Below, one piece after another: positions 1-64,000 of a DNA stretch of 64,000 nucleotides (positions are counted from its first letter, which is position 1; every line of letters starts with the position of its first letter). Below the pieces are notes generated by a model. The model saw nothing but the letters and a program-made list of their open reading frames with translations. It was not told the origin of the DNA and did not search any database. This DNA comes from Vulcanimicrobiota bacterium. Lineage in GTDB: Bacteria > Vulcanimicrobiota > Vulcanimicrobiia > Vulcanimicrobiales > Vulcanimicrobiaceae. The stretch lies in NCBI GenBank assembly GCA_963833095.1, contig CAWHWQ010000008.1, positions 128,001 through 192,000 of the forward strand. Direction: 5' to 3'. The position numbers and the translations under genes were made by a program.

Positions 1-644
1 TCGTGCGGGATGTCCTGACAGTGATAGTTGATTGCGTTGGGTTCGTAGAGTATCGTTACGCCGGCGCGTTCGAGCCGATACCCCAGTTCGAGGTCCTCGT
101 GTCCGTAGCCGGTAAAGCTCTCATCGAAGCGCCCAACGCGAATCAGATCCTCGCGACGCACCGAGGCGTTGCCGGTGAGGAAATAGAGCCATGGCAACGT
201 TTTGCGCGTCGGTTTGTGGAGCGCGCCGCGCTCGCTTGGGTGGTCGCGCTTGAAGAGGTAGTCGGCGTAATCCTTGACTTGAACTTCCAGGCCCACAACG
301 GCAACGTTGCGCTGCACGCGGTGGTGGCGCAGATGCTGCGAAAGCAGATCGGGCGATGCGAAGATATCCGAGTCGTTGAACAACACCACGTCGCCCTGCG
401 CGGCGTCGATGCCCGCGTTGCGCGCAGCCGCGCGTCCCGAATAGGCCCCGGGAAGGTGGCGGACGTTGGGATGCTCTTCATGCATCGTGGCCAGAAACTC
501 GGCGGTACCGTCGGTCGAATTCGAATCGCACACGAGCACTTCGAACTCGCTCGGCGCAAGATCTTGCGCGAGCAGCGTTGGGAGTACGGGCGCGAGCGTC
601 TCCAACCGGTTGTAGGTCGGAACGACGACGGAAATCTCAGGCAT
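1..644 (-). CDS. Glycosyltransferase family 2, runs off the window edge
   Basis: Manual translation from ATG 644: MPEISVVVPTYNR...DSNSTDGT...RAAARNAGI...VLFNDSD...FDESFTGYGHEDLELGYRL. Missing from the ORF track because there is no stop in the window. Confidence 0.9.
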   Translation of the reverse strand, partial: MPEISVVVPTYNRLETLAPVLPTLLAQDLAPSEFEVLVCDSNSTDGTAEFLATMHEEHPNVRHLPGAYSGRAAARNAGIDAAQGDVVLFNDSDIFASPDLLSQHLRHHRVQRNVAVVGLEVQVKDYADYLFKRDHPSERGALHKPTRKTLPWLYFLTGNASVRREDLIRVGRFDESFTGYGHEDLELGYRLERAGVTILYEPNAINYHCQDIPH

Positions 645-1614
645 CGATCAATTCTCGAACACCGCGGACGATCTGCGCGCGAAAAGTCGCGAGCGCCGCG
701 TCGTCTTCGGATCCCGGCTTGCGCACCAGCACGCTCGGTACGCCGTAGGGCGCCCATTCTTGCGAGTTGAGCCGGAAGTACCGATGTTCGAAAGCGACCA
801 GCGTGGGCCTGCGCACTGCGCTTGCGACGTGGGTCGCACCGGTATCGACCGTGACCACGCAGCGCGCCCGCTCGAAAAGCGCGACCCAGTGGTGAAACGG
901 CAATGACCGCGAAACCAAGTGCCCCTGCTCCTCGAACGCATGTGCGTAGCCGTCGCACTCGGCGGCGCAACTGACTGCAAGCGGCGCGCCGAGGTCCCGG
1001 AGCTCGTCGGCCAGGCGCAGCGTGCTCGCGAGCGTGCTGCCGCTCGAGAACCATCGCTGGCCCAAATGCAACACCACCGGATTCGGGGGAAAACTCGCGA
1101 CAGCCGCGCGATCCTCGGCGGTGACATCCAGGCGGAGATCCGTAACCCGCTTATCGGCTCCGGCCAGTGCGACCAAGTTGAGGAGCTGATCGACCTCGTG
1201 CGGTACGACGCGGCTCGGGTCGCGCTCGCACAGCTCGGGATCGGCCGGGCTGATCATTACGCGATCGAGCGAGAAGCGCGCAGTTAGCCGCGCGAGCCAG
1301 CGCCGCGTGTACGTATATCCCACGCGAACCGCTGCGTGGGTTGCACCGACCAGGCCGATATCGGTCGAGCGCGGCGCGAGCGCGATGGCCATGTCGTATC
1401 CACGAAAGCGCGCGCCGAAAGCGTCGCCGCGAATCTCGCGCGGCAAATCGATCAGCTCGTCGAAATCCGTACTGCGCTCGACGGCGACGCGATTGTACGG
1501 GCTGGTGATCATCGTTATGTGCGCGTTCGGAAAAGACGCGCGCACACTTGCGATCGCCGGGGTCGAGAGGATCAAGTCGCCGATCCTATCCGTCCGCGAC
1601 AGGAGAATTTTCAT
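637..1614 (-). CDS. Glycosyltransferase family 9 (heptosyltransferase-like)
   Basis: KILLSRTDRIGDLILSTP N-terminus and VTVDTGATHVASA motif; lies in an ADP-heptose cluster. Confidence 0.9.
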   Translation of the reverse strand: MKILLSRTDRIGDLILSTPAIASVRASFPNAHITMITSPYNRVAVERSTDFDELIDLPREIRGDAFGARFRGYDMAIALAPRSTDIGLVGATHAAVRVGYTYTRRWLARLTARFSLDRVMISPADPELCERDPSRVVPHEVDQLLNLVALAGADKRVTDLRLDVTAEDRAAVASFPPNPVVLHLGQRWFSSGSTLASTLRLADELRDLGAPLAVSCAAECDGYAHAFEEQGHLVSRSLPFHHWVALFERARCVVTVDTGATHVASAVRRPTLVAFEHRYFRLNSQEWAPYGVPSVLVRKPGSEDDAALATFRAQIVRGVRELIDA

Positions 1615-2507
1615 CCCCGCAGCGTCTTCTCCAACTCGTCGAAGTATGCGCTGGTCGCAAGCGCGCGAGCCGCACCGAGTTCGCGATTAGATAGCGCGCG
1701 ATCGTTTGAAAGGTCACCGACGCGGGCACGCAGCGCGCGCTTTGTGCCTTCGCCGCCGCGCAAGCGGTGCCAGGTACGCTGCACCGGATTGTTGCCCGTC
1801 GCCAAGTACGTTCGCCAATGCGGATGAATTGCGGCTAGCTGCACCGCCGTGCGCGCCTGGGCACGCGCTTGAGCGATCATCTTTTCGACGTTGACGCTTC
1901 GCGGGCGCGGCTTGTAATGATAAACGAGCGCCTTCGGATTGAAGACGGCGCGCACTCCACCCGCGCGCAGGCGCAAGCCGACGTCGATATCTTCCCATCC
2001 GTATTCCGAAAAGGACTCGTTAAAGCCGCCGATCGCGCGGATCGTCGCAAGCGGCGCCGAGACGTTGGTCGTCCAAAAGAAGTTCCCGCTGTAGTCCTTG
2101 ATGCTCCAAATCGGCACCGGAAGTTCATCAAAGTTCTCAACATTGATCGCGCCGCCGCGCACAATTGCCTCGGGAGCGCGATCGTGCGAGCGCAGATGCT
2201 CCTCCACAAAATTCGGAAGCGGCAACACGTCGTCGTCAATAAAGATGATTCGTTCACCGATCGCTCGCGCGATGCCCGCGTTACGTCCTTTCGCAAGGCC
2301 ACTATTGACCTGGTTGATGACTTCGAAACGGCATGTCGCTCGTTGCGCCGCGCGCCCTATCACGTCGGGTGTCGCGTCGGTCGATCCATCGTTCACCAGC
2401 ACGACTTCGTAGGTGTTTGGATCAACGGTTTGTTCAAAGCAAGCGTCGAGCACCCGCTCGAGCAGCTTCGCGCGGTTATAGGTGCACAGTTGTATCGTAG
2501 CGCGCAC
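1611..2507 (-). CDS. Glycosyltransferase family 2
   Basis: CTYNR, VNDGSTD, RNAGI, FIDDD and YGWEDID motifs. Confidence 0.9.
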   Translation of the reverse strand: MRATIQLCTYNRAKLLERVLDACFEQTVDPNTYEVVLVNDGSTDATPDVIGRAAQRATCRFEVINQVNSGLAKGRNAGIARAIGERIIFIDDDVLPLPNFVEEHLRSHDRAPEAIVRGGAINVENFDELPVPIWSIKDYSGNFFWTTNVSAPLATIRAIGGFNESFSEYGWEDIDVGLRLRAGGVRAVFNPKALVYHYKPRPRSVNVEKMIAQARAQARTAVQLAAIHPHWRTYLATGNNPVQRTWHRLRGGEGTKRALRARVGDLSNDRALSNRELGAARALATSAYFDELEKTLRG

Positions 2508-3518
2508 GCATGCCTCCGATCAGCGATTGCGTCGCAGCCAGGATGCGCTCGACATCCAGATTTGCGATGCAGGCGTAGTCGCTGCAATTCTCTTTCGTAT
2601 CGCCCGCGTGGCACGCAAACGTCGCGCGAACGACGGCGGTGTGCGCGCCGAGCGGTGCCCAGCGGTCGGGGAAATCACTCTGGAACGGAAAGATGCCCAC
2701 CGTCGGCGCACCGACTGCCGCCGCGACGTGCATCGTTCCAGTGGTGATACCGACGAATGCACGCGCCCGCTGCGCGAGCGCGCCGAACGCTCCGATTCCA
2801 ACTTTCCCCGCGATATTCACGACCCTCTCATCGCCCGCTTGGCGGAGGATAGCCGCATTTATTGCCTCATCACCCTGCGCTCCGCTGAGCAGAACGTCGC
2901 ATCGAAGGTCTGCGCTAACGCGTTTGCAAGCGCCGCCCAGCCTTGCGTCGGCCAAATCCCGCGCTCCGACGCAATCGCGTTCGTCGGATGGAGAATGATA
3001 TACTGTCCATCGACTACGTTCGCTTCGCTCATTACGCTCGGAATGACAAGTTCATCTTCCAGGGTTGGTATGAAGCGTGGAATGCGATCGCTTGTGTCGC
3101 AATCGAGCGCGCGCGCATAGTCGAGCAAGATGTCGACCCACGGCGAGGTGACGTCGCCGCGTTCGCTGCGGACGACGACGCGATTCGTGAAGTCGTGCGA
3201 GTAGAGCCGTCGCGCCTGACCGACGCGTATCGGGATCCTCGCGAGCTTCGGTACACGCGCGGTACGGGCCGTCGCCCACGTCACGATACACGCATCGTAG
3301 CCCCGTTCTTGCAACCGCGCCGCAAGCGCACGCTCGTCGCCGCCGTCGTCCACGAGGACGCCGTCGAGATCCGGGACACGTTCGAGCGTGCTGCGATGCC
3401 CCGGTAGCGTGAGCGCGTCGACCTGCTCAAAACGCGCGCGCAGCGCGCGCCCGACGACCGACGCGACCAGCGAATCACCGATCCCGCCGCCGGCGCAATA
3501 GAGAAGGGCTCGCGTCAT
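2476..3518 (-). CDS. Glycosyltransferase family 9, split by one frameshift near 2895
   Basis: MTRALLYCAGGGIGDSL (ATG 3518, ATGA overlap) continues in another frame to GITTGTMHVAAAVGAPTVGIFP...RWAP. Confidence 0.85.
3006..3048 (-). repeat. REP-like short element translated in frame inside the GT9 gene
   Basis: TGTCATTCCGAGCGTAATGAGCGAAGCGAACGTAGTCGATGGA (VIPSVMSEANVVDG). Its end matches intergenic 42751-42765 at 14/15 nt. Confidence 0.5.
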
Positions 3519-4399
3519 GACGCAGGTGACTCGTCGAGCACGCGCACGAGCTCGCGCGCGTACATGCCGTCGAGGAACTGTCCGCGTGCCAGCGAGCGCA
3601 TCCACTCCGGCGCCTTTTCGCTGGTTGCGATTCCCGCATAGACAGCCAGTAACGAGTCAGGAAGCAAATAGCGCGCGCGCAGCAGGTTTACCGGATGCGC
3701 GCCAGTGGCCATCCGCGCTCGGGGTGAGGCCTGCTTTTCAAGAAAGTGTCGCGCCATGCGCGCCCGCTCGATGGCCTTGCGCGTCTCGACTTCGAGCGTG
3801 TTGTCCGCCGGTGATTTGATATGCCAGAGGTACGCGTCCCACGCAAAACGCCAATGGACGCCGGCTTCGCGCAACCGCACGCCCAGTTCGGTATCTTCCC
3901 AGCCGTACAGATGAAAGGCCTCATCAAATCCGCCGACCGCATCGATCGCGTGCTTTGGCAGAGAGACGTTACACGTGCACAAGAACGCGCGCGAGTAGTT
4001 GGCAAGGGCTGGCTTTGGCCGGTCGTCGTATGAGGGGACGTTGAGGATGGGGCCGTTTACGATGAGGTTTCCGGTACCGTGCGCGGCTTCGTGCGCAGCG
4101 AGAAAGGCCGGGGGCAACTGCACGTCATCATCGATAAAGAGCACCAAGTAGCCTTGGGCCACCGCGATGCCGCGGTTGCGCGCTTTGCCGCGATTGGGCT
4201 GCGGCTCGAAGACATATTGTACCGGGTAACGCCCACGCTCCGTTTGCCATTTGACGACGTCTTTGGTGTCGTCGCTCGACCCGTTATCAACCACGATGAG
4301 CTCGAATGAGGGCGCACCGATCTGCTCCTCGAGCGACGTGAGCGCGCGCGCGAGGTAGTCGGAGCGATCTTTGGTAGCGATAATGACGGAGATGCGCAT
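3515..4399 (-). CDS. Glycosyltransferase family 2
   Basis: ISVIIATKDR, VDNGSSD, FIDDD and YGWEDTELG motifs. Confidence 0.9.
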   Translation of the reverse strand: MRISVIIATKDRSDYLARALTSLEEQIGAPSFELIVVDNGSSDDTKDVVKWQTERGRYPVQYVFEPQPNRGKARNRGIAVAQGYLVLFIDDDVQLPPAFLAAHEAAHGTGNLIVNGPILNVPSYDDRPKPALANYSRAFLCTCNVSLPKHAIDAVGGFDEAFHLYGWEDTELGVRLREAGVHWRFAWDAYLWHIKSPADNTLEVETRKAIERARMARHFLEKQASPRARMATGAHPVNLLRARYLLPDSLLAVYAGIATSEKAPEWMRSLARGQFLDGMYARELVRVLDESPAS

Positions 4400-4419
4400 T
4401 CAATAAAGCTAAGGGTCGG

Positions 4420-5637
4420 TTATGAACCTGCGAGCTGGATGAGCGATTCGGCCATGCGGTCCGCTGCCCCCACGTGATCCGCATAGAGCGCCGCCAGCAG
4501 CTCGCGGCTGCGCGATAGCCAGGCGCCGTCGTCAAGTCGTTCCAAGGCGACGCGCCCCACGCGGCCTGGGGTAACGGTTCCGTGCAACTCGCAGACCAGT
4601 GACTCGTCGGCGTCCATGTTGGGTTGCGTGTGGAACGTGAACCGACGCGAAACGGCCACCGCGGCCGCCCGCTTGAGCGGCGTTCCGATCAGCGGAATGC
4701 GGTCGAGATAGGTCAGCGGCCCGTTGAACGTAATGATCTCGGGGGCGTTGAGCGGCGTGATCGTAATCATCGGTACGCCCAGGACCGCAAGCTCGATCGT
4801 CTTCGTCCCCGGAATGGTGACCACCAACCGCGCGTGCATCGCGGCAGCAAGCGCGTTGTGCAGAATCGGAAAGCGCCGCTCGCCCTCGCCCAGCGCGAGA
4901 AACGCGCGCCCCCCCTCCTCGATCAACCGGCCGCGCTGCGCCCAGATACGGGGATGCCCGCCGCGTTCGATCGCCGCGCGCACGTCGGCAAGCGGCGTGA
5001 AGGGCGAAAGGCCAAAGGCAATGGGCAACTCGGGCCGCTCGCGCGCGATACGCAGCGCCATCGTAAAGAAGAACGGAATGAGATTGTCAACCTCATAGCC
5101 TCGTGAGCCGGGCATCACTAAGATCCCGCCTTGCGGCGCGCCCTCCTCGAGCGGCTGCTGCGCTTCGAGCAGCGCGCCGTCGATGGCGAGGTTGCCGACA
5201 CGCTCGATGCGATCCGCCGGCGTCTGCCACGCGCGCAGTTGCTCGACGTTCTTCTCGTCAACGGCAAAGAAACGCGCGAAGCGCTCACGATACGCGCGCT
5301 TGGAAAATTTGTAGGTCGACGCGGTTCCGCCCAGCCGCGAGCGCAAACGCTGGGCGTGCATCAGATCGCCACCGAGGTATTGCACCACATCGACGCGGTC
5401 CGGCAGGCCCGGAACGCTGCGGCCGAGCGCCACCCGCAGATACGTCTTGGGATCATACACATGCGCGCTTGGAAACAGCCGTCGCGCAAGCTGCGCCTCA
5501 TAACCGGTCGCATAGTCGTCGGGCACACAAAAGAGATGCACTTCGAGATCGGGGTCACGTTCGTAGAGCCGGCGCACGAGCGGGCGAAACCAGCCCGCGA
5601 CCTCTCCCGGACCGTTCGCCGTGAATGCGATTCTCAT
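4420..5637 (-). CDS. Lipid-A-disaccharide synthase (LpxB)-like GT-B protein
   Basis: MRIAFTANGPGE start; VGNL, MPGSR and PGTKTIELAVLGVPM motifs resemble LpxB; LPS context. Confidence 0.7.
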   Translation of the reverse strand: MRIAFTANGPGEVAGWFRPLVRRLYERDPDLEVHLFCVPDDYATGYEAQLARRLFPSAHVYDPKTYLRVALGRSVPGLPDRVDVVQYLGGDLMHAQRLRSRLGGTASTYKFSKRAYRERFARFFAVDEKNVEQLRAWQTPADRIERVGNLAIDGALLEAQQPLEEGAPQGGILVMPGSRGYEVDNLIPFFFTMALRIARERPELPIAFGLSPFTPLADVRAAIERGGHPRIWAQRGRLIEEGGRAFLALGEGERRFPILHNALAAAMHARLVVTIPGTKTIELAVLGVPMITITPLNAPEIITFNGPLTYLDRIPLIGTPLKRAAAVAVSRRFTFHTQPNMDADESLVCELHGTVTPGRVGRVALERLDDGAWLSRSRELLAALYADHVGAADRMAESLIQLAGS

Positions 5638-5641
5638 GGCG

Positions 5642-6139
5642 TTACGATCGGTATCGCGCGACGATCTCGCCGATAAGGTCGGTTGTGCTGCGTCCGGCGA
5701 GATGCGGCGCGAGGCGGACCTCGCCGCCGTGCGCGAGCACGACCGCGCGTTCGGGAAGATCCTCTTCGCGATACTGCGCGCTTTTGACGTGCACGTCGGG
5801 GCGAATCCGTTCCAGGAGCGCTTCCGGCGTCGCCTCGCCGAATTCGACGACCGCGTCGACGCTGCGCAGCGCGCAAAGCAGTTTTGCCCGATCCGCAAAC
5901 GGAACGATCGGCCGCCGTTCGCCCTTGAGCAAGCGCACCGACGCATCGCCGTTGAGCCCGACGATCAGGATGTCACCTTGCGAGCGCGCCCAGGCCAAAT
6001 ACTCCACGTGTCCAGCGTGCAGTACATCGAAGACGCCGTTCGTGAAGACGACGCGCCGGCCACGCGTCCGCTGTTCCTCGCGCCACGCGCTCGCCGCATC
6101 CGCGTCAAGCAACGCGCCGAACAACTCAGGCGCTGCCAT
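5642..6139 (-). CDS. rfaE2: D-glycero-beta-D-manno-heptose 1-phosphate adenylyltransferase
   Basis: VFTNGVFDVLHAGH, GLNGDASVRLLKGERRP and GRSTT motifs. Confidence 0.93.
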   Translation of the reverse strand: MAAPELFGALLDADAASAWREEQRTRGRRVVFTNGVFDVLHAGHVEYLAWARSQGDILIVGLNGDASVRLLKGERRPIVPFADRAKLLCALRSVDAVVEFGEATPEALLERIRPDVHVKSAQYREEDLPERAVVLAHGGEVRLAPHLAGRSTTDLIGEIVARYRS

Positions 6140-7109
6140 GCTCGATCAGCGCCAAGATCTCGTCGCCGCTCGCGGTTGCGGTTCCGAGTTTCTCCACCAC
6201 CGCACCGGCCGCGAAGTTTGCCAATTGCATGGCGCGTTCGATCGGCGCGCCGGCCGCGAGCGCAAGCGAGAGCACCGCGATCACCGTGTCGCCCGCGCCC
6301 GAAACGTCAAAGACCGTACGCGCAACCGACGGGATTGCGAAGCGCTCGCCCTGCGAACCGAAAAGCGCCATACCGTGCTCACCGCGCGTTATTACGACGT
6401 AGCGGCAGCGCAGTCGCTCGAGCAATTTCGCACCTGCGCGCTCGAGCGAGGCGTCGTCGATAATCCGCACCCCGCTGCCGGTTTCGGCTTCATGAACGTT
6501 CGGCGCGACGCACGTGACACCGGTAAAGAGATCGAGGTTTTGGGGTTTGGGATCAGCCAGGACCAATGGACACGCGCGCGCCGCTTCGACAACCTCCGCG
6601 CCCAGCAACCCTTTTGCGTAATCGCTGAGGATCACCGCATCGCACGATCCCGCTCGCTCGCGTACGTATGCAACGATGCGCGCCCGATCGATCGCCTGCA
6701 GAGGCGCGGCATCTTCCCAATCAGCACGCACGACTTGCTGGTTGTGCGCGACGATGCGCGTCTTACGCGTCGTCGGGCGATCGCGCACGGTAAACACGCC
6801 TCGATCATCGACCGATTCTTCGCGCAGCATGCGTCGCACGTCGGACGCAAACGCATCCTCGCCGACGGTTCCGACGAACTCAACGCGCGCACCGAGCGCG
6901 ACCAGATTGTTGGCAACGTTGCCCGCGCCGCCAAGCGTAAACGAGTGATCCGAAACCGCAACGACCGGTACAGGCGCCTCGGGCGAGATGCGCGAGACGG
7001 TTCCCCAGATCCACTCATCGATCATCAGGTCGCCGACGACGAGGATCGAGCGGCCGCGCATCCCCTCGACCAGGGCGCGCGCATCGCTGGTGAGAAGCGT
7101 TGCGCTCAC
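6126..7109 (-). CDS. rfaE1: D-glycero-beta-D-manno-heptose-7-phosphate kinase
   Basis: VGDLMIDE, RISPEAPVPV, SDYAKG and DVSGAGDT motifs. Confidence 0.93.
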   Translation of the reverse strand: MSATLLTSDARALVEGMRGRSILVVGDLMIDEWIWGTVSRISPEAPVPVVAVSDHSFTLGGAGNVANNLVALGARVEFVGTVGEDAFASDVRRMLREESVDDRGVFTVRDRPTTRKTRIVAHNQQVVRADWEDAAPLQAIDRARIVAYVRERAGSCDAVILSDYAKGLLGAEVVEAARACPLVLADPKPQNLDLFTGVTCVAPNVHEAETGSGVRIIDDASLERAGAKLLERLRCRYVVITRGEHGMALFGSQGERFAIPSVARTVFDVSGAGDTVIAVLSLALAAGAPIERAMQLANFAAGAVVEKLGTATASGDEILALIEHGSA

Positions 7110-7111
7110 AG

Positions 7112-7285
7112 GTGCCTCGCTCCGTGAGCAGCGGTACTTTCGTTGCAGTCATCGGCCAGCGCGGGCAAGACGCGATGAGCGACAAAAGCAGCGCTTTGCG
7201 AGCGAAGAGCAACGATGTCCGCGCTGAGCCGATGACGCAACGCGAAGGGCTGGGCGAAAGCACCGGTGTTCACGGAGCGAGGCAC
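7112..7285. repeat. 174-bp imperfect palindrome (MITE/REPIN-like) between gmhA and rfaE1
   Basis: Perfect 16-bp terminal inverted repeat GTGCCTCGCTCCGTGA / TCACGGAGCGAGGCAC, with further pairing of 7128-7167 to 7216-7269. Confidence 0.85.
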
Positions 7286-7878
7286 TAGATGTGATCCTCG
7301 AAGATCAATCGTTGTTCGACGAGATCGCAGATGATGTGCGCCATCACCTGATGCACTTCTTGCACGATCGCGGCATAGCCATCGGGCCCGATGAGCGCCA
7401 GGTCGCTGAAATCCATCACCGCACCGCCGCCGTTCCCGGTAAAGGCGATCGTAAGCGCGCCCTTCTTCTGCGCCATTTCGAGCGCAAGCACAATGTTGCG
7501 CGAAGTGCCGCTGGTAGTCATCCCGATCACCACGTCGCCCGCCTGCACGAAGGCTTGCACTTGGCGTGCAAAGACGTCGTCGTAGCCGTAGTCATTGCCG
7601 ACGCAGGTGAGCGTCGACGTGTTGACCGAGAGCGCTTCGCTGTTGAGTCCCGGGCGTTCGCGCAGGTAGCGGCCTGAGAGTTCGGCGGCCATATGCTGAG
7701 CTTCAGCCGCGCTTCCGCCGTTACCGCACCAGTAGATCCGCTTACTGTCGCGCAGCGCCGCCACGATCGCATCGACGATTGCTTCGACCTCGCGCTGATA
7801 GTGCTTCATATCGCGCAGAACCGCGCGATCTTCCAACAACGCGTCGAAGCCGCGTTGGGCTTTATAATCGATTTTCAT
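7285..7878 (-). CDS. gmhA: D-sedoheptulose 7-phosphate isomerase
   Basis: CGNGGSAAEAQH, GNDYGY, TTSGTS and VQEVH motifs. Confidence 0.95.
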   Translation of the reverse strand: MKIDYKAQRGFDALLEDRAVLRDMKHYQREVEAIVDAIVAALRDSKRIYWCGNGGSAAEAQHMAAELSGRYLRERPGLNSEALSVNTSTLTCVGNDYGYDDVFARQVQAFVQAGDVVIGMTTSGTSRNIVLALEMAQKKGALTIAFTGNGGGAVMDFSDLALIGPDGYAAIVQEVHQVMAHIICDLVEQRLIFEDHI

Positions 7879-8327
7879 GGCGCGATCCAGAAGAGCTCAT
7901 CTCCCTGCGAGACCAGCTCGCCGTTCTCCGGAATGACGCGAGCGATACTTCCGCTGTAATCGCTTTGAATTTCGTTGAAGAGTTTCATCGCTTCCAAAAT
8001 GCAAAGCACCGACCCCACCTCGACGCGATCGCCGAGATTCACGAACGGTTCGGCGTCCGGTGAGGACGAGCGATAAAAGACACCGGTCAGCGGTGCGGTC
8101 ACCCGCTTGACGTTTGACGGTGCGACCGGGGCGCTCGCGGCCTCCGATGCCGAAGGGGCGGCGTATCCACCGGCACCGATCGCCGGTGCCACGATCTGCG
8201 CGCCCGCTTCGCGGCGCACGAGTTCGTAGACCGCATCGCCAACCTTGACTTTTATCCGGTCGAGATCGTGCTCGTGCATGATGTCGAGCAGAGAATGGAT
8301 CGTCTCGGATTCCTCTTCGAATGCCAT
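7875..8327 (-). CDS. accB: Acetyl-CoA carboxylase biotin carboxyl carrier protein
   Basis: LEAMKLFNEI biotinylation motif and Ala/Pro linker. Confidence 0.95.
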   Translation of the reverse strand: MAFEEESETIHSLLDIMHEHDLDRIKVKVGDAVYELVRREAGAQIVAPAIGAGGYAAPSASEAASAPVAPSNVKRVTAPLTGVFYRSSSPDAEPFVNLGDRVEVGSVLCILEAMKLFNEIQSDYSGSIARVIPENGELVSQGDELFWIAP

Positions 8328-9601
8328 TACTGCGCCACTTCGGCAAGGGCGTCCGCAACGTCTGCCGCACGGCCAAGCGCGACCCGCCGGTCGCTACGGT
8401 CCTCGAGGTCGCGCAGGACCAGCTCCCCCGCAGCGAGCTCATCGCTGCCCAGAATCAGCGCAAACCGCGCGTGATTGCGGTCGGCAATCTTCAAGTGCGC
8501 AAGCAGCTTGCGCTCCTCGTAATCCATGAAGACCGGCTGCCCAAAGGTGCGGCGCAGCACGTCGACGAGCGGCAGCAGCGTTGCGCGAGCTTGCGCGCCC
8601 AGTGCGATCGCTTGAACGCCGCGCCGCGCGCGCGCGCGCTGGGGGTGCATCGCTTCGAGCATCATCAAGAAGCGCTCGAGGCCCAGCGCAAAGCCGACCG
8701 CCGGGACGTCGGGACCGCCAAGCGAGCGCACCAGTCCGTCGTAGCGACCGCCTCCGCAGACGGTGGACTGTGCGCCGAGCACGCTCGAAGTAATCTCAAA
8801 AACCGTACGCGTGTAGTAGTCGAGCCCCCGAACGATCGAGGCATCGACCACGTAGGGAATCTGCGCTGCGTCGAGATACGCGCGCAATGCGTCGAAGTGA
8901 TCGCGACACGCATCGCAAAGGACCGACAAAAAGGTGGGCGCACTGCGCACCAGCGCGAGGTCGCGTTCGTCTTTGCTATCGAGCACGCGCAGCGGATTGC
9001 GCTCGAGGCGGCGCTGCGAATCCGGTGAAAGCTCCGCGAGATGCGGGCGAAAATGCGCCAGCAACGCGTCACGGTAGCGCGGACGGCAGACCTCGTCGCC
9101 GATCGAGTTCACGCGGAGATGCGCATCGGTGAGCGCATAGCTACGCACCAGCTCCCACGCGAGCGAGATCACTTCGAAATCCGCTTCCGGGCCGGCATAG
9201 CCGGTACATTCGACGCCGAACTGATGCGCTTGGCGGTAGCGTCCCTTCTGCGGGCGCTCGTAGCGAAAGATCGGACCGACATAATAGAGACGCTGCGGAC
9301 CTTGCGAAAAGAGATTGTGCTCGAGCCCCGCGCGCATCACCGGTGCGGTCCACTCGGGCCGCAGCGTCATGCTGCGGTCACCCTTGTCGACGAAGGTGTA
9401 CATCTCTTTCTCGACGATGTCGGTGGTCTCGCCGACGCCGCGCACGAAAAGCTCGGTCGCTTCGAACATCGGCGTGCGAATCTCGCCGTAGCCAAAACGC
9501 TCGGCAAGCGCGTGGATACGCGCTTCGAGTTCGAGCCAGTCGGCGGAGACCGGCGGGAGAATGTCTTGTGTGCCGCGCGGTGCGGTAATTTTCGAGGGCA
9601 T
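8327..9601 (-). CDS. hisS: Histidine--tRNA ligase
   Basis: PRGTQD, LRPEWT, FRYERPQKGRYRQ, RGLDYY and GGGRYDGL motifs; ATG 9601 preferred as start. Confidence 0.97.
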   Translation of the reverse strand: MPSKITAPRGTQDILPPVSADWLELEARIHALAERFGYGEIRTPMFEATELFVRGVGETTDIVEKEMYTFVDKGDRSMTLRPEWTAPVMRAGLEHNLFSQGPQRLYYVGPIFRYERPQKGRYRQAHQFGVECTGYAGPEADFEVISLAWELVRSYALTDAHLRVNSIGDEVCRPRYRDALLAHFRPHLAELSPDSQRRLERNPLRVLDSKDERDLALVRSAPTFLSVLCDACRDHFDALRAYLDAAQIPYVVDASIVRGLDYYTRTVFEITSSVLGAQSTVCGGGRYDGLVRSLGGPDVPAVGFALGLERFLMMLEAMHPQRARARRGVQAIALGAQARATLLPLVDVLRRTFGQPVFMDYEERKLLAHLKIADRNHARFALILGSDELAAGELVLRDLEDRSDRRVALGRAADVADALAEVAQ

Positions 9602-9668
9602 CTCTACAGGCCGACTTCGCGACACTCCCGATGAAACATTTTCCGCGCCGACGTGTTACGACTCAAGT

Positions 9669-10607
9669 ATGAGCACCTACGCACTCTTTGGCGCATCCGG
9701 TTCCACGGGTGCAAGCATCGCCTCCGCACTCGAGGCCGTGGGCCAGCAGTACCGCGTCGTTGGGCGCGACCGCGCGACGCTCCAGGCGGAATTCGGAAAT
9801 CGGCCGCTCGCCGAGATCACCGAGTGGAATCCCGACGACCCCGCATCGGTCCAAGCCGCCGCGACCGGCATCGATACGATCTTCTATCTCGTCGGCGTCC
9901 CCTACAATCATTTTGAACTGCATCCGCAGATCATGCGCGCGACGCTGAACGGTGCGATCGCGGCTGGCGTGAAACGCATCGTACTGCTCTCGCCGATTTA
10001 TAGTTACGGGCGGCCGGCGTCGGCGACCGTCGACGAATCGCATTCGCGCAACCCCGACACGTTTAAAGGCAAGATGCGCAAAGAGCAAGAGGATCTCGTG
10101 CTCACCGCCCACGCCGCCGGCCAAATCGAGGCCACGATTCTGCGCGTTCCGGATTTCTACGGCGGCGATCCCAAGAAGAGTTTAGTCGGCGATATTTTCG
10201 TTGCTGCGGTGAGCAAGCGCCGCGCCAACGTCATCGGTCCGATCGATAAGCCGCATCAATACGTCTTCATCGACGATATCGGCCCTGTCGCGCTCGCGCT
10301 CGCGCGCGAAGACCGCGCCTTCGGCAAAGCGTGGAACTTCGCCGGCTCGGGCACGATCACGCAGCGTGAGTTTGCAACAAAAGTGTTCGCGCAGGTTGGC
10401 CGCAAGCCGCAATTGATGGTAGCCAACCTCTTCATGCTGCGCTTGATCGGGCTGTTCGACCCGATCATGCGCGAGCTCGTCGAAATGAATTATCTTCAGA
10501 GCGATCCGGTGCTGCTCGACGACCACGCGTTACGCACGCTGCTTCCCGGAGTGCGCGTAACATCCTACGACGACGGTATCGCCCACGTCTTGTCGACGAC
10601 GGCCTAA
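9669..10607 (+). CDS. NAD-dependent epimerase/dehydratase (SDR/NmrA-like)
   Basis: MSTYALFGASGSTG Rossmann motif; RVPDFYG. Confidence 0.85.
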   Translation: MSTYALFGASGSTGASIASALEAVGQQYRVVGRDRATLQAEFGNRPLAEITEWNPDDPASVQAAATGIDTIFYLVGVPYNHFELHPQIMRATLNGAIAAGVKRIVLLSPIYSYGRPASATVDESHSRNPDTFKGKMRKEQEDLVLTAHAAGQIEATILRVPDFYGGDPKKSLVGDIFVAAVSKRRANVIGPIDKPHQYVFIDDIGPVALALAREDRAFGKAWNFAGSGTITQREFATKVFAQVGRKPQLMVANLFMLRLIGLFDPIMRELVEMNYLQSDPVLLDDHALRTLLPGVRVTSYDDGIAHVLSTTA

Positions 10608-11620
10608 TTTTCGAGCGGTACCGCGGCGTCGCTTTCGATCAACCCTTCAGATCGAAGATCGGACCAGAACGCCTGCGGAATATTCGTCTTGAGCGAGGTG
10701 TAGTCGGCGAGCACCTGCTGTGGACTCGCGCAACCGACGACCAATGCGGCCGCGACGTCCGGCGCAACCGAAAACCGCAGCGAGGCTGTGCGAAGATCGA
10801 CACCGTACCGTGCGGCAACCGCACGCAGCGCAGCGCGCTTCTCGATGGCCTGCGCCGGAATCTTGTAATTCTCGCTGCCGTAATTGAAGCGGGCGCTGCC
10901 ACTGATGAAGCCCGCGTTGAGCGACGAGCCGACGACGAAGCCCATTCCGCGCTCGCGTGCCCTGGGAAAGACCTGATGCAGCGCAGGCTCATGATCGATC
11001 AGCGAGTATTGACGCGCCAGGAGACAGACGTTCGCATCCGCGACGTCGAGCAGCTTGAGAATCGGTTCGGGTGAGTTGACGCCAAGCCCCCAGCCTTTTA
11101 TTACGCCTTGGTCGCGCAATTTACTCAACGCCGGGAACGCGCCCTTGCGCGCGATTTCAAATTGCTCTTCCCACGGCCCCGGGAGCCACGGATTATCCGG
11201 CGAGAGATCGTGAACGAACACGACGTCGAGGGCATCGACGCCTAACCGCTGCAGGCTGTCTTCGATCGAGCGCTTGACGCCGTCGGCAGTGTAATCGTAG
11301 CGGAGGTTGTTCGGCGAGGGCGTGAATGGAAAGTATTGCTTCGCATTATTGTTGCGCGACGCCGTAAGTAATTTACCGACCTTTGAAGATAAGATGTACT
11401 CGCTGCGCGTTTGTTTGTGCAGGAACGTGCCGAGACGCCGCTCTGCCAGCCCCAAACCGTACCAGGGAGACGTGTCGTAGTAGCGCACCCCGGCGTTCCA
11501 TGCGGCTTCGATCGTCGCGTAGGCGATTTCATCGGTGACGTACGCAAACTCGTTGCCGAACGGCACGCCGCCGAGACCAAAGGTCTTTTCCGGGAAGATT
11601 TCAAACGCGTTCATACCCAC
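10604..11620 (-). CDS. Aldo/keto reductase
   Basis: YYDTSPWYGLGLAE, SSKVG, SLQRLG and VFVHD motifs. Confidence 0.92.
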   Translation of the reverse strand: MGMNAFEIFPEKTFGLGGVPFGNEFAYVTDEIAYATIEAAWNAGVRYYDTSPWYGLGLAERRLGTFLHKQTRSEYILSSKVGKLLTASRNNNAKQYFPFTPSPNNLRYDYTADGVKRSIEDSLQRLGVDALDVVFVHDLSPDNPWLPGPWEEQFEIARKGAFPALSKLRDQGVIKGWGLGVNSPEPILKLLDVADANVCLLARQYSLIDHEPALHQVFPRARERGMGFVVGSSLNAGFISGSARFNYGSENYKIPAQAIEKRAALRAVAARYGVDLRTASLRFSVAPDVAAALVVGCASPQQVLADYTSLKTNIPQAFWSDLRSEGLIESDAAVPLEN

Positions 11621-11687
11621 GCTTATCCCCGCGTCGCCTGGGGTCTAACGCTCTAGACGCCACAGAGCTTCGGCGTGATGGTAGCAC

Positions 11688-12806
11688 ATGCGTTTGAGCT
11701 GCGCCATCCTGCTTGTGATCGCGATCGCGGCAATCGCGCCGCAAACGACGATGGCCCTGTGCGCCGGCGCCGTCAGCGTGCTCCTCGAATCCCTACCCTA
11801 CCTGGCCGTCGCGGCTTTATGTTCACCCTTGGCTGGGCGCTATACACACGCGCTCGTCGCCTACGCCGGTTGCGGCTGCGCAACGGGCCCAAGCGCGCGA
11901 TCGATTCCGGCCGCAGTTGCGACTGCCGCGATCTTCGGCCTGCCGGTCGCAATAGCGCGCGTTGCCGCGGCGACCGCGATGTCGCGTTTCGTTCGCGGGC
12001 ACGATCACGACGCGCGAATCGACGTCCTTGGCGAGGTCGCTTCGCTCATTCCGGCCGCGCTGCTCTCGGCGTCGATCATGCTGATGCTGCCGTCGCTGGC
12101 GCTACACAGTTTGCCGGGGCCGCTCCTCTTCGTCGGCGGTGCGCTGCTCGGCGTCGTGGCATCACCCTGTGCGCTCGGCGGCGTTGCACTCGCGGCATCG
12201 CTCCATGCAACCGCTCCATTCGCCGGCGCCGGCGTGCTGTGCACCGCGGGTATCGTGCCGAACGTGTGGCGGCGGCGAACCCACGCTGCGCTGCACGACC
12301 CGTGGACCTACGCTTTGTTTTCGCTTGCCTGCGCGCTCGTCGCCGCGCGCCACGGCGGGGCGCTCGTGCATCCGCGCATGACGATTCCGCTCGCCCTTAC
12401 GGCGTTTGCGTGTTTGTTATTTGCCTGGCGCTTTCGCGCGTGCAACGCAGGCTCGCCCCGCTTCCTTGCCGCCTCAGTGCTTGCCGTCGTCGTCATCGGT
12501 GCACCCGTTCCAGCGTATCACGTCACCGAAACGACGCTTGCGGATGGCTTCGCGGGCGAGCATATGGACTTCACCGGCATTGCCGTTGCGGAGAACGGCG
12601 CGTCCGCACTCGTGCGCTATGCGATCACCTGTTGCCGCGCTGACGCCGCACCGGTCGCGCTTGCGCTCGATCGCAACCTCGCGCGTGTTAAAGGGCGTTG
12701 GATGCACGCGAGTGGAACGCTTGAGCGTAACGGCGCAGAGCTACGACTGCGTGTTGACCGCCTCGACCCGGTTACGCCGCCGGCCGATCCGTTCGTGTAC
12801 CGCTAG
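11688..12806 (+). CDS. Permease (DUF318/YcgR-like) fused to a C-terminal DUF1980/YcgQ-like domain
   Basis: Many TM segments with LLESLPYL, GCGC and SPC; C-terminal RYAITCCRADA...G.W...SG.L. Confidence 0.65.
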   Translation: MRLSCAILLVIAIAAIAPQTTMALCAGAVSVLLESLPYLAVAALCSPLAGRYTHALVAYAGCGCATGPSARSIPAAVATAAIFGLPVAIARVAAATAMSRFVRGHDHDARIDVLGEVASLIPAALLSASIMLMLPSLALHSLPGPLLFVGGALLGVVASPCALGGVALAASLHATAPFAGAGVLCTAGIVPNVWRRRTHAALHDPWTYALFSLACALVAARHGGALVHPRMTIPLALTAFACLLFAWRFRACNAGSPRFLAASVLAVVVIGAPVPAYHVTETTLADGFAGEHMDFTGIAVAENGASALVRYAITCCRADAAPVALALDRNLARVKGRWMHASGTLERNGAELRLRVDRLDPVTPPADPFVYR

Positions 12807-13204
12807 GAGAGCACGGCGGCCTTTCGCGGCTCCAATACCTCGACCGGAATCCCGTTGGGATCTTCGATAAAGGCGATCGCGCGCGTGCCGCTCGGCGATT
12901 TATAGGCGTCTTTGAGAATCTTCACGCCGCGCTCACGCAGTTGCGCGATGTACGGCTCGAGTTCGCCGTCGGCTTCGATCGCCAAATGCTCGTAGCGATT
13001 GCCGATCGTATACGGCGAATGCTCTTCCAAATCGTAGACCAACTCGATATACGCATTCCAATCCGAGCCGACGAACGCCATGTCGGCGTTACCGGGATAG
13101 TGGAACGGACCGTCGAGCAATTTGAGCCCAAGCTTGTTGGTGTAGAAGTCGATCGACTCATCCATGTTGTTCACGAAGATCGATGTATGCAGAAAGCGTG
13201 GCAT
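12803..13204 (-). CDS. VOC family / lactoylglutathione lyase-like
   Basis: FLHTSIFV, IELVY, HLAI and FIEDPNGIPVE motifs. Confidence 0.9.
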   Translation of the reverse strand: MPRFLHTSIFVNNMDESIDFYTNKLGLKLLDGPFHYPGNADMAFVGSDWNAYIELVYDLEEHSPYTIGNRYEHLAIEADGELEPYIAQLRERGVKILKDAYKSPSGTRAIAFIEDPNGIPVEVLEPRKAAVLS

Positions 13205-13278
13205 GTCAGGTCCTTTCCTACCGGGACTTTCGGCTCAGCAACCAGGGCCATTCTCGGTTGGGGAAAAATAGCGTTTGC

Positions 13279-14748
13279 ATGAAGTTATTTGCAGTAGCGG
13301 CGTTCGTCTTCGTATTGCTATTCCCCGTTGCGGGCCGGGGCGCCGATGATGCGGCTTGGTTAAAGTATACCCACCACGGATACACGGGATTCAATTTCGG
13401 CGACGGGACGATTCATACGTTAGCCTACGACTTCACCGACACGTATAACAAGAAGCCCGTCTCGAACGGGCATGTCGTGCGCGCCGGGCTCGCCTACCGA
13501 AAAAGCGTCCACTGGTCGGACGAGAATACCGATTCGAGTGATGGTTTTACCGGATCGCTTTTCTGGTATTCCGACGCGAACGGCTTTCCCACAAAGCTCG
13601 AAGGCAATGACGTCCCTTCCACCTACGCCGAAGACCTGATCGAGACCGACGCAATCGCCGCGCTACCTTGGAGCTACGAGCGCACCGTCACGGAGTCCGG
13701 CGCCGATTTGGCGGCAGTCCGCGTGACGCTCAACAACGGGTTCCCGATCGAGCTCTATGTCGACCGCGCAAGCGGCGCGTATAAACGCGTCGTGCTCGAC
13801 CCCGGCGGAGCGTACGAGATGTCGCTCGATAACATCGTGTATAGGGAAGCGCAGCCGGGGCTGCGAGTCATCACGGCGATGCAATACGGAAAAGATGGCG
13901 ATCGTCTGACCGTCGATCATGTCGTCCTCAACCCTTTGGTCGCGGACGTGGACCTGCAGCCGCCGTCACGCACCGCGCAGTGGAAATTTGGCACCGGCAC
14001 CGTGCCGCTCACACTCACTCACGATCGCATCGTCGTGCACGCATCGGTAAATGGCGTCCCCGGTACTTTTCTCCTCGATACAGGTGCCGCCGGCATTTTT
14101 TTCACCGGCGATTTTGCGCGGCGCGCGCACATCACGCATGCCACGGGCCACGGTTCCGCGATCTCATTATATGGGACTGAGAAGACCGATATCGGGCGCA
14201 TCGACAGCTTGCAGATCGGCGACAGCACGCTGACAAACGCGCTCGTATACTACGGGATGGCCTCGTTTGATGTGTGGGGGCCGGACGGCTTGCTGGGTTA
14301 CGGCGCGCTCGCCGGAGCCTACGTTTCGGTCAACCTCAAGGATGCAACCATGACGTTGCGGGACGCCGCGGATGTGGATCCCGCGTCCACCGGTGGTATG
14401 GTCGTTCCCGCAAGTTTTGCCGGAGGCCAGCCATCGATCGCGATGCTCCTGAACAAGCGGCTCACGTTCGACGCGGTCGTCGATACGGGAAATCCGGGCG
14501 GCGTGGTCATCCCTGCGCGCATCATCTCCGGCTACGGACTTCACTTCTACCAGCCGGATTCTGGTCCGTGCGGTCGTCTCGATACCTTGTCGATCGGAAC
14601 GCTGAACTACGACTCACCGGACGCGTGCGTGGCATTCGGAGGCGGCGGTCGCTGGCTCCTCGCCGGTATGGATTTTCTTCGCAAGTTCGATCGCATCGAT
14701 TTCGACTATCCGCTTGGCGACGTGGTGCTCTTTCCGAAGAAAGAATAA
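13279..14748 (+). CDS. Secreted protein with two retropepsin-like aspartyl protease domains
   Basis: Signal peptide MKLFAVAAFVFVLLFPVAG; FLLDTGA...DGLLG and VVDTGN...LAGMDFL. Confidence 0.8.
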   Translation: MKLFAVAAFVFVLLFPVAGRGADDAAWLKYTHHGYTGFNFGDGTIHTLAYDFTDTYNKKPVSNGHVVRAGLAYRKSVHWSDENTDSSDGFTGSLFWYSDANGFPTKLEGNDVPSTYAEDLIETDAIAALPWSYERTVTESGADLAAVRVTLNNGFPIELYVDRASGAYKRVVLDPGGAYEMSLDNIVYREAQPGLRVITAMQYGKDGDRLTVDHVVLNPLVADVDLQPPSRTAQWKFGTGTVPLTLTHDRIVVHASVNGVPGTFLLDTGAAGIFFTGDFARRAHITHATGHGSAISLYGTEKTDIGRIDSLQIGDSTLTNALVYYGMASFDVWGPDGLLGYGALAGAYVSVNLKDATMTLRDAADVDPASTGGMVVPASFAGGQPSIAMLLNKRLTFDAVVDTGNPGGVVIPARIISGYGLHFYQPDSGPCGRLDTLSIGTLNYDSPDACVAFGGGGRWLLAGMDFLRKFDRIDFDYPLGDVVLFPKKE

Positions 14749-14751
14749 CAG

Positions 14752-16325
14752 TCAGTGAAGGAAGTATCGGTAGCTTGAAAACACGAGCGATACCCCGTGC
14801 TTGTCGGCGGCTGCAATCACCTCGTCGTCGCGTACCGAGCCGCCGGGCGCGATGATCGCCGTGCAGCCGGCGGCAACCGCCGCCTCGAGCCCGTCAGCGA
14901 AGGGGAAGAAGCCGTCGCTTGCGCACGCAGCGCCGCGAGCACCGTCGCCGGCACGATGCGCCGCGATCACGACCGCGCTCACGCGATTGGTTTGCCCGGC
15001 GCAGATCCCGCGCGTCGTGCCGCCGTTGACGATCACGATGCCGTTGGACTTGACGTGGCGCACGACGTCCCAGGCGAGCGCTAGGTCATGCCATTCTTGC
15101 GCGCTGGGTTGACGCTTCGAAACGACCCTCCATTCTTCGGGGGGCGCCGCGGGATTGTCGTCTTCGGCGAGCACGCCCCCGAGCGCACTACGCACGCGCA
15201 GTTCGCGCGCGAGCTCGTCGGGAAGCGAGGGGACGAAGCGCATGATGCGCAGATTCTTTTTTTCTTGAGCAGCTCGAGCGCCGCCGCATCGAAGGCCGGC
15301 GCGGCCACGATCTCGAGAAAAAATTTCGACAGCGATTGCGCCGCTTCGATATCGATCGTCGCATCCGTTGCAACGATACCGCCGTAGGCCGAGACCGCGT
15401 CGGCCTCGAGCGCATCGTGCACCGCTTTGCCGACGGTCGAACGCTGCGCGACGCCGCACGGCACCGTATGCTTCACCACTGCTGCGCGCACGAAACGTTC
15501 GTGCTCGCTGCCAAAGGTCGCGCCCAGCGGTGCGCGCGAGAGCAATCGCAGCGTCGCGTCCAAATCGAGTAAATTATTGTACGAAAGCGCCTTGCCGTGC
15601 AGTTGTTCGGGCAAACGGTCCGGACGGTCGAGATAGAATGCGGCACGATTTTGCGGATTGGTTCCATAGCGTAAGCGCTGCATGAGCGGCAGCGTCACGG
15701 TGAGAGCGCCGGGAAGATCGCTGGGCAGCACCGAGCCTTCGGTAGCGAGATAGTGCGCGATCGCCGCGTCGTACTCGGCGGTACGTTCGAAGGCTGCAAT
15801 CGCGAACTCGCGGCGCATTTGCGTGGGCACGGTGCCCGCTTCCAGCGCCGCAATGAATTTCTCGTATTGCGACGGATGCGTGAGCACTGCGACGTGATCA
15901 AAATTCTTGGCTGCCGCGCGCAGCAGCGAGACCCCGCCGATATCGATCTGCTCGATCGCTTCAGCGTGCGTCGTTCCGCCCTTAGCTACCGTGGCTTCAA
16001 ATGGATAGAGATTCGCCGCCACGGTCGTGATCGGCGCGATCGCGTACTTTTCCGCCTGGGTTTGATGGTCGGGGTTGTCGCGATCGTAAAGGATGGCGCC
16101 GAACACCTTGGGATGCAGGGTCTTCACGCGCCCGTCAAAGAGTGGCGGGAATCCGGTCATCTCACCGACGTCTTGCGCGGGAACCCCGTGATCTTGCAGA
16201 TACTGCTTCGTTCCGCCGGTCGCGTAGATGACCGTACCGCGCTCGTGCAATGCGCGCGCGAGTTCCACCGATCCGCTCTTGTCCGAAAGTGAAAAGAGGG
16301 CCGCCGGTTTGGTTCGATCAGGCAA
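14752..16325 (-). CDS. purH: Bifunctional AICAR transformylase/IMP cyclohydrolase, frameshifted at an A7 run (15257-15263)
   Basis: GRVKTLHP, IDIGG, LSYNN and KH motifs, then HVKSN, GQTNRV, SDGFFPF and PGGSVRD in the next frame. One extra A restores KKKKNLR. Confidence 0.93.
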
Positions 16326-19300
16326 GTGCCAGCTCCGGATGGCGCTCCGCAGAGAGCGTGGCGGCTATGATCGTGCTCACGCCCGGCTCTTTCATCGTTA
16401 CGCCGTACATCCGGTCTGCAAGCTCCATCGTCTTCTTGTTGTGCGTGACGATGATCATCTGCGAGTCGCTCGCGAGCTCACGCACCATATCCGAGAAGCG
16501 TTCGACGTTAGCGTCGTCGAGCGCCGCGTCGACTTCGTCGAGCAGATAGAAGGGCGATGGCTTGACTGCAATGAGCGCAAAGATCAGCGCGGCTGCCGTC
16601 ATCGCGCGTTCACCGCCCGAAAGCGCCGTTAGCGCCATCAGTTTCTTGCCCGGGGGTTGCACCGAGATTTCGATTCCGGTTTCTGAAAGATTCTCGGGGT
16701 TGGTCTGCCACATCTTGGCGTCGCCACCGGGGAAGAGTTTGCCATACATTTCGGTAAACGCGGTCGCGACTTTCTCGAACGTCGCGTTGAAGAGCGCCTG
16801 TGACTGCGCCTCGATCTCCTTGATCGATTCGAGCAACGTCTCGCGCGCCTTGGCGAGATCTTCCATCTGCGTGCGTAGAAACGTCTCGCGTTCCCCAACT
16901 TCTTCACGCTCGGCCTCAGCGTTGAGATTGACGTTGGCCGAGAGCCGCGCAAGCTCTTCGCGCAGCCGCGGCAGATCGTCGATCACCGTATCGGCCTCGT
17001 CGGCGTAGCGACCCTCGACGTCGTGACACTCGTCATCGGTCGCGGGATTCTGCGCGAACTGCGAGACGAGCATCCCGAGCTCCGCTTCGATTTCGGCCAG
17101 GCGCGTGCGATGGCGCTCGCCGCCGGCAACCGCTTCACGTTCGTCGTTCTCGGCTGAGCGCAGATCGGCTTCGAGTTGCAGGAGCCCGTTGGCCATCGTT
17201 TCGCGCTCGCGGCGCGCGACGTCGAGTTTGGCGTCGAGATCGCTGACACCGCGCCGCAGGCCCTCGACGTGGGCGTGCGCGTTACGCGTCTGTTCAGCTA
17301 GTCCGCCGATCTCCGCAAGCATCTGCTCGCGCGCGAGTCGCGCGCGCTCGCTATCTTGATCCAGCATGCCGAGCCGTCCGCGTGAGGCGTCGCGTTCCGC
17401 AGTAAGCGCCGCGACGCGTTCGCGTAAATCGCCGGCGCGATGGCTCGCTTGGAGTTGCGCTTCTTCGGCGCGTGCGATCTCTTCGCGCGCTCGCGCAAGC
17501 TCGGCTTCGAGCGCGGCCCGCTCTTCGTCGCTGTGCACCGCGTCGGCTTCGGGTCCTTCGAGCACCCGTTCACGCTCGCGCGCGTCGCGCGCCCGCACCA
17601 GCACGTCTTCGACGGTCACGTGAGCGCGCGCAACTTCGCTGTGCATGCGCTCCAAGTCGCTGGCGAGTGCGGCCATCTCGGTCCGTAGCTCCGCGCTCTG
17701 AAGTTCGACGCGCCCAAGTCCTTCGCGCGCCGCATCGCGCTCGGCCACGGCGTTCTCGACGCGGACACCGGCCGTGGCCGCTGCATGCTCGAGTGTTTCC
17801 AGTTTCGCGCGCATGCCGGTGAGAGCTTCGCGCAGTGTCTGCGCTTGCACGCGACGCGAAAGAATCGAGCGCTCGCGATGGAAGCGCCCGCCGGTTATCG
17901 CACCACCGCCCGCGATTTGCTCGCCCGAGAGGGTCACGATCGTGTCGCGCAAGCCGCGCTCGCGGACCAAATGGATGCCGGTCTGCAGCGTATCGACGAC
18001 CAGCACGTTGCCGACCAAGAAGCGCACGACGCCTTCGTATTCGGGCTGCGTACGCAGAAGCGTATGCGCATACCCGATCACACCGGGCTGGCTCCCGAGT
18101 TCTGCGGTCATCGTTTTGGCGTCGCGATTGCCCAGCGTATCGAGCGGCAAGAAGGTCGCGCGCCCCTGCTCGCTGCGATTGAGGAATTCGATCGCGCGCT
18201 CGGCGTCCTCGGACGTGGTGGTGATGATGTTCGAGAGTCGCGCACCGAAGGCGACGTCCATAGCGCGCGCGTAACGTTCCTCGGTCGTGATGACGTTTGA
18301 GACAATGCCTTCGATCCCGCGAAGATCGCCGCGCTGCCATGCTTCAACCACGGCACGTGTGCCGGGCACGTGTCCCTCGAGCGAATTCTCCAACTCCTCG
18401 ATCGTGTGCAGGCGCGATTCGGCGCCCTTGACTTCACCGGTTTGATCGCGATGCGCGGCGAGCGCATCGCCTAGTTCGCTCTGCGCGCGCGTCAGCGCTG
18501 CCTCGGCAGCATCACTGCGTTCGCGTCCGCCGGTAAAGTGGGCTTCGAGCGCGCCCAGCTGCGCCTCGCGTTCGGCGTATTTCTGCGACGCTGTTCCCGC
18601 AGTCATTTCCAACTGCGCGACGTGCTCGCGCGCGGCGTGCGCCTCTCCCTCCAAACGCTCGGCCTCTGCGCGCAGGTTCTCGCCCTGCACGCGCCGCTCA
18701 GCACGTTTGGCTGCACCCTGCGCCACGTGGGTTTCCACTTCGCGCAGGCGGGTGAAGATCGCATCGAGTTGCGCGCGCGCCTGCGCGAGCGAGGTTTGCG
18801 CCTGCAGCTCAGCCTCGCGTCCGGCCTCGAGCTCGCCCGCCAGCGGCGCCAGGCGCGCTTCGAGACGCTCGATGGTGACGCTGAGCGATTCACGCTCGGC
18901 TTGCACGCGCGCCGCGTCTTCGTGGGTTTGCGTCGACTGCGATTCAAGGGTTTCCCGGCGCGCGAGCGCAGCGGCGTAGTCGGCTTCGATCCGCGACAGT
19001 TCCGCCCGTTTGCTTTGCGCTTGCCCGCGTATCTCTTCGAGTTGCAGCTCTTGCTGGTACGCACGCGTGCGTAACTCAGCCAGATTCGCACCCAGCTGCG
19101 CGACCTTCGCGGCCGCCGCACCGCGCACGTCTTCTTGTTTCTCGAGTTCGCTGCGAAGCGTTTCACGTTCTGAACGGCGCGATGCGCTCGCGCGCATGTA
19201 CGATAGTATTTCAAGATCGCGAACGCGCGCGCTCACCTTACGGTAGCGTTTGGCGCGGCGCACCTGCGTATCGAGTTCGGGAATGCGCCGCTCGAGTTCG

Positions 19301-19887
19301 CTGATGAGGTCATTGATGCGAATCGCGTTGTTCTCGGTCTGTTCGAGGCGGCGCATCGACTCGTGCTTGCGCGCGAGAAATTTGTTGATGCCGGCCGTCT
19401 CTTCAAAAAGCGCGCGGCGTTCGGTCGGCTTGCTGGTGAGAATCGAATCGATCTGCCCTTGCGAGACGATCGAATACGATCCCGGCCCCAGGCCCGTGCC
19501 CATGAGGAGCTCAACGATGTCGCGCAAACGCACTTGATTGCGATTGATGAAGTACTCGCTCTCGCCGGCACGGTAGGCGCGGCGCGTGATCTCGACCTCG
19601 CTGAATTCGATCGGCAGCTTGCCGCTCGTGTTGTCAAAGGTGAGGGAGACCTCGGCCATTCCGAGCGGCTTGCGCTTGTCGTTGCCGGCGAAGATCACGT
19701 CCTCGAGCTTGCCCGAGCGCAAGCTGCGGCTCGACGTCTCGCCCAGCACCCAGCGAAACGCGTCGACCATGTTTGATTTTCCCGAGCCGTTGGGCCCGAC
19801 GATAGCGGTGATGCCGCCGGCAAAATCGAGCGCGGTCGCCTCGGCAAACGTCTTGAACCCGAAGGCCTTGATCTTCTTTAAATGCAT
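16318..19887 (-). CDS. smc: Chromosome segregation protein SMC
   Basis: GPNGSGKSN, coiled coils, hinge GRATFLPL, LSGGE and LDEVDAALD. Confidence 0.98.
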   Translation of the reverse strand: MHLKKIKAFGFKTFAEATALDFAGGITAIVGPNGSGKSNMVDAFRWVLGETSSRSLRSGKLEDVIFAGNDKRKPLGMAEVSLTFDNTSGKLPIEFSEVEITRRAYRAGESEYFINRNQVRLRDIVELLMGTGLGPGSYSIVSQGQIDSILTSKPTERRALFEETAGINKFLARKHESMRRLEQTENNAIRINDLISELERRIPELDTQVRRAKRYRKVSARVRDLEILSYMRASASRRSERETLRSELEKQEDVRGAAAAKVAQLGANLAELRTRAYQQELQLEEIRGQAQSKRAELSRIEADYAAALARRETLESQSTQTHEDAARVQAERESLSVTIERLEARLAPLAGELEAGREAELQAQTSLAQARAQLDAIFTRLREVETHVAQGAAKRAERRVQGENLRAEAERLEGEAHAAREHVAQLEMTAGTASQKYAEREAQLGALEAHFTGGRERSDAAEAALTRAQSELGDALAAHRDQTGEVKGAESRLHTIEELENSLEGHVPGTRAVVEAWQRGDLRGIEGIVSNVITTEERYARAMDVAFGARLSNIITTTSEDAERAIEFLNRSEQGRATFLPLDTLGNRDAKTMTAELGSQPGVIGYAHTLLRTQPEYEGVVRFLVGNVLVVDTLQTGIHLVRERGLRDTIVTLSGEQIAGGGAITGGRFHRERSILSRRVQAQTLREALTGMRAKLETLEHAAATAGVRVENAVAERDAAREGLGRVELQSAELRTEMAALASDLERMHSEVARAHVTVEDVLVRARDARERERVLEGPEADAVHSDEERAALEAELARAREEIARAEEAQLQASHRAGDLRERVAALTAERDASRGRLGMLDQDSERARLAREQMLAEIGGLAEQTRNAHAHVEGLRRGVSDLDAKLDVARRERETMANGLLQLEADLRSAENDEREAVAGGERHRTRLAEIEAELGMLVSQFAQNPATDDECHDVEGRYADEADTVIDDLPRLREELARLSANVNLNAEAEREEVGERETFLRTQMEDLAKARETLLESIKEIEAQSQALFNATFEKVATAFTEMYGKLFPGGDAKMWQTNPENLSETGIEISVQPPGKKLMALTALSGGERAMTAAALIFALIAVKPSPFYLLDEVDAALDDANVERFSDMVRELASDSQMIIVTHNKKTMELADRMYGVTMKEPGVSTIIAATLSAERHPELALA

Positions 19888-19893
19888 TCGTCC

Positions 19894-20592
19894 CTACTGG
19901 TCCGGGAAAAGGGAGGCTAGCGCCGCCAGCGCTGCGGCCTGCTGTGCGGCTTTCTTCGATGGCCCGCTCCCGGTTCCCAACGTCTTGCCCTTGACCTGCA
20001 CGCTCGAGTGGAAGCGCGGCGCTTGCGGCGTGCCGGCACTGCGGTCGCGGTAGACCGGCGTGGCTGAGAGGTGCTCCTGCGCGTAATGCTGCAGCCGCGT
20101 TTTAGGGTCGAGCAGTGCGTCGGGCGCGTGATCGAGCTGCTCGATGTGCTCGGCGACCACAAACGTGCGCGCCTTTTCGATGCCGTAGCGCAGCGCGAGC
20201 GCGGCCACAAAGGCTTCGAATGCGTCGGCCAAGATCGAGGTATTGTCGGCGCCGCCGGCGTTGCGCATGCCCACGCCCAACTCCACGAGCTCGGCAAATC
20301 CCAGGCGCCGCGCCGACTGCGCGAGCTGCGCATCGTTCACAATCGCGGCCTTGCGTACCGTCAGCCGGCCCTCGGGCTCATCCGGAAATCGTTCGTAGAG
20401 CCAGCTTGCGGTAACAAACCCGAGCACCGAATCGCCGAGAAACTCCATGCGTTCGTTCGAGGCGCGGCCGCCTTCTTTGGCATGGCTTTCGTGGATGAAG
20501 GCCTGCTCGATCAGCGTCACATCGCCCGCGACGCGTACGCCCGCGCGAGCGAGAAGCGCCCGCAGACGCCGCCTGTGATTCTCACCGGCCAT
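19894..20592 (-). CDS. rnc: Ribonuclease III
   Basis: NERMEFLGDSVL, ADAFEA and a dsRBD (DPKTRLQ...SKKAAQQ). Confidence 0.97.
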   Translation of the reverse strand: MAGENHRRRLRALLARAGVRVAGDVTLIEQAFIHESHAKEGGRASNERMEFLGDSVLGFVTASWLYERFPDEPEGRLTVRKAAIVNDAQLAQSARRLGFAELVELGVGMRNAGGADNTSILADAFEAFVAALALRYGIEKARTFVVAEHIEQLDHAPDALLDPKTRLQHYAQEHLSATPVYRDRSAGTPQAPRFHSSVQVKGKTLGTGSGPSKKAAQQAAALAALASLFPDQ

Positions 20593-20604
20593 GATCGTAA
20601 CGCG

Positions 20605-21849
20605 CTAGCGTACCTTTCCAAAAACGATCACGCTATTGTGGCCGCCGAAGCCGAACGAATTCGACAGCGCGACATTCACTGGTGCTTTACGCGCAACGTT
20701 GGGAACGTAGTCGAGCGTGCATTCGGGATCGGGAAATTCGTAATTGATCGTGGGCGGCATGATATCGGTGGCCACGGCCATCACCGTCGCCACGCCTTCG
20801 AGTCCGCCCGCGCCGCCGAGCGCGTGCCCGTGCATTGATTTGGTCGAGCTAACACCGATTTTCGAAGCGTGCGCGCCGAAGGCTTTTTCGATCGCTTTGG
20901 ACTCGGCCGGATCACCGATCGGCGTCGACGTGCCGTGGGCGTTGATGTGATCGACGTCGCCGGGTGAAATGCCCGCGGACTTAAACGCGCGAGCGAAGGC
21001 GAGCGCCACGCCGTCGCCGCTTGGATCGACCGCCACGAGGTCGTAGGCATCCGCGGACTGACCATAGCCGAGCACCTCGGCGTAGATCTTTGCGCCGCGT
21101 TTCTTTGCGTGCTCGTATTCCTCGAAAATCAAAACGCCGGCGCCCTCACCGAGCACAAAACCATCGCGTTCCTTATCGAACGGACGCGAGGCTTTGGTCG
21201 GCTCGTCGTTGCGCGTCGACATCGCTTTCATCGAACAGAATCCGCCGACCGCTAGCGGTGAAATGCAGGCCTCGCTGCCGCCGGTGATCATCGCCAGGGC
21301 GTCGCCGTGCGCAACCGCGTTATACGCGGTGCAGATCGCGTCGTTGGCCGATGCGCACGCGCTCGCCACCGAAAAAACGGGGCCGCGGAATCCATAGATC
21401 ATCGAAATATGCGCCGGCGCGGCATTCGCCATCAGCATCGGAATAAAAAACGGCGAGGTCTTGGTCCAATTGCCGACCTGCGCTGCCTTGAGCGACTCGT
21501 ACCAAAAGGTTTGGATGCCGCCGATGCCGCTGCCGATGATCGCCCCGACCTGATCCTTGAATGCCTGGTCCTCAGGGAGCGCGGCGTCGGCAATCGCCTC
21601 TTTGGTAGCGACAAAGGCATATTGCGCAAAGCGGTCCATCCGGCGCGAGAGCTTGCGCCCGACCAGCTCGTCGGCGTTGAAATCCTTGACCTCGGCGGCG
21701 ATCCGCGTGGTAAAGCCGCTTGCGTCGAAGACCGAAATCGGCCCGACGCCCGACTCGCCGGCGACCAGCCGCCGCCAAAACTCTGGGTAGGAATTTCCTA
21801 AGGGGGTCACGGCGCCCATGCCCGTGACGACGACTCGTCTTCTGCTCAA
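20605..21849 (-). CDS. fabF: Beta-ketoacyl-ACP synthase II
   Basis: VVVTGMG, SACAS, NAHGTST, KSMHGH and NSFGFGGHN motifs. Confidence 0.97.
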   Translation of the reverse strand: MSRRRVVVTGMGAVTPLGNSYPEFWRRLVAGESGVGPISVFDASGFTTRIAAEVKDFNADELVGRKLSRRMDRFAQYAFVATKEAIADAALPEDQAFKDQVGAIIGSGIGGIQTFWYESLKAAQVGNWTKTSPFFIPMLMANAAPAHISMIYGFRGPVFSVASACASANDAICTAYNAVAHGDALAMITGGSEACISPLAVGGFCSMKAMSTRNDEPTKASRPFDKERDGFVLGEGAGVLIFEEYEHAKKRGAKIYAEVLGYGQSADAYDLVAVDPSGDGVALAFARAFKSAGISPGDVDHINAHGTSTPIGDPAESKAIEKAFGAHASKIGVSSTKSMHGHALGGAGGLEGVATVMAVATDIMPPTINYEFPDPECTLDYVPNVARKAPVNVALSNSFGFGGHNSVIVFGKVR

Positions 21850-21904
21850 AACGCCTCACAGTTACGGCCGGGAGGGCGGTCACCCTTTTCCGAACGTTGC
21901 CAAG

Positions 21905-22222
21905 GTGAAACGCGTCGCATCGATTCTCGCGCTGGCAGCTCTGGTAGTGGCATTGACCGCAGGCGCCGGCGCGCAGCAACAAACCTTTTATACGGCGCAC
22001 GCCGGCCCAACCGGCCCGGTGCCGATCATCACGCCACAGCCGCTCCTCTACGACGGCTACTATTACCCGTATCCCTTCACGTGCAATAATCGCTTCTCGA
22101 GGAACAGCAAGCGCGGCGCCGCTCAGGGCAGCCACTACCGTAACGGCAACCACGGGAATCCGTGCAACGGGGGCCGCCCATCCCCACGCCCGAGCTATCA
22201 CCCTGCGCCGAAGCCAACCTAG
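21905..22222 (+). CDS. Small secreted hypothetical protein
   Basis: GTG start gives MKRVASILALAALVVALTAGAGA|QQQ, a signal peptide, followed by a Tyr/Pro-rich mature part. Confidence 0.6.
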   Translation: MKRVASILALAALVVALTAGAGAQQQTFYTAHAGPTGPVPIITPQPLLYDGYYYPYPFTCNNRFSRNSKRGAAQGSHYRNGNHGNPCNGGRPSPRPSYHPAPKPT

Positions 22223-22285
22223 CCGCACGATGCGGCTGAAGGTCCGGAGCGCAGGACGCGCGATTGGCCGAAGGCCAACCGGACC
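22221..22285. repeat. Multi-hairpin REP-like or terminator element between convergent genes
   Basis: AGCCGCA-CGA-TGCGGCT, then GGTCCGG...CCGGACC enclosing TTGGCC-GAA-GGCCAA. Confidence 0.55.
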
Positions 22286-22287
22286 AT

Positions 22288-22596
22288 CTACGCGCTAAAC
22301 GAGAAGATCGGGGCCGGGTAAACCCGTTCGGCTGCGATGGCCTGGACCGCGGAGTAAAGCCGCAATGCATTTCCATTCGCCGGCGGCACGAAGGTCGGAT
22401 CGGTCGAGGGCGGGACCACCGCCGCCGACTGTAGCGCTTGATAGGTCGGGAAGGCAGCCTGGCTGAGATTCTGCGAAGCTGTCGCCGCAGGCTTCCGCGG
22501 AGCAGGGGCAACCGCGGCTACGGGCGCCACCGCGGGACGAGCCGGGACCAGGGAGATGACGTGAGTCGGGGCGGCGGAGATTGGGGCGACCAGCAT
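22288..22596 (-). CDS. Hypothetical Ala/Pro-rich protein
   Basis: 102-aa ATG ORF filling the gap, divergent from rpmA; no recognised motif. Confidence 0.5.
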   Translation of the reverse strand: MLVAPISAAPTHVISLVPARPAVAPVAAVAPAPRKPAATASQNLSQAAFPTYQALQSAAVVPPSTDPTFVPPANGNALRLYSAVQAIAAERVYPAPIFSFSA

Positions 22597-22626
22597 AGTT
22601 AGTCCATTCTACCCGCAGAACGGTCC

Positions 22627-22656
22627 TTGCCAACCCTCCGAGCCCTTTGCTATACT
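22627..22656 (+). promoter_or_regulatory. Sigma70-type promoter of rpmA-obgE-nadD
   Basis: TTGCCA-18 nt-TATACT with a TG extension; the -10 box ends 9 nt before the ATG (near-leaderless). Confidence 0.65.
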
Positions 22657-22665
22657 CCCCAGGCT

Positions 22666-22950
22666 ATGTTCCAGTTCGACCTGCAGCTTTTTGCGTCCAA
22701 AAAGGGCGCCGGCTCCACCCGCAACGGGCGCGACTCCAATGCCCAACGTCTGGGCGTCAAGCGCTTCGGCGGCGAGCGTGTGCTCGCGGGTAATATCCTC
22801 GTGCGTCAGCGCGGCACCAAATTCTATCCGGGCGAAAACGTCGGGATGGGTAAGGATCACACGCTGTTCGCGCTGATTGAAGGCACCGTCGAGTTTTCGT
22901 CGCGCCGCAATCGCCAGCACATCAACGTGCGGCCGCCTTCCGCGGCATAA
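22666..22950 (+). CDS. rpmA: 50S ribosomal protein L27 with a 9-aa N-terminal extension
   Basis: [24 protein letters not shown]...[10 protein letters not shown]...GKDHTLFAL. Confidence 0.97.
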
Positions 22951-22969
22951 ACCGCGCCGAAACACATTC

Positions 22970-24235
22970 CTGCAATTTATTGACGAAGCGACGATCACCG
23001 TAGCAGCCGGAAACGGCGGCGACGGTATTGTTGCATGGCGTCGAGAGAAATACGTTCCCAAAGGCGGCCCGGCCGGCGGCGACGGCGGTGGCGGCGGCAG
23101 CATCTATCTTCAAGCGACGTCGGAGCTTTCAACGCTCGTCGAGTTTCGCTATAAACGTCAATTCAATGCGGAATCCGGCAACGCCGGCGGTCAATCGAAT
23201 AAATCCGGGCGAAGCGGTCCGGATTTGACGATACCCGTACCCGTTGGCACGCTCGTGTATCGTACGCTCGAAGGCAAAGCCGAAACGTTTCTCATCGATC
23301 TCGCGCAGGACGGCGACCGCGCGCAAGTCGCGCGCGGCGGTAAAGGCGGTCTTGGGAATCAACATTTCGCCACCAGCACGCGCCAAGCACCGCGTATTGC
23401 GTACAACGGCGAACCGGGCGAACGTTGCGCATTGCGGCTCGAGCTCAAGCTGCTCGCCGATTGCGGCGTAATCGGCGTTCCCAATGCCGGTAAGTCGACA
23501 CTTCTTTCGGTTGTGTCGGCGGCGCGGCCCAAGATCGCCGATTATCCGTTCACGACGATCGAACCGCAACTGGGCGTCGTACGTGTCTCGGATGAAGAAT
23601 CGTTCGTCTTGGTTGACGTTCCCGGGTTGATCGAGGGCGCGCACGAAGGCGCCGGTTTAGGCGATCAATTTCTCAAGCACGTCGAGCGCACGCGCGCGCT
23701 CGTGCATCTGCTCGACGGCGCAAAGCCGCTCGACGAGATCTTGCACGACAAGACGACGATCGAAGGCGAACTGCGCGCGTGGAATCCTGCGCTGCTCGAG
23801 CGGCCGACGCTGCTGGTCATCAGCAAGCTCGATCTGCCCGATGCGCAAGAGCGTTTGAACGAACTGCGCGAACAATTCCCGGATGCACGCGGCATCAGTT
23901 CGGCTACGCGCGACGGCGTGCAAGAGCTCGTCTATGCGATTTGGCAGACGATCAAGGACGCACCGCCGCCGCAGATCGTCACGCCGCCGCCGGCGCTCAT
24001 CGAACTCGTGCCCGACGAAGCTTTCGCGATCGAACGCGATACCGAGGGCGCCTTTGTCCTCACCGGACCACGCATCGAACGCCTCGCCGCGGTAACGAAC
24101 TTCGATTCGGATGAAGGGCTGGCGCGCTTCGAGCGTACGCTCGCGAAGATGGGCGTGGAAAAAAAATTACGTGAACTTGGTGCAGTCGAAGGGGATACGG
24201 TCCGAATTGGGCCGTACGAGTTCACATACTCGTGA
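22970..24235 (+). CDS. obgE: GTPase ObgE with C-terminal extension; probable CTG start
   Basis: QFIDEA, GGDGGGGG, GVPNAGKST, YPFTT, DVPGL and SKLD motifs; the conserved Met position is CTG 22970. Confidence 0.95.
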   Translation: MQFIDEATITVAAGNGGDGIVAWRREKYVPKGGPAGGDGGGGGSIYLQATSELSTLVEFRYKRQFNAESGNAGGQSNKSGRSGPDLTIPVPVGTLVYRTLEGKAETFLIDLAQDGDRAQVARGGKGGLGNQHFATSTRQAPRIAYNGEPGERCALRLELKLLADCGVIGVPNAGKSTLLSVVSAARPKIADYPFTTIEPQLGVVRVSDEESFVLVDVPGLIEGAHEGAGLGDQFLKHVERTRALVHLLDGAKPLDEILHDKTTIEGELRAWNPALLERPTLLVISKLDLPDAQERLNELREQFPDARGISSATRDGVQELVYAIWQTIKDAPPPQIVTPPPALIELVPDEAFAIERDTEGAFVLTGPRIERLAAVTNFDSDEGLARFERTLAKMGVEKKLRELGAVEGDTVRIGPYEFTYS

Positions 24236-24840
24236 GACTCGGAATTTTCGGCGGCACGTTCGACCCGATTCACAACGCGCATCTCTTCCTCGCAGAATCG
24301 GCGCGGTTGCTCGAAGGGCTGGATCGCGTGCTCTGGGTGCCGACCAAAGAAAAGAAGCACTACCGTGACGCCGCGCAAGTCGATGCAGCGCACCGTTGCG
24401 CGATGATTCTTGCGGGAATCGAAGGCAACGCAGGCTTTGCGCTCGATGAGTGCGATTTGCGCGACGACAGCACCGGCTACACGGCCGATCTGCTGCCGTT
24501 ACTCAAGAAGAAGTATCCGAAGGCGACCTTTACCTTCGTCATCGGCGCGGACTCGCTCGCGAACTCGCCCTGGGAGCGTTTCGACGAAGTGCTCGAGCAG
24601 CTCGAACGCTTCGTGATCGCGCCGCGTATCGGCGTGCGTCCCGAAGCATTGCAGCGGGTGATAGCCGCGGTTCCCAAGGGGCTGCGCGAGCGCATCGCAA
24701 CGCTCAATATGCCCGAGCTCACCGAGTCGGCTACGCTGGTACGGACGCTCCTCTCGCAGGGACGCAGCGTACGGTATCTCGTACCCGAGGCGGTATGGCA
24801 GTACATCGTCGCCCACAACCTCTACGGCATCGAGCGTTAA
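24232..24840 (+). CDS. nadD: Nicotinate-nucleotide adenylyltransferase
   Basis: GIFGGTFDPIHNAH, IGADS and SATLVR motifs. Confidence 0.95.
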   Translation: MRLGIFGGTFDPIHNAHLFLAESARLLEGLDRVLWVPTKEKKHYRDAAQVDAAHRCAMILAGIEGNAGFALDECDLRDDSTGYTADLLPLLKKKYPKATFTFVIGADSLANSPWERFDEVLEQLERFVIAPRIGVRPEALQRVIAAVPKGLRERIATLNMPELTESATLVRTLLSQGRSVRYLVPEAVWQYIVAHNLYGIER

Positions 24841-25238
24841 TCGTTGCCCTCGGCCTGTTCGCGCTCGCCGGGTGCGCTTCCGGGCATTCGGAGCAGCCCG
24901 ACAACGCGCACGTCTGCGCCCTCTACGCCAGTGGCGCAAGCGACGCCGAAGTCGTTGCCCAAGGCACAGTGCTTACCGTCCTCGGCACGCGCAACGGCCC
25001 CAGCGGCGACCACGAAGGCTTTTTGCTCAAGCTCGCCCAGCAATGCGATTTGATGCTGCGCGTCGAGACCAACGTCGATATCACGGGGCCCGTGCCGCTG
25101 CGCGCGGGTGAGACGGTCACGGTCAAGGGGCAATTCGAAGATGACGCGACCGGCGGCGTGATCCATTGGACGCACCACGATCCCTCGGGGCGTCACGTCG
25201 GCGGCTACGTGCTCGCCGGCGGCAAATACTACGAATAG
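24795..25238 (+). CDS. DUF3465-like lipoprotein
   Basis: LAGC lipobox and GGVIHWTHHDP.GRH.GG motif; ATG 24795 follows GAGG. Confidence 0.75.
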   Translation: MAVHRRPQPLRHRALIVALGLFALAGCASGHSEQPDNAHVCALYASGASDAEVVAQGTVLTVLGTRNGPSGDHEGFLLKLAQQCDLMLRVETNVDITGPVPLRAGETVTVKGQFEDDATGGVIHWTHHDPSGRHVGGYVLAGGKYYE

Positions 25239-25241
25239 GCA

Positions 25242-26358
25242 TTATCGGGTGCTGCGAGCAAATCGCACGCTTGCGAGCACGAAGATCGCGACGCCGTAGC
25301 CCAGCATCGGCAGGATGGAGGGCCAAAGCTGCGCGATCCCGGCGCCGCGAATGATGATCCCGCGCAAAATCTCTATGTAATACGTGAGCGGGATCACGTA
25401 ACCGAACATCTGCATCGGCAGCGGCATCAGCGAGCGTTCGAAGACCGCACCGCTTACCAGCACCGATGGCAGCAAGATGAAAATCGCCATGAGCTGAGCT
25501 TGGATCTGCGTCTGCGCGATGGTTGAGATGAGGAGTCCCAGTCCGAGCGAGACCAGCAAAAAGCATAGCGACAGTACGGTCAGCAAAAGTACGTTTCCGG
25601 CGATCGGGACGGCGAAGACGAAGACCAATCCCGCGAGAACCGCTAAGAACTGTATGCCCGCCACCAGGACGTAGGGGATCAGTTTTCCGAGCATCAAACC
25701 CGCCGTGCCGATCGGCGTCACCAGCAATTGATCCAGCGTGCCCTTCTCGCGCTCGCCCACGATGGCGAGCGCCGTCAGCATGATCGTGATGTTCTGCATC
25801 ACTAGGCCAATGAGTCCAGGAACGAAGAAATTCGCGCTGCGCATTGCCGGATTGAATAAAACGACCGGACGCACTTCGAACGGCGGGACGGTCTCGGGCG
25901 TGAGATCGCGCAGCGGAATTCCGCCGAGCGCTACCGCAGACCCGTAGGCAACTTGCGCAATCGACGAATCCGAACCGTCGATGAAAGCCCCGACCGCCGG
26001 ATGCCGCCCGGCCAAGAGATCGGCGGTGAAATTTTGCGGGATATCAAACGCGGCGCGCACTTTCCCCGCCACGATCGCATCGATCAAGCCCTGCCGATTC
26101 GGTACCTCCTCCACGACCTCGAAGGTGCGCGAGCCGTTTAGGCTGTCGACGAATGCTTGCGCTGCCGGCCCACGATCTTCGCGATAAACCGCCGCCGGTA
26201 CGTGCTCGACCGTGGTATTGATCGCATAGCCCAACAGCAAGAGTTGTAAAAGCGGCACACCGACTGCAAGTGCGAGCGTAACCGGACTGCGAAGAATTTG
26301 GCGCAGCTCTTTGTACACGACCGCGCTGCATCCCCGAAAAATCGAAGAGTCCGCTCAT
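25242..26358 (-). CDS. ABC-2 type transporter permease, probable 5' frameshift
   Basis: KELRQ, DGSDS, VPGLIG, EREKGTLDQLLVTP and GKLIPY; ATG 26358 is out of frame by 1. Confidence 0.9.
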
Positions 26359-27294
26359 GCTGCCTCGGTCTTGCGGGTGAGCGCAACGAACGCGTCTTCG
26401 AGCGAGGGGCGAATGACCGAGACGCGCGTTGGATCCATGCCCAGCGTCTGCGCCAGCTCGGCCGCGCTAACGTCGCGGTCGACGACAACATGAATGTCGC
26501 GCCCGAAGATCGTCGCGTCACGCACGCTTCGGACATCGTGAACGCGCCGAAAGGTCTCCATGACGTCGTCCGTTGCGACCGCATAGCGTACCGTCCCCGG
26601 CGGCGTAACGTCGGGCAGCGAGCAGATTTCATCCGGCGATCCGCTTGCAAGCACATGGCCTTCGTAGATGTAAGCCAGTGACGAACAGCGTTCCGCCTCG
26701 TCCATGTAGTGGGTGGTCACGAAGAACGTCTTGCCGGCCGATGCAAGCGAAAGAGCAAATCCCAAAGATCGCGTCGCGCAACCGGATCGATGCCCGCGGT
26801 GGGCTCATCCAGAAAAACGACCGGCGGATCGTGGATGAGCGCACAGGCCCAGCGCGAGGCGCCGCTGCCATCCGCCCGAAAGGCTCGACGCGAGATAGTT
26901 CCGATACCCGCCGATGCCGACGATCTCGACGACGCGCGCCTTACGCGAGCGTGCGCGTGCCGCCCGAAAGGCCGTAGGCACGCGCATAGAATTCGAGGTT
27001 TTCGTCGACCGTCAAATCGCCGTACATCGAGAAGCCCTGCGCCATGTAGCCGATCGAACGACGAACGTCGCTCGACTGGCTCTCGACGTCATATCCCGCG
27101 ACACGTGCGCGTCGCCGGACGTTGGATGAACCAGACCGCAGAGCATTTTGATGGTCGTGGTCTTTCCGCTGCCGTTGGGACCGAGAAACCCGAAGATGCT
27201 TCCGGCGAGGATCGAAAAACAGAGCATCGTCGACAACGGCGCGCTCGCCGTACTGTTTGGTCAAGCCGTCGAGTACGATCGCATCGTCACTCAC
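26355..27294 (-). CDS. ABC transporter ATP-binding protein, several frameshifts
   Basis: Fragments [20 protein letters not shown] and TTHYMDEAE fall in different frames. Confidence 0.88.
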
Positions 27295-28379
27295 TGCGGG
27301 TCGACCGTCACGGTCGTGCCGTCGAGCAGCTGTGATCGGGATCGCGAATGCGGATCTTTACTCCGTAGACGAGTTCGGCGCGCTGGTCGGCGGTCTCGAC
27401 GTTCTGCGGCGTGAACTGCGCGGTGCGGTCGTAGCGCCTCGACCTTTCCTGAAAACGTGCCCGCGCCGGCGTCGGAATGCACGGCGAGTGATTTTGCTTG
27501 CCGAACCGTTTCCAGATCGCTCTGCGACGCGTAAATGTAGACGTAGGGATCGGCGAAGGTGTCGATGACCGCGGCAGGCTGATTCGCCGCCAGCATATCA
27601 CCGGGATGCAAATTGAAGCTCGCGACCACACCGTCAACGGTTGAATAGACCGTTGCTTCGCGCAGTTCGGCGAGCGCGTGGGCGGCGGCGGCATCGGCGC
27701 TGCGAGTTTGAGACTGTGCTTGCGCGATCTGCGCCGCGGAGCCGGCTACGGCCGCCGATAGGTTTGCGCTCGCGGCGACGGCGTTCGCTCGTGCAGCCGC
27801 ACTTTCGCCCGGAAGATCCGCACCGACGAGTTGCGCGAGTTGCGCTTGCGTCTGGCGGACGGTTGCACGCGCCTGATCGCGGGCGGCTCGCGCTTGATCC
27901 AAACTCTGGAGCGACACGTCGCCGGTCGCCGCAAGTGCTGCGCTGCGCGCATAGTTTTTTTCGGTGAGCCGTTCATTGGCACGCGCATCGGCAACCGCCG
28001 CGCGCGCGGCCCGGATCCGATCCTGCGCTCCGCCGATCGTTTGGGTGTAAGTAGCGCCGGTTGAAAGGCTCGAGCCGCGAGCTTGCTCGATTTGACTGGG
28101 CAGCGTGCCGGTCTGCAACACGCGAAGTGCGGCTTGCGCTGCGCGCCCTTGCGCCACGGCTTGATCGTAGGTCGCCGTCGGCAAAGCCGAATCGAGGCGT
28201 ACAATGACGGCTCCGCGCTTGACGGTTTGCCCCGCAGCGACCTCGGTTGCGATTACTCGTCCCCCGACCTGGCTTCCGACCGAAACGTATTCGGTCTGCA
28301 CCGTTCCGCTGAATCCGGGCCGCGGAGCGGCGCACGAAACGAGCACGGCAAAACTGAGTGCGACAGCTGCGACCCTCAT
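27291..28379 (-). CDS. HlyD-family membrane fusion protein, compensating frameshifts near the 3' end
   Basis: Lipoprotein-like N-terminus, SQVGGRV, coiled coil; QFTPQNVET...LVYGVKI sits in an alternate frame. Confidence 0.85.
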
Positions 28380-28415
28380 CTAGGCATCATCCTAGCATGG
28401 GAATAAGAAGGACCC

Positions 28416-29021
28416 GTGATCCTCGAATCGATCGTGCTTGCCAGCGCCTCGCCGCGCCGACTCGAACTTCTACGCTCGCTGGGCCTGGCCGTGCGTGTGG
28501 AACCGAGCCGCTACGACGAGCCCGATGACCCTTCGGCGACGCCGGTAGCGTTGGCGGTTCGGCACGCTGCCGCCAAGGCGCGTGACGTTCAAGCACGTTT
28601 CCCCGACGATCTGCTCGTCGCGGCGGACACGGTGGTCGACGTCGATGGGATGTCGCTGGGAAAACCTCGCGATCGCGCCGACGCCGCCCGCATGTTGCGC
28701 TCGCTTTCCGGCCGGGCGCACCGGGTGCACACCGCTTACGCGATCGCATTTCCGGGACGCCGCGATCTGATCGAAGAGTGCTCGACCACCCGGGTGCGCT
28801 TTTATCCGCTCGGTGACGACGACATTGCGGAGTATATTGCCACCGGCGAGTCGATGGATAAGGCCGGCGGCTACGGTATTCAGGGCCGCGCTGCGGCGCT
28901 CGTCGAGTCGATCGACGGCGACTTTTACACCGTCATGGGCTTCCCGCTTGCCCGCTTCGTTCGATCGTTGCGCCGGTTGGGTTTTGCGTTACCCCCGGCG
29001 AAGAACACTCCCAACGAATAG
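28416..29021 (+). CDS. maf: Maf nucleoside triphosphate pyrophosphatase
   Basis: LASASPRR, ADTVV, GKP and DKAGGYGIQG motifs. Confidence 0.96.
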   Translation: MILESIVLASASPRRLELLRSLGLAVRVEPSRYDEPDDPSATPVALAVRHAAAKARDVQARFPDDLLVAADTVVDVDGMSLGKPRDRADAARMLRSLSGRAHRVHTAYAIAFPGRRDLIEECSTTRVRFYPLGDDDIAEYIATGESMDKAGGYGIQGRAAALVESIDGDFYTVMGFPLARFVRSLRRLGFALPPAKNTPNE

Positions 29022-29041
29022 GGCTTTTCCGGGAGCCGGCC

Positions 29042-29848
29042 ATCTTTACTTATCGCGACGAGCGCAAATTATTCGCGCTAATTGCCGTCATCATCGTGGC
29101 GGCGACGCTGGCGCTCGTGCAAATCAACGCCGAACGCGCGGGCACGACAAGTCCGCTCACCGCAGCGGCGACCGCGCTTGCATCGTTTGCCGAAAGCGCC
29201 ACAGCAATCGTGATCGATGGCGCGCGCGGCGGCGTCGGCGCAGTTGCCGCGTTGCCCTCGCTTGAAAAAGACAACGCGCGGCTACGCAGTGAAAATGAAA
29301 CGCTGGCGGCCGACAACGCGCGCTTGCACGAACTCGCTGCCCAGTATGCCGCCGAGGTCAGCGTTCGCCCCGCCGTTGATGTCAATCCGTCCGGCATCGA
29401 AGCTCGTGTGATCGGCTTTCCCCCGGAGAACGACTCGCGCACCGTCACCATCGACCGTGGGACCAACGCCGGCGTGCATAAAGATGACGGCGTAATCGCA
29501 AGTGGCGGCGTTGTCGGACGTGTCGAGTCCGTCGGCCCGTTCTCCAGCGACGTCGTGCTCATCACCGATTACACGAGCCGTATTCCCGCCGTGACGCGCC
29601 GCGGGCGTTACTGGGGTATCGCGCGCGGTAATTTGTCGAGCGTGCGCGTCGAGTACATTCCGCAAGATGCGCCGATCAAGCCCGGTGAGGTCATCGTGAC
29701 GGGGCAAGGCCGTTCGTTCCATTCGGGCGTTCCCATCGGTACGATTATTTCCGTCGAACGCAGTGACGCTGCGCTCTCTCAAACTGCCGTCCTTCGTCCC
29801 GCCGTCAATCTCGGCGCCCTCGATCGCGTTGTCGTCGTCCCGCAATAG
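29042..29848 (+). CDS. mreC: Rod shape-determining protein MreC; probable ATC start
   Basis: TM segment, coiled coil, TIDRG, GVVGRV, LITD and GVPIG. The frame is open upstream to ATC 29042, which follows GGAG. Confidence 0.92.
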   Translation: MFTYRDERKLFALIAVIIVAATLALVQINAERAGTTSPLTAAATALASFAESATAIVIDGARGGVGAVAALPSLEKDNARLRSENETLAADNARLHELAAQYAAEVSVRPAVDVNPSGIEARVIGFPPENDSRTVTIDRGTNAGVHKDDGVIASGGVVGRVESVGPFSSDVVLITDYTSRIPAVTRRGRYWGIARGNLSSVRVEYIPQDAPIKPGEVIVTGQGRSFHSGVPIGTIISVERSDAALSQTAVLRPAVNLGALDRVVVVPQ

Positions 29849-30356
29849 AATCCACATCGGTCGGATCATCGCACCGGCGTGGTACATTTCCGCGGGGTGG
29901 CTCGTGCTCGCGCTTTTCGTGCAAGTAACGATCATGCATCGGCTGGGTATTCGTAACGTCGAGCCGAGCCTGGTATTGGTTGCGGTGGTGTGGTACGCGA
30001 TTCGCGTGGAGCCATGGCGGGCCGGCGCGTATGGACTCGCGGCCGGCATCGGTGAAGATGTGCTCTCCTACGGAACCGGCGGAGCTTGGACGATCTCGAC
30101 GACGGCCGTAGCCATCGTTGCCAGCATGATCTCTCGCGGGTTCTTTGCCGACTCGATTCCATTAGTCGCAACCATTACGTTTGTCGCGACGCTCGTCCGT
30201 CAGTTGATCTTCTGGGTTGCAATGGGCTTTGAAGGCTATCCAAGCGGTCTTGGCATGATGCATTTCCACGAAGCGCTCTTCGGAGCGCTGCTCAACGCCG
30301 CGGTAATGATGCTCGTGATGCTCGTGAGCCGGCGCTTCGATAGCCGCTACGCATGA
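29829..30356 (+). CDS. mreD: Rod shape-determining protein MreD
   Basis: Hydrophobic, EPSLVL and GIGEDVL motifs, between mreC and mrdA. TTG start is uncertain. Confidence 0.85.
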   Translation: MSSSRNRIHIGRIIAPAWYISAGWLVLALFVQVTIMHRLGIRNVEPSLVLVAVVWYAIRVEPWRAGAYGLAAGIGEDVLSYGTGGAWTISTTAVAIVASMISRGFFADSIPLVATITFVATLVRQLIFWVAMGFEGYPSGLGMMHFHEALFGALLNAAVMMLVMLVSRRFDSRYA

Positions 30357-32227
30357 TCATTGATAGGCGTCGCGCACCGCGTGTCTCATGGGAACGCTCG
30401 CCGTGGCGCATCGCCGGATTCATCGCGATCCTAGGCATTGCCGTCATTGCGCTAATCGCGCAGCTCGTGCAAGTCCAACTCGTGCAGGGCGAACGCTACC
30501 GCGCCGCAGCGCTCGAAAACCAGGTGCGCCTGATCGAAGTCGCAGCTCCGCGCGGAATGATCTACGACCGGGAGGGGCACGTTCTGGTGCGCAGCCGCCC
30601 TTCATTCGTTGTTGGTTTGATTCCCTCGGAGATCACCGACATCGACGGTGAGTTGTCGACGCTGGCACGCACCCTCGGCATCGATCAAACCAAACTGCGC
30701 TATCGCCTGCTGCACCACCGCGGCGTGAACTACGAGAATTTTGCGCAAGTCCAGACGTATGAACCCTACGGTCCGGTCGTGCTCGCTAGCGACCTGCCGG
30801 TGGCCAAAGTCGCGCGACTCTCCGAACTCGTCGGCGATTTGCCCGGGGTCGATTTGGAAGTGCAGCCGATTCGCGACTACCCACTGGGTCCCACCGGCGC
30901 ATCGATCTTCGGCTACGTCGGTCAGATCACCGAAACCGAATACCAGAAGCTCAAACATCAGGGTTATACACCCAACGACGTGGTCGGCAAGGATGGGCTC
31001 GAGTACGTCTACGATTCGTATCTGCGCGGGGAAGCGGGCGGACAGCGCGTGGTCGTCGACGCGCAAGATCAAGTCGTTCCCAGTATCAAACTGCCCTCGA
31101 AGGCTGCGGTTCCCGGCGATACGCTGATCACCAATGTCGACGGCCGTCTCGAACAGATCGTGCAGCGCGCGCTCGACGAAGGTATCGCCAAGTGGGCGCA
31201 CGGACGCAAGCTCGCGGGCGCGGTCGTCGCACTTGATCCGTGGACCGGCGGTGTGCTCGCCATGGCCAGTTATCCGGAATTCGATCCCAACGATTTCGCT
31301 GCCGACAATTGGAAGCGCGTTTCGCGCTATCTGCTCGACCCTACCGATCCGCTCTTCAACAACGCGATTGGCGCGGCCACGCCGACCGGATCCACGTTCA
31401 AGATGGTGACGGGAAGCGGTGTGCTCAGCGAGGGCCTGGTCAAACCCAAAGAAGTCGTCTACGACAGCGGCCAGTGGAATTGCGGCGGCTACATCGCGCG
31501 CGATATCGCGTCGGGCGGACTCGGCAACACGACCTTCGTTCCCGCGTTGGCCGCTTCGTCCGACGGATTTTTCTATCAAATGGCCTGGCGGCTCGGTATC
31601 GCCCGTCTCACCAAATGGGCGCACCTCTTCGGCGTGGGCAGCAAGACCGGCATCGATCTTCCGGGCGAAAACGCCGGCAATTGGCCGACCAACGCGTGGG
31701 AGATGAAAGTCTTCGGCGTGCCGATGGAGCCAAGCGAGGTCTGCATGCTCGGCATCGGCCAAGGGGCGATGCAGGCGACACCCCTGCAGATGGCCGACAT
31801 CGCGTCGGCCGTGATCAACGGCGGGACGCTCTATCGCCCGCAAGTCGTGCGCGAGATTCGCACGCCCCAGGGTCACATCATCAAAACGTTTGAACCCCAG
31901 ATCATTCGCCAAGTTCCCGCAACGCAAGAAGCGCTCGCACTCGTGCGCGAGGGAATGGGGAAGGTCACCGATCCCGGCGGTACCGCCTACGGCCTGAAGA
32001 TTGCGGGACTCCCGTTCTCAGGTAAGACCGGAACGGCCGAAACCGGCACCAACGGTGCCGGCGCCAACACGACCTGGTTCATCGCCTGGGCGCCGTCCGA
32101 TCATCCCAAAATTGCGATGGCCGTTTTCGTCGATCGCAGCGGTGGCTATGGCGCAACGGTCGCGGCGCCGATCGCGCGCGACATTCTCGTAAAGTATTTC
32201 AAGAAGAGCGCGGCCTATGCGCCGTAG
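30353..32227 (+). CDS. mrdA: Penicillin-binding protein 2
   Basis: APRGMIYDR, GKDGLE, GSTFK (SxxK), SSD and KTGT motifs. Confidence 0.95.
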   Translation: MIIDRRRAPRVSWERSPWRIAGFIAILGIAVIALIAQLVQVQLVQGERYRAAALENQVRLIEVAAPRGMIYDREGHVLVRSRPSFVVGLIPSEITDIDGELSTLARTLGIDQTKLRYRLLHHRGVNYENFAQVQTYEPYGPVVLASDLPVAKVARLSELVGDLPGVDLEVQPIRDYPLGPTGASIFGYVGQITETEYQKLKHQGYTPNDVVGKDGLEYVYDSYLRGEAGGQRVVVDAQDQVVPSIKLPSKAAVPGDTLITNVDGRLEQIVQRALDEGIAKWAHGRKLAGAVVALDPWTGGVLAMASYPEFDPNDFAADNWKRVSRYLLDPTDPLFNNAIGAATPTGSTFKMVTGSGVLSEGLVKPKEVVYDSGQWNCGGYIARDIASGGLGNTTFVPALAASSDGFFYQMAWRLGIARLTKWAHLFGVGSKTGIDLPGENAGNWPTNAWEMKVFGVPMEPSEVCMLGIGQGAMQATPLQMADIASAVINGGTLYRPQVVREIRTPQGHIIKTFEPQIIRQVPATQEALALVREGMGKVTDPGGTAYGLKIAGLPFSGKTGTAETGTNGAGANTTWFIAWAPSDHPKIAMAVFVDRSGGYGATVAAPIARDILVKYFKKSAAYAP

Positions 32228-32241
32228 CTACATCGCGGACA

Positions 32242-32515
32242 TTACGCGCGCGACGCAATAACGATCAACGCATCCGCGGCAGCGTCACGAACGTCGGCGC
32301 TTTCGGCGGAATCGCGCAGGCGTTCGAGCTCGCGAACGCTTGTTGCATCGCCGAGGGTCAAAAGGTCGTCGATGCGTTCAAAGGATTCCGGCGCACGTTG
32401 CGGCGCCGGCTCCGCACGGCGCTCGCGCAACCAGTACGGTGCCCAACGCAAAGAGCAGCGCGCCCACCAGAAAGACAACGACGAGGATCGTGGCGCCTGA
32501 ATTATTCGAGAGCAA
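32242..32515 (-). CDS. Small TM + HEAT-like protein, frameshifted near 32420; paralog of 35780-36181
   Basis: TTG 32515 gives MLSNNSGATILVVVFLVGALLFALGTVLVARAP, then ERIDDLLTLGD...VRDAAADAL in another frame. Confidence 0.55.
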
Positions 32516-35500
32516 TCTGTGCCGCGCCGCGCAACGCATCGATCGCGTTTGCTAGCGCACCATCGAGCGTACGATTCACACTCGACGTCAGGACTCGATG
32601 GAATTCTTCGATCGGCAACTCGCTCAATACGGAGAGAACATGCAGCAGTTCGCCGCGATAATTCTCAAGCGCTTCGGAACGCTCGCTGCCGTGATAGATC
32701 GTCGTCCCCAGCAACTGCGCGTTGAGCAGCCAAGGCGTGACCGCGCCGAGCGGCGCTGATTCGAGATCCGGGAGTAGCGACTGCACGACGTCTAGCTCGA
32801 TTGCGCCCGACACGCGCACGGTGCCCTCACCCGGCGCGCGCGGCGATGCCGTGGGCGCAAAACTCAAGCCTTCGACCACATCTCGCAGGGCTTCGCGACT
32901 CTCGCGATCTTCCAGGTCTTTGCCGGTAATCGTTAAGCGCGGCATGCGCAAGCGCACGAAGAGTTTCTCGAGCGGCGCGCGCAGCGCACGGCTTGCATTC
33001 GCAAAGGTCTCGTCGACTGACGCCGGCGCGTCTTGCGCGTGCTCGGGGAAGAGCAATCGCACGGCAAAGAGATGCTGAACCAGTCCGCCCGCGCTATTGC
33101 TGCGCTCGAGCATGCGCAGCGTATTGCTCAGGCGATCGGGCGAGAAATCGAGATACAGGACCGGCGCTTGGACTCGCTCATCCGTCGGGACCGGTGAAGC
33201 GGGCGTCTGGAGCGGCGGTTCTTGCGCGACGCCGATCGTGATCGATTCGACCAGTTCGGTAATGGCTCGTGGCGCTCGCTCGGCCACGGGAACCGCCGGC
33301 GCCTCGGGGATCGGCTCCGGCTCGGGAATCGGCGGCAGTTCGAGCGTGGATCTTTCGACCGGGAAAATCCGAGCGATCGAGATCGGCGTGCCCGCCGTCG
33401 ATTCACTCAAGCTCGGCTGCGCCTGCACGCGCACCGTCGGCGCAGCGACGGCGAAAGTCGTGCCCTCGCCCCACTCGAGAATCGCGCGCGTGTCGAGCGC
33501 GGTCCCCGCCGCAAGCGGTGCCATCACCATCATCTCCCAACGGATCCGCAGATCGACGCTGGGATTGACGTCAGCAAGGACGAGTCCGCGTGCCGACCAC
33601 AGCTGCGAGGCCCCCGAATCATCGGCGATCGTCATCCCGTTGATTGTGGTTGACGAAGGCACGTAGACCGCGAGATTGGTTGCGACGACGCGCACCGTCA
33701 GACGATCGGCCGGCCCGTCGCCCTCGTTGCGCAAGCGAATTTCGTAGTAGAGCCGTTCGCCCGAGTTGACGCTTTCCGAGGGAATCGCCAAAATCTGCGC
33801 ACCGTGCGCAAACTGCGCTTGTGCGAACGTCGTGACGTCGAGTGGCGCAAATTGCACCGGGCTTATGCCCTTTGCGTGCAGCCAACCTTCAAGCACCAGC
33901 GTGCGATTGTTGTCAACCGCGCGCACAAGCCGGAGCGTGATCCGCGACTCGTGCGTCGTCTCGGCCGGAATGTCCGCAAACGCGAGCCCATCACGATCGC
34001 GACGCGCATCGATGGCACGCTCGATCGTCAGTTCCGGCGGAAGCGTAAGCGAGAGGCGCGCATCGCGCAATACGTCGGAGCCCGCGTTAACCACACGCAC
34101 GATCGCATCGACCGTACGCCCAGGGCGCAGCGGTTCGTGCGAAACGAGTTCCCATGCAACGCTTTCGACCGACGGGCGCGAACGCACGACCGTGGTCGCG
34201 GTGCCCAGATCAATCGCGCCGCCGCTGTGTTCGAGCACGGCGCCCAACGTGACCGACGAGCGGTCGGGAACACGTGATGCGATCGTGGTCAGAACCGTGA
34301 AAACGCGCTCCTGATGCGGATGCACGAAGCCCAACGCAACCGGCACATCGTAGGGAATGGTATCATCGGCGGTCTCGCCGATGCGCAGATCGGTGAGGTA
34401 CAGCCCAGGAATCAGGCGCAACCGCACATCGGATTCGGGCGCCGTGCCATCATTGAAGACGTGCACGGTAAAGGCAAGCTCTTCACGCGCCTGCACGACG
34501 CCGCGCTCGGCTTCAACGAAATTGCGCGCGCGACTAAAGCGCGGTGCAACGCGCACGGCTAAACGCCGCGAGAAGGTGCGCTCGCTACCTTTCCAACGCA
34601 ATGACGCGTCGATTGGGAGCGCGGTATCAGCGGTCGTCGGCACCGCCACCGTCGCGGAAATACCCGCTTCAACCATGTGCCCGGCCGCAAGCGAACCCAG
34701 CGAAAACGTCAAATTTTCAATCGCATCGTCGCTCACCGGTTGTCCGTCGACGTGCGCTGTGCCCGGAGCGTATACGAGGCCCGGCGGCAGCACGAATGCG
34801 ATCTGAACGCGATCGGCGATGCCCGTACCGGTATTCATCGCGCGCAACACCATCGGCACGCGCATGCCCGGCGTCACGACGTCATCGCTAATCACGGTCA
34901 GCGCCGTATCTTCCCCTTCGAAGTCGACCGGCGAGGCGACCACAATCTCGGACGAACTGATCGAAAATTCCGAGGTCTCGCGCGAACCGACGGTACCCAA
35001 GGCTTTGACGCGTGTTCCGTCACCCAGCGGCGAATCGATCGTGGCTTGATATTCCACAACGACCGATTGAGCGGGAGCGAGCCGCTCGCTCACGATCGTC
35101 GAACTATCGTAGTCGAACGCTTCGCCTTCGAGACCGGCAACGACACGGCCGTCGATGCGCGCACTGCGCGCAACATAGGTCGTGTGATCCGGAGCCGGGA
35201 GCACAACGATCACATCGTGCGCGCTCGAGCTGCCGGTGTTGCGCACGACCGCTCGCACGGTAATCGCGTCGCCCGGACGCGGCGTGCTCGGCGCCGCAAT
35301 GGTCACGAAGGTCGCGCTATTTTGCAGCTCGGGACGACTGCGTACAAAGAGCCGCTCGATGTTCGAACCCACGAGCGGCGTTTGGTCGGTAACGAGGGCG
35401 GCTTGAAAGACCAACTCGCTGCCGTCTTCGATCGTTGCGTTGACCCGGAAGACAGCGGTAACGCGGCGCTGTCCGTTGGGCTCCAGGTCGCCGATCGGCG

Positions 35501-35768
35501 CACCGCTGGGATCGATGAACGACGCTTCGGTCAAAGCGGCGTCGTCGATAGCGTCGCCCCCGGCGACGTGTTCGACGCCCTGCGGATGCGCGAAGCGGAC
35601 ACGAACGCCCGTGGCAGCAGCGCCGCCCAGATTCGAAAAAGAAAAGTGGACGCGAATCGTCTCGCCTGGAGTGACCACGCGACTGGGCTCGAGGACGAGG
35701 GTTCGCAAACTCTCGACCAACGCGGGCGAACCCGGCGCGAAGATCCCGGTCAACGACGTCGAAGCCAC
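32502..35768 (-). CDS. 1088-aa protein: about six Ig/DUF11-like repeats, Pro-rich linker, helical C-terminal domain
   Basis: Repeats of the type PG..I.....N.G...A..V....P....YV..S..IDG; no signal peptide. Confidence 0.8.
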   Translation of the reverse strand: MASTSLTGIFAPGSPALVESLRTLVLEPSRVVTPGETIRVHFSFSNLGGAAATGVRVRFAHPQGVEHVAGGDAIDDAALTEASFIDPSGAPIGDLEPNGQRRVTAVFRVNATIEDGSELVFQAALVTDQTPLVGSNIERLFVRSRPELQNSATFVTIAAPSTPRPGDAITVRAVVRNTGSSSAHDVIVVLPAPDHTTYVARSARIDGRVVAGLEGEAFDYDSSTIVSERLAPAQSVVVEYQATIDSPLGDGTRVKALGTVGSRETSEFSISSSEIVVASPVDFEGEDTALTVISDDVVTPGMRVPMVLRAMNTGTGIADRVQIAFVLPPGLVYAPGTAHVDGQPVSDDAIENLTFSLGSLAAGHMVEAGISATVAVPTTADTALPIDASLRWKGSERTFSRRLAVRVAPRFSRARNFVEAERGVVQAREELAFTVHVFNDGTAPESDVRLRLIPGLYLTDLRIGETADDTIPYDVPVALGFVHPHQERVFTVLTTIASRVPDRSSVTLGAVLEHSGGAIDLGTATTVVRSRPSVESVAWELVSHEPLRPGRTVDAIVRVVNAGSDVLRDARLSLTLPPELTIERAIDARRDRDGLAFADIPAETTHESRITLRLVRAVDNNRTLVLEGWLHAKGISPVQFAPLDVTTFAQAQFAHGAQILAIPSESVNSGERLYYEIRLRNEGDGPADRLTVRVVATNLAVYVPSSTTINGMTIADDSGASQLWSARGLVLADVNPSVDLRIRWEMMVMAPLAAGTALDTRAILEWGEGTTFAVAAPTVRVQAQPSLSESTAGTPISIARIFPVERSTLELPPIPEPEPIPEAPAVPVAERAPRAITELVESITIGVAQEPPLQTPASPVPTDERVQAPVLYLDFSPDRLSNTLRMLERSNSAGGLVQHLFAVRLLFPEHAQDAPASVDETFANASRALRAPLEKLFVRLRMPRLTITGKDLEDRESREALRDVVEGLSFAPTASPRAPGEGTVRVSGAIELDVVQSLLPDLESAPLGAVTPWLLNAQLLGTTIYHGSERSEALENYRGELLHVLSVLSELPIEEFHRVLTSSVNRTLDGALANAIDALRGAAQIALE

Positions 35769-35779
35769 GAGCCTTCCTT

Positions 35780-36181
35780 TTAGTCTAAGAGAGCCAACGC
35801 CTGCGCGATCCGGTCAGCTCTCGCGCCAGGCTGGCCGGCAAGATACGCTTCGACCACCGGACGGCGTCCGTGACCCGCCAGCGCATGCGCGGCGGCGAGC
35901 GAGACGGCCTCGGCTGGATCGCGAAGCGCGTGTTCGAGCAAATTCTGCGAACGTTCATCGTCAAGTGCTGCAACGGCAAAGACCAAGTCGCAGCGCGCGG
36001 CTTCGGAAAGTCCGGCAAATTCCTCGCCGGCCTCGTTGGTCCACGCGGTCGTCGCTTGCAGCGGTGCGCCTTCGCGCGCGCGTCGCGCTTCCGCCAAGCG
36101 ACGCGGTGCGCGCCAGGCATAGAGACCCAACAAGATTCCGGCGATCAGAACGAGGAGCGCCGCAATCGCGATGAGCGACAT
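35780..36181 (-). CDS. Single-TM protein with a HEAT-like repeat
   Basis: TM LIAIAALLVLIAGILLGLYAW, then LLEHALRDPAEAVSLAAAHALA. Confidence 0.7.
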   Translation of the reverse strand: MSLIAIAALLVLIAGILLGLYAWRAPRRLAEARRAREGAPLQATTAWTNEAGEEFAGLSEAARCDLVFAVAALDDERSQNLLEHALRDPAEAVSLAAAHALAGHGRRPVVEAYLAGQPGARADRIAQALALLD

Positions 36182-36183
36182 CG

Positions 36184-39100
36184 CTAGACGGCGTTAGCGT
36201 GCAAGGAGGTGCGAACGACGTCCAGCGCTGCGTCGAGTGCCACATCGCGACGGCGCTGCAACGCGTCAAGGAACTCGGTGCTGTCGGAATCGTCAAAGCT
36301 GTCCAGCCGCGCGACCAGCATGGTGCGGTAGTGCGCGAATTGTGCCGAGCCGTCGGGCAAGAAGCGCGCGAGAATCGCCCACGGAAACGCCGAGGCCAGT
36401 TCGATTTCACCCAGACGGTCGCCGAGTTCGGCGATCTCCACGGGGTCGTAACTACCGCGCAGGACCACGGCTGAACCGGGCGTCTCGGCCGGCGTGCCCC
36501 GCGCGCCGTGCACGTCGTGCAGCAGTCGTTCGAGCGTTGCGCGCGTTGAGGCCGTTTCGATATCGCGCGGCGCGATCACGTAACTCGGCAAGCGCAACTT
36601 GATGAACAGCCGATCGGTTTCGTCGCGCAGCATCTCGCGCATCGATGCGACCGCCCCGACGTGCGTATCGCCGATCGCTTCGGGGAAGAACGCGCGCATC
36701 GCGAACAGGTGGGTCACCAGGCCGTCGAAGCGCGCTTCGTCGAGGAATCGCAGCACGCGCGCATGCCGCTCGGCGGTGAAGGTCACCGCGACGCCGACGC
36801 GGTCGCCGCGCAAGCGCTCCATCGACGTCGCTCCCGTTGCTTGCGGCAACCAGCGCGGGGTATTCCGCACCGGCGATCCGTCCACCGGACACGTCGCCGT
36901 TTCCGCTCACCGGCGTCGCCGGCGGCAGCTCCATGAAGCGATCCTCGGTAAGCATGCGCTGACCGCCGCCGAATGCCGGGCCCACCATACCGTCGAGGCC
37001 GAAGGGCAAGCCCGGAATCGCGTTGGCAAAGACCGGTGTCGCGCGCACCTTGAGTTCGTTTGACGGCATTTCGTCGTGCCTCTCGCCGTCATAGTGAACG
37101 GTCGCAACGTGCATAATGGACTCGCCGGCCGGCAAACCGTTGTGGACGACGTCGCGGAAACGGATCGTCGCTTCGACACCGGGATCGACGTCGTTGAGGA
37201 CGATGCCGCGTTCGCTCGAGAGCGCCGAGAGCGCACCCACATCGCGTATGGGTACGTCGTTGACGGTCGTCGAATTCGGAACGTAAATCAACGACTGCGG
37301 CTGCGCGCAATAAATTTGTACACGTCGCGCCGGGCCGTCGCCGCCGTTGCGGACGTGCAGCGTCCACTCGATCGTTTCGCCGACGTCCACCACATCGATC
37401 GGCTCGCTGCGGAGAGAACCAACCGAGAAGTCCGGCTCGGCCGTCGTCGCGATGGTCAAACGTTCGAGTGGAACGGGCAGCATCGCATCGGCGGTAAGCA
37501 CACCATCGACGGTAACCGGATATTCCTTGGCCAAACTGCGCAACAAGCGCAGCCCAAGGCGTGCCTCGGCTGTGGCGCCCGGGCCGATCTCGCCGAAAAC
37601 GAGCTTAGATTTCTCGCGCGTCGCGCCGTCGACGGTTTCCAGCCGGGCTTCGGGCGAAATATAGAGCCGCACGCGAACGTTGTGCGCTACATCGGTCCCG
37701 ACGTTGGTGATGTGCATGTCGACGTCGGCGAGCTGATTGGGCCGCAGTACCTCTTCGCTCTCGAGACGCAGGTCCGAGCTTTGCGGCGAGAACGAGGGAT
37801 GCGAATCGACGCGCCAGGTCACTTCGCCGAGCGGCGTTTCGCCAAGCTCGCGCGAGTGAACGCTTGCGCCGACGTGCAATTCGCTGCGATCGGCGTAGGG
37901 CGTGCGAACGCGCGCGCGCAGCACGAAGCGGCGCTGGCTGTACGGATCGATCGTCCCGATCTCCGCGGTGTCGCCGTCGAGCGAGACACGCGACGACTTT
38001 TCGAAGAGGCGTACTTCATCCAGAGCCGGATCGATGCGCAGGTGCAGCACCATGTCGGTTGCGCTGGTGCTGCCTTCGTTGGCGACGGTGATGGTCGCTT
38101 CGATCTCTTCACCCGGCTTGACCACCTCGCCGTGCATGCGAGCGATCGCGTTGCGTCGCGAGGGCAGCGACGGTTCGGAGTGGATGGCAACCGTGCGCTC
38201 GAAGCGGCGCTGTGAATCGTCGCCGCGCGCCGGCTCCCACGCAATTGTCGCGGCAATTTCGATGCTCGAACCATCGGCGAGCGGCGAGATAACGATCGCT
38301 TCGCAAAGGAGATCCACGCGCTCTTCTGCATCAATGCGGCCCAAATCGAAGGTCAGCGTCTCGCGTTTCTTCGCTTCGTTAATTGGGCGTCCGTCGATCA
38401 GCGTCGCGCCGCGCACCAGTACCAGCGTATCGGGCAGCTCGAGCGATGCGGTGACGTTCTCGGCGGCGGCAGAACCGGCGTTGAACGCGCACAGCGTCAT
38501 CGTGATGCGCTGCCCCGGACGCACGTCGTAGCGACGGCTCGACCGAAAACGTCGTGCGGTCGTCGTCAAAATCCGGCGTGGACCGGACCACCATCGAGGC
38601 CGGCTCGAGTGCGAACGCCGCGGTCTCTTGCGAGGCGATATGGGCGTGCGCGACGATGGCCGTGCCGTCGTGCAGCGGCGACGCGATCTGCACCCGGTAG
38701 ACCAGGGTCGAGCTGGCGCTCGCGGCCAGGTGGGGGTGACGATCGGCGCGTGAATCCGGTCGAAGGGACTGCCCAAGATCGCGTTCGATTTCGCGCCCGT
38801 TGACGCGAGCCGAGCTGGGGACGTAGCGCGTGTGCTCCGGAATCGGCGACACCACGACCACGTCGTGCGCGCTCGACTCGCCCGCGTTGTGGATGCCTAA
38901 CGGTAATCGTCGCCTCGGCCCCGGGCACCGGTTCCGAGCGGGCCTCGATCGCGATGCCGGTCAAGGTATTTTGGAGGAGCGGGCTTGCTGCGGGCAATCA
39001 GGCGGACGATGTTCGAGCCGACCGGCGGCACTTCAAAGGAAGCGACGGCGGCCTGCAGCTCGATCATCGTGCCGTTCTCGATCGCGCCGGCCACACTATA

Positions 39101-39424
39101 GGAAATTTCGATGCGCCGCTCTTCGCCCGAATCGATATCGCCGATGTGGGCTCCGCTGCGTGAAAGAAGCGGCGAGTTGCCTTGCTCGTCGTCGAGGCTT
39201 GCGCTATCGAGCTGCCCGGTACCGACCAAGTAGACCAGGCCGTCGGGAAGGTTGAAGCGCACACGCACGCCGGTCGCCGGTGCGCCGCCTTGATTGCGGA
39301 ACGTGAAGGTCGCGCGTACCGTCATCCCAGGTTCCAACTCGCGGTCGGGCGAAACGACGAGCGTCCGGAGTCCTTCCGGCAATGTCGGTGCTCCCGGCGC
39401 AAAAACTTCAGATAAGGTGCGCAT
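36184..39424 (-). CDS. Full-length paralog of 32502-35768, broken by several frameshifts
   Basis: Five track ORFs align collinearly with the intact paralog, from FAPG.P.L...LRTLV to GLV.HLFA.R..FPE and LF..LR.P. Confidence 0.8.
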
Positions 39425-39506
39425 GACGCGGTGAACGTTCGCCGTGCGCGGGTGGCCACCTTGACGGTGATAATTCCGTTATGCTCGCCACGAAGGAAAG
39501 CCTACG

Positions 39507-40716
39507 ATGCTTGCGTCACGAAGACGAATTGCCGCTGCCGTCGCCGCCTCGGTTCCGAGAACGCGTTCGAAGTTCTTGCAACGCGCACGCGCAGACTCGA
39601 AGCGAACGGCCGGCGCGTGGTCCACATGGAGATCGGCGAGCCGGATTTCGATACGCCGGAGCACATCAAAAAAGCGGCGATCGAAGCGTGTTGGCGACAA
39701 TCACACGCACTATACGCCGTCGCAGGCATGCTTGAGCTGCGCGAAACGATCGCCGACTACGCCACGCCGCTTCCGCAAGCGTGACGCCGCCGTAGACCGC
39801 TGACGAACGTCGTGATCTCACCGGGCGCAAAGCCGATCATCTGGAACATCCTCTGCGCGCTTCTCGATCCGGGCGACGAGTTCGTCTACTTCGATCCCGG
39901 CGTATCCGGCGTACGCCTCGTGCCGCGAGCTACCTGCAAGCCAACGTCACACGCCGATTCCGTTGCTCGAAGCGCGCAACTGGCGCATGGATCTCGACGA
40001 GCTCGACGCGCGCGTGTCGGCCGAAAACGAAAGCGATGATGATCAACTCGCCGCACAATCCGACCGGCGGCGTGCTGCTCAAGAGCGATCTCGAACGCAT
40101 CGCCGAGCTGGCGCAAAAGCACGACTTCATCGTGATCGCCGACGAAATCTACAGCCGCAACTTCTATTTCGATTCGGCGATTACGTCTCGATCGCCGCGC
40201 TGCCCGGCATGCAGCGAGCGCACGATCATCGTCGACGGCTTCTCGAAAGCGTACGCGATGACGGGCTGGCGCCTGGGCTACGCGATCATGCCGGAGCGAT
40301 TTGGCAAAGACGGTGACGCTGTTCAACAACAACACGTTCAGCTGCGTCGCGACTTCGTGCAGCAGGCGGGCATCGCCGCGCTGACCGGACCGCGATACTG
40401 CGGTGCGTGCGCATGAACGAGATCTTCCGCCAGCGCCGCGACCGTCTGGTCAACGGCCTCAACGCGATTGCCGGGCGTGTCGTGCACGATGCCCGAAGGC
40501 GCGTTCTACGCTTTTCCCAACGTGTCGCAGATCACGAAGGACGACAAAGCGCTCGCGAGCTTCATTTTAGAGGAAGGCAGCGTCGCATGCGGCGGCGGCT
40601 CGAGCTTCGGTCCGGCCGGCGCAGGCTACTTGCGTTTTTCGTACGCGGCGTCGCTCGCAGATATCGACTACGCGCTACACCAGCTCGCGGAGTACTTACC
40701 GAAGTACAAGGGCTAG
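39507..40716 (+). CDS. PLP-dependent class I/II aminotransferase, many frameshifts
   Basis: IGEPDFDTP, PGAK, NSPHNPTG, DEIY, GFSKAYAMTGWRLGY, PEGAFY and LRFSYA occur in order across frames. Confidence 0.9.
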
Positions 40717-41012
40717 TGCAGCCGCTCGCCATCGCTTTGTGTCTCGCCGCAACGGCGCTCGCCGCAGCGATCGTTCGGCTCTGGGTCGGCGTCACGCTGA
40801 TGACCAACTACAAGGTCGACGAGTATTTGACCACGCCGCGCGCGCGAAGGCTCTATTGGACCGGGATTGCGACGCCGTTCGTTATGGTCGGCGCCCTCAT
40901 CGCGCTCGCAAGCATGACCGGAATCTGGTGGGTGACGCTGCCGCCGTGCCTGCTCGCAGCCTTTGTTGTCTGGAAGACCTCATGGGTGCTGCGCATGCGA
41001 TTCAGTGGTTAA
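40716..41012 (+). CDS. Small membrane protein (about 3 TM)
   Basis: GTG overlaps the aminotransferase stop; hydrophobic 98 aa. Confidence 0.6.
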   Translation: MQPLAIALCLAATALAAAIVRLWVGVTLMTNYKVDEYLTTPRARRLYWTGIATPFVMVGALIALASMTGIWWVTLPPCLLAAFVVWKTSWVLRMRFSG

Positions 41013-41050
41013 TACCGCGAATTCTACCGCGACATGCAGTGGCGTTAAAG

Positions 41051-41428
41051 TCAGCGCCTCGGGTGTCGCATCGAGAGCGGGACATCGCTGTAGCCGCTGT
41101 ACGGGCCGATTTCAAGCAGACGGCGGCCGCCGATTCCGGATGTGCTCCCGCAATTATACATGTACGCCAGTAAGTCGAACGCGCGATTCTTAGCGGCGAC
41201 GTCCTGTTGCACGGTCATCGCGATCGGCCAATGGCGTCGCGGAATCTTTGCGACACAGTTCGTGTAGTCGGCGTACCACTCGGCGACCAGTTGCGCGTGC
41301 TTCGTTTGATTGTCTTCAAATTTATATCCAATTTTATATCCGACTTTATAGCCAACGGCGAAGCCGATCGACGTGCCCATCAGCAAACCGATTACAAGCC
41401 CAAGCACAAGTTTCACAGCTGGGTTCAC
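41051..41428 (-). CDS. Hypothetical membrane-anchored protein
   Basis: N-terminal TM, GYKV-GYKI-GYKF repeats, visibly more AT-rich than neighbours. Confidence 0.55.
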   Translation of the reverse strand: MNPAVKLVLGLVIGLLMGTSIGFAVGYKVGYKIGYKFEDNQTKHAQLVAEWYADYTNCVAKIPRRHWPIAMTVQQDVAAKNRAFDLLAYMYNCGSTSGIGGRRLLEIGPYSGYSDVPLSMRHPRR

Positions 41429-41704
41429 TATTATCCCTCGCTAACTTAAGGGGTAAGTTCCGGGAAACGCTTGAGTGTTAACGGGCCGGTGTGGGCATAA
41501 CCGCTCGCAGGCCGATAAGCAGAAAACGGCGCCGATTGAGCGCCAAAATGAGATCGCAGCCCTGCAACTCATACGCACCCTCCGCAATGAGTAGTACCTC
41601 GGGATGTTATTCTGAGGACCCGTTCCGCAGAAATCTTTCGAAGCCTCGGCGCTCCTGCCTGCGTAGTCCTAGCGGTTCACGACTAGTCTGCCGATAAAAT
41701 TCTC

Positions 41705-42751
41705 GTGATACGCCGCTTCTTGGGTCTGGCAGCGTTTGCGTTGCTCTCCCTCCCGCTCTTGAACGTAACGACGGTGACAACGGCACCGGCGATTCACGTC
41801 TTCTCTTGTCAGGTCGTCTCCAGCACCCTGTATTTCCCGGCCGATCAGGTCGGTCTTGCGGTGCGATTTCGAAACGATGCCCCGCAAGATCTTGCGTCGA
41901 TCGTCTGGCGGGCACCGTACGAGCTTGGCTACGTCGATTTCACCGACGAAGGATCGTTTGCGCAGGGTCTACGCATCGACAATTTTGTGATCTTCGAAGC
42001 CGGCAAGTTGAAGGCAAACTGGGGGAACATCATCAACGATGTGGTCAACGCGCGCAGCAAGTACTATCCCGATCAGCCGTTCGTGACGGCCAACATGAAT
42101 CTGCCAATATATACGGGCACGGAAGATCCGGAGAATTGCACGGTCGTGCGCACGATTGCCAAGGATGGTACTCTCTGGCTCAACCCAGCGGTCTCGCAGT
42201 CGCCACCGCCGTTTCTGGTTCCAACGCCGCATCCAATCCGTAAGCGCGGCGAGGCCGTGCCCACGCCGGAACCGACAGCGACTCCGAGTTCTGAGGGCCC
42301 GGTTCTGCTTTACCCGTGTTTCGTCGGCGTGGATAGCACGCGCAGCTATCTCACGGTGCACTTCGCGAACCAGTCAATTAAACCGATGACCGATGTCGTG
42401 TTTCGCGCGCCCTACGGTTCCGGAACGCTGGATTTTGAAGATAGCGGTTCGTTCGCGCCGGGAATCGATATCAACCATCGCGAGCACGGCACGCAACTCG
42501 ACGCGCTTCACGGGCGAGAACTCTACGCGCCGAGCACGCCGCAACAGTGCGCGGTCGTTCACGTCACATTTTCCGACGGTACCGCGTGGCAGAATCCCGC
42601 GATTACCGGCGCGGCAATTGCACCGACGCCGATTCCGGATCAACTCGTTTTGCCGGCGCCTGCGTGGATACGTTGGACGAGCCGCCACACCTACCCGACA
42701 CCGTTTCCATCACCGACGGCATCGCCCGGCGAAACACCCTCACAACGATAA
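41705..42751 (+). CDS. Secreted protein with two copies of an unrecognised Cys-flanked beta domain
   Basis: Signal peptide; repeated C...L.V.F.N......FRAPY/WRAPY..DF.D.GSFA.G..I...C.VV.....DGT.W.NP; Pro/Thr linkers. Confidence 0.75.
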   Translation: MIRRFLGLAAFALLSLPLLNVTTVTTAPAIHVFSCQVVSSTLYFPADQVGLAVRFRNDAPQDLASIVWRAPYELGYVDFTDEGSFAQGLRIDNFVIFEAGKLKANWGNIINDVVNARSKYYPDQPFVTANMNLPIYTGTEDPENCTVVRTIAKDGTLWLNPAVSQSPPPFLVPTPHPIRKRGEAVPTPEPTATPSSEGPVLLYPCFVGVDSTRSYLTVHFANQSIKPMTDVVFRAPYGSGTLDFEDSGSFAPGIDINHREHGTQLDALHGRELYAPSTPQQCAVVHVTFSDGTAWQNPAITGAAIAPTPIPDQLVLPAPAWIRWTSRHTYPTPFPSPTASPGETPSQR

Positions 42752-42772
42752 CGCTCGGGATGACAGGGACGG

Positions 42773-44344
42773 CTACAACGATAGCCATGTTGCCGTTGCC
42801 ATTGCGCCGAGCAGTTGGCCATTGGCATGCGCGATGTCTTTGTCGTCGTAGATGCTGCTCTGCCCTTGCGTGCGATTGATGTAGAAGGCAAACGCCACGT
42901 GATGACCGCTGCGCGTGGTCATATAACCAGCCAGACCTTTGGCGGTGATGATCGCGTTGTCGTTGAGCTCGTTGGGGCCGCCGAACGTTCCCGTCTTCGC
43001 AAAGACCTTGCCTGCCGCGGGCGAGTCGTTTTGAATGTTGAAGAGCGTGCCGTCGACGCCCATGACCGGCAAGCCGTTGTGGAAATCGTCGTACCAGGGC
43101 TGCGTGCGCACCCAGGCGAGATAGTGCACCATGAAATCCGGCGTGAAGAAAGCCGATACGCCAAGGCCGTCGGTCATCGACGCGCTGTACACGTCGAGCC
43201 CCGCATTCTGCAACATCTTGCGTTCCAGCGCGAAGCCTTGGGCGAGTAGATCGGTGTGCGGCGACGGCGCGAGATGAATGGCCCAGGTGTACGGCCCCAT
43301 GGCCGCATGAAGATTGTCGCTGAGTTTGAGCGTGATGCGCACGTCCTGCGCGAGCGGAGGCGACGTGTGCGATGCGACCAGATTCGCGGCGGTGTAACTC
43401 ACTTTCGCCGTGGCCGGATCGAACGGTTCGGCATCTGCCGGAACGGTCACCGTAATCCCAGCGTCCTGCAAAACACTCGCGAACGCCATCTGCGCGAAGA
43501 CGTCCGGATTTGGAACGCGATAGGCAAAGAGTATCGTCGGTCCCGCCGGGATTGCACCGTTGATGGTCACGATGTGCGAACCGTTTGGTTGGGTAACGTC
43601 GTTGCTCATGTCGATCGTCGGCTCGCCACCTGCCGCGCTCGTCGTTGCGTGGTTGACGAAGCTTACGTACGGCGTTTGCGGCGAGACGGAAATGCTTGCA
43701 GCATCGCCGGCGCGCGCGCCCGGCGCGATCGTGACGTCGACGACGTTATCGTTGAGGATCATCGGCGAAACCATCGTTCCCGTGCCGCCCTCGGGGCCCG
43801 GACTTGCAAAGAGCGATGCGTCGACCGCGACGCGACCGTGGATCGCTTTCACGCCGCTCGCCTTTACTTGCGCGGCGAGCTGACGCAGCACGATCAACGA
43901 ATCGCCCGGCACCGCCTTCGTGTGCGGCAAACCGTCATACGCGTGATCTTCGTTCTCGAACGCCAACGTGCCATCGGGCTGGATGCGCTGCGAGATGTTC
44001 GGATCGCCGCTCGCGACCAAAACCACATCACCCTGCAGCGTGCCGGCCGCATCGACCGGACCGGTGCGATAGACCGGCGTCGTCCAGCGGAATCCCGGAC
44101 CAAGCAACGCAAGGCTCGTGCCTTCGGTGAGCAGCTTGGTCGTCGACGCGGCCTCCATATACGTTTGCGCGTTACGCGCAAAGAGCACGCGGTGTGTGTC
44201 GAGGTCGTAGACCTCGCCCGCGACGATCGCATGGCGCAGAAGCGGTGTGGCAAGGATTTGCCTCATTGTTACAGGCGGCGTGTTGTCCACCGCAGCAACG
44301 AGGGCGCTCAAAGCAAGCAGCAGCACAAGCAATCGCTGGTTCAT
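42773..44344 (-). CDS. dacB: D-Ala-D-Ala carboxypeptidase/endopeptidase (peptidase S13)
   Basis: ASTTK, SGDP, SDN, DGLG and AKTGT motifs; signal peptide. Confidence 0.93.
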   Translation of the reverse strand: MNQRLLVLLLALSALVAAVDNTPPVTMRQILATPLLRHAIVAGEVYDLDTHRVLFARNAQTYMEAASTTKLLTEGTSLALLGPGFRWTTPVYRTGPVDAAGTLQGDVVLVASGDPNISQRIQPDGTLAFENEDHAYDGLPHTKAVPGDSLIVLRQLAAQVKASGVKAIHGRVAVDASLFASPGPEGGTGTMVSPMILNDNVVDVTIAPGARAGDAASISVSPQTPYVSFVNHATTSAAGGEPTIDMSNDVTQPNGSHIVTINGAIPAGPTILFAYRVPNPDVFAQMAFASVLQDAGITVTVPADAEPFDPATAKVSYTAANLVASHTSPPLAQDVRITLKLSDNLHAAMGPYTWAIHLAPSPHTDLLAQGFALERKMLQNAGLDVYSASMTDGLGVSAFFTPDFMVHYLAWVRTQPWYDDFHNGLPVMGVDGTLFNIQNDSPAAGKVFAKTGTFGGPNELNDNAIITAKGLAGYMTTRSGHHVAFAFYINRTQGQSSIYDDKDIAHANGQLLGAMATATWLSL

Positions 44345-44440
44345 CTGGCGGTGGTTCTCCAAGCGGTTCCTCAGTCCGGCCTAATGCACGGGCCGCGAGA
44401 ATAGCGATACGATTGCCAAACGTTCCCGTTGCTACGCGAA

Positions 44441-44582
44441 GACCCCGGCGGTTACTAGCCTGCCGGGGTCCATCGTTTTGGAGGTTTAGCCTCCGCTCGA
44501 CCGCGGTATCATTTAGCGGGTACACGAAGAATGCGCCCGATAAACAAGGCCCGGTGTGAGTAAGCGCCGGGCCTTTCATTTT
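44441..44582. ncRNA. Unclassified structured intergenic RNA candidate
   Basis: Four consecutive hairpins: 44441-44470, 44480-44494, 44517-44539 and 44546-44575. Confidence 0.35.
44546..44582 (+). terminator. Intrinsic terminator-like hairpin
   Basis: AAGGCCCGGTGT-GAGTAA-GCGCCGGGCCTT followed by TCATTTT. Confidence 0.6.
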
Positions 44583-44610
44583 GGTAAGATGGCGGCAAGG
44601 AGGCGCTACT

Positions 44611-45135
44611 TTGACTGTCTTGCGTTGTTTTGCAGCTTTTCTTGCGCTGGCCGTCGCCGTTGCGTGCTCCGGCAATTCAGGGTTTGTCGCCGCGCGCCAG
44701 TCGAGCGCGCCCGGTGCAGGCGCTCCATCAAACTACGTCGGTACGTTTCCGATCGCGTACACGAGTCCGGCCGGAACATGCGGCACCTCGGTCCTGCCGA
44801 CGGCATTGAAGATCACCGGCACGGCGACCGGCAGCGGAGGGGCGGTGCTGCTGAGCGGGTCGATCGTCGGCGGGAGCGCGGCATTCAACGGGAGCAGTTT
44901 GCAGTCGAGTGGTGACAGCGCCGACCCGCAGTATCCGTCGGCGTTTGTCTTCGATAATTCGCTCGCGATTCTCTCTGCCGCGGGAACGTTACCGGGACCG
45001 CTGTTCCAATTAGAGATCGACGTCGCCGCCTGGAATCCGCCCGCGACCACCGGCCCGAACGTTTTGGTCTGGTTTAACTCTACGGCTTGCAGCGAATCCG
45101 ACGAGTTCGCGATTCTCGGTACGCCGGCACCGTAA
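44611..45135 (+). CDS. Putative lipoprotein
   Basis: AAGGAGG RBS 7 nt before TTG; hydrophobic stretch ending AVAC. Confidence 0.65.
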   Translation: MTVLRCFAAFLALAVAVACSGNSGFVAARQSSAPGAGAPSNYVGTFPIAYTSPAGTCGTSVLPTALKITGTATGSGGAVLLSGSIVGGSAAFNGSSLQSSGDSADPQYPSAFVFDNSLAILSAAGTLPGPLFQLEIDVAAWNPPATTGPNVLVWFNSTACSESDEFAILGTPAP

Positions 45136-45138
45136 GAC

Positions 45139-46143
45139 TTAGAGCAGACGCATCGCGCGTTTGACGTCGGCCAATACCACGGCGGCAATCTCGCGCGTGC
45201 GTGCCGTCCCTTCCTCGATGATCCGCTCGACCTGCATTGGATCGGCGCGATAGATCGTGAGGCGCTCGCGCACCGGACGCAGATACTCGTTGAGTTGTTC
45301 GGCAAAGTCGCCCTTATCCGCGACGCATCCAAGCGCGCCTGAGCGGCACTCTGCGGCGATACCGTCGACCTTGAGCGGATTGACGAATTTCCACAACGCA
45401 AAGACCGGGCAGACTTCGGGACGGCCGGGATCGCCGCGCCGAATTTTTTGTGGATCGGTAACCATCGAGCGGACTTTTTTCGTCGTCGTTTCGTCGTCGT
45501 CGGCGATGAGGATTGCGTTGTCGTATGATTTCGACATCTTGCGCCCGTCGGTGCCGGGCACTTCGGCAAATTCGGTCAGCGTCGGATGCGGTTCCACGAG
45601 CACCTCCGCGCCGTTGCCGTAAAGATAATTGAAGCGCCGCACGACTTCGCGCCCGAGTTCGAGGTGCGCGACTTGATCGCGACCGACCGGCACGCGTTCG
45701 CCGCGCACGATCGCCACGTCGCACAATTGTAGCAGCGGATAGCCCAAGAAGCCGGCGGTGGCAATCTGCGCGCCGAGTGCCTCGATCTGACTTTTGAACG
45801 TCGGCACGCGCTCGAGCCACGAGATCGGCGTGATCATCGAGAGCAACGTGTACAGTTCGGAGATCTCGGGCACTGCCGATTGCAAAAAGATCGTCGACTT
45901 GTTGGGATCGACGCCGGCGGCGAGCCAGACCGCGACCATCTCGTTGCGCGCATCGCGAATCGCTTGCGGGTCTTCAAAGCCGGTCGTATACGCGTGCAAA
46001 TCGGCGATTTCGAAATAGGCGTCGGCCGTATCGCAATAATTCGCCCATTGGGTCAGCACGCCCACGAGATGGCCGAGATGTAGTCCGCCGGTCGGGCGCA
46101 TACCCGACATCACGCGTGGTTTAGCTTCAGTCGCGCTCGTCAT
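45139..46143 (-). CDS. trpS: Tryptophan--tRNA ligase
   Basis: SGMRPTG.LHLGH, VPVGRDQ and KMSKS motifs. Confidence 0.97.
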   Translation of the reverse strand: MTSATEAKPRVMSGMRPTGGLHLGHLVGVLTQWANYCDTADAYFEIADLHAYTTGFEDPQAIRDARNEMVAVWLAAGVDPNKSTIFLQSAVPEISELYTLLSMITPISWLERVPTFKSQIEALGAQIATAGFLGYPLLQLCDVAIVRGERVPVGRDQVAHLELGREVVRRFNYLYGNGAEVLVEPHPTLTEFAEVPGTDGRKMSKSYDNAILIADDDETTTKKVRSMVTDPQKIRRGDPGRPEVCPVFALWKFVNPLKVDGIAAECRSGALGCVADKGDFAEQLNEYLRPVRERLTIYRADPMQVERIIEEGTARTREIAAVVLADVKRAMRLL

Positions 46144-46149
46144 CGGCGC

Positions 46150-46908
46150 TCAATACGCCGCGCGCATGCCGTCAACTTGCACGGCGTGCGCAATTCGCTC
46201 GCGCACGAATGCGCGCGCAAAGCGTACGGCGGCGCGCAGTTCGTCGCCTCGAGCAAGTGCAAAGGCCAGCGCCATCGCAAGCGTGCAGCCCGTGCCGCGC
46301 ATCTCGCCGCTGATGCGCTGGCCCGAAAACGTCTCGACGCCGTCGCGATCGGCCAGCACGTCGGACGGTTCCCCAGCGAGGTGGCCGCCTTTGAGCAGCA
46401 CCGCGCGAGCGCCGCGCGAGCGAAGTTCCACGGCGGCGTCCACGAGCTGCGCGCGGCCGATCTCGCGTCCGAGCAAGGCCACGGCTTCATCGAGATTCGG
46501 GGTCAGCACCACCTGTGGCAGAATCAGCAGCTCCGCGCCGATTGCGCCCAGCGTCCCCTCGCCGGCGAGCGCACCGCTTCCGGTCGCGGAGACGACCGGA
46601 TCGACAACCACGGGAAGCTCTCTGACGGCAAGGGCCGCGGCGACGGCATGTACCGCATCCGGCGAACCCAGGGCACCGACGCGAACCGCGCCCACGAGGT
46701 TCCACGGGATCGCCTCGAGCTGCGCTTGCACCGTCGTCCGCGAGAGCGGTTCGAGGGCATGCACCCCGCGCGCATCCTGCGCGCTGATCGCGGCAAGTAC
46801 GCTGAAGACGCGCGCGCCAAGCGCGGCGCCGATCCGCAGATCGAGCCCGACGCCCGCGACGTTCCACGGATGTGTCGTCCCGATGGTTAGGACGGTCACT
46901 TCACCCAT
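46150..46908 (-). CDS. thiD: Hydroxymethylpyrimidine/phosphomethylpyrimidine kinase family
   Basis: VVDPV, LTPNLDEA, LLKGGH and GTGC motifs; near thiE. Confidence 0.85.
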   Translation of the reverse strand: MGEVTVLTIGTTHPWNVAGVGLDLRIGAALGARVFSVLAAISAQDARGVHALEPLSRTTVQAQLEAIPWNLVGAVRVGALGSPDAVHAVAAALAVRELPVVVDPVVSATGSGALAGEGTLGAIGAELLILPQVVLTPNLDEAVALLGREIGRAQLVDAAVELRSRGARAVLLKGGHLAGEPSDVLADRDGVETFSGQRISGEMRGTGCTLAMALAFALARGDELRAAVRFARAFVRERIAHAVQVDGMRAAY

Positions 46909-47267
46909 CCGAGACGCTCGTATACACCGAAGCCGGCGTCGACCAACGCCGAAAGTTCCACGAGCAGCTCGCGCTCGGGGCGCACGAAATTGAAGCACGA
47001 ACGGCCGTGCAAGCGCTTTTTGAGCGCATCGCTCACGCTGCCGAGCAGTTCGGGATGCGAGTAGACCGGCGAGAGATGAAAGCTCACGAAGGCGCGGCGG
47101 ATCTGCACGCCGGCAAACGGCATCGCGCGTTTGAACTCGGAGACGTACTCGCCGTCGAGCATGTAAAACGTGGCGGTGTCTTGCGCCGCGTGCAGCCGCG
47201 ACGCGTACGGTGCGAGCAATCCCTTGAGCACCGCAAACGTGCCGGCAAAATCACGCGCCGCCGGCAT
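46896..47267 (-). CDS. Hypothetical protein, possibly DUF1801-like
   Basis: FAGVQIRRAFVSFHL.PVY..PEL...LKKRLHGRSCFNF; coupled to both neighbours. Confidence 0.7.
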   Translation of the reverse strand: MPAARDFAGTFAVLKGLLAPYASRLHAAQDTATFYMLDGEYVSEFKRAMPFAGVQIRRAFVSFHLSPVYSHPELLGSVSDALKKRLHGRSCFNFVRPERELLVELSALVDAGFGVYERLGWVK

Positions 47268-47910
47268 TCCACCGCTCCACTAGCGCACGTGCGGCCGCAC
47301 CCGGATCCGGAGCGCTCGCAACCGCCGAGATCACCGCCGCCATGCTCACGCCGGTTGCGCGCACCGCGTCGAGCTGAGCCAGGCCAATCCCGCCGATCGC
47401 TGCCGCCGGCAACCAACTCTCGGAGGCGATGTCGCGCAATCCCTCGATGCCGATCGGTATCCCCGCGTCGTCCTTGGATGCAGTCGCGTACACCGCGCCG
47501 ATCCCGACGTAGTCGACGTCCTCGACGTTCGCGTAGCGGACTTCGTCGACGTTGCCGCACGAGAGGCCGACCAGACGATCGGCGAGCGCCTTACGCACCG
47601 GTGCGACCGCGGCGAAGCCCTCGTCGTCGGGGCCGAGGTGAACGCCGTCGCACTGATATTTGAGCGCTGCACGCCAATCGTCGTTGACAATCAATAGCGC
47701 CCCGTGCGCGAGCGTCTGCTGGCGCAGCAATTGCAAATGTCCGACGTTCACGCCGTCTTTGGCGCGATATTGCAGCACCTTCACCCCCGCCTCGAGCGCC
47801 GCGCAACCGATCTCGAGCACGCGTGCATCTTCGTTGACGATCACATAGATGCCGCGTAGCCGCTCGGCGCGACGGGTTCGCGCTAGGAGCGCTGCTTCAT
47901 CCGTCGCCAT
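47251..47910 (-). CDS. thiE: Thiamine-phosphate synthase
   Basis: LQYRAK, IVNDD, GVHLG, TASK and AIGGI motifs. Confidence 0.95.
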   Translation of the reverse strand: MATDEAALLARTRRAERLRGIYVIVNEDARVLEIGCAALEAGVKVLQYRAKDGVNVGHLQLLRQQTLAHGALLIVNDDWRAALKYQCDGVHLGPDDEGFAAVAPVRKALADRLVGLSCGNVDEVRYANVEDVDYVGIGAVYATASKDDAGIPIGIEGLRDIASESWLPAAAIGGIGLAQLDAVRATGVSMAAVISAVASAPDPGAAARALVERWNAGGA

Positions 47911-48062
47911 AGCACGATATTCGCGAGGAGATAGATCGCAAAGACGACGGGGATGCCGACGGCGATAGCGGTGTTGTGACGTTGCAGCGCGATCGGCACG
48001 ATCAACACGAAACACAACACGCCGAACATCAACATCGTGATGAGGCGCGTGAACGGCATCAT
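47883..48062 (-). CDS. 59-aa two-TM membrane protein (below the ORF-track cutoff)
   Basis: [63 protein letters not shown] overlap with the parB stop. Confidence 0.7.
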   Translation of the reverse strand: MMPFTRLITMLMFGVLCFVLIVPIALQRHNTAIAVGIPVVFAIYLLANIVLWRRMKQRS

Positions 48063-48915
48063 GGTTCGAGCAACAGATCCGAGAGGCGCAAGAGTTCGGT
48101 TTCGTTGGCGAAACGGAACTCGATCTTGCCGCCTCTGTTGCCGCGCACCAGCGCCACGTGCGTGCCGAACCGCTCGCGCAGGCGCGACTCGAACTCAGCT
48201 TCGTCGGGCGAGAGGTCGCGGACGCGCCCAGTTGCGGCCGGCGTTTTGACTGCACCGGTGATTTTCTCGAGCGCCCGCACGGAGAGACCATCTTTGAGGG
48301 CGCGCTGCGCCAGCTTGAGACGGTCGCTCGCTGGAGCGGCAAGCAGCGCACGGCCGTGTCCGGCGGATAGGCGCCCGTCGACCAGCATCACCTTGATCGC
48401 GTCAGGCAGCGCGAGCAGTCGCAGGGAATTGGCGATCGCCGGACGGCTGCGTCCCAGGCGCCCCGCCAGATCTTCCTGCGTGAAGCCATACTCATCCATC
48501 AAGCTCGAAAAGCCGGCAGCTTCTTCGATCGGATTGAGGTTCTCGCGCTGGAGATTTTCGATGATCGCGACTTCGAGCGAATCACGGTCGTCGGATTCGC
48601 GCACGATCGCCGGAATCGTCGGCCGCTGCAGTGTTGCGCACGCGCGCCAACGCCGTTCGCCCGCCACGAGTTCGAAGTTCTCGCCGCGTTTGCGCACAAT
48701 GATCGGCACCAGCACGCCGTACTCGCCGATCGACACGCGCAGATCGTCCATCGCGGCTTCATCGAAATGTTTGCGTGGCTGAAACGGATTGGGGGTGATG
48801 CGCGCTACCGGAATTTCTCGCAGCGCTTCTTGCGCCGCGGGCGAGGTCGGAACCGGTGCGTCGCCGAGTAGCGCGCCCAGTCCCCGGCCCAATCCGCGCT
48901 TGGGTGCTGACTCAT
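48059..48915 (-). CDS. parB: Chromosome partitioning protein ParB; likely ATG 48915 is out of frame
   Basis: [33 protein letters not shown] and HTH. Confidence 0.95.
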
Positions 48916-49684
48916 ACCGATGCGCGGTGCTCCGAGCAATTCTTTCGCGAGCGAAATATAGGCTTGCGCGCCGCGGCTCTTTACGTCGAAGAGGATGACC
49001 GGTTTGCCAAACGACGGCGCTTCAGAAAGACGGATGTTGCGCGGAATCTGTGTTTTGAACATCTGCTGCGGGAAGAATTTTTCAAGCTCGTCGAGCACTT
49101 CCATCGCCAGGCGCGTGCGGCCGTCGAACATCGTCACCAGGACGCCGCTGACGTGCAGGGTGGGGTTGAGCGCTTCGCGCACGCGGCGGACCACGGCGGT
49201 GAGCTGCGAGAGACCTTCGAGCGCGTAATACTCGGCTTGCACCGGAATGATCGCTTCTTCCGCCGCGGTGAGCGCGTTAATCGTGAGAAGCCCGAGCGAC
49301 GGCGGGCAATCGATCAAGATGAAATCGTAGCGTGAGGCGACCGGTAAGAGTGCTTGGCGTAGACGCGTTTCACGCGAAAGCAAAGAGACAAGCTCGATCT
49401 CGGCACCGGCCAGATTGATCGTTGCGGGCACGAGCGTAAGTGTGTCGATCTCCGTGCGCACCGCGACATCGTCGATGCTCGCTTCCTGCAACAAGACGTC
49501 GTAGACATCGCGTTGCAAGCCGTGCTTGTCGATACCGAATCCCGTCGTCGTGTTGCCTTGCGGATCGCAATCCACGACGAGCACGCGCCGGCCTTCAACG
49601 GCAAGCGCAGCACCGAGATTAACGGCTGTCGTGCTCTTTCCGACGCCGCCTTTTTGATTTACGAGGGCGATAATGCGACGTCAA
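48912..49684 (-). CDS. parA: ParA/Soj ATPase with apparent indels at both ends
   Basis: [31 protein letters not shown] and LSEAPSFG motifs. Confidence 0.95.
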
Positions 49685-51072
49685 CCGATGGCTCTGTCAA
49701 CAACGGCGAGATGGCCGTCCAGTAGTGCGAGGAGAACTTCGCGCTCGTTACGCTCGGGGCGCTCTGTAACCTGCTCGAACAGCCAGTGCAGCGCTGCGCC
49801 GACGCGTGCATCACCGCGAAATTCGCTCGGCGCCAAACCGTGGCGCACCATCGCTGCAATGACGTCGCCGCCGCTGATTGCAAGGTCGGCAACCGAGAAC
49901 GCGGGCTTGCGTTCTACTTCCTCCCAGACCCGTGCTTCGAAGCGCTCGTTCGAATCGTCGCGCTTGGGCAAACCCGAACCCGCGATATCGGCGTGGCGCA
50001 CGGCGAACTGGCGCTGCAAATGCTCGAGGCCGATGCGGCGGATGAAACGGCGAATCGCCGCGTCGCTGAGCTCGGGGTCCTGCACGTACATGTGCTGGCG
50101 GATCAGGTGCTCAACCGTGTCGACCGTCTCGTTGGAAAAGCGCAACCGCTGGAGCATCGCGGCCGCCATGTCGGCCCCGACCTGCTCGTGGCGATAGAAA
50201 TGCGGGCCTTCCTTCGTTCGGGGCTTGCCAACGTCGTGGAGTAGTGCAGCCAAGCGAAGAGTCGCATCCCTCGGTGGAATTGCATCGAGGGTCGCTAGGT
50301 TGTGTTGCCAGACATCGTAAGCATGCCACTCGTTCTGCTCGACGCCGGCACCCTCGAGCAGCTCCGGCCAGAACCGCGCGAGCACCCCGGTATCCGCCAG
50401 GAGGCGCAGCCCAATGGAGGGCTTGGGCGCCAGGCCGAAGAGTTTTTGCAATTCGTCGTGGATACGCTCGGGCGCGACGCTGCTCACCAGAGGAGCGGCC
50501 GCGCGCATCGCCTCGATCGTGGCTGGCGTGGGCTCATAGCCGAAGCGTGCGGCGAACTGTGCGGCGCGCAGCATGCGCAGCGGATCTTCTTCGAAGGCGA
50601 CCGGGGTAAGGATATCGATTCGGCGCGCGCGGATGTCAACCGCGCCGCCATAGGGATCGACGAGCTCGGCGCCCGGAAGCGCACGGGCGATCATGTTCAT
50701 CCGGAAGTCGCGCCGAGCCAGGTCGTCCTCGAGGGGGATCTCCGGCCCGCTCTGGACCTCGAAATCGCGGTGTCCATGGCCGGTTGAGCGCTCGCGGCGC
50801 GGCAACGCCACGTCGACGACCAGGCCGCCGACCGTCAGCTTGGCCACCGCAAAGGCGGCGCCAACGAGATCGACCCGTCCCAGCGTCTGGAGGCGCGCGG
50901 TCAACGCCTCGAGCGTCAGGCCAGTAACGACATAGTCGAGATCCTTGGCCGGCACGTCGACCCCTTCGAGGTCAGCACGAAGCTCGTCGCGCACCCGACC
51001 GCCGACGGCAAAGAGCCGGCCGGGCGCGAGCGCCTCAGCCAGCCGGGCGTCGAGCGGATGAGACTGGTACAT
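49681..51072 (-). CDS. CCA tRNA nucleotidyltransferase / poly(A) polymerase family with HD domain
   Basis: VGGRVRD, DLD, RRDF, EDPLRMLRA and LLHDVGK motifs. Confidence 0.92.
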   Translation of the reverse strand: MYQSHPLDARLAEALAPGRLFAVGGRVRDELRADLEGVDVPAKDLDYVVTGLTLEALTARLQTLGRVDLVGAAFAVAKLTVGGLVVDVALPRRERSTGHGHRDFEVQSGPEIPLEDDLARRDFRMNMIARALPGAELVDPYGGAVDIRARRIDILTPVAFEEDPLRMLRAAQFAARFGYEPTPATIEAMRAAAPLVSSVAPERIHDELQKLFGLAPKPSIGLRLLADTGVLARFWPELLEGAGVEQNEWHAYDVWQHNLATLDAIPPRDATLRLAALLHDVGKPRTKEGPHFYRHEQVGADMAAAMLQRLRFSNETVDTVEHLIRQHMYVQDPELSDAAIRRFIRRIGLEHLQRQFAVRHADIAGSGLPKRDDSNERFEARVWEEVERKPAFSVADLAISGGDVIAAMVRHGLAPSEFRGDARVGAALHWLFEQVTERPERNEREVLLALLDGHLAVVDRAIG

Positions 51073-51166
51073 CGCCTCCTATCGTATCAGGACGGTTCCA
51101 TGCCGCTTCGCGGCGCCGCACATCCTGTGCTCGGAACCTTCCTCACCATCCTGGCGATCGCGAAAA

Positions 51167-51182
51167 TGTTCCCCGTGAAACA
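51167..51182. promoter_or_regulatory. parS: parS-like site 1
   Basis: TGTTCCCCGTGAAACA matches TGTTNCACGTGAAACA at 15/16; upstream of the parAB operon. Confidence 0.8.
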
Positions 51183-51289
51183 TTTGGTGATTATCCCTTG
51201 ACCGCACGTATCCGGCGGAAAGGATTTTTCGCCATTCCAGGTTGGAACGGCGCTGAAAAGCGACTCATCTGAGAGGATTCTCACTCCTG

Positions 51290-51318
51290 TTGAAACCGAA
51301 ATTGGACCAACGTAGACT
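51290..51318 (+). promoter_or_regulatory. Sigma70-type promoter for the 62-aa passenger ORF
   Basis: TTGAAA-17 nt-TAGACT, followed by AAGGAGG at 51334-51340. Confidence 0.6.
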
Positions 51319-51348
51319 TGAGGCATCAGGGCTAAGGAGGCCCAAGCT

Positions 51349-51537
51349 ATGATGCCCGCAGACGAACCCTTCGCTGTGACCAGAGTGATCGGCACCGCCC
51401 ACGATTTGGTTCAAATGCTTCGTGGCTACGGTCAACCCGCAGTTACTCCAAGCGCGGTCGTTGACGGCAAGAGCCTCAAGGACGCGCTGCTGGGCCTGCG
51501 GAGCGTTATCGACGAATTCTTAGCGGGGAAGCTCTAA
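51349..51537 (+). CDS. 62-aa hypothetical IS passenger protein
   Basis: Strong RBS and promoter; amphipathic C-terminal helix LKDALLGLRSVIDEFL. Confidence 0.65.
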   Translation: MMPADEPFAVTRVIGTAHDLVQMLRGYGQPAVTPSAVVDGKSLKDALLGLRSVIDEFLAGKL

Positions 51538-51655
51538 GAATCGCGTTCCGATTCCGCCTTAGCTACCTCTGCCGCCGCAAGCTTGCCGTACCAGGTAAGG
51601 AACTCCTCGCTGTGCTCGACGCCGAAAGCGATGATCGACCTCGGCGACAGCCTTT

Positions 51656-51808
51656 TTACTCAGCCGTTTCTTTAACGCGGAGCCGGATTGCGAGCAGCTT
51701 GCGGTTCTCGTCCTCAGTAAGTTCGGGACGGCTAATCTCGACGAGATTTTCAAGTTCGTCCTCATCCGGATCGCGAGCTTTGCGCGTTCGTTTGGCCTTC
51801 TCTTCCAC
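51656..51808 (-). CDS. 50-aa charged passenger ORF, possibly truncated
   Basis: TGCTATAGT extended -10 just upstream of GTG; MEEKAKRTRKARDPDEDELENLVEISRPELTEDENRKLLAIRLRVKETAE. Confidence 0.4.
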   Translation of the reverse strand: MEEKAKRTRKARDPDEDELENLVEISRPELTEDENRKLLAIRLRVKETAE

Positions 51809-51954
51809 GGGAAGGCCACTATAGCACGTTGATCCGCGAATTTGCTTCGATCATCCGCAAAAAGAGCAGGATAGCGGATTTTCCTCGGGGAACAGCATCG
51901 AACACACGGTCGCGAGGATGAAGCCTACGCTTCGCCCAAACGGCCAAGTCCCGA

Positions 51955-51989
51955 AAGGGAAGGGCGCCAACGTTGCAACGCTGACGCCC
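51955..51989 (-). terminator. Hairpin downstream of the tRNA-like gene
   Basis: GGGCGTCAGCGT-TGCA-ACGTTGGCGCCC followed by TTCCCTTT. Confidence 0.45.
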
Positions 51990-52008
51990 ATTGGACCGGT
52001 TCTGGGAC

Positions 52009-52081
52009 CTCCCGGGGTCGGAATCGAACCGACAGCCTGACCATGGACAGTGGACCGCTCTACCATTGAGCTACACCGGGA
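52009..52081 (-). tRNA. Atypical tRNA-like gene, anticodon GTC (Asp), inside the IS
   Basis: Cloverleaf with D arm GCTC/GAGC and T arm GTCGG-TTCGATT-CCGAC. Bulged acceptor stem, T-T mismatch in the anticodon stem, C37, no adjacent CCA. Confidence 0.75.
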
Positions 52082-52313
52082 TCAAGGAACGAGGGCGAGG
52101 CCGCCAGCCTCGCCTTTTCCTATCCAAGGGTCCCGTTGCGTCGTTACTCTGCCCGAGTGCCCACTCCTTGTGATCGACCTGTGGATAGACCGCAATATAA
52201 TGTGCACGTTGTGTGCAGGAGCTTCAAAAACACAAGATATAGCGGGTCGATTTTCTCCCTGACCGCACGTAAAATGCCAACCAGGTGGCATGTCGGCCAC
52301 CTAGCTTAGAAGC

Positions 52314-53234
52314 ATGGCTTCTAAGACGAACCTGGCCCCCGTGCAAAAGTATACGTTCAAGGATTTCGAGCAAGACTTCCCAACCGAGCGCGCATGCATG
52401 GAATGGCTGCTGGAGCACTTCTATCCCTACGGCATCCATTGCCTGACCTGCGGTGAGGTCCGGCCTCACCATCTGCTCAAGACTCGCCCGAAGGTCGCCT
52501 CATGCGACTACTGCGGGTCGCACACACATCCGACAGCCGGTACGATCTTCCACAAGTCGCGCACGTCGCTGCGGACGTGGTTCCACGCGATCTTCCTGAT
52601 GAGCGCCACCCGATGCGGAATCTCGGCCATGCAACTAATGCGCGAAACCGGCGTCACCTACAAGACTGCCTGGCGCATGTTCAATCAGATTCGCGCCATG
52701 CTCGCCGAGAACGTCGTGCTCGAAGGCAAGGTCGAAGCGGACGAGACCTACATGGGCGGCTACAAGCGCGGCAAGAAGTATCGCGCCGGTGTCGGCAAGA
52801 CCGTTGTCGCTGGTGCGGTCGAACGTGGCGGCAAAGTGTTCGCGTACCTGCCGAAAGACGGACGCGATGGCTACGAATTAACCGAGAACATTCGAGCGCG
52901 CGTGATGCCCGAAACAATGATCTTCACGGACGAGGCGCTTCAATACAGTCGTCTGTCACGCATGGGCCAAGGCTATCTTCACCGTCGCATCCATCACGCG
53001 CAAAAAGTATATGTGCGCGGCGACGTGCATACGAATACGATCGAGGGGTTCTGGTCGTTAGTAAAAGGCGGGATTCGCGGGGTGTATCACTCGGTCTCCG
53101 CCAAGCATTTGCAAGGGTACCTGAACGAATACACCTTTCGCTACAATCACCGCGACGACGCGCGTCCTATGTTTAGGACTTTTTGCTCGAACGTCCGGAA
53201 GGACTTTGTGGCGATTCGCCGTCGCGTCGTCTAA
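52314..53234 (+). CDS. IS1595-family DDE transposase
   Basis: CxxC...CxxC zinc ribbon, GTIF, GV.YKTAWRM HTH, EADETY, TDE, HTNTIEGFW and YLNEYTFRYN.R. Confidence 0.96.
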   Translation: MASKTNLAPVQKYTFKDFEQDFPTERACMEWLLEHFYPYGIHCLTCGEVRPHHLLKTRPKVASCDYCGSHTHPTAGTIFHKSRTSLRTWFHAIFLMSATRCGISAMQLMRETGVTYKTAWRMFNQIRAMLAENVVLEGKVEADETYMGGYKRGKKYRAGVGKTVVAGAVERGGKVFAYLPKDGRDGYELTENIRARVMPETMIFTDEALQYSRLSRMGQGYLHRRIHHAQKVYVRGDVHTNTIEGFWSLVKGGIRGVYHSVSAKHLQGYLNEYTFRYNHRDDARPMFRTFCSNVRKDFVAIRRRVV

Positions 53235-53358
53235 CAGCCTTACCGAGATCACGCATGAAATCCTCACGCGTGAACGATTCTAGACCTTGCGTTTTCATAG
53301 CAGCCAACGAATCCTTACTTGTTGCCGAATTGCTGCCTTGGTTTATGAGGTCTGTCAT
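53173..53358 (-). CDS. 61-aa ORF overlapping the transposase 3' end in antisense
   Basis: AGGA RBS; helix FTREDFMRDLGKAVRR; directly downstream of the Ntn gene. Confidence 0.5.
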   Translation of the reverse strand: MTDLINQGSNSATSKDSLAAMKTQGLESFTREDFMRDLGKAVRRRDGESPQSPSGRSSKKS

Positions 53359-53379
53359 AATGGTTCCTAACTTCTCTTC

Positions 53380-54174
53380 TCACCGAGTATTTGCTTTATT
53401 TGCACGGGTTTGAAAGCCATCCATCCGCGTGATGGTCGCGACGTCTATGGCCCCTCCAACCCCGCGAACTCCGATCATCCACTGCTGTAGTGTTATCGTC
53501 ACCCGAAGCATAGAAATAACTACGTCGATGCAGTCCTGAAGGGGAAGAAACTGCCAAGGGATAGGTAAGGCGAACTGCTCCTTAAGCTTCTTTTCAAGGT
53601 CAGGGTCGTGCTTTCCGAGGATGTTCTCTACCACTTCAGGTAAGCGGAAATCGAAGCCCTGAATCAGCCGATCTACCACCTCGCGTTGACCGCCCCACTG
53701 CACCCCAAAGTCCGGTAGGCTTTCCACGGGCTTGAGATTTATTGGGACCTTCACCTCAAATGCGCGCCCGTATGGAGCGCCTTCGTCATAACCGGCCACG
53801 AAGAAAATCATCTCTTGGCCTTGCGGGGGGTTCGGGTCCATGCCCGCTTTCTTCCATTGCTTATCAAAGAAAGCGCCAAGGCGCTCGGCGAATTGTTCGA
53901 CGGAGAGCCGCTGCGCCCCGATTTCAGTGTCGAACTCGGGCATAAAGCTGACTGCCGTTCGAGGCTCATTTTGACCGATGACCCCGGCGCCAAAGGTGAC
54001 CGCAGCCACATACGGCTGAGCCTTTGAGGTTAGCAGCTTACTCGCGTGGTCGTAGGTCGCAGGAATGAGGACCTGTTGTCCATTTGGCAGTTGCTGCATT
54101 ACCGTTAAGGTGACCCGGCTGTCGGCGGCGAGCACGATCCCTTCCGGGCCTTTAAACACAAGTCCGAGAGACAT
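53380..54174 (-). CDS. Proteasome-beta/HslV-like Ntn hydrolase (IS passenger), 264 aa
   Basis: M-SLGLVFKGPEGIVLAADSRVT, FVAGYD and VGGAIDVATIT; TACAAT -10 at 54183-54188. Confidence 0.75.
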   Translation of the reverse strand: MSLGLVFKGPEGIVLAADSRVTLTVMQQLPNGQQVLIPATYDHASKLLTSKAQPYVAAVTFGAGVIGQNEPRTAVSFMPEFDTEIGAQRLSVEQFAERLGAFFDKQWKKAGMDPNPPQGQEMIFFVAGYDEGAPYGRAFEVKVPINLKPVESLPDFGVQWGGQREVVDRLIQGFDFRLPEVVENILGKHDPDLEKKLKEQFALPIPWQFLPLQDCIDVVISMLRVTITLQQWMIGVRGVGGAIDVATITRMDGFQTRANKANTR

Positions 54175-54273
54175 GGGCGGGTATTGTAGCACGGCACGCT
54201 CGGCGGCTGCCATGGGCCGTAGGTCGGTGCGGTTACGTGCCGTGCGGGGATAATCACCAAACATTTTCGCAAT

Positions 54274-54289
54274 TGTTTCACGGGGAACG
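54274..54289. promoter_or_regulatory. parS: parS-like site 2
   Basis: TGTTTCACGGGGAACG; 15-bp perfect inverted copy of site 1. Confidence 0.75.
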
Positions 54290-54409
54290 TGGCGGACGGC
54301 CAGCCTTCGAGGTTCCGCCGAGCGGGTTAGCCGGGCGATGAGCACCCCGACTGCGTCGCCTGTGCGAAGCGCGAGGCGCTTAGCGAGGCCGAATGTCGAA
54401 GGCGGCCCT

Positions 54410-55123
54410 GTGCCGAAGTTGCGCAGCGTGAAGATCGGGCTGAGCTACGATCAGGGGTCGCCCAAGTATCGCCTTTATACCGGGGCGCTTATGGCTGCCG
54501 CGGAGCAGGCCAATATCGATGTTCAACCCTTTTGGCTCGCCGGCGCGGACCGGGAAACTGACTGGACCGCGATCCAGACGATGGACGGCCTGTTGCTTAC
54601 CGGCGGAGCCGACATCGAGCCGCAGCGCTATGGTCTGAGCGACGCCGCCGGCGTTTGCTCGACGTATCCGGGGCGCGACGACATTGAATGGTCAATTCTC
54701 GAGGCCGCGATGGCGCGGCGTTTGCCGATGCTTGCGATTTGCCGCGGCATGCAGCTCATCAACGTATACCACGGCGGGACGCTCCATCCCGACCTCGTGA
54801 CCGTTGAGAACCATCAGCTCGACGATGACCGGCGACACGCCGTGATGTGCGAGGCGACGGCGGCATTGCCCATTCTCATCGGCCAACTCGAGGGCGAGGT
54901 CACCTCGACCCATCATCAGGCCGTCGCAAAGCTCGGGCATGGGCTTCAGATTGCCGCGCGCCACGCGGACGGGACGGTCGAAGCGATCGAATGGACCCGC
55001 CCGATGCGCCGCCCGTGGCTAGCCGCTGTACAGTGGCATCCGGAGCGCATGGGGCTCGATGAACCATTTTCGGGCGGACTTTTCCGCGGGTTTCTACAGG
55101 CCGTCTCGCTCGCGCGCGACTAA
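54410..55123 (+). CDS. Peptidase C26 / gamma-glutamyl-gamma-aminobutyrate hydrolase family
   Basis: LTGGADI.P..YG, AICRGMQ, HHQAV and VQWHPE motifs. Confidence 0.92.
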   Translation: MPKLRSVKIGLSYDQGSPKYRLYTGALMAAAEQANIDVQPFWLAGADRETDWTAIQTMDGLLLTGGADIEPQRYGLSDAAGVCSTYPGRDDIEWSILEAAMARRLPMLAICRGMQLINVYHGGTLHPDLVTVENHQLDDDRRHAVMCEATAALPILIGQLEGEVTSTHHQAVAKLGHGLQIAARHADGTVEAIEWTRPMRRPWLAAVQWHPERMGLDEPFSGGLFRGFLQAVSLARD

Positions 55124-55136
55124 GCCGACCCCGCGC

Positions 55137-55814
55137 CTACCAGCAGAGCGGGCGTTTCTCCGGAACGCCCGTCCGCCGTGGGAAACGGCTCGGGGTGGGC
55201 CCGATTTTCCGCACCACAATGACGCGACGGTCGCCTTCGAGCGGCGTTTCGCTCTCGACGTGACCGCCCAGCATCACGGCCGCATCGCTGAGCGCATGGC
55301 GCTCGCGCGCGTCGATCGTGCCGCGTTGCAAGAGCGCTTTGCCGCCGACGGCCACGAACGGCAACAACAATTCGACCACGGTCGGACCGCCGGCGACCGC
55401 ACGTGCCGTCCCGGTTGCAAATTGGTCCCGCAGCCGGGTATCGTGCCCGGCGACTTCGGCGCGCTCGGGTACCACCTCGCCCGCGAGTCCCAGTTCGCCC
55501 AACATCCGCTCGAGGAAACGCGCCTTCTTCACGGTGGCCTCGATCAGGGTCACGGGGACGCCGGTTACGATCGCGAGCGGTATCGCCGGCAGGCCACCGC
55601 CTGAGCCGATGTCGACCAGCGATTCGCCGAGGTCGGCCGCAATCGTGAGGCTGTCGAGGATGTGCGGCGCAAACTCAGCCGCCGACTTCGCCCCGGTGAG
55701 ATTGAACTGACGGTTGGCCTCGAGCACGGCTTCACCATAGCGCACGAGGCGATCGAGGTGCTCGGGCGGTGCCCCGGACGCCTCAAGAAGCGCGCGAAGT
55801 TGCGGGTCACTCAA
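55137..55814 (-). CDS. rsmG: 16S rRNA m7G527 methyltransferase
   Basis: [26 protein letters not shown] and FPRR.G.P motifs. Confidence 0.95.
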
Positions 55815-57685
55815 CGTATGTTGCTGCTTACTTTAGGTAGCCTCCCACGCTCGATGAAAAGCCCAACGATCGCAACGTCGGCCGGCGTGACGCCCGGGAT
55901 CCGGCCTGCTGCGCCGAGCGTGCGCGGCCGTTGCGCGCTCAATTTCTCGCGTGCCTCGCGCGAGAGTGCCGAAATATCGGCATAATCAAAGTCCAGAGGA
56001 ATGAGGGCGCGCTCCGCTTTGGCCGCGCGTTCGATCGCGATTTCCTGACGCCGCACGTACCCGGCGACTTTGAGTTGAATCGTGATGCGCTCGCCGATCT
56101 CAGGCGCAAGCCGCGGTTCGAACCGTTCCGCTATATCACCAAACTCCAGCGTCGGACGGCGCAAGGCGTCAGCTAGCGTTGCCCCCGCATCGAACTCCTG
56201 ATCTTTGACGCGCTCGGCTCCGACGCGTGTGCGTTCGGCGCGGGTAATGCCCGCGTGCAACGACGCCTGGCGCACCTCGTAGGCCTCCCACGCAGCGTCA
56301 TCGACCAGGCCGATCTCGCGGCCGATCGGCGTCAGGCGCGTATCAGCGTTGTCGTGCCGCAGAATCACGCGATGTTCGGCGCGCGAGGTCAACATGCGAT
56401 AGGGTTCGTCGACACCTTTGGTCACGAGATCGTCGATCAACACCCCGATGTACGCTTGACTGCGCGAAAGGCGTAGCGGCTCGCGTTCTTGCACCGCGCG
56501 CGCGGCGTTGATTCCCGCAAGCAACCCTTGCGCGGCGGCCTCTTCGTAGCCCGACGTCCCATTGAGTTGTCCGCAGTGATACAGCCCGGCGATGCGCTGC
56601 GTTTCGAGCGTATCGCGCAATTCGGTCGGCGGCACCATGTCGTATTCCACCGCATATCCGGCGCGCAACATCACACAGTCTTCCAACCCGGGCAGCGTAT
56701 GCAGCATTTGGATTTGAATTTCAGCCGGGAGCGAGGTCGAAAATCCGCCGACGTAGAGTGTGGGTTCGTTCCAGCCTTCGGGTTCGATGAAAAGTTGGTG
56801 CGACGGATTGTGGGCGAACTTCACCACTTTATCTTCGATCGACGGACAATAGCGCGGACCGATGCCTTCGATCAAATCGAGGCCGTACAGCGGCGAATAC
56901 AAGAGGTTGTCGCGCACGAGTTTGTGCGTGCGCTCGTTGGTTTCGGTGACATAACACGGTAATTGCGGGCCGTTGAACGTTGCGTCGCTCGTGTAGGAAA
57001 ACAGCAACGGCGTTGCGCTCGGCGGCTGCATGAGCATGTCGTCGTAATTGACGCTGGTTTTATCGATGCGCGGCGGCGTGCCGGTTTTGAGTCGTTTGGT
57101 CGGAAACCCTAAGCGGCGCAGCGCATGCGCGAGACCGATCGCCGGCGCTTCGCCGAAACGTCCTTCGGCTTGCACGACGCTTCCGCGAAAGGTTTTACCG
57201 CCCAGAAACGTGCCGGTGGCGAGCACGACGCTGCGCGCGTAATGGCGCGCGCCGCCGGCGCATGCCACGCCACGAATGCGGCCGTCTTCGACGATGAGAT
57301 CGTCAACCAGGCCTTGCACGATTGTCAGGTTCGGCTGCGCGCGTAGCACGTCGATTGCAAGCCGCGCGTAGGCAGGCTTGTCCATGAGTTGACGCAGCGC
57401 GCGCACCGCCGGACCCTTGCTCTCGTTCAAAAAACGCGCGTGCAGACTGCAACGATCGGCCATGCGCGCCATCGCACCGCCCAGCGCATCGATCTCGCGC
57501 ACGAGTTGTCCCTTGGCGCTGCCGCCGATCGACGGATTGCACGGCAGCGTGCAGATCTTGTCAGGGTCGCCCGTGACCAGCATCGTTGGGACGCCCAGGC
57601 GCGCGGATGCGAGCGCCGCTTCAATGCCCGCATGACCCCCACCAACGACGATGACACCCGCGTCATCATTGTGTCCATTCTGCAT
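55811..57685 (-). CDS. mnmG: tRNA uridine 5-carboxymethylaminomethyl modification enzyme
   Basis: [34 protein letters not shown] and [16 protein letters not shown] motifs. Confidence 0.98.
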
Positions 57686-57726
57686 GCCAGGCGAGCGCTT
57701 TAAGAAGTTCGAAGCAAATACCTACT

Positions 57727-58104
57727 ATGAAGACGCTTCCAATGACGTTGGCCGCGCTCTTGAGTGTTGCGGCCCTCCTTATCGCACCTGCGGTCGCCCA
57801 GACGATCAGCGTGAACCACGCGACTATGGCCATGACCGTCGGCCAGACCGCCGAGATCTACGTGGAATCGCACGGTGGCAGCGCGCCGGGCATCGCCGGC
57901 GGCACATGCGGGAGCTATCCGCCTGGGAAGCCCTCAGACATGGTCGCGATCACGCACTTCCACCAGTACAAGGTAAGCATCGGGGGCACGCTGACCCTCG
58001 ACGTGAAAGCCCAGCATCCGGGGCGGTGCTATGTTCGCTATAGCACGAGTGGCAATAATGGCCGTCAAGCATTGACCCAGACGGACTTCACGGTGAAGCC
58101 ATGA
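57727..58104 (+). CDS. Secreted hypothetical protein
   Basis: Signal peptide ending AVA|Q; beta-rich with 2 Cys. Confidence 0.65.
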   Translation: MKTLPMTLAALLSVAALLIAPAVAQTISVNHATMAMTVGQTAEIYVESHGGSAPGIAGGTCGSYPPGKPSDMVAITHFHQYKVSIGGTLTLDVKAQHPGRCYVRYSTSGNNGRQALTQTDFTVKP

Positions 58105-58439
58105 CGAACGGACTGCGCATTAAAGCGCTGGCGAGCTTCGTGCTGGCATTCGCCACCTTTTCGGGCACGCTCGTCGATCGAACCACCGGGCAGCCCCTCA
58201 CCCACGTGCACGTGTACGTCGCCGGCCCAAGCGCCGAGGATGACATCACCGACGCTCACGGCCAGTTCACGCTCAAGAACCTCAAGCCGGGAAGCTACAC
58301 GGTCACGGTCGAGTCGAACGACGTGCCGCAGCAGACCTTCAAAGTGACGCTCTCCCATCGGATCACCGTCCTCACGATCAAGGCCTGCAGCACGACCCTC
58401 GACTATCATTGCGCTGCGCCCGGCAGCGGTCCCGGCTAG
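58101..58439 (+). CDS. Carboxypeptidase-regulatory-like (beta-sandwich) domain protein
   Basis: SGTLVD..TGQPL....V...TDAHGQF.L.NL.PGSYTVTV. Confidence 0.8.
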   Translation: MTNGLRIKALASFVLAFATFSGTLVDRTTGQPLTHVHVYVAGPSAEDDITDAHGQFTLKNLKPGSYTVTVESNDVPQQTFKVTLSHRITVLTIKACSTTLDYHCAAPGSGPG

Positions 58440-58990
58440 GCCGTCGCGTGCGCGCGTAGCCGGAACGAAAACGCGATCATGATGATGCCGAAGAGAATCG
58501 CGTAGAAGCCGATCAGATAGATCACCGTGAGGATGCCGATCATCGGATAGATGATCAGCAGCACGCCGAAGACGATCGACAGGATTCCGCCCAGGATCAG
58601 CATCCATTCGTTGGGGACTAGCGCGCGCAATTGGAAGGCCGCAATGAGTTCGAGGATCCCGGTGAGGATGGCCCAGATGGCGATCGCAAAATAGATCGAG
58701 AGTCCAGCCAGCCCCGGATAGAACACGACAAACGCCGCGACCACGATGCCGACGATGCCCTCGACCACGAAGGCGATCCAGCGTTCGTGCGCTTGTGCGG
58801 CGCGAAACGCCGAAACCAGCGCAAAAACGCCGTCGACAAACGCGTAGGCGCCGAATAAAAAGATCAGCGCCACGGCCGTTATGCCCGGCCAGAAAATCGC
58901 CAGAAGACCGAAAATCACCGCGGCAATACCGCGGATCAGCAACGCCCACCAGTTCCGTGCCAAAACTCCAAGCATGTCGTTCTCCCTCAC
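58436..58990 (-). CDS. HdeD/DUF308 family membrane protein
   Basis: NWWALLIRGIAAVIFG...WPG; duplicated TM hairpins. Confidence 0.9.
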   Translation of the reverse strand: MRENDMLGVLARNWWALLIRGIAAVIFGLLAIFWPGITAVALIFLFGAYAFVDGVFALVSAFRAAQAHERWIAFVVEGIVGIVVAAFVVFYPGLAGLSIYFAIAIWAILTGILELIAAFQLRALVPNEWMLILGGILSIVFGVLLIIYPMIGILTVIYLIGFYAILFGIIMIAFSFRLRAHATA

Positions 58991-60327
58991 TTGCCGATAC
59001 AGAAGCGACCAAAGACGCCGCTGAGCACCTCGTCGGCGGCGACGTCTCCGGTGACGTGCCCGAGGGCAGCGTAAGCCTCCTGCAGGTCACCGACGATCAA
59101 ATCAACCGGCTCGCCAGCCCGGAGCGTTGCACTCGCCGCGTCGAGGGAACCGAGTGCCGCGCGTACGGCGTCGAACTCGCGCGCCGAGGCCAGGTGCGGC
59201 CGCTCGAGATCCGGTTGCTCGCCGCCCCAACCGACGCGGGCCAAGGAGGTGCGCACCGCGCGAATCGTGCCCGGCTCGTAGACGCTGCCGCTGATCGCGT
59301 CGGCGATCCCGGCCTCGCGCGCCCCCGCTTCGCCCAGATCGGCCTTGTTGAAAAAGACGACGCGGTCGGCTGCTTTGGTTCGCGCGAGCAGCGCACGCGC
59401 GGCGTCCGAGAGCGGAGCGGACCCGTCGAGCACGAGCAGGGCGACGCGTGCGGATTCGAGCGCGCGCTGCGACCGTTCGATACCCGCGGCTTCCAAACGA
59501 TCGGCATGTTCACGAATGCCCGCGGTATCGACCAGGCGAACGCGCACGCCGTCGATGGCAATCGACTCCTCGATGGTATCGCGGGTCGTGCCCGCAATCT
59601 CGGAGACGATTGCGCGTTCCTCGCCGAGCAACGCGTTGAGCAGCGAGGATTTCCCGGCGTTGGGTGGACCGACGATCGCTACCGTCACGCCTTCGCGCAC
59701 CAGTCGCCCCACTTCGCCGTCGTGCTGCAGGCGCTGTAATTCGGCGACGATCGCGTCGAGTTCGTGCAACACGTGCGCGCGATCGGGATCGGGCACTTCT
59801 TCGGGAAAGTCGACCGCGCCGCTGCAATCTTCGACGATAGCCGTCAAACGCGCGCGAAGCGCGTTGACCTCGCCTGCAAGGCCACCGCCGAGATTGGCGA
59901 GTGCGGCACGTGCTGCCGAACGCGTCTCAGCGTCGATGACGTCGGCGACGGCCGCGGCGGCGTGCAGATCCATCTTGCCGTGCATAAAAGCGCGACGTGT
60001 AAACTCTCCGGGCTCCGCGAGACGCGCGCCCACCGCAAGCAACGCGCGCAACACCTCGCGCGCTACGATCGGCGAACCGTGAATCTGCAGCTCGAGCGTA
60101 TCCTCGCCGGTGTAGCTGTGCGGTTGCGGCGAAAAGATCGCAACACCGCGATCGATCTGCGCTCCGCGCTCGTCGACGATGCTGGTATAGTGCGCGTAGC
60201 GCGGACGCAGTCGCGCCGACGGCACGATCCGCGCGGCAATCGCGCGCACATCCGGTCCGCTGATGCGCACGATCGCGATCGCGCCGCGTCCCGGCGGCGT
60301 CGCGAGCGCAGCAATCGTCTCGCTCAC
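58987..60327 (-). CDS. mnmE: tRNA modification GTPase
   Basis: TIAALATP, SYTGED, GEFTRRAF, GPPNAGKSS, DTAG, NKAD and FCIGK motifs. Confidence 0.98.
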   Translation of the reverse strand: MSETIAALATPPGRGAIAIVRISGPDVRAIAARIVPSARLRPRYAHYTSIVDERGAQIDRGVAIFSPQPHSYTGEDTLELQIHGSPIVAREVLRALLAVGARLAEPGEFTRRAFMHGKMDLHAAAAVADVIDAETRSAARAALANLGGGLAGEVNALRARLTAIVEDCSGAVDFPEEVPDPDRAHVLHELDAIVAELQRLQHDGEVGRLVREGVTVAIVGPPNAGKSSLLNALLGEERAIVSEIAGTTRDTIEESIAIDGVRVRLVDTAGIREHADRLEAAGIERSQRALESARVALLVLDGSAPLSDAARALLARTKAADRVVFFNKADLGEAGAREAGIADAISGSVYEPGTIRAVRTSLARVGWGGEQPDLERPHLASAREFDAVRAALGSLDAASATLRAGEPVDLIVGDLQEAYAALGHVTGDVAADEVLSGVFGRFCIGK

Positions 60328-61870
60328 GGCAACGACCAGTCTTGCGTCTGACTGAAATTGTAGAGCATGTTCGGTGCAAAACCTTGCAGCGCTGGATTGA
60401 TCGCTTCGAACTCTTCGCGCTCCACCAGAAAGGTCACCGGAAGTTCGGTCGCGATGCGCGTTTGCATGATCCAGAATTGCTTTGTGCGCGCCGGCGCGTC
60501 GAGCGCGCGCTGCTGCGCGCTAAAAGCTGCATCGTAGCGTGCGTCGCACCAGCGCGCGACATTGGGACCGTTGGGTGCGCGGTTGGCGCAGATCCAGGGC
60601 TCCGAGGCTTCTGGATCGAGCCCGCCGTACCAGCCGCCGACCTCCAGATCGAACTTGCCGTCGTAGAGCACTCCGCCTTGGGCCGGCGGGGCGTAGAGCA
60701 AACTCGGCGTTGCGCCGTCCAGCGTCGCATCGATGCCCACCGCGCGCAGATTTTCTTGGATCACCGTCGCCACGCTCTTATAGATGTTCTCCGAGAGATT
60801 GAACGTAATTCGTACGGCGATGTGCCGGCCGGCGAGCATCTCGCGCGCACGCACCGGATCGAACCTTGGCGCAGCGATCGTTGGATCGTGCTGCGCAAAG
60901 AGCGTCGCTATTTCGGTGGTCGCAAGCGGGCTATAGCCATGATAAACGGTGCGCGCGATCGTCGAGCGGTCGATCGCGAAGGCAATGGCCCGGCGCACGA
61001 CGCGATCGGGAAGACGCTGCGTTTGCATTTCGACGAAGTCGATCTCATTGCGCCGCACACCCACGACCCCGGTGCCCGCGACGCGGCGCGATTGCGCAAC
61101 TTGATCGTAGGTAACGTCCGTAAAATCGATGGAATGCGCAAGCAGGTCGATATATGCCGTATTTTCGTCGGCGATCATCTTCACGACGATCCGGTGAAGC
61201 AGCGGTTTTTGCCACGCGTACGGATTGGCATCCAAGATGACGGAATCGCCGCGATTCCATTGCGCGACGCGAAATGGTCCCGTGCCAAAGGGCCGTTCGT
61301 TCCACGCGGTCGCGTGCGCGAGATCGGTAGCTCGTAAACGCGTGGGCCGGCAAAATGCCGAAGATATAATCGCTCGCCGCGAACAACTCGTAGAGCGCGC
61401 CCGACCACGGATGTCGAGCCGAATGCGGACGGTGTGGGGTCGGGCGTCTCCAGCGCCGCGATACGCCGATAGGGTCGGCTTCGGTGACCGGATTACGCGC
61501 GTCGAGAATCGCACGGTAGGTGAAGGCGACATCGCGCGACGTGAACGGCACGCCGTCGGCAAATTCACGCCCGGCCGCAAGTGGTAGATGATCGTCAATC
61601 CATCGCGCGAAATACCGCCGTTTGCAACGCTGGGCACGGCTTCGCAAAGGACCGGAATCGGTTTGTTTGCGGGACTGAGCCGACTAACGGCTGCGTGTAG
61701 AGTTGCGTAAGATCGATCAGGCGTTGCCCGAATGCAATCAGCGGATCGAGCGTATAGATCGTGCCGAGATACCCGATGCGCACCTCGCCCGGCATGCCCC
61801 ATTGCGCACCGCTGCGCGCGCAGGACGGCGAGGCGAGGAGCAAGAGCGCGAGTCGGGCGTTACGCAGCAC
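60324..61870 (-). CDS. Peptide ABC transporter substrate-binding protein (family 5), frameshifted N-terminal half
   Basis: SRDGLTI.YHLRPGV, DGVPFTSRDVAFT, GTGPF and VRRAIA.AIDR occur across frames. Confidence 0.85.
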
Positions 61871-62317
61871 CCTTGCGGAATCGTTCGATCGCCCGCAGAG
61901 TCCTTGCGGATCATCGGTCCCCAGTGTCACACGATCGCCGTCATAGTAAAAATCTCCACCGCTCGAACCGCCCACGTTCCACAGCCAACCATGCCAGATT
62001 GTCCAGTGGAAGCCGGCGCTGCCGAGCTCCGTCAGATTCAGCTTGACCTGTTCCGCACGCGCGATCCGATCGAATGAGATCCGCCCGCCCGGCCAGCCCC
62101 AGGTAAACGACCACGCCACGCCCATTGCGTCGACGTGCGTGATCAACGTGGAAACCATCCACCACACGGTCCCCACGATGGCAATGGTGATCCAGGGGAC
62201 CCACATGCCCGGCTCGCCGCGAACGACAACCACCACAGCGATATCGACAGCCACCACGACGCCCATGAGCAGGTCCATCCAGCGCGCCACACGTTGGCGA
62301 TGCACGTACGGTTGCAT
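61860..62317 (-). CDS. Hypothetical membrane protein; 3' end uncertain
   Basis: Two TM segments, then W..W.GWLWNV.G and LGTDDP; joined to the SBP frame in the track by an indel. Confidence 0.6.
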
Positions 62318-62347
62318 ACGGCGCTCTACTGAGAAAAACGGCGCGGG

Positions 62348-63063
62348 TTACGCGCCGTTGTCGTTTACGTCGGGTGGATGACCACGCAGCGTTCGGGCTC
62401 TTCGCCCTCGGATTCGGTTCGGACCGCAGCGGATTGTCGGCGATCGCGAGATGCACGATCTTGCGTTCCGACGGGAGCATCGGTTCGAGCTTGTGCGGCT
62501 TGCCGTCGCGCAGCACGCGCTCGGCGGTCGCCAGCGCGAGCTCTTTGAGCTGATCGGCGCGACGCGCGCGATAGCCCTCGGCATCGATCGTGTAGTAGCG
62601 GCGGTTGTTACGCACGCCGGCGTTGATGATGTTGTTGAAGATCAGGTTGAGCGCTTCGAGCGTGTTGCCGTGGCGGCCGATCAGCATCGCAAGATCGGGG
62701 CCGGTCACTTCGAGATACTCGCCCTCTTTGCGCGGAATGTAACCGATGTCGACGTGGTCCATGCCCATGTGCGTTAGAGTATCGAAGCGAGCAAATCGCG
62801 CGCCGGTTTGGCGTCGTCGGGGAACTCGAGCGTCGATTTTATCGTAGCGCGCGCGACGGTGCGCCGCGGCTCGGCCACCGCCGCCGCCAATCCGCCGCCG
62901 CGCCGCCGCCGCCGTCCGCCGCGTGCCGTCCGCCGCCGCCGCCGCGGCGTCCGCCGCCCGTGCCGGTGCCGGTGGTGCGTTCACCGGTCGTCTTGCCGGG
63001 AATCTGCCGGTCGCGAATGTTGGCCGGCTGTTCTTCGAATTCGTAGTCATCTTCGTAGAGCAT
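62348..63063 (-). CDS. jag: Jag/EloR (KhpB) KH + R3H RNA-binding protein, frameshifted
   Basis: LIGRHGNTLEAL, DAEGYRARR and LEPM.PSERKIVH; between yidC and mnmE. Confidence 0.88.
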
Positions 63064-63064
63064 G

Positions 63065-63911
63065 TTAGGATTTCGCGCCTTTCTTCGTTTCTTGCGCTTT
63101 CGAAGTGCCGTTGCCGCCTGTCAGCGCCTGCCGCTGGAGCTGCTGCGGACGACGTCGTCGGTAATCACGTGCGTCGCTGTCGATGAAACGACAGCGGTTC
63201 GTGGAAGCGCCGCAGCATGTAGAACTGTTGCGCCATCGTGAAAAAGGTTGGAGCAGAGCCAGTACAGCACCATGCGCCGACGGCCACGCGTATTGAAAGC
63301 CGATGACGAAAAGACATCACCGGCGAGAGAATCGGCATCATCTTCTGCGTTTGCGCCTGCGCCGGATCGGTCGCGGGCATCGTGCCAAAGCGCACGCTGA
63401 TGTACATCGAAATGCCGTAAAGTCACGAGCAGGATCGCGTCGGCCTGCGCAAGGTCTGGCGCGATCAGCGCGATTTTCCCGAAAAGGTGCGGCGCGATCG
63501 CCACAGACCGACCCACAAGAAATGCTGGTTCGCGTACAGTTCCTTGTTCTGCGTGACCACGTAGAAGACGCTGATGATGAACGGGTACTGCACGAGCAGC
63601 GGCAGGCAGCCGCGAGCGGATTGACGCCTTCGCTCTTGTAGAGCGCCATCGTCTCTTGCTGCAAGCTTCGTCTGATCGTTCTTGTACTTGGCCTGCAGCG
63701 TTTTTATCTTGGGGGCGATTTTTTGCATCGCCATCATCGACTTGAACTGCTGCGCGTTGAGCGGCCAGAAAAGCACGCGGAACAGCAGCGCCAGCACGAC
63801 CAGGCTCAAGCCCAGATTGTGCAGCGGAATGATTGATGTAGGTGACGATCACCGCGAGCCAGTGAACGATGGGATCGAGCACACGGGTTCGATCGCGAGT
63901 AGGAAGTGCAA
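63065..63911 (-). CDS. yidC: Membrane protein insertase YidC, many frameshifts
   Basis: FWPL..QQFKSM.AMQ.IAP, MQQETMALYK.EGVNP, GCLPLLVQYP, FLW and LYW occur across frames. Confidence 0.9.
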
Positions 63912-63914
63912 CGG

Positions 63915-64000
63915 TTACCTTTCGACGGAGCGAAGCGCACGCGTCGGGCACAAGGTCGACGCCGCCCGGGTGCCACGGGTGGCAGCGCAGCAGGCGCGCA
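63915..64000 (-). CDS. yidD: Membrane protein insertion efficiency factor, 3' part
   Basis: RLLRCHPWHPGGVDLVP immediately upstream of yidC. Confidence 0.85.
   Translation of the reverse strand, partial: RACCAATRGTRAASTLCPTRALRSVER

Follow-up and report, generated by a model that had tools for sequence, protein, structure and literature searches.

An IS1595-family element carrying a proteasome-like protease gene and an irregular tRNA-like gene in a Vulcanimicrobiota bacterium

The locus at positions 51186-54258 of the DNA stretch analysed here (64,000 nucleotides, referred to as the window) raises the question of whether a transposase gene and the varied DNA on both sides of it move together and, if they do, whether the passengers make up a single system. 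The original prediction described an IS1595 element with a tRNA-like RNA, an Ntn protease-like gene and microproteins, which could form a compact defence, addiction or host-manipulation module. In our reading the stretch is very probably an IS1595-family transporter insertion sequence (IS) with passengers, moved as a 3,073-bp unit and composed of a core, a slot for a protease gene and a presumably captured left arm. Passenger-carrying IS1595 elements are known; no description was found of the passenger set of a proteasome-like protease, a conserved small protein and an irregular tRNA.

Borders and mobility of the element

The IS1595-family element (51186-54258, 3,073 bp) has 29-nt inverted ends and is flanked by an 8-bp target-site duplication. 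The outer left terminal inverted repeat (51186-51214, plus strand) starts GGTGATTATCCC and differs little from the transposase-proximal end of the relative L124, and the right terminal inverted repeat lies at 54230-54258 on the minus strand. The repeat scan joins them as pair I1, which measures 37 nt with 81% complementarity when the duplicated 8 bp is included. The ends of both sides read GGTGATTAT and match the GGnnATTAT form, which we take to be the signature of the ISNwi1 group and by which the element is presumably assigned to that group.

The two copies of the duplication (AAACATTT), at 51178-51185 and 54259-54266, are evident in the sequence and in the repeat scan. The exact borders are backed by the empty site, as one contig in each of the runs X1 and X3, both from the same study as the source DNA, joins 51177 to 54259, skipping 3,081 bases and sharing 8 letters at the joint. 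These contigs lack exactly 51186-54258 plus one copy of the repeat, and the intact ends and duplication noticed originally are thereby confirmed. The 3,073-bp stretch is mobile as one unit. Contigs of the same study run straight across the site, which makes this a polymorphic and probably recent insertion.

The 8-bp target lies inside an intergenic palindrome. In 9 of 17 genus relatives no element separates the two flanking genes, whose distance there is 91-531 bp, and G206 is the only genus relative shown with an IS at the same spot, in the opposite orientation. In its own assembly (2.8 Mb, 80.7% complete) the element is single-copy.

Transposase and family

The gene at 52314-53234 (plus strand) encodes an intact DDE transposase of 306 aa. 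It matches Pfam DDE_Tnp_IS1595 (PF12762) at 7.2e-34 and 117.4 bits (cut-off 27) and NCBIfam transpos_IS1595 (NF033547) at 4.7e-55 and 186.8 bits (cut-off 75), so that the family first proposed is correct. The N-terminal zinc-ribbon region scores 19.9 bits with PF12760, under the cut-off of 25.4; C43, C46, C64 and C67 are invariant across 10 relatives, as are D143, D206 and E244. As the transposase accounts for 921 of the 3,073 bp, other DNA makes up about 70% of the element and lies on both sides of the gene, which agrees with the earlier estimate of two-thirds cargo.

The element is like the IS1595 transporter ISs, presumably those of an ISNwi1-like group, in its DDE transposase, N-terminal Cys4 region, short inverted ends, 8-bp duplication and internal passengers. 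It is unlike the described ones in its proteasome-like protease, irregular tRNA, conserved convergent small gene and, here, duplicated left end. A literature search found no description of such passengers, of a convergent small gene or of a duplicated left end, and did not meet the name ISNwi1. The TnCentral preprint (10.1101/2021.05.26.445724) knows transporter ISs from two families, IS1595 and IS66; the present element agrees with their definition, as the Ntn gene, the tRNA-like gene and a 62-aa ORF all lie within 51186-54258.

The convergent small gene

A gene for a 61-aa protein (53173-53358, minus strand) is convergent with the transposase gene and overlaps its 3' end. It is present in 12 of the 15 loci whose transposase is at least 48% identical and in none of the 28 with more distant transposases, and its profile matches 158 cluster representatives at E <= 1e-3. 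The protein has the C-terminal motif F-T-K/R-x-D-F-x3-L-x-K-x-S-R. Comparing the window with G206, 7 of the 15 motif codons have synonymous differences only and 2 change the residue, as read from the alignment; the only invariant residues are F34 and L38 in the 60 sequences of A8, and F34, L38 and K40 in the 12 of A5. By comparison of homologs and loci the gene is a conserved core gene of this IS subgroup and not cargo. Repeats in three long proteins that look unrelated (5,236, 3,273 and 760 aa) fit the profile as well, and for this reason the motif may be a common short helix.

The proteasome-like protease gene

The Ntn gene (53380-54174, minus strand) is a passenger and encodes a protein of 264 aa. 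The Met at 54174 is its true start, to judge from relatives, which begin with MSLG; M/V-S-L opens each of the 23 displayed relatives that lack an N-terminal extension. At least 1,758 proteins belong to the family, which Pfam has not named. No sequence match was obtained in Pfam (E <= 0.1), NCBIfam or PDB, and the Pfam Proteasome profile (PF00227) does not match the protein, while one neighbouring ESM Atlas cluster carries PF00227 in 15% of its members.

The relationship was recognized from structure. With the AlphaFold2 model (mean pLDDT 89.3), Foldseek retrieved 20S beta subunits from the PDB (E about 1e-9, probability 1.00), and VIA-align gave a Z of 18.4 to a 20S beta subunit (rmsd 3.2, 184 aligned), 17.6 to Anbu, 12.7 to BPH and 11.5 to HslV. 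The predicted fold is thus that of a proteasome beta-type hydrolase, and the protease-like gene named originally has been borne out. In VIA-align, residue 2 of the model is aligned with residue 1, the catalytic Thr1, of several mature solved chains. S2, D18 and K46 do not vary among 44 sequences; D18 sits 16 residues after Ser2, and D18 and K46 are candidate equivalents of Asp17 and Lys33. Ser2 is presumed to be the N-terminal nucleophile after removal of Met1.

Bacterial proteasome homologs comprise HslV, Anbu, BPH and 22 further families according to Fuchs, Alva and Lupas (2021, PMC8665760). The Ntn protein would resemble them in its modelled fold (Z 18.4 to 11.5), in having no propeptide and in a nucleophile directly after Met1, and its Ser, Asp and Lys probably occupy the triad positions. 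Moreover, two helices of the model (178-186 and 193-201) intervene between those at 164-172 and 212-234, which, compared by description only, is like the extra helices between helices 3 and 4 of the PMI-2 to PMI-6 groups in that paper. Unlike these homologs, it has no match to the Pfam Proteasome profile and no adjoining partner ATPase, and it is here the cargo of an IS; 'transpos' occurs 0 times in the text of PMC8665760.

Related elements and the protease slot

An IS1595-type transposase lies within 6 kb of an Ntn relative in 13 of 80 genomic loci. The other 67 have no transposase nearby, which means that the Ntn gene is not bound to the IS. The layout of the window recurs in L007, where an outer end, an ORF, tRNA-like genes, an inner end, the transposase, a protease homolog and an end follow each other and the transposase is only 36% identical; the ends of this locus are perfect over 27 nt, its inner end copy lies at 8243-8261, and it contains an Ntn homolog as well as two tRNA-like genes. 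Compact elements with the order end, Ntn, small ORF, transposase and end include L023 (5867-8542) and L078 (4641-7254), and relatives of basic form are L125 (2,042 bp), L183 (1,588 bp) and L023 (2,676 bp). The idea of an IS1595 element carrying recurring passengers therefore stands.

The closest transposase relatives use the same slot for other genes, G206 for a trypsin-like protease and G216 for a retropepsin-like protease (PF13650 at 24.8 bits, cut-off 24.3) together with a DUF3800 protein. In the 55 evaluable metagenome elements of this subgroup, in which 1.2 kb or more follows the transposase gene, the slot contains a trypsin-like protease in 13, an Ntn gene in 2 and neither in 40, hence the protease is not needed by the element. 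Eleven trypsin-like ORFs in metagenome elements terminate in the motif of the small protein. When the cargo of related elements was tabulated, as the original prediction had proposed, the parts were seen to co-occur in L007, but the closest relatives hold other cargo and Ntn genes are found in only the 2 of 55.

These data outline an arrangement in which the core is the DDE transposase and the convergent 61-aa protein overlapping its 3' end, and a slot bounded by the right end and the small gene holds a protease gene that differs among relatives. This is a proteasome-beta-like hydrolase with Ser at the Thr1 position here, a trypsin-like protease with the motif of the small protein as its own C-terminal tail in most relatives, and a retropepsin-like protease in one. 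We infer that protease and small protein may act jointly for the element, in transposition control or host retention, rather than in host defence.

The left arm and its tRNA-like gene

The element is a mosaic. An inner, decayed copy of the left end is located at 52245-52271 (plus strand), 43 bp before the transposase start codon, and is detected as direct repeat D6 (52257-52271 against 51196-51210, 93%) and, matched with the right end, as pair I20. The true left end of basic relatives is found 50-75 bp ahead of the transposase gene, and the inner end copy is also present in G206, G216 and L007. Because the decayed inner end sits just before the transposase, the left 1.06 kb is an add-on, which extends from a newer outer end to this former left end. 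It was presumably captured from neighbouring DNA, with a tRNA gene, its terminator and a small ORF. Such a capture is consistent with the fact that Ntn relatives often adjoin host tRNA genes, one being found within 500 bp upstream of the Ntn gene and on the same strand in 9 of 80 loci, and in L149 too; these tRNA genes mostly score 62-74 bits and thus look ordinary.

In ISEcp1-type mobilisation neighbouring DNA is captured through an alternative end. By analogy, the present element may likewise have retained its former end inside, with extra DNA before the end now used. It is unlike that case in belonging to a different IS family and in an outer end that appears to be a good true-end copy and not a weak surrogate. 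The outer left end is better preserved than the inner copy, which is not the expected first state of a makeshift surrogate end.

The tRNA-like gene (52009-52081, minus strand) is found by ARAGORN, which calls it tRNA-Asp(GTC), and by Rfam (49.2 bits, gathering score 29), in support of the tRNA-like RNA predicted earlier. It is irregular. The anticodon is GUC and the acceptor stem is of the Asn type (U1-A72, G73); the closest host tRNA is a tRNA-Asn (78%, with the same acceptor 5' strand), and the host tRNA-Asp on contig C4 is not one of the six closest. A canonical tRNA-Asp is present elsewhere in the genome. In the ARAGORN drawing the seventh acceptor pair is U-C, three bases precede the D stem, the anticodon stem contains a U-U mismatch, the loop reads CUGUCCA and position 37 is C. 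Moreover, the Rfam alignment needs a deletion in the 3' acceptor strand, and CCA is not encoded. The gene therefore lacks the seven-pair acceptor, two-base linker, paired anticodon stem and purine 37 of a canonical tRNA-Asp. Its variable region has 5 bases and no long arm; long variable arms occur in the IS-linked tRNA-likes of L007, L107 and L110.

The body of the tRNA-like gene is 59% identical between the window and G206, whereas the adjoining stretch is 90% identical, and simple common descent accounts poorly for this difference. By hand count, at least 7 of the 17 pairs in the acceptor, anticodon and T stems are changed on both sides and still paired. Equivalent arms of G206, G216 and L007 also contain tRNA-like genes; no element of the metagenome set was shown to enclose a tRNA, and that of L183 lies outside the ends. 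The gene seems to have been kept as a structured RNA and not as an ordinary elongator tRNA. It is like the irregular or allo-tRNAs of Mukai et al. (2017, PMC5389517) in its non-standard cloverleaf, an anticodon that misfits the body, a mobile element and an uncultured soil or water bacterium, and it can be drawn by hand with their 8-bp acceptor and 4-bp T stem at the cost of one U-C mismatch. It differs from them in having no long variable arm and no Ser identity, and in a carrier exactly delimited as an IS1595 element; Mukai et al. report no more than nearby toxin-antitoxin genes and a single transposon-related ORF.

The left arm also contains a 62-aa ORF (51349-51537, plus strand) with the ribosome-binding site AAGGAGG. 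Among 5.8 billion clusters a single homolog was found, with the same start and 66% identity across 59 residues, and the ORF matches nothing in Pfam, NCBIfam or PADLOC. The minus-strand ORFs at 51559-51819 (86 aa) and, nested in it, 51656-51808 (50 aa) are probably not genes, as they match nothing in the same three collections and show no likeness to a 71-aa ORF at the same place in G206. The microproteins of the original prediction are thus upheld for the 61-aa protein, which belongs to the IS core, less so for the 62-aa ORF with its single homolog, and are unsupported for the others.

Expression signals

The signal scan placed promoter-like sites before the 62-aa ORF (51290-51318, plus strand; TTGAAA, 17 nt, TAGACT; 9 of 12 matches) and before the transposase gene (52174-52201, plus strand; TCGACC, 16 nt, TATAAT; 10 of 12), the latter within the stretch that is 90% identical to G206. 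A terminator-like hairpin with a T-rich tail (51962-51989, minus strand) lies directly behind the tRNA-like gene, and G206, as read from the alignment, has a hairpin with different letters at the same place. A G+C-rich hairpin followed by TTTT (52094-52118, plus strand), read from the sequence and absent from the scan list, is a possible read-through barrier before the transposase gene; G206 has a hairpin with changed letters here as well. Compared with shuffled sequences, the promoter-like (2 against 1.4 +/- 1.3) and terminator-like (8 against 4.0 +/- 2.0) counts are not above chance. Of the expression signals claimed for several parts, it is thus the terminator behind the tRNA-like gene, kept through changed letters, that holds.

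Discussion

The alternatives to a transporter IS with a captured arm concern mainly the status of this arm. It could be a passive hitch-hiker: the tRNA-like gene would be a pseudogene in decay, the 62-aa ORF would be open by chance, and nothing would count but the transposase, the small protein and possibly the protease. The disturbed acceptor/D junction, the U-U mismatch, C37 and missing CCA speak for this, together with a score under that of ordinary tRNAs in the compared loci, the canonical tRNA-Asp elsewhere in the genome, the single homolog of the 62-aa ORF and a metagenome set in which no element was shown to enclose a tRNA, that of L183 being outside the ends. We nevertheless find it doubtful, as stem pairs are changed on both sides and still pair, the terminator hairpin is likewise kept through changed letters and the equivalent arm of G206, G216 and L007 contains tRNA-like genes. 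A nested or composite structure, in which a basic IS (52245-54258) landed beside or inside a non-autonomous element that supplied the outer left end, would explain the two left-end copies and agree with the basic form of L125, L183 and L023. It seems unlikely to us, because the 8-bp duplication flanks the outer and right ends and the empty-site contigs lack exactly this unit, which indicates that the last move used the outer end; in addition, the assembly holds no further copy of the left arm.

That the cargo is one coherent defence, addiction or host-manipulation system, in which protease, small protein and tRNA-like RNA cooperate, is improbable. In its favour, all three classes of parts occur together in L007 in spite of its distant transposase, and genes of toxin type often follow Ntn relatives: clusters of MazF/PemK-like genes in 10 and 7 of the 80 loci (one member of each being PF02452) and Fic/Doc-like genes in 4 loci. 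Irregular tRNAs of soil Acidobacteria are also reported to lie close to toxin-antitoxin genes and a transposon-related ORF (PMC5389517). But none of the six ORFs of the element matches a PADLOC family above chance, the WYL match of the transposase (E 0.0091) being at chance level, no Pfam toxin or antitoxin model is matched by its proteins, and the element has no toxin-antitoxin gene. The parts are moreover swapped independently, G206 combining its trypsin-like protease with another tRNA-like sequence and G216 its retropepsin-like protease and DUF3800 protein with yet another tRNA-like gene, and the tRNA-like gene and the protease gene lie at opposite ends, flanking the transposase gene, in separate transcription units. 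With the Ntn gene in 2 of 55 metagenome elements, no tRNA shown inside these and the small protein assigned to the core, the single module proposed originally is not supported.

A bolder version of our preferred reading, the transporter IS, is very improbable. The IS lineage would carry a two-part host-manipulation kit, an exchangeable protease slot and a hybrid tRNA. In the slot, three unrelated protease folds (proteasome-like, trypsin-like and retropepsin-like) would have replaced one another, each time upstream of one and the same small tail peptide, and the element's own life cycle would then depend on the proteolysis of a target. The tRNA would combine an Asn-type acceptor (U1-A72, G73) with the Asp anticodon GUC. 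The amidotransferase selects tRNA-Asn by U1-A72; in the host assembly (80.7% complete) gatB is present and no asnS was found over the cut-off. Should the RNA be charged with Asp and then amidated, it would place Asn at Asp codons, and the IS would carry a mistranslating tRNA. Class-II (Leu-like) tRNA bodies with the anticodons UGG or GCC, present in related elements, fit this idea.

The element and its family

Both inverted ends of the insertion sequence at 51186-54258 start with GGTGATTATCCC and are abutted, left and right, by the 8-bp duplication AAACATTT. With the duplicated 8 bp included, the arms of this inverted pair (I1) lie at 51178-51214 and 54230-54266 and show 81% complementarity. 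In public reads, one contig of run X1 and one contig of run X3, both runs being from a single study, join 51177 to 54259 and skip 3,081 bases. The 8 letters at the joint fit either side, which corresponds to an empty site in which the 8-bp sequence occurs once. It follows that the sampled population is polymorphic for the insertion, whose 3,073 bp behave as a single unit. One copy of the element is present in the assembly (2.8 Mb, 8 contigs, 80.7% complete), and plasmid DNA searched with the whole element gave no match. Another arrangement was seen in one X3 contig, where the left end is joined to an altered flank, 20 different letters standing in place of about 100 bp (51082-51184); the contig can represent either a variant of the site in another strain or a second insertion site.

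The transposase ORF (52314-53234) encodes 306 aa and is matched by family models of both Pfam (DDE_Tnp_IS1595, 7.2e-34) and NCBIfam (transpos_IS1595, 186.8 bits against a cut-off of 75). Ten relatives all share D143, D206 and E244. The zinc-ribbon model reaches only 19.9 bits, under its cut-off of 25.4 bits, although the four cysteines are likewise invariant in these relatives. The inverted pair, the flanking 8 bp, the empty-site contigs and the family matches bear out the original prediction of an IS1595 element with intact ends, target duplication and transposase. The ends also agree with GGnnATTAT, the end signature of the ISNwi1 group.

The usual picture of an insertion sequence is that of a transposase alone between two ends. 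The TnCentral preprint (10.1101/2021.05.26.445724) describes passenger-bearing "transporter ISs" in two families, IS1595 and IS66. The proposal of an undescribed system, possibly for defence, is thereby supported in part and narrowed: the element belongs to a known kind, the transporter ISs of IS1595, and no defence family was matched in a search of its encoded proteins. As far as the literature searched shows, the novelty lies in the passengers, the conserved small gene and the recurrence of a doubled left end together with a tRNA-like gene. The organisms concerned are uncultured throughout.

A conserved small gene and a slot for proteases

The 61-aa ORF at 53173-53358 (minus strand) starts 21 bp past the stop codon of the Ntn gene and is convergent with the transposase gene, whose last 62 bases it overlaps. 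An iterated search seeded with this ORF recovered an ORF at the same position and with the same C-terminal motif at 12 of 19 transposase-bearing loci. By profile, the small gene was found at 12 of 15 loci with a transposase of 48% identity or more and at none of the 28 loci where the transposase is more distant. Clear ribosome-binding sites accompany several of the copies. A related element is found in G206, a genome of the same genus, and a reading of both sequences showed that 7 of the 15 motif codons differ synonymously while 2 alter the residue. A view of the ORF as a defunct relic of the trypsin-like gene in G206 was considered and dropped, as the ORF recurs at those 12 of 19 loci.

Searched against 1.84 billion representatives, the small-protein profile gave 158 matches (E <= 1e-3), mostly stand-alone proteins of 45-78 aa; these figures should be read with caution, as the profile also matches three long repetitive proteins and the invariant columns number only two or three. 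About 14 of the matches come from trypsin-like proteases (333-372 aa), of which they form the C-terminal tail. Pfam returned nothing beyond single chance-level matches for 12 of the small proteins. The microproteins had been regarded as cargo, a description that has to be divided: the 61-aa ORF is a conserved core gene of the IS, and the 62-aa ORF of the left arm has one homolog only.

The position between the right end and the small gene, here called the protease slot, is occupied by the Ntn gene in the window, by a trypsin-like protease ORF behind the transposase in G206 and by a retropepsin-like protease (PF13650, 24.8 bits, cut-off 24.3) in G216, a genome of another genus. Thus three unrelated protease folds are found at one position in one IS subgroup. 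A metagenome set comprised 80 loci with transposases 47-57% identical, 55 of which extended for 1.2 kb or more behind the gene; among these 55 the slot held a trypsin-like gene in 13, an Ntn gene in 2 and neither protease in 40. Eleven trypsin-like ORFs of the metagenome loci terminate in the small-protein motif. Since neither protease is present at 40 of the 55 loci, and a transposase nearby is absent at 67 of 80 genomic Ntn loci, the link is frequent and not obligatory. A conserved second gene, small in size and kept throughout the subgroup, together with a slot for varied proteases, hints at a part for proteolysis in the biology of these elements.

The commonest gene behind the transposase in this subgroup is convergent with it and encodes a trypsin-like serine protease (about 340-370 aa) whose C-terminal tail is conserved (loci L153, L163, L165, L166, L170, L177, L178, L182, L187 and others). 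The partial protease of G206 had no Pfam matches. In its left arm the G216 element (locus L122) encodes a DUF3800 protein (4729-5769); its slot contains, besides the retropepsin-like protease (7006-7482), a 93-aa ORF (7455-7736) faintly like DUF5678.

The Ntn protease-like protein

The Ntn gene occupies 53380-54174 on the minus strand. Its long ORF (53380-54345) extends beyond the element, and the Met at 54174 was taken as the start of the protein because the relatives without an N-terminal extension (23 of the 30 aligned) all begin with M/V-S-L. The resulting 264-aa protein had no sequence matches in Pfam, NCBIfam, PADLOC or PDB, and none among phage and plasmid proteins. At least 1,758 relatives (E <= 1e-3) were found among 3,296 candidates; they belong to many phyla, and those carrying a name are all "hypothetical". 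A scan of genome contigs seeded with the single protein gave 112 pattern matches of which none was confirmed, whereas an alignment-based scan recovered relatives on such contigs. Genes of the MazF/PemK-like or Fic/Doc-like kinds are often found downstream of the relatives; the window element carries none.

The AlphaFold2 model, built with 44 sequences, has a mean pLDDT of 89.3, and Foldseek ranked 20S proteasome beta subunits at the top (E about 1e-9). A Foldseek-independent comparison with 48,161 chains gave Z scores of 18.4 for 20S beta, 17.6 for Anbu, 12.7 for BPH and 11.5 for both HslV and connectase, and superposed residue 2 of the model on residue 1 of the mature chains. Moreover Ser2, Asp18 and Lys46 are invariant across the alignment. 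These residues fit a proteasome-type hydrolase, in which loss of Met1 alone would expose the presumed Ser nucleophile. The model also has two additional helices between core helices three and four, a feature that, by its description in Fuchs, Alva and Lupas (PMC8665760), is common to the PMI groups; a text search of that article returned no mention of transposons. With the element, a large unnamed proteasome-like family gains a genomic context and a means of moving between phyla. Complex prediction for the transposase, the Ntn protein and the small protein gave 0.68-0.69, falling to 0.00 when the small protein was replaced and staying at 0.69 when the transposase was replaced, which speaks neither for nor against binding.

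The left arm

At 52245-52271, 43 bp ahead of the transposase start, lies a second, decayed left end (repeat D6, pair I20). Basic relatives have their true end at the distance of this inner copy from the gene (loci L125, with 2,042 bp, L124, L023, L078 and L183, with 1,588 bp), and the combination of inner copy, outer end and intervening extra DNA was also found in G206, G216 and locus L007. Judged from these sequences, the left 1.06 kb is evidently an add-on.

The part of the window element common to G206 spans 51898-53274. Identity is 67% behind the tRNA-like gene, 59% in the tRNA-like body and 48% in the hairpin, and reaches 90% in the spacer, 92% in the inner end copy and 90.5% in the leader ahead of the transposase gene. 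Of the 17 base pairs that make up the acceptor, anticodon and T stems, we counted at least 7 in which both bases are changed and pairing is kept. Seen in two sequences, such paired changes would argue for either selection on shape or a swap for another tRNA. Among 401 genomes of the phylum the left arm has a long match in G206 only, the other 12 matches covering 28-68 bases, and a metagenome scan with 22 bases from the conserved spacer gave no matches. The left-arm ORFs on the minus strand are unlike the ORF at the same place in G206. The several parts had been credited with expression signals of their own, a claim that holds only in part, the counts of promoter-like and terminator-like sequences being inside the range of shuffled sequence.

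The tRNA-like genes

The extra DNA of all four elements contains tRNA-like genes. The one in the window has the anticodon GUC; that of G206 has the anticodon GCU and A33, with the T arm and U1-A72/G73 of tRNA-Asn; that of G216 has 82 nt, a Leu-like body and the anticodon GCC; and L007 has a class-II body with UGG and a Gln-like gene. Class-II tRNA(UGG) genes are also found beside IS1595 transposase genes at loci L107 and L110. These tRNAs with a long variable arm, a Leu-like D arm and the proline anticodon UGG (L007, 8345-8440; L107, 2463-2557; L110, 1153-1240) come from three genomes. A tRNA within the element was shown in none of the 80 metagenome loci, four of which had a tRNA somewhere, and this argues against a general rule.

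ARAGORN and Rfam recognized a 73-nt tRNA at 52009-52081 on the minus strand of the window. By its sequence this is no ordinary tRNA-Asp, and a canonical tRNA-Asp is present elsewhere in the host. The nearest host tRNA is tRNA-Asn (78%), with an identical 5' strand of the acceptor. The seventh acceptor pair is U-C and one extra base precedes the D stem; in our reading the molecule can also be drawn with an 8-pair acceptor and a 4-pair T stem. In addition, there is a U-U mismatch in the anticodon stem and a C at position 37, CCA is not encoded, and a hairpin with a T-rich tail follows downstream. The incomplete host assembly has gatB and no asnS over the cut-off, so the combination of an Asn-type acceptor with an Asp anticodon may, speculatively, be of biochemical interest. 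The gatB match (genome G000, contig C1, 131262-132686) is spread over four reading-frame pieces, a pattern suggestive of assembly frameshifts or of a broken gene. Irregular tRNAs of a comparable kind are described by Mukai et al. (PMC5389517) as chargeable yet unused in translation. For the irregular tRNA genes reported near mobile genes in soil bacteria, an exactly delimited carrier is now at hand.

An ordinary-looking host tRNA gene was found within 500 bp upstream at 9 of 80 loci with Ntn homologs, and likewise at L149, which indicates that elements of this kind often land beside tRNA genes. The extra DNA, tRNA genes included, may have been captured beside host tRNA genes, and this would be a plausible origin of such tRNAs. 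Ntn homologs lie 156-488 bp downstream of the host tRNA and on the same strand at L003, L032, L035, L041, L059, L066, L070, L074 and L079, a proximity far above the expectation from tRNA density.

The target site

The insertion site lies inside a palindrome of the flank (pair I3, 19 nt, 95% complementary). Nested palindromes at 51157-51185 and 54259-54288 flank the insertion, and the G206 and G216 elements are in similar sequence. This suggests that the choice of target may be directed by sequence or by a hairpin. In G206, represented by a short contig, the element is at the same intergenic spot by the amidotransferase gene, in opposite orientation. Nine of 17 genus relatives lack an element between the genes of the CCA-adding enzyme and the amidotransferase, which are there separated by 91-531 bp. 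The insertions of the window and of G206 thus arose independently at a single hot spot; inheritance from a common ancestor was considered and dropped on account of these element-free sites and the reversed copy of G206. In G216 a comparable palindrome contains the element, which has rsmG on one side and the gene of the CCA-adding enzyme on the other.

Two basic elements of different genera, L124 (genome G295, 4051-7004) and L125 (genome G211, 5909-7950), share one orientation and a homologous location, about 100 bp ahead of groES. The 8-bp duplications that flank them, CGTCCAAA and TTCGGCAG, represent a single site that has diverged, and the shared position can reflect either inheritance of an old insertion or highly precise targeting.

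To the right of the window element, ahead of the amidotransferase gene, a stretch of about 100 bp (54296-54408) is repeated at no fewer than 8 other places of the genome and is also present in genus relatives. The copies are 73-87% identical, read depth rises and contigs break there, and the stretch looks like a small intergenic repeat.

What the first reader, a model, noticed from the sequence alone, without database searches (positions are those of the whole stretch)
51900..52120. Non-canonical tRNA-like gene (Asn-like body, Asp anticodon) within a larger structured region
Seen: D and T arms are intact, but the acceptor stem has an extra base, the anticodon stem has T28-T42, position 37 is C, and CCA appears 3 nt after G73. 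Hairpins flank it on both sides. Established: U1-A72 with G73 is typical of bacterial tRNA-Asn, GUC reads Asp, and position 37 is normally a purine. Inference: probably not a decoding tRNA. It could be a decoy for anticodon nucleases, an RNase P/Z processing signal for a transposon RNA, or a decaying captured tRNA. It is divergent from the transposase, and no integrase is present.
Basis: partly seen in the sequence, partly recalled or inferred. Interest (0 to 1): 0.75.

Follow-up and report, generated by a model that had tools for sequence, protein, structure and literature searches.

The report
Transposon-borne hybrid tRNA-like gene
A small tRNA-shaped gene built like an asparagine tRNA but carrying an aspartate anticodon rides as cargo inside a jumping gene, and its fold has been kept by selection, so it may be a mobile source of translation errors or a tRNA mimic rather than a dead gene copy.

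Summary
A 73-nt tRNA-like gene lies on the minus strand at 52009-52081 (ARAGORN Asp-GUC; Rfam tRNA 49.2 bits, below all 18 resident tRNAs measured).

It is cargo of a 3,073-bp IS1595-family transposon (51186-54258) with 25-bp inverted repeats and an 8-bp target duplication. Six same-genus genomes have the empty site.

Only one homologue was found (G017, same genus, same target site, opposite orientation). It differs at 41% of positions, about the neutral level, yet keeps 21 of 21 stem pairs (the window copy 20 of 21), and nine pairs changed on both sides. Its anticodon loop is different (GCU, A33). Random decay is rejected; conserved decoding is not supported.

The host genus shows no AsnRS but has GatB, so U1-A72 + G73 + GUC predicts Asp charging and amidation to Asn. 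The G017 copy has Arg-type marks. My best reading is a structurally maintained hybrid-identity cargo tRNA, a weak mis-decoder or a tRNA mimic. No expression data exist.

Earlier notes of this scan describe IS1595 cargo transposons with mismatched tRNAs on other DNA, and four relatives fetched here also carry tRNA cargo.

The parts
52009..52081 (-). tRNA-like gene: Asn-type acceptor (U1-A72, G73), anticodon GUC, C37, U28.U42, one extra base in the 5' acceptor strand (can be drawn 8/4)
   Evidence: ARAGORN; Rfam tRNA 49.2 bits; nearest own tRNA is Asn, 57 of 73; 8/4 drawing; run X1 contig identical over 51980-52312
51952..51989 (-). Intrinsic terminator of the tRNA-like gene: 12-bp stem, 4-nt loop, tail TTCCCTTTCG
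   Evidence: Terminator scan. G017 has a different hairpin plus T-rich tail at the same place (read)
52093..52117 (+). Plus-strand terminator-like hairpin (GGCGAGGC / GCCTCGCC, then TTTT) between the tRNA-like gene and the transposase promoter region. It would stop plus-strand read-through into the transposase gene (inference)
   Evidence: Read. Stem and T-run are kept in G017 while the loop differs. It did not pass the scan's T-run threshold
52128..52245 (.). Strongly conserved non-coding block between the hairpin and the inner repeat. It holds a plus-strand promoter-like site, TCGACC-16-TATAAT, at 52174-52201
   Evidence: 17 differences over 52128-52313 between window and G017, against 45% differences at synonymous sites of the transposase; no shared open frame; promoter scan
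51889..51918 (-). Conserved motif downstream of the terminator; last block shared with G017. It also occurs downstream of the resident tRNA-Leu(UAA) of another genus (G064), ahead of a small ORF
   Evidence: single copy in the own genome
51656..51808 (-). Small ORF downstream of the tRNA-like gene, 50 aa as assembled. With the two 1-nt deletions seen in run X1 it reads on as about 89 aa to about 51540. Weakly similar to the G064 ORF that follows the same motif
   Evidence: tblastn E 3.8e-5 and 0.029 in two frames; no Pfam family for the relatives or for 51349-51534
51186..51210 (+). Outer left inverted repeat of the transposon (GGTGATTATCCCTTGACCGCACGTA)
   Evidence: matches the clade repeat consensus found in 85 of 161 loci at both ends
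54234..54258 (-). Right inverted repeat (reverse complement GGTGATTATCCCCGCACGGCACGTA)
51178..51185 (.). Left copy of the 8-bp target-site duplication AAACATTT
   Evidence: The G010 empty site has one copy inside a palindrome. Joint 51177 to 54259 with 8 ambiguous letters in runs X1 and X3
54259..54266 (.). Right copy of the target-site duplication AAACATTT
52244..52271 (+). Inner, degenerate left-repeat-like sequence 43-70 nt upstream of the transposase ATG, where relatives have their left end
   Evidence: Alignment A2; multi-copy relatives begin 47-66 nt upstream of the ATG; not matched by the substitution-only repeat search
52314..53234 (+). IS1595-family DDE transposase, 306 aa
   Evidence: Pfam PF12762, 117.4 bits, plus a weak zinc ribbon; dN 0.026, dS 0.69 against the G017 copy
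53173..53358 (-). Small convergent ORF (61 aa). Its tail FTREDFMRDLGK is conserved in relatives
53380..54213 (-). Cargo ORF of 277 aa. It looks proteasome-beta/Ntn-hydrolase-like by eye only; no Pfam family
   Evidence: Homologues in the elements of L095 (51%), L092 (43%) and L045/L047 (47%)

Best explanation
The tRNA-like gene is cargo of an IS1595-family 'transporter' transposon. It derives from a tRNA-Asn-type gene and has been kept as a correctly folded tRNA while its anticodon loop changed. It is a hybrid-identity tRNA, not a pseudogene and not a faithful Asp or Asn tRNA.

Proposed working (inferred, not shown):
1. It is transcribed on the minus strand from the conserved block upstream and ended by its own terminator.
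2. RNase P removes the leader, which includes the hairpin.
3. The 3' trailer is trimmed and CCA is added, as for the resident tRNA-Asn, which also lacks an encoded CCA.
4. This genus has no detectable AsnRS but has GatB. G73 plus anticodon GUC are the marks for AspRS, and U1-A72 is the mark by which GatCAB tells tRNA-Asn from tRNA-Asp (recalled identity rules).
5. The window copy is therefore predicted to be charged with Asp, amidated to Asn, and to read GAY (Asp) codons as Asn at a low level.
6. C37, U28.U42 and the irregular acceptor branch should make it a weak decoder.

The G017 copy has switched to other marks: an Arg-type D-loop (G18 G19 A20 U20a A21) with C35 and U36 in anticodon GCU. 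This predicts Arg charging on Ser AGY codons.

Shown here: the transposon context, the fold maintenance, the anticodon change, the absence of an AsnRS hit and the presence of GatB. Inferred: expression, processing, charging and decoding.
For: Transposon:
- 25-bp inverted repeats and an 8-bp duplication.
- In 6 of 6 same-genus genomes examined, the cca and amidotransferase genes are adjacent with no insert.
- Contigs joining 51177 to 54259 occur in runs X1 and X3.

Fold under selection:
- Window against G017: tRNA body 43 of 73 identical, while the transposase is 87-88% identical with pS 0.45.
- 9 stem pairs differ on both sides and 1 on one side; 20 of 21 and 21 of 21 pairs are kept.
- 0 of 200,000 simulations reach this.
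- The resident tRNA-Asn is 74 of 74 identical in 5 genus genomes.

Own transcription unit: a terminator in both copies.

Identity marks:
- U1-A72, G73 and pairs 2-71 and 3-70 are kept in both copies and in the resident Asn.
- AsnRS model TIGR00457 is over cut-off in 0 of 5 genus genomes, two of them single-contig; gatB TIGR00133 is over cut-off in 5 of 5.
- GGATA in the D-loop region occurs only in the 4 Arg tRNAs of 41 own-genome tRNAs, and in the G017 copy.

Class context:
- Four relatives of the transposon carry Rfam-positive tRNAs inside their repeats (62-64 bits). Three have G3.U70 + A73 with anticodons CUA, ACC and GUC.
- Published precedents, passages read: the tRNAProX family with A33 and switched anticodons (PMC10404621); allo-tRNAs with diverse anticodons, including GUC, near toxin-antitoxin systems and a transposon-related ORF (PMC5389517).
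Against: - There is no RNA evidence of any kind, and no promoter on the minus strand passed the scan.
- C37 (a pyrimidine at 37) and, in G017, A33 are poor for decoding.
- The window copy scores below all 18 resident tRNAs measured (49.2 against 53.1-75.6 bits). It has one mismatch and one extra base.
- Only two members exist, so the covariation rests on one pair of sequences. Imported patches from real tRNA genes could mimic compensation: 20 nt of the G017 T-arm region are identical to the resident tRNA-Asn.
- The identity rules (AspRS, GatCAB, ArgRS) are recalled from E. coli and other model systems and were not tested for this phylum.
- The G017 transposase is broken by a 205-nt deletion, so that element is decaying.
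- tRNA cargo is sporadic in this transposon clade. ARAGORN finds it in 6 of 85 and 1 of 59 elements with both repeats; the 6 include a near-duplicate pair and the 1 repeats a locus of the first sample. That is not clearly above genomic tRNA density.
Confidence: 0.4

Rival explanations
1. A functional tRNA-shaped RNA that does not decode. It acts through its acceptor/T-arm 'top half' and L-shape, in one of three ways: as a mimic or decoy for tRNA-binding proteins (tRNA-cleaving toxins, synthetase or transamidosome); as an RNase P/Z processing signal for the neighbouring small-ORF transcript; or as a leader for it. The anticodon arm only has to be a helix.
For: - The anticodon loop is not conserved (CUGUCCA against CAGCUAA). 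Each differs at 2 of 7 positions from the resident Asn loop, while the D stem, T loop, G18 G19 and the top of the acceptor stem are kept.
- C37 and A33 are unfavourable for decoding.
- The anticodon stem is changed at 10 of 10 nucleotides yet stays paired.
- In both copies a small ORF follows on the same strand.
- Mukai et al. suggest that many irregular tRNAs near toxin-antitoxin systems or transposable elements are not used in translation (PMC5389517, passages read).
Against: - No partner toxin or nuclease was recognised in the element; cargo ORFs have no Pfam family.
- A strong terminator separates the tRNA-like gene from the small ORF.
- The co-occurrence of matching identity marks (G73+GUC+U1-A72; A20+C35+U36) is not expected for a mere scaffold.
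Confidence: 0.27
2. A captured chromosomal tRNA-Asn gene with no present function. It was picked up with flanking DNA when the transposon recruited a new outer end. Its intact stems would be inherited from the time it was a real tRNA, or refreshed by recombination with resident tRNA genes, and it is now starting to decay in the window copy.
For: - It lies between an outer repeat and a degenerate inner repeat, which is the layout expected after capture of flanking DNA.
- The segment after its terminator is homologous to DNA downstream of a resident tRNA-Leu in another genus.
- Identity is mosaic: the window acceptor and the G017 T arm each equal the resident tRNA-Asn.
- The window copy has a mismatch and an extra base.
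- tRNA cargo is sporadic in the clade.
- No expression data exist.
Against: - Body divergence equals the neutral level (59% identity against pS 0.45), yet there are 0 and 1 broken pairs. Simulations give a mean of about 10 to 12 of 21 pairs kept.
- Both anticodon loops changed while the helices did not.
- The 186 nt upstream are far more conserved than neutral.
Confidence: 0.25
3. An ordinary tRNA-Asp or tRNA-Asn gene distorted by assembly or polishing errors.
For: The assembly does contain 1-nt indels: three against run X1 within 3.7 kb, and gatB is split over four frames.
Against: - The run X1 contig matches 51980-52312 exactly.
- The genome has canonical tRNA-Asp (C4:94258-94334) and tRNA-Asn (C1:335581-335654) elsewhere.
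- One indel could not also explain C37, U28.U42 and the GUC anticodon on an Asn body.
Confidence: 0.03

Closest known systems
Hybrid-identity ('mistranslating') bacterial tRNAs: the tRNAProX family of Streptomyces/Kitasatospora (PMC10404621, passages read)
   Same: One tRNA scaffold carries different anticodons that do not match its acceptor identity marks. Non-canonical residues such as A33 are present. Distribution is patchy.
   Different: tRNAProX genes sit beside a dedicated ProRSx gene and were shown to mistranslate. Here there is no synthetase gene in the element, the scaffold is Asn-type, the vehicle is a transposon, and nothing is shown biochemically.
Allo-tRNAs and other irregular tRNAs of soil bacteria (Mukai et al., NAR 2017, PMC5389517, passages read)
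   Same: They have highly diverse anticodons (GUC among the commonest). They occur in soil metagenomes, near toxin-antitoxin systems and a transposon-related ORF. An 8/4 acceptor/T geometry is possible for the window copy. The authors consider that many are not used in translation.
   Different: Allo-tRNAs have a long variable arm and Ser identity. This gene has a 5-6-nt variable loop and Asn-type marks. The G017 copy is plain 7/5.
Transporter IS (IS with passenger genes) of the IS1595 family (Siguier, Gagnevin & Chandler 2009, seen only as cited in PMC3129680)
   Same: DDE_Tnp_IS1595 transposase, terminal inverted repeats, 8-bp target duplication and passenger genes inside the repeats.
   Different: I found no published report of a tRNA or tRNA-like passenger (full-text searches). 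I did not read the 2009 paper itself.
tRNA genes carried by phages, plasmids and integrative elements (recalled, no call)
   Same: Extra tRNA genes travel on mobile DNA.
   Different: Those are mostly canonical decoders matching codon usage or replacing cleaved host tRNAs, or they are integrase attachment sites. Here the anticodon does not match the body and there is no integrase.

Membership tests
Canonical elongator tRNA (faithful decoder) | Cloverleaf with 7-bp acceptor, 5-bp T stem and a 2-nt connector, all pairs standard | tested here: not met
   There is an extra base in the 5' acceptor strand and a U28.U42 mismatch. It fits 8/4 only with a U.C mismatch. The G017 copy does meet this feature.
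Canonical elongator tRNA (faithful decoder) | U33 and a purine at 37 | tested here: not met
   The window copy has U33 but C37. The G017 copy has A33 and A37.
Canonical elongator tRNA (faithful decoder) | Anticodon agrees with the identity marks of the body and is conserved in orthologues | tested here: not met
   The body is Asn-type and the anticodon is GUC; the homologue has GCU. The resident tRNA-Asn is 74 of 74 identical in 5 genomes.
IS1595-family transporter IS | DDE_Tnp_IS1595 transposase | tested here: met
   PF12762, 117.4 bits against a cut-off of 27.
IS1595-family transporter IS | Terminal inverted repeats and 8-bp target-site duplication, with an empty site in relatives | tested here: met
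IS1595-family transporter IS | Passenger genes inside the repeats | tested here: met
   The tRNA-like gene, small ORFs and a 277-aa ORF lie between 51186 and 54258.
Hybrid-identity / mistranslating tRNA | Identity marks for one amino acid combined with an anticodon for another | tested here: met
   The sequence shows U1-A72 + G73 + GUC. The meaning of these marks (AspRS, GatCAB) is recalled. The host shows no AsnRS hit over cut-off in 0 of 5 genomes and has GatB in 5 of 5.
Hybrid-identity / mistranslating tRNA | Aminoacylation and misincorporation shown | not testable with these tools
   No biochemical data exist, and no RNA run holds the stretch.
Hybrid-identity / mistranslating tRNA (tRNAProX type) | Dedicated synthetase gene next to the tRNA | tested here: not met
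   No synthetase-like ORF is in the element.
Allo-tRNA (8/4 or 9/3) | 12-bp acceptor branch split 8/4 or 9/3 | tested here: inconclusive
   The window copy can be drawn 8/4 with one U.C mismatch. The G017 copy is 7/5.
Allo-tRNA (8/4 or 9/3) | Long variable arm (Ser-type) | tested here: not met
   The variable loop is 5-6 nt.
tRNA pseudogene in neutral decay | Helices broken at about the rate of sequence divergence | tested here: not met
   19 of 42 stem nucleotides differ, yet 20 of 21 and 21 of 21 pairs are kept; 0 of 200,000 simulations reach this.
tRNA attachment site of an integrative element | Tyrosine or serine integrase nearby, and a duplicated tRNA 3' part | tested here: not met
   No integrase ORF appears in 49000-55500. 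The own genome holds no second copy of the region.

The most novel reading that the evidence does not exclude
IS1595-family cargo transposons spread tRNAs whose amino-acid identity and anticodon are deliberately mismatched.

The window copy uses a route not described for such tRNAs. The host makes Asn-tRNA only through non-discriminating AspRS plus GatCAB. One anticodon change (GUU to GUC) on a U1-A72 scaffold would then give a tRNA that is charged with Asp, amidated to Asn, and inserts Asn at Asp codons.

The sister copy has been re-tuned to Arg marks (A20, C35, U36) on a Ser AGY anticodon.

The element would then be a mobile, transferable source of programmed missense translation.
Probability: 0.22. 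Interest if true: 0.85.

Novelty: new variant of a known kind. Interest (0 to 1): 0.62.

Why it matters
If the RNA is made and charged as predicted, a small transposon can move a codon-reassigning tRNA between genomes. That would be a horizontally transferable way to alter the proteome or to suppress mutations.

It would also show that the indirect Asn pathway (AspRS plus GatCAB) opens a one-mutation path to Asp-to-Asn misreading.

If the RNA does not decode, it is still a clear case of a tRNA fold kept by selection on a transposon. That points to an unknown use of tRNA mimicry by mobile elements.

My own survey and earlier notes of this scan suggest that odd tRNAs recur on IS1595-type cargo transposons. 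I found no paper describing this.

Tried and rejected
- **More family members.**
  - blastn of the module against 80 genome and 80 metagenome relatives of the transposase found only G017.
  - Genome searches found 2 of 41 relatives, 2 of 348 family genomes and, for the module itself, 2 of 401 phylum genomes. In the phylum search 13 genomes matched in all; 10 of the other 11 hit ordinary tRNAs and one hit the motif.
  - The exact pattern of the leader found only G017.
  - The T-arm-plus-trailer pattern gave 8 hits. Only G017 is related; L207 is a canonical tRNA-Asn of an unrelated phylum with the same GTCCCA trailer.
- **Expression.** No RNA holder is listed among the public runs.
- **Other RNA families.** The 701-nt region gave only tRNA and a 16-bit chance-level match.
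- **'Larger structured region'.** The fold of 301 nt is not significant.
- **Second copy in the own genome.** None was found.
- **Terminal repeats at the limits of the window/G017 homology.** None was found. The real ends came from empty sites.
- **The G064 tRNA next to the shared motif as another mismatched tRNA (Ser body, Leu anticodon).** Rejected: it is the resident tRNA-Leu(UAA) of that genus, also present in G202 and G193.
- **The small ORF after the motif as a conserved chromosomal gene.** It was found in 1 of 151 family genomes.
- **Coding potential of the conserved block 52128-52313.** Rejected: G017 has a stop and an indel there.
- **Pfam for cargo ORFs.** No families were found.
- **Enrichment of tRNA cargo in the transposon clade.** It is not clearly above genomic density. 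ARAGORN finds tRNAs in 6 of 85 and 1 of 59 elements with both repeats. My covariance model over 200 loci added only weak candidates: L078 at 44 bits, L039 at 21, L096 at 18.
- **Alignment A4 for pair counting.** MAFFT misplaced the extra base, so I used my own structural parse.
Full report
**1. The observation**

ARAGORN reports a single tRNA in the window, on the minus strand at 52009-52081, called Asp(gtc). Rfam's tRNA model matches 52010-52080 with 49.2 bits (gathering score 29).

Read on the minus strand, the gene has these features:
- Intact D and T arms.
- U1-A72 and G73.
- Anticodon loop CUGUCCA, that is GUC with C37.
- A U28.U42 mismatch.
- Eight nucleotides in the 5' acceptor strand against seven in the 3' strand.
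- No encoded CCA at positions 74-76; the trailer reads GTC then CCA.

The extra base can be read in three ways: ARAGORN's U7.C66 mismatch with a 3-nt connector; a bulged U; or an 8/4 tRNA. The 8/4 form has an 8-bp acceptor with one U.C mismatch, a 4-bp T stem, a normal U8-A9 connector and a 6-nt variable loop.

Both flanking hairpins exist:
- A 12-bp intrinsic terminator lies 20 nt downstream on the same strand.
- An 8-bp hairpin followed by TTTT on the opposite strand lies upstream (read).

The 301-nt region as a whole does not fold significantly better than shuffles (z -1.89).

A contig of public run X1 covers 51980-52312 without any difference. The same run shows three 1-nt indels against the window elsewhere, and the own gatB is split over four frames. 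The assembly therefore has indel errors, but the tRNA-like gene is not one of them. X1 may be the source sample.

**2. How it compares with the resident tRNAs**

The own genome (8 contigs, 2.8 Mb, 81% complete) has 41 ARAGORN tRNAs. They include a canonical tRNA-Asp (C4:94258-94334) and a tRNA-Asn (C1:335581-335654).

The nearest tRNA to the finding is tRNA-Asn: 57 of 73 identical, with the same acceptor positions 1-6/67-72 and G73.

Eighteen resident tRNAs score 53.1-75.6 bits with Rfam (Asn 72.4, Asp 69.7). The finding scores 49.2.

**3. It is cargo of a transposon**

The neighbouring ORF 52314-53234 is an IS1595-family DDE transposase (PF12762, 117 bits).

In six same-genus genomes (G009, G002, G010, G006, G015, G001), the CCA-adding enzyme gene and a class-I amidotransferase gene are directly adjacent. 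The window has 3,073 bp between them, bounded by:
- A left repeat at 51186-51210.
- A right repeat at 54234-54258, which matches the left repeat in inverted orientation.
- Two copies of AAACATTT, at 51178-51185 and 54259-54266.

The empty site of G010 has one AAACATTT inside a palindrome. Contigs that join 51177 to 54259, with 8 ambiguous letters, occur in runs X1 and X3. They may come from co-occurring relatives.

The same repeat consensus flanks 85 of 161 transposase relatives fetched from genome and metagenome collections. Those elements are 1,355-2,990 bp long, median 2,357.

Relatives begin 47-66 nt upstream of the transposase ATG. The window has a degenerate repeat-like sequence there (52244-52271). 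The tRNA-like gene therefore lies between an outer repeat and an inner, decayed one. This is the layout expected if flanking DNA was captured when a new outer end was recruited (inference).

The rest of the cargo is:
- A small convergent ORF with a tail conserved in relatives.
- A 277-aa ORF without a Pfam family, shared with the elements of L095, L092 and L045/L047.
- A small ORF downstream of the tRNA-like gene.

**4. The only homologue**

One same-genus genome (G017, a Candidatus Aquilonibacter MAG by its record title) has the same unit. It sits at the same target site next to the amidotransferase gene, in the opposite orientation, and its transposase is broken by a 205-nt deletion. G017 is not the closest relative of the window's genome: amidotransferase identity is 74%, against 85-86% for G002 and G009, which have empty sites. 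Independent insertion into one hot spot is therefore the simpler history (inference).

The module was found in no other genome or contig searched.

The G017 copy is a perfect 7/5 cloverleaf with U1-A72 and G73, but with loop CAGCUAA (anticodon GCU, A33). It scores 53.9 bits.

**5. Selection on the fold**

Divergence between the two elements:

| Segment | Result |
|---|---|
| Transposase | dN 0.026, dS 0.69, pS 0.45 |
| Host amidotransferase | dS 0.81 |
| Transposase, nucleotide identity | 87-88% |
| Non-coding 52128-52313 | 17 differences |
| tRNA body | 59% identical (43 of 73) |
| Two flanking hairpins | 43-47% identical, each staying a hairpin |

The body has thus diverged at about the neutral level. 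Even so:
- Nineteen of 42 stem nucleotides differ.
- Nine pairs differ on both sides.
- The copies keep 20 of 21 and 21 of 21 pairs.
- In 200,000 simulations that place the same number of random changes on the stems, none kept 20 or more pairs (mean 9.9).
- The same holds when starting from the resident tRNA-Asn (3 and 0 of 200,000).

The resident tRNA-Asn itself is 74 of 74 identical in five genomes of the genus.

One caveat remains. With two sequences, patches imported from real tRNA genes cannot be excluded: 20 nt of the G017 T arm equal the resident tRNA-Asn, and the window's acceptor equals it too.

**6. What the marks predict**

The AsnRS model TIGR00457 has no match over its cut-off in 0 of 5 genomes of the genus, two of them single-contig. 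The 100-bit matches are 506-aa and 593-aa ORFs, presumably LysRS and AspRS. The gatB model is over its cut-off in 5 of 5. The genus therefore most likely makes Asn-tRNA through non-discriminating AspRS and GatCAB.

By recalled identity rules:
- AspRS reads G73 and G34-U35-C36, and the non-discriminating form also accepts U36.
- GatCAB tells tRNA-Asn from tRNA-Asp by U1-A72.

The window copy combines exactly these marks with an Asp anticodon. If it is matured and charged, it would carry Asn to GAY codons.

The G017 copy cannot be read the same way, because C35 should block AspRS. However, it has gained G18 G19 A20 U20a A21. In the own genome's 41 tRNAs this motif occurs only in the four Arg tRNAs. 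It also has C35 and U36, the recalled ArgRS marks, on an anticodon for Ser AGY.

Two copies, each with a coherent but mismatched set of marks, is what a hybrid-identity tRNA family looks like. It is not proof. C37, A33, the mismatch and the extra base all argue for weak or no decoding.

**7. Wider context**

Among the 85 relatives with both repeats, ARAGORN finds a tRNA inside the repeats in six. All six are on the transposase strand and downstream of the transposase gene:

| Locus | Anticodon | Rfam tRNA bits |
|---|---|---|
| L007 | CUA | 62.9 |
| L095 | ACC | 62.2 |
| L156 | GUC | 62.5 |
| L162 | GCU, with C33 | 64.1 |
| L121 / L123 (near-duplicate pair) | CGG | not matched at the gathering score |

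L007, L095 and L156 share G3.U70 and A73, the recalled alanine marks, yet have three non-alanine anticodons. The L095 element has the same protein cargo as the window's.

A second sample of 80 relatives added nothing new: 59 had both repeats, and only a duplicate of L007 had a tRNA inside. A covariance model of my own over 200 loci added only weak candidates. tRNA cargo is therefore sporadic in this clade, about 5%, and not clearly above genomic tRNA density. The copies that do occur are not ordinary.

Earlier notes of this scan (AI notes, not evidence) describe IS1595 cargo transposons in other genomes with Leu-type, Ala-type and allo-like tRNAs bearing foreign anticodons. The scan has found this kind of thing before on other DNA.

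Published parallels:
- The tRNAProX family (PMC10404621, passages read).
- Allo-tRNAs with diverse anticodons near toxin-antitoxin systems and a transposon-related ORF (PMC5389517, passages read).
- Passenger-carrying IS1595 elements, known through Siguier et al. 2009, which I saw only as cited in PMC3129680.

Three full-text searches found no report of tRNA cargo in IS1595 elements.

**8. Verdict**

It is a structurally maintained, tRNA-Asn-derived cargo gene of an IS1595-family transposon with a switched anticodon.

My odds for each reading:

| Reading | Odds |
|---|---|
| Hybrid-identity tRNA that is charged and mis-decodes weakly | about 0.4 |
| Functional non-decoding tRNA mimic or processing element | about 0.27 |
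| Functionless captured tRNA | about 0.25 |

Expression, processing and charging are all untested. No RNA data were available.

Noticed in passing
L007:4173-4245, L095:3705-3777, L156:3467-3540 (all + strand, inside the repeats of related IS1595-type elements): Three related transposons carry tRNAs with G3.U70 and A73 (recalled alanine marks) but anticodons CUA (amber), ACC (Gly) and GUC (Asp). A fourth, L162:2847-2920, has GCU with C33. All four are Rfam-positive at 62-64 bits.
   Followed up: partly
window 51178-51185 / 54259-54266; L183 about 9700-9750; L164 about 2081-2113: The transposon sits in a palindrome (GTTCnnCGTGAAAC ... GTTTCACGnnGAAC) between the divergent cca and amidotransferase genes. 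G017 has its copy at the same spot in the opposite orientation, which suggests a target hot spot. The tRNA-like gene lacks an encoded CCA and the insertion is next to the CCA-adding enzyme gene; this is probably coincidence.
   Followed up: partly
window 51889-51961; L199:142-250 (G064); L234 (G202): The segment after the tRNA-like gene's terminator, ending in the motif TCCTCGCGACC..., is homologous to DNA downstream of the resident tRNA-Leu(UAA) near dnaA in another genus. In each case a different small ORF follows, as if the motif marks a boundary of exchangeable small-ORF cassettes.
   Followed up: partly
window 53173-53358 (-): A tiny ORF convergent with the transposase and overlapping its 3' end has a tail (FTREDFxRDLxK) conserved in relatives with only 50-77% identical transposases. 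It is a conserved accessory protein of this transposon clade with no Pfam family.
   Followed up: partly
window 53380-54213 (-); L095:2713-3612; L092:3001-3792: A 277-aa cargo protein with a GPEGIVLAADSR motif, reminiscent by eye of proteasome-beta/HslV-type Ntn hydrolases, recurs in several related transposons. It has no Pfam match at E 0.1.
   Followed up: partly
window 51637, 51682, 53413; own contig C1:131262-132686: The assembly has 1-nt indels against contigs of run X1, and gatB is split over four frames. ORF calls in this genome should be read with frameshifts in mind.
   Followed up: partly
L096:3414-3498 (-): A relative of the transposon has, 590 nt downstream of its transposase, an 85-nt tRNA that Rfam assigns to tRNA-Sec (48.9 bits, gathering score 47) and ARAGORN calls Leu(taa). 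It may be an allo-tRNA-like gene. Its right repeat was not found.
   Followed up: no
L025:2331-2415, L050:2330-2404, L046:3206-3277, L012:5317-5393, L080:2119-2195, L162:1465-1538: Six of 161 related elements lie within about 250 nt of a canonical host tRNA gene, outside their repeats. Insertion near tRNA genes may favour capture of tRNAs.
   Followed up: no
L195:729-2964 (G356:C29): A genome of the same family has a dense cluster of 19 tRNA genes within 2.3 kb, several with unusual sequences. It could be a tRNA array of a mobile element.
   Followed up: no
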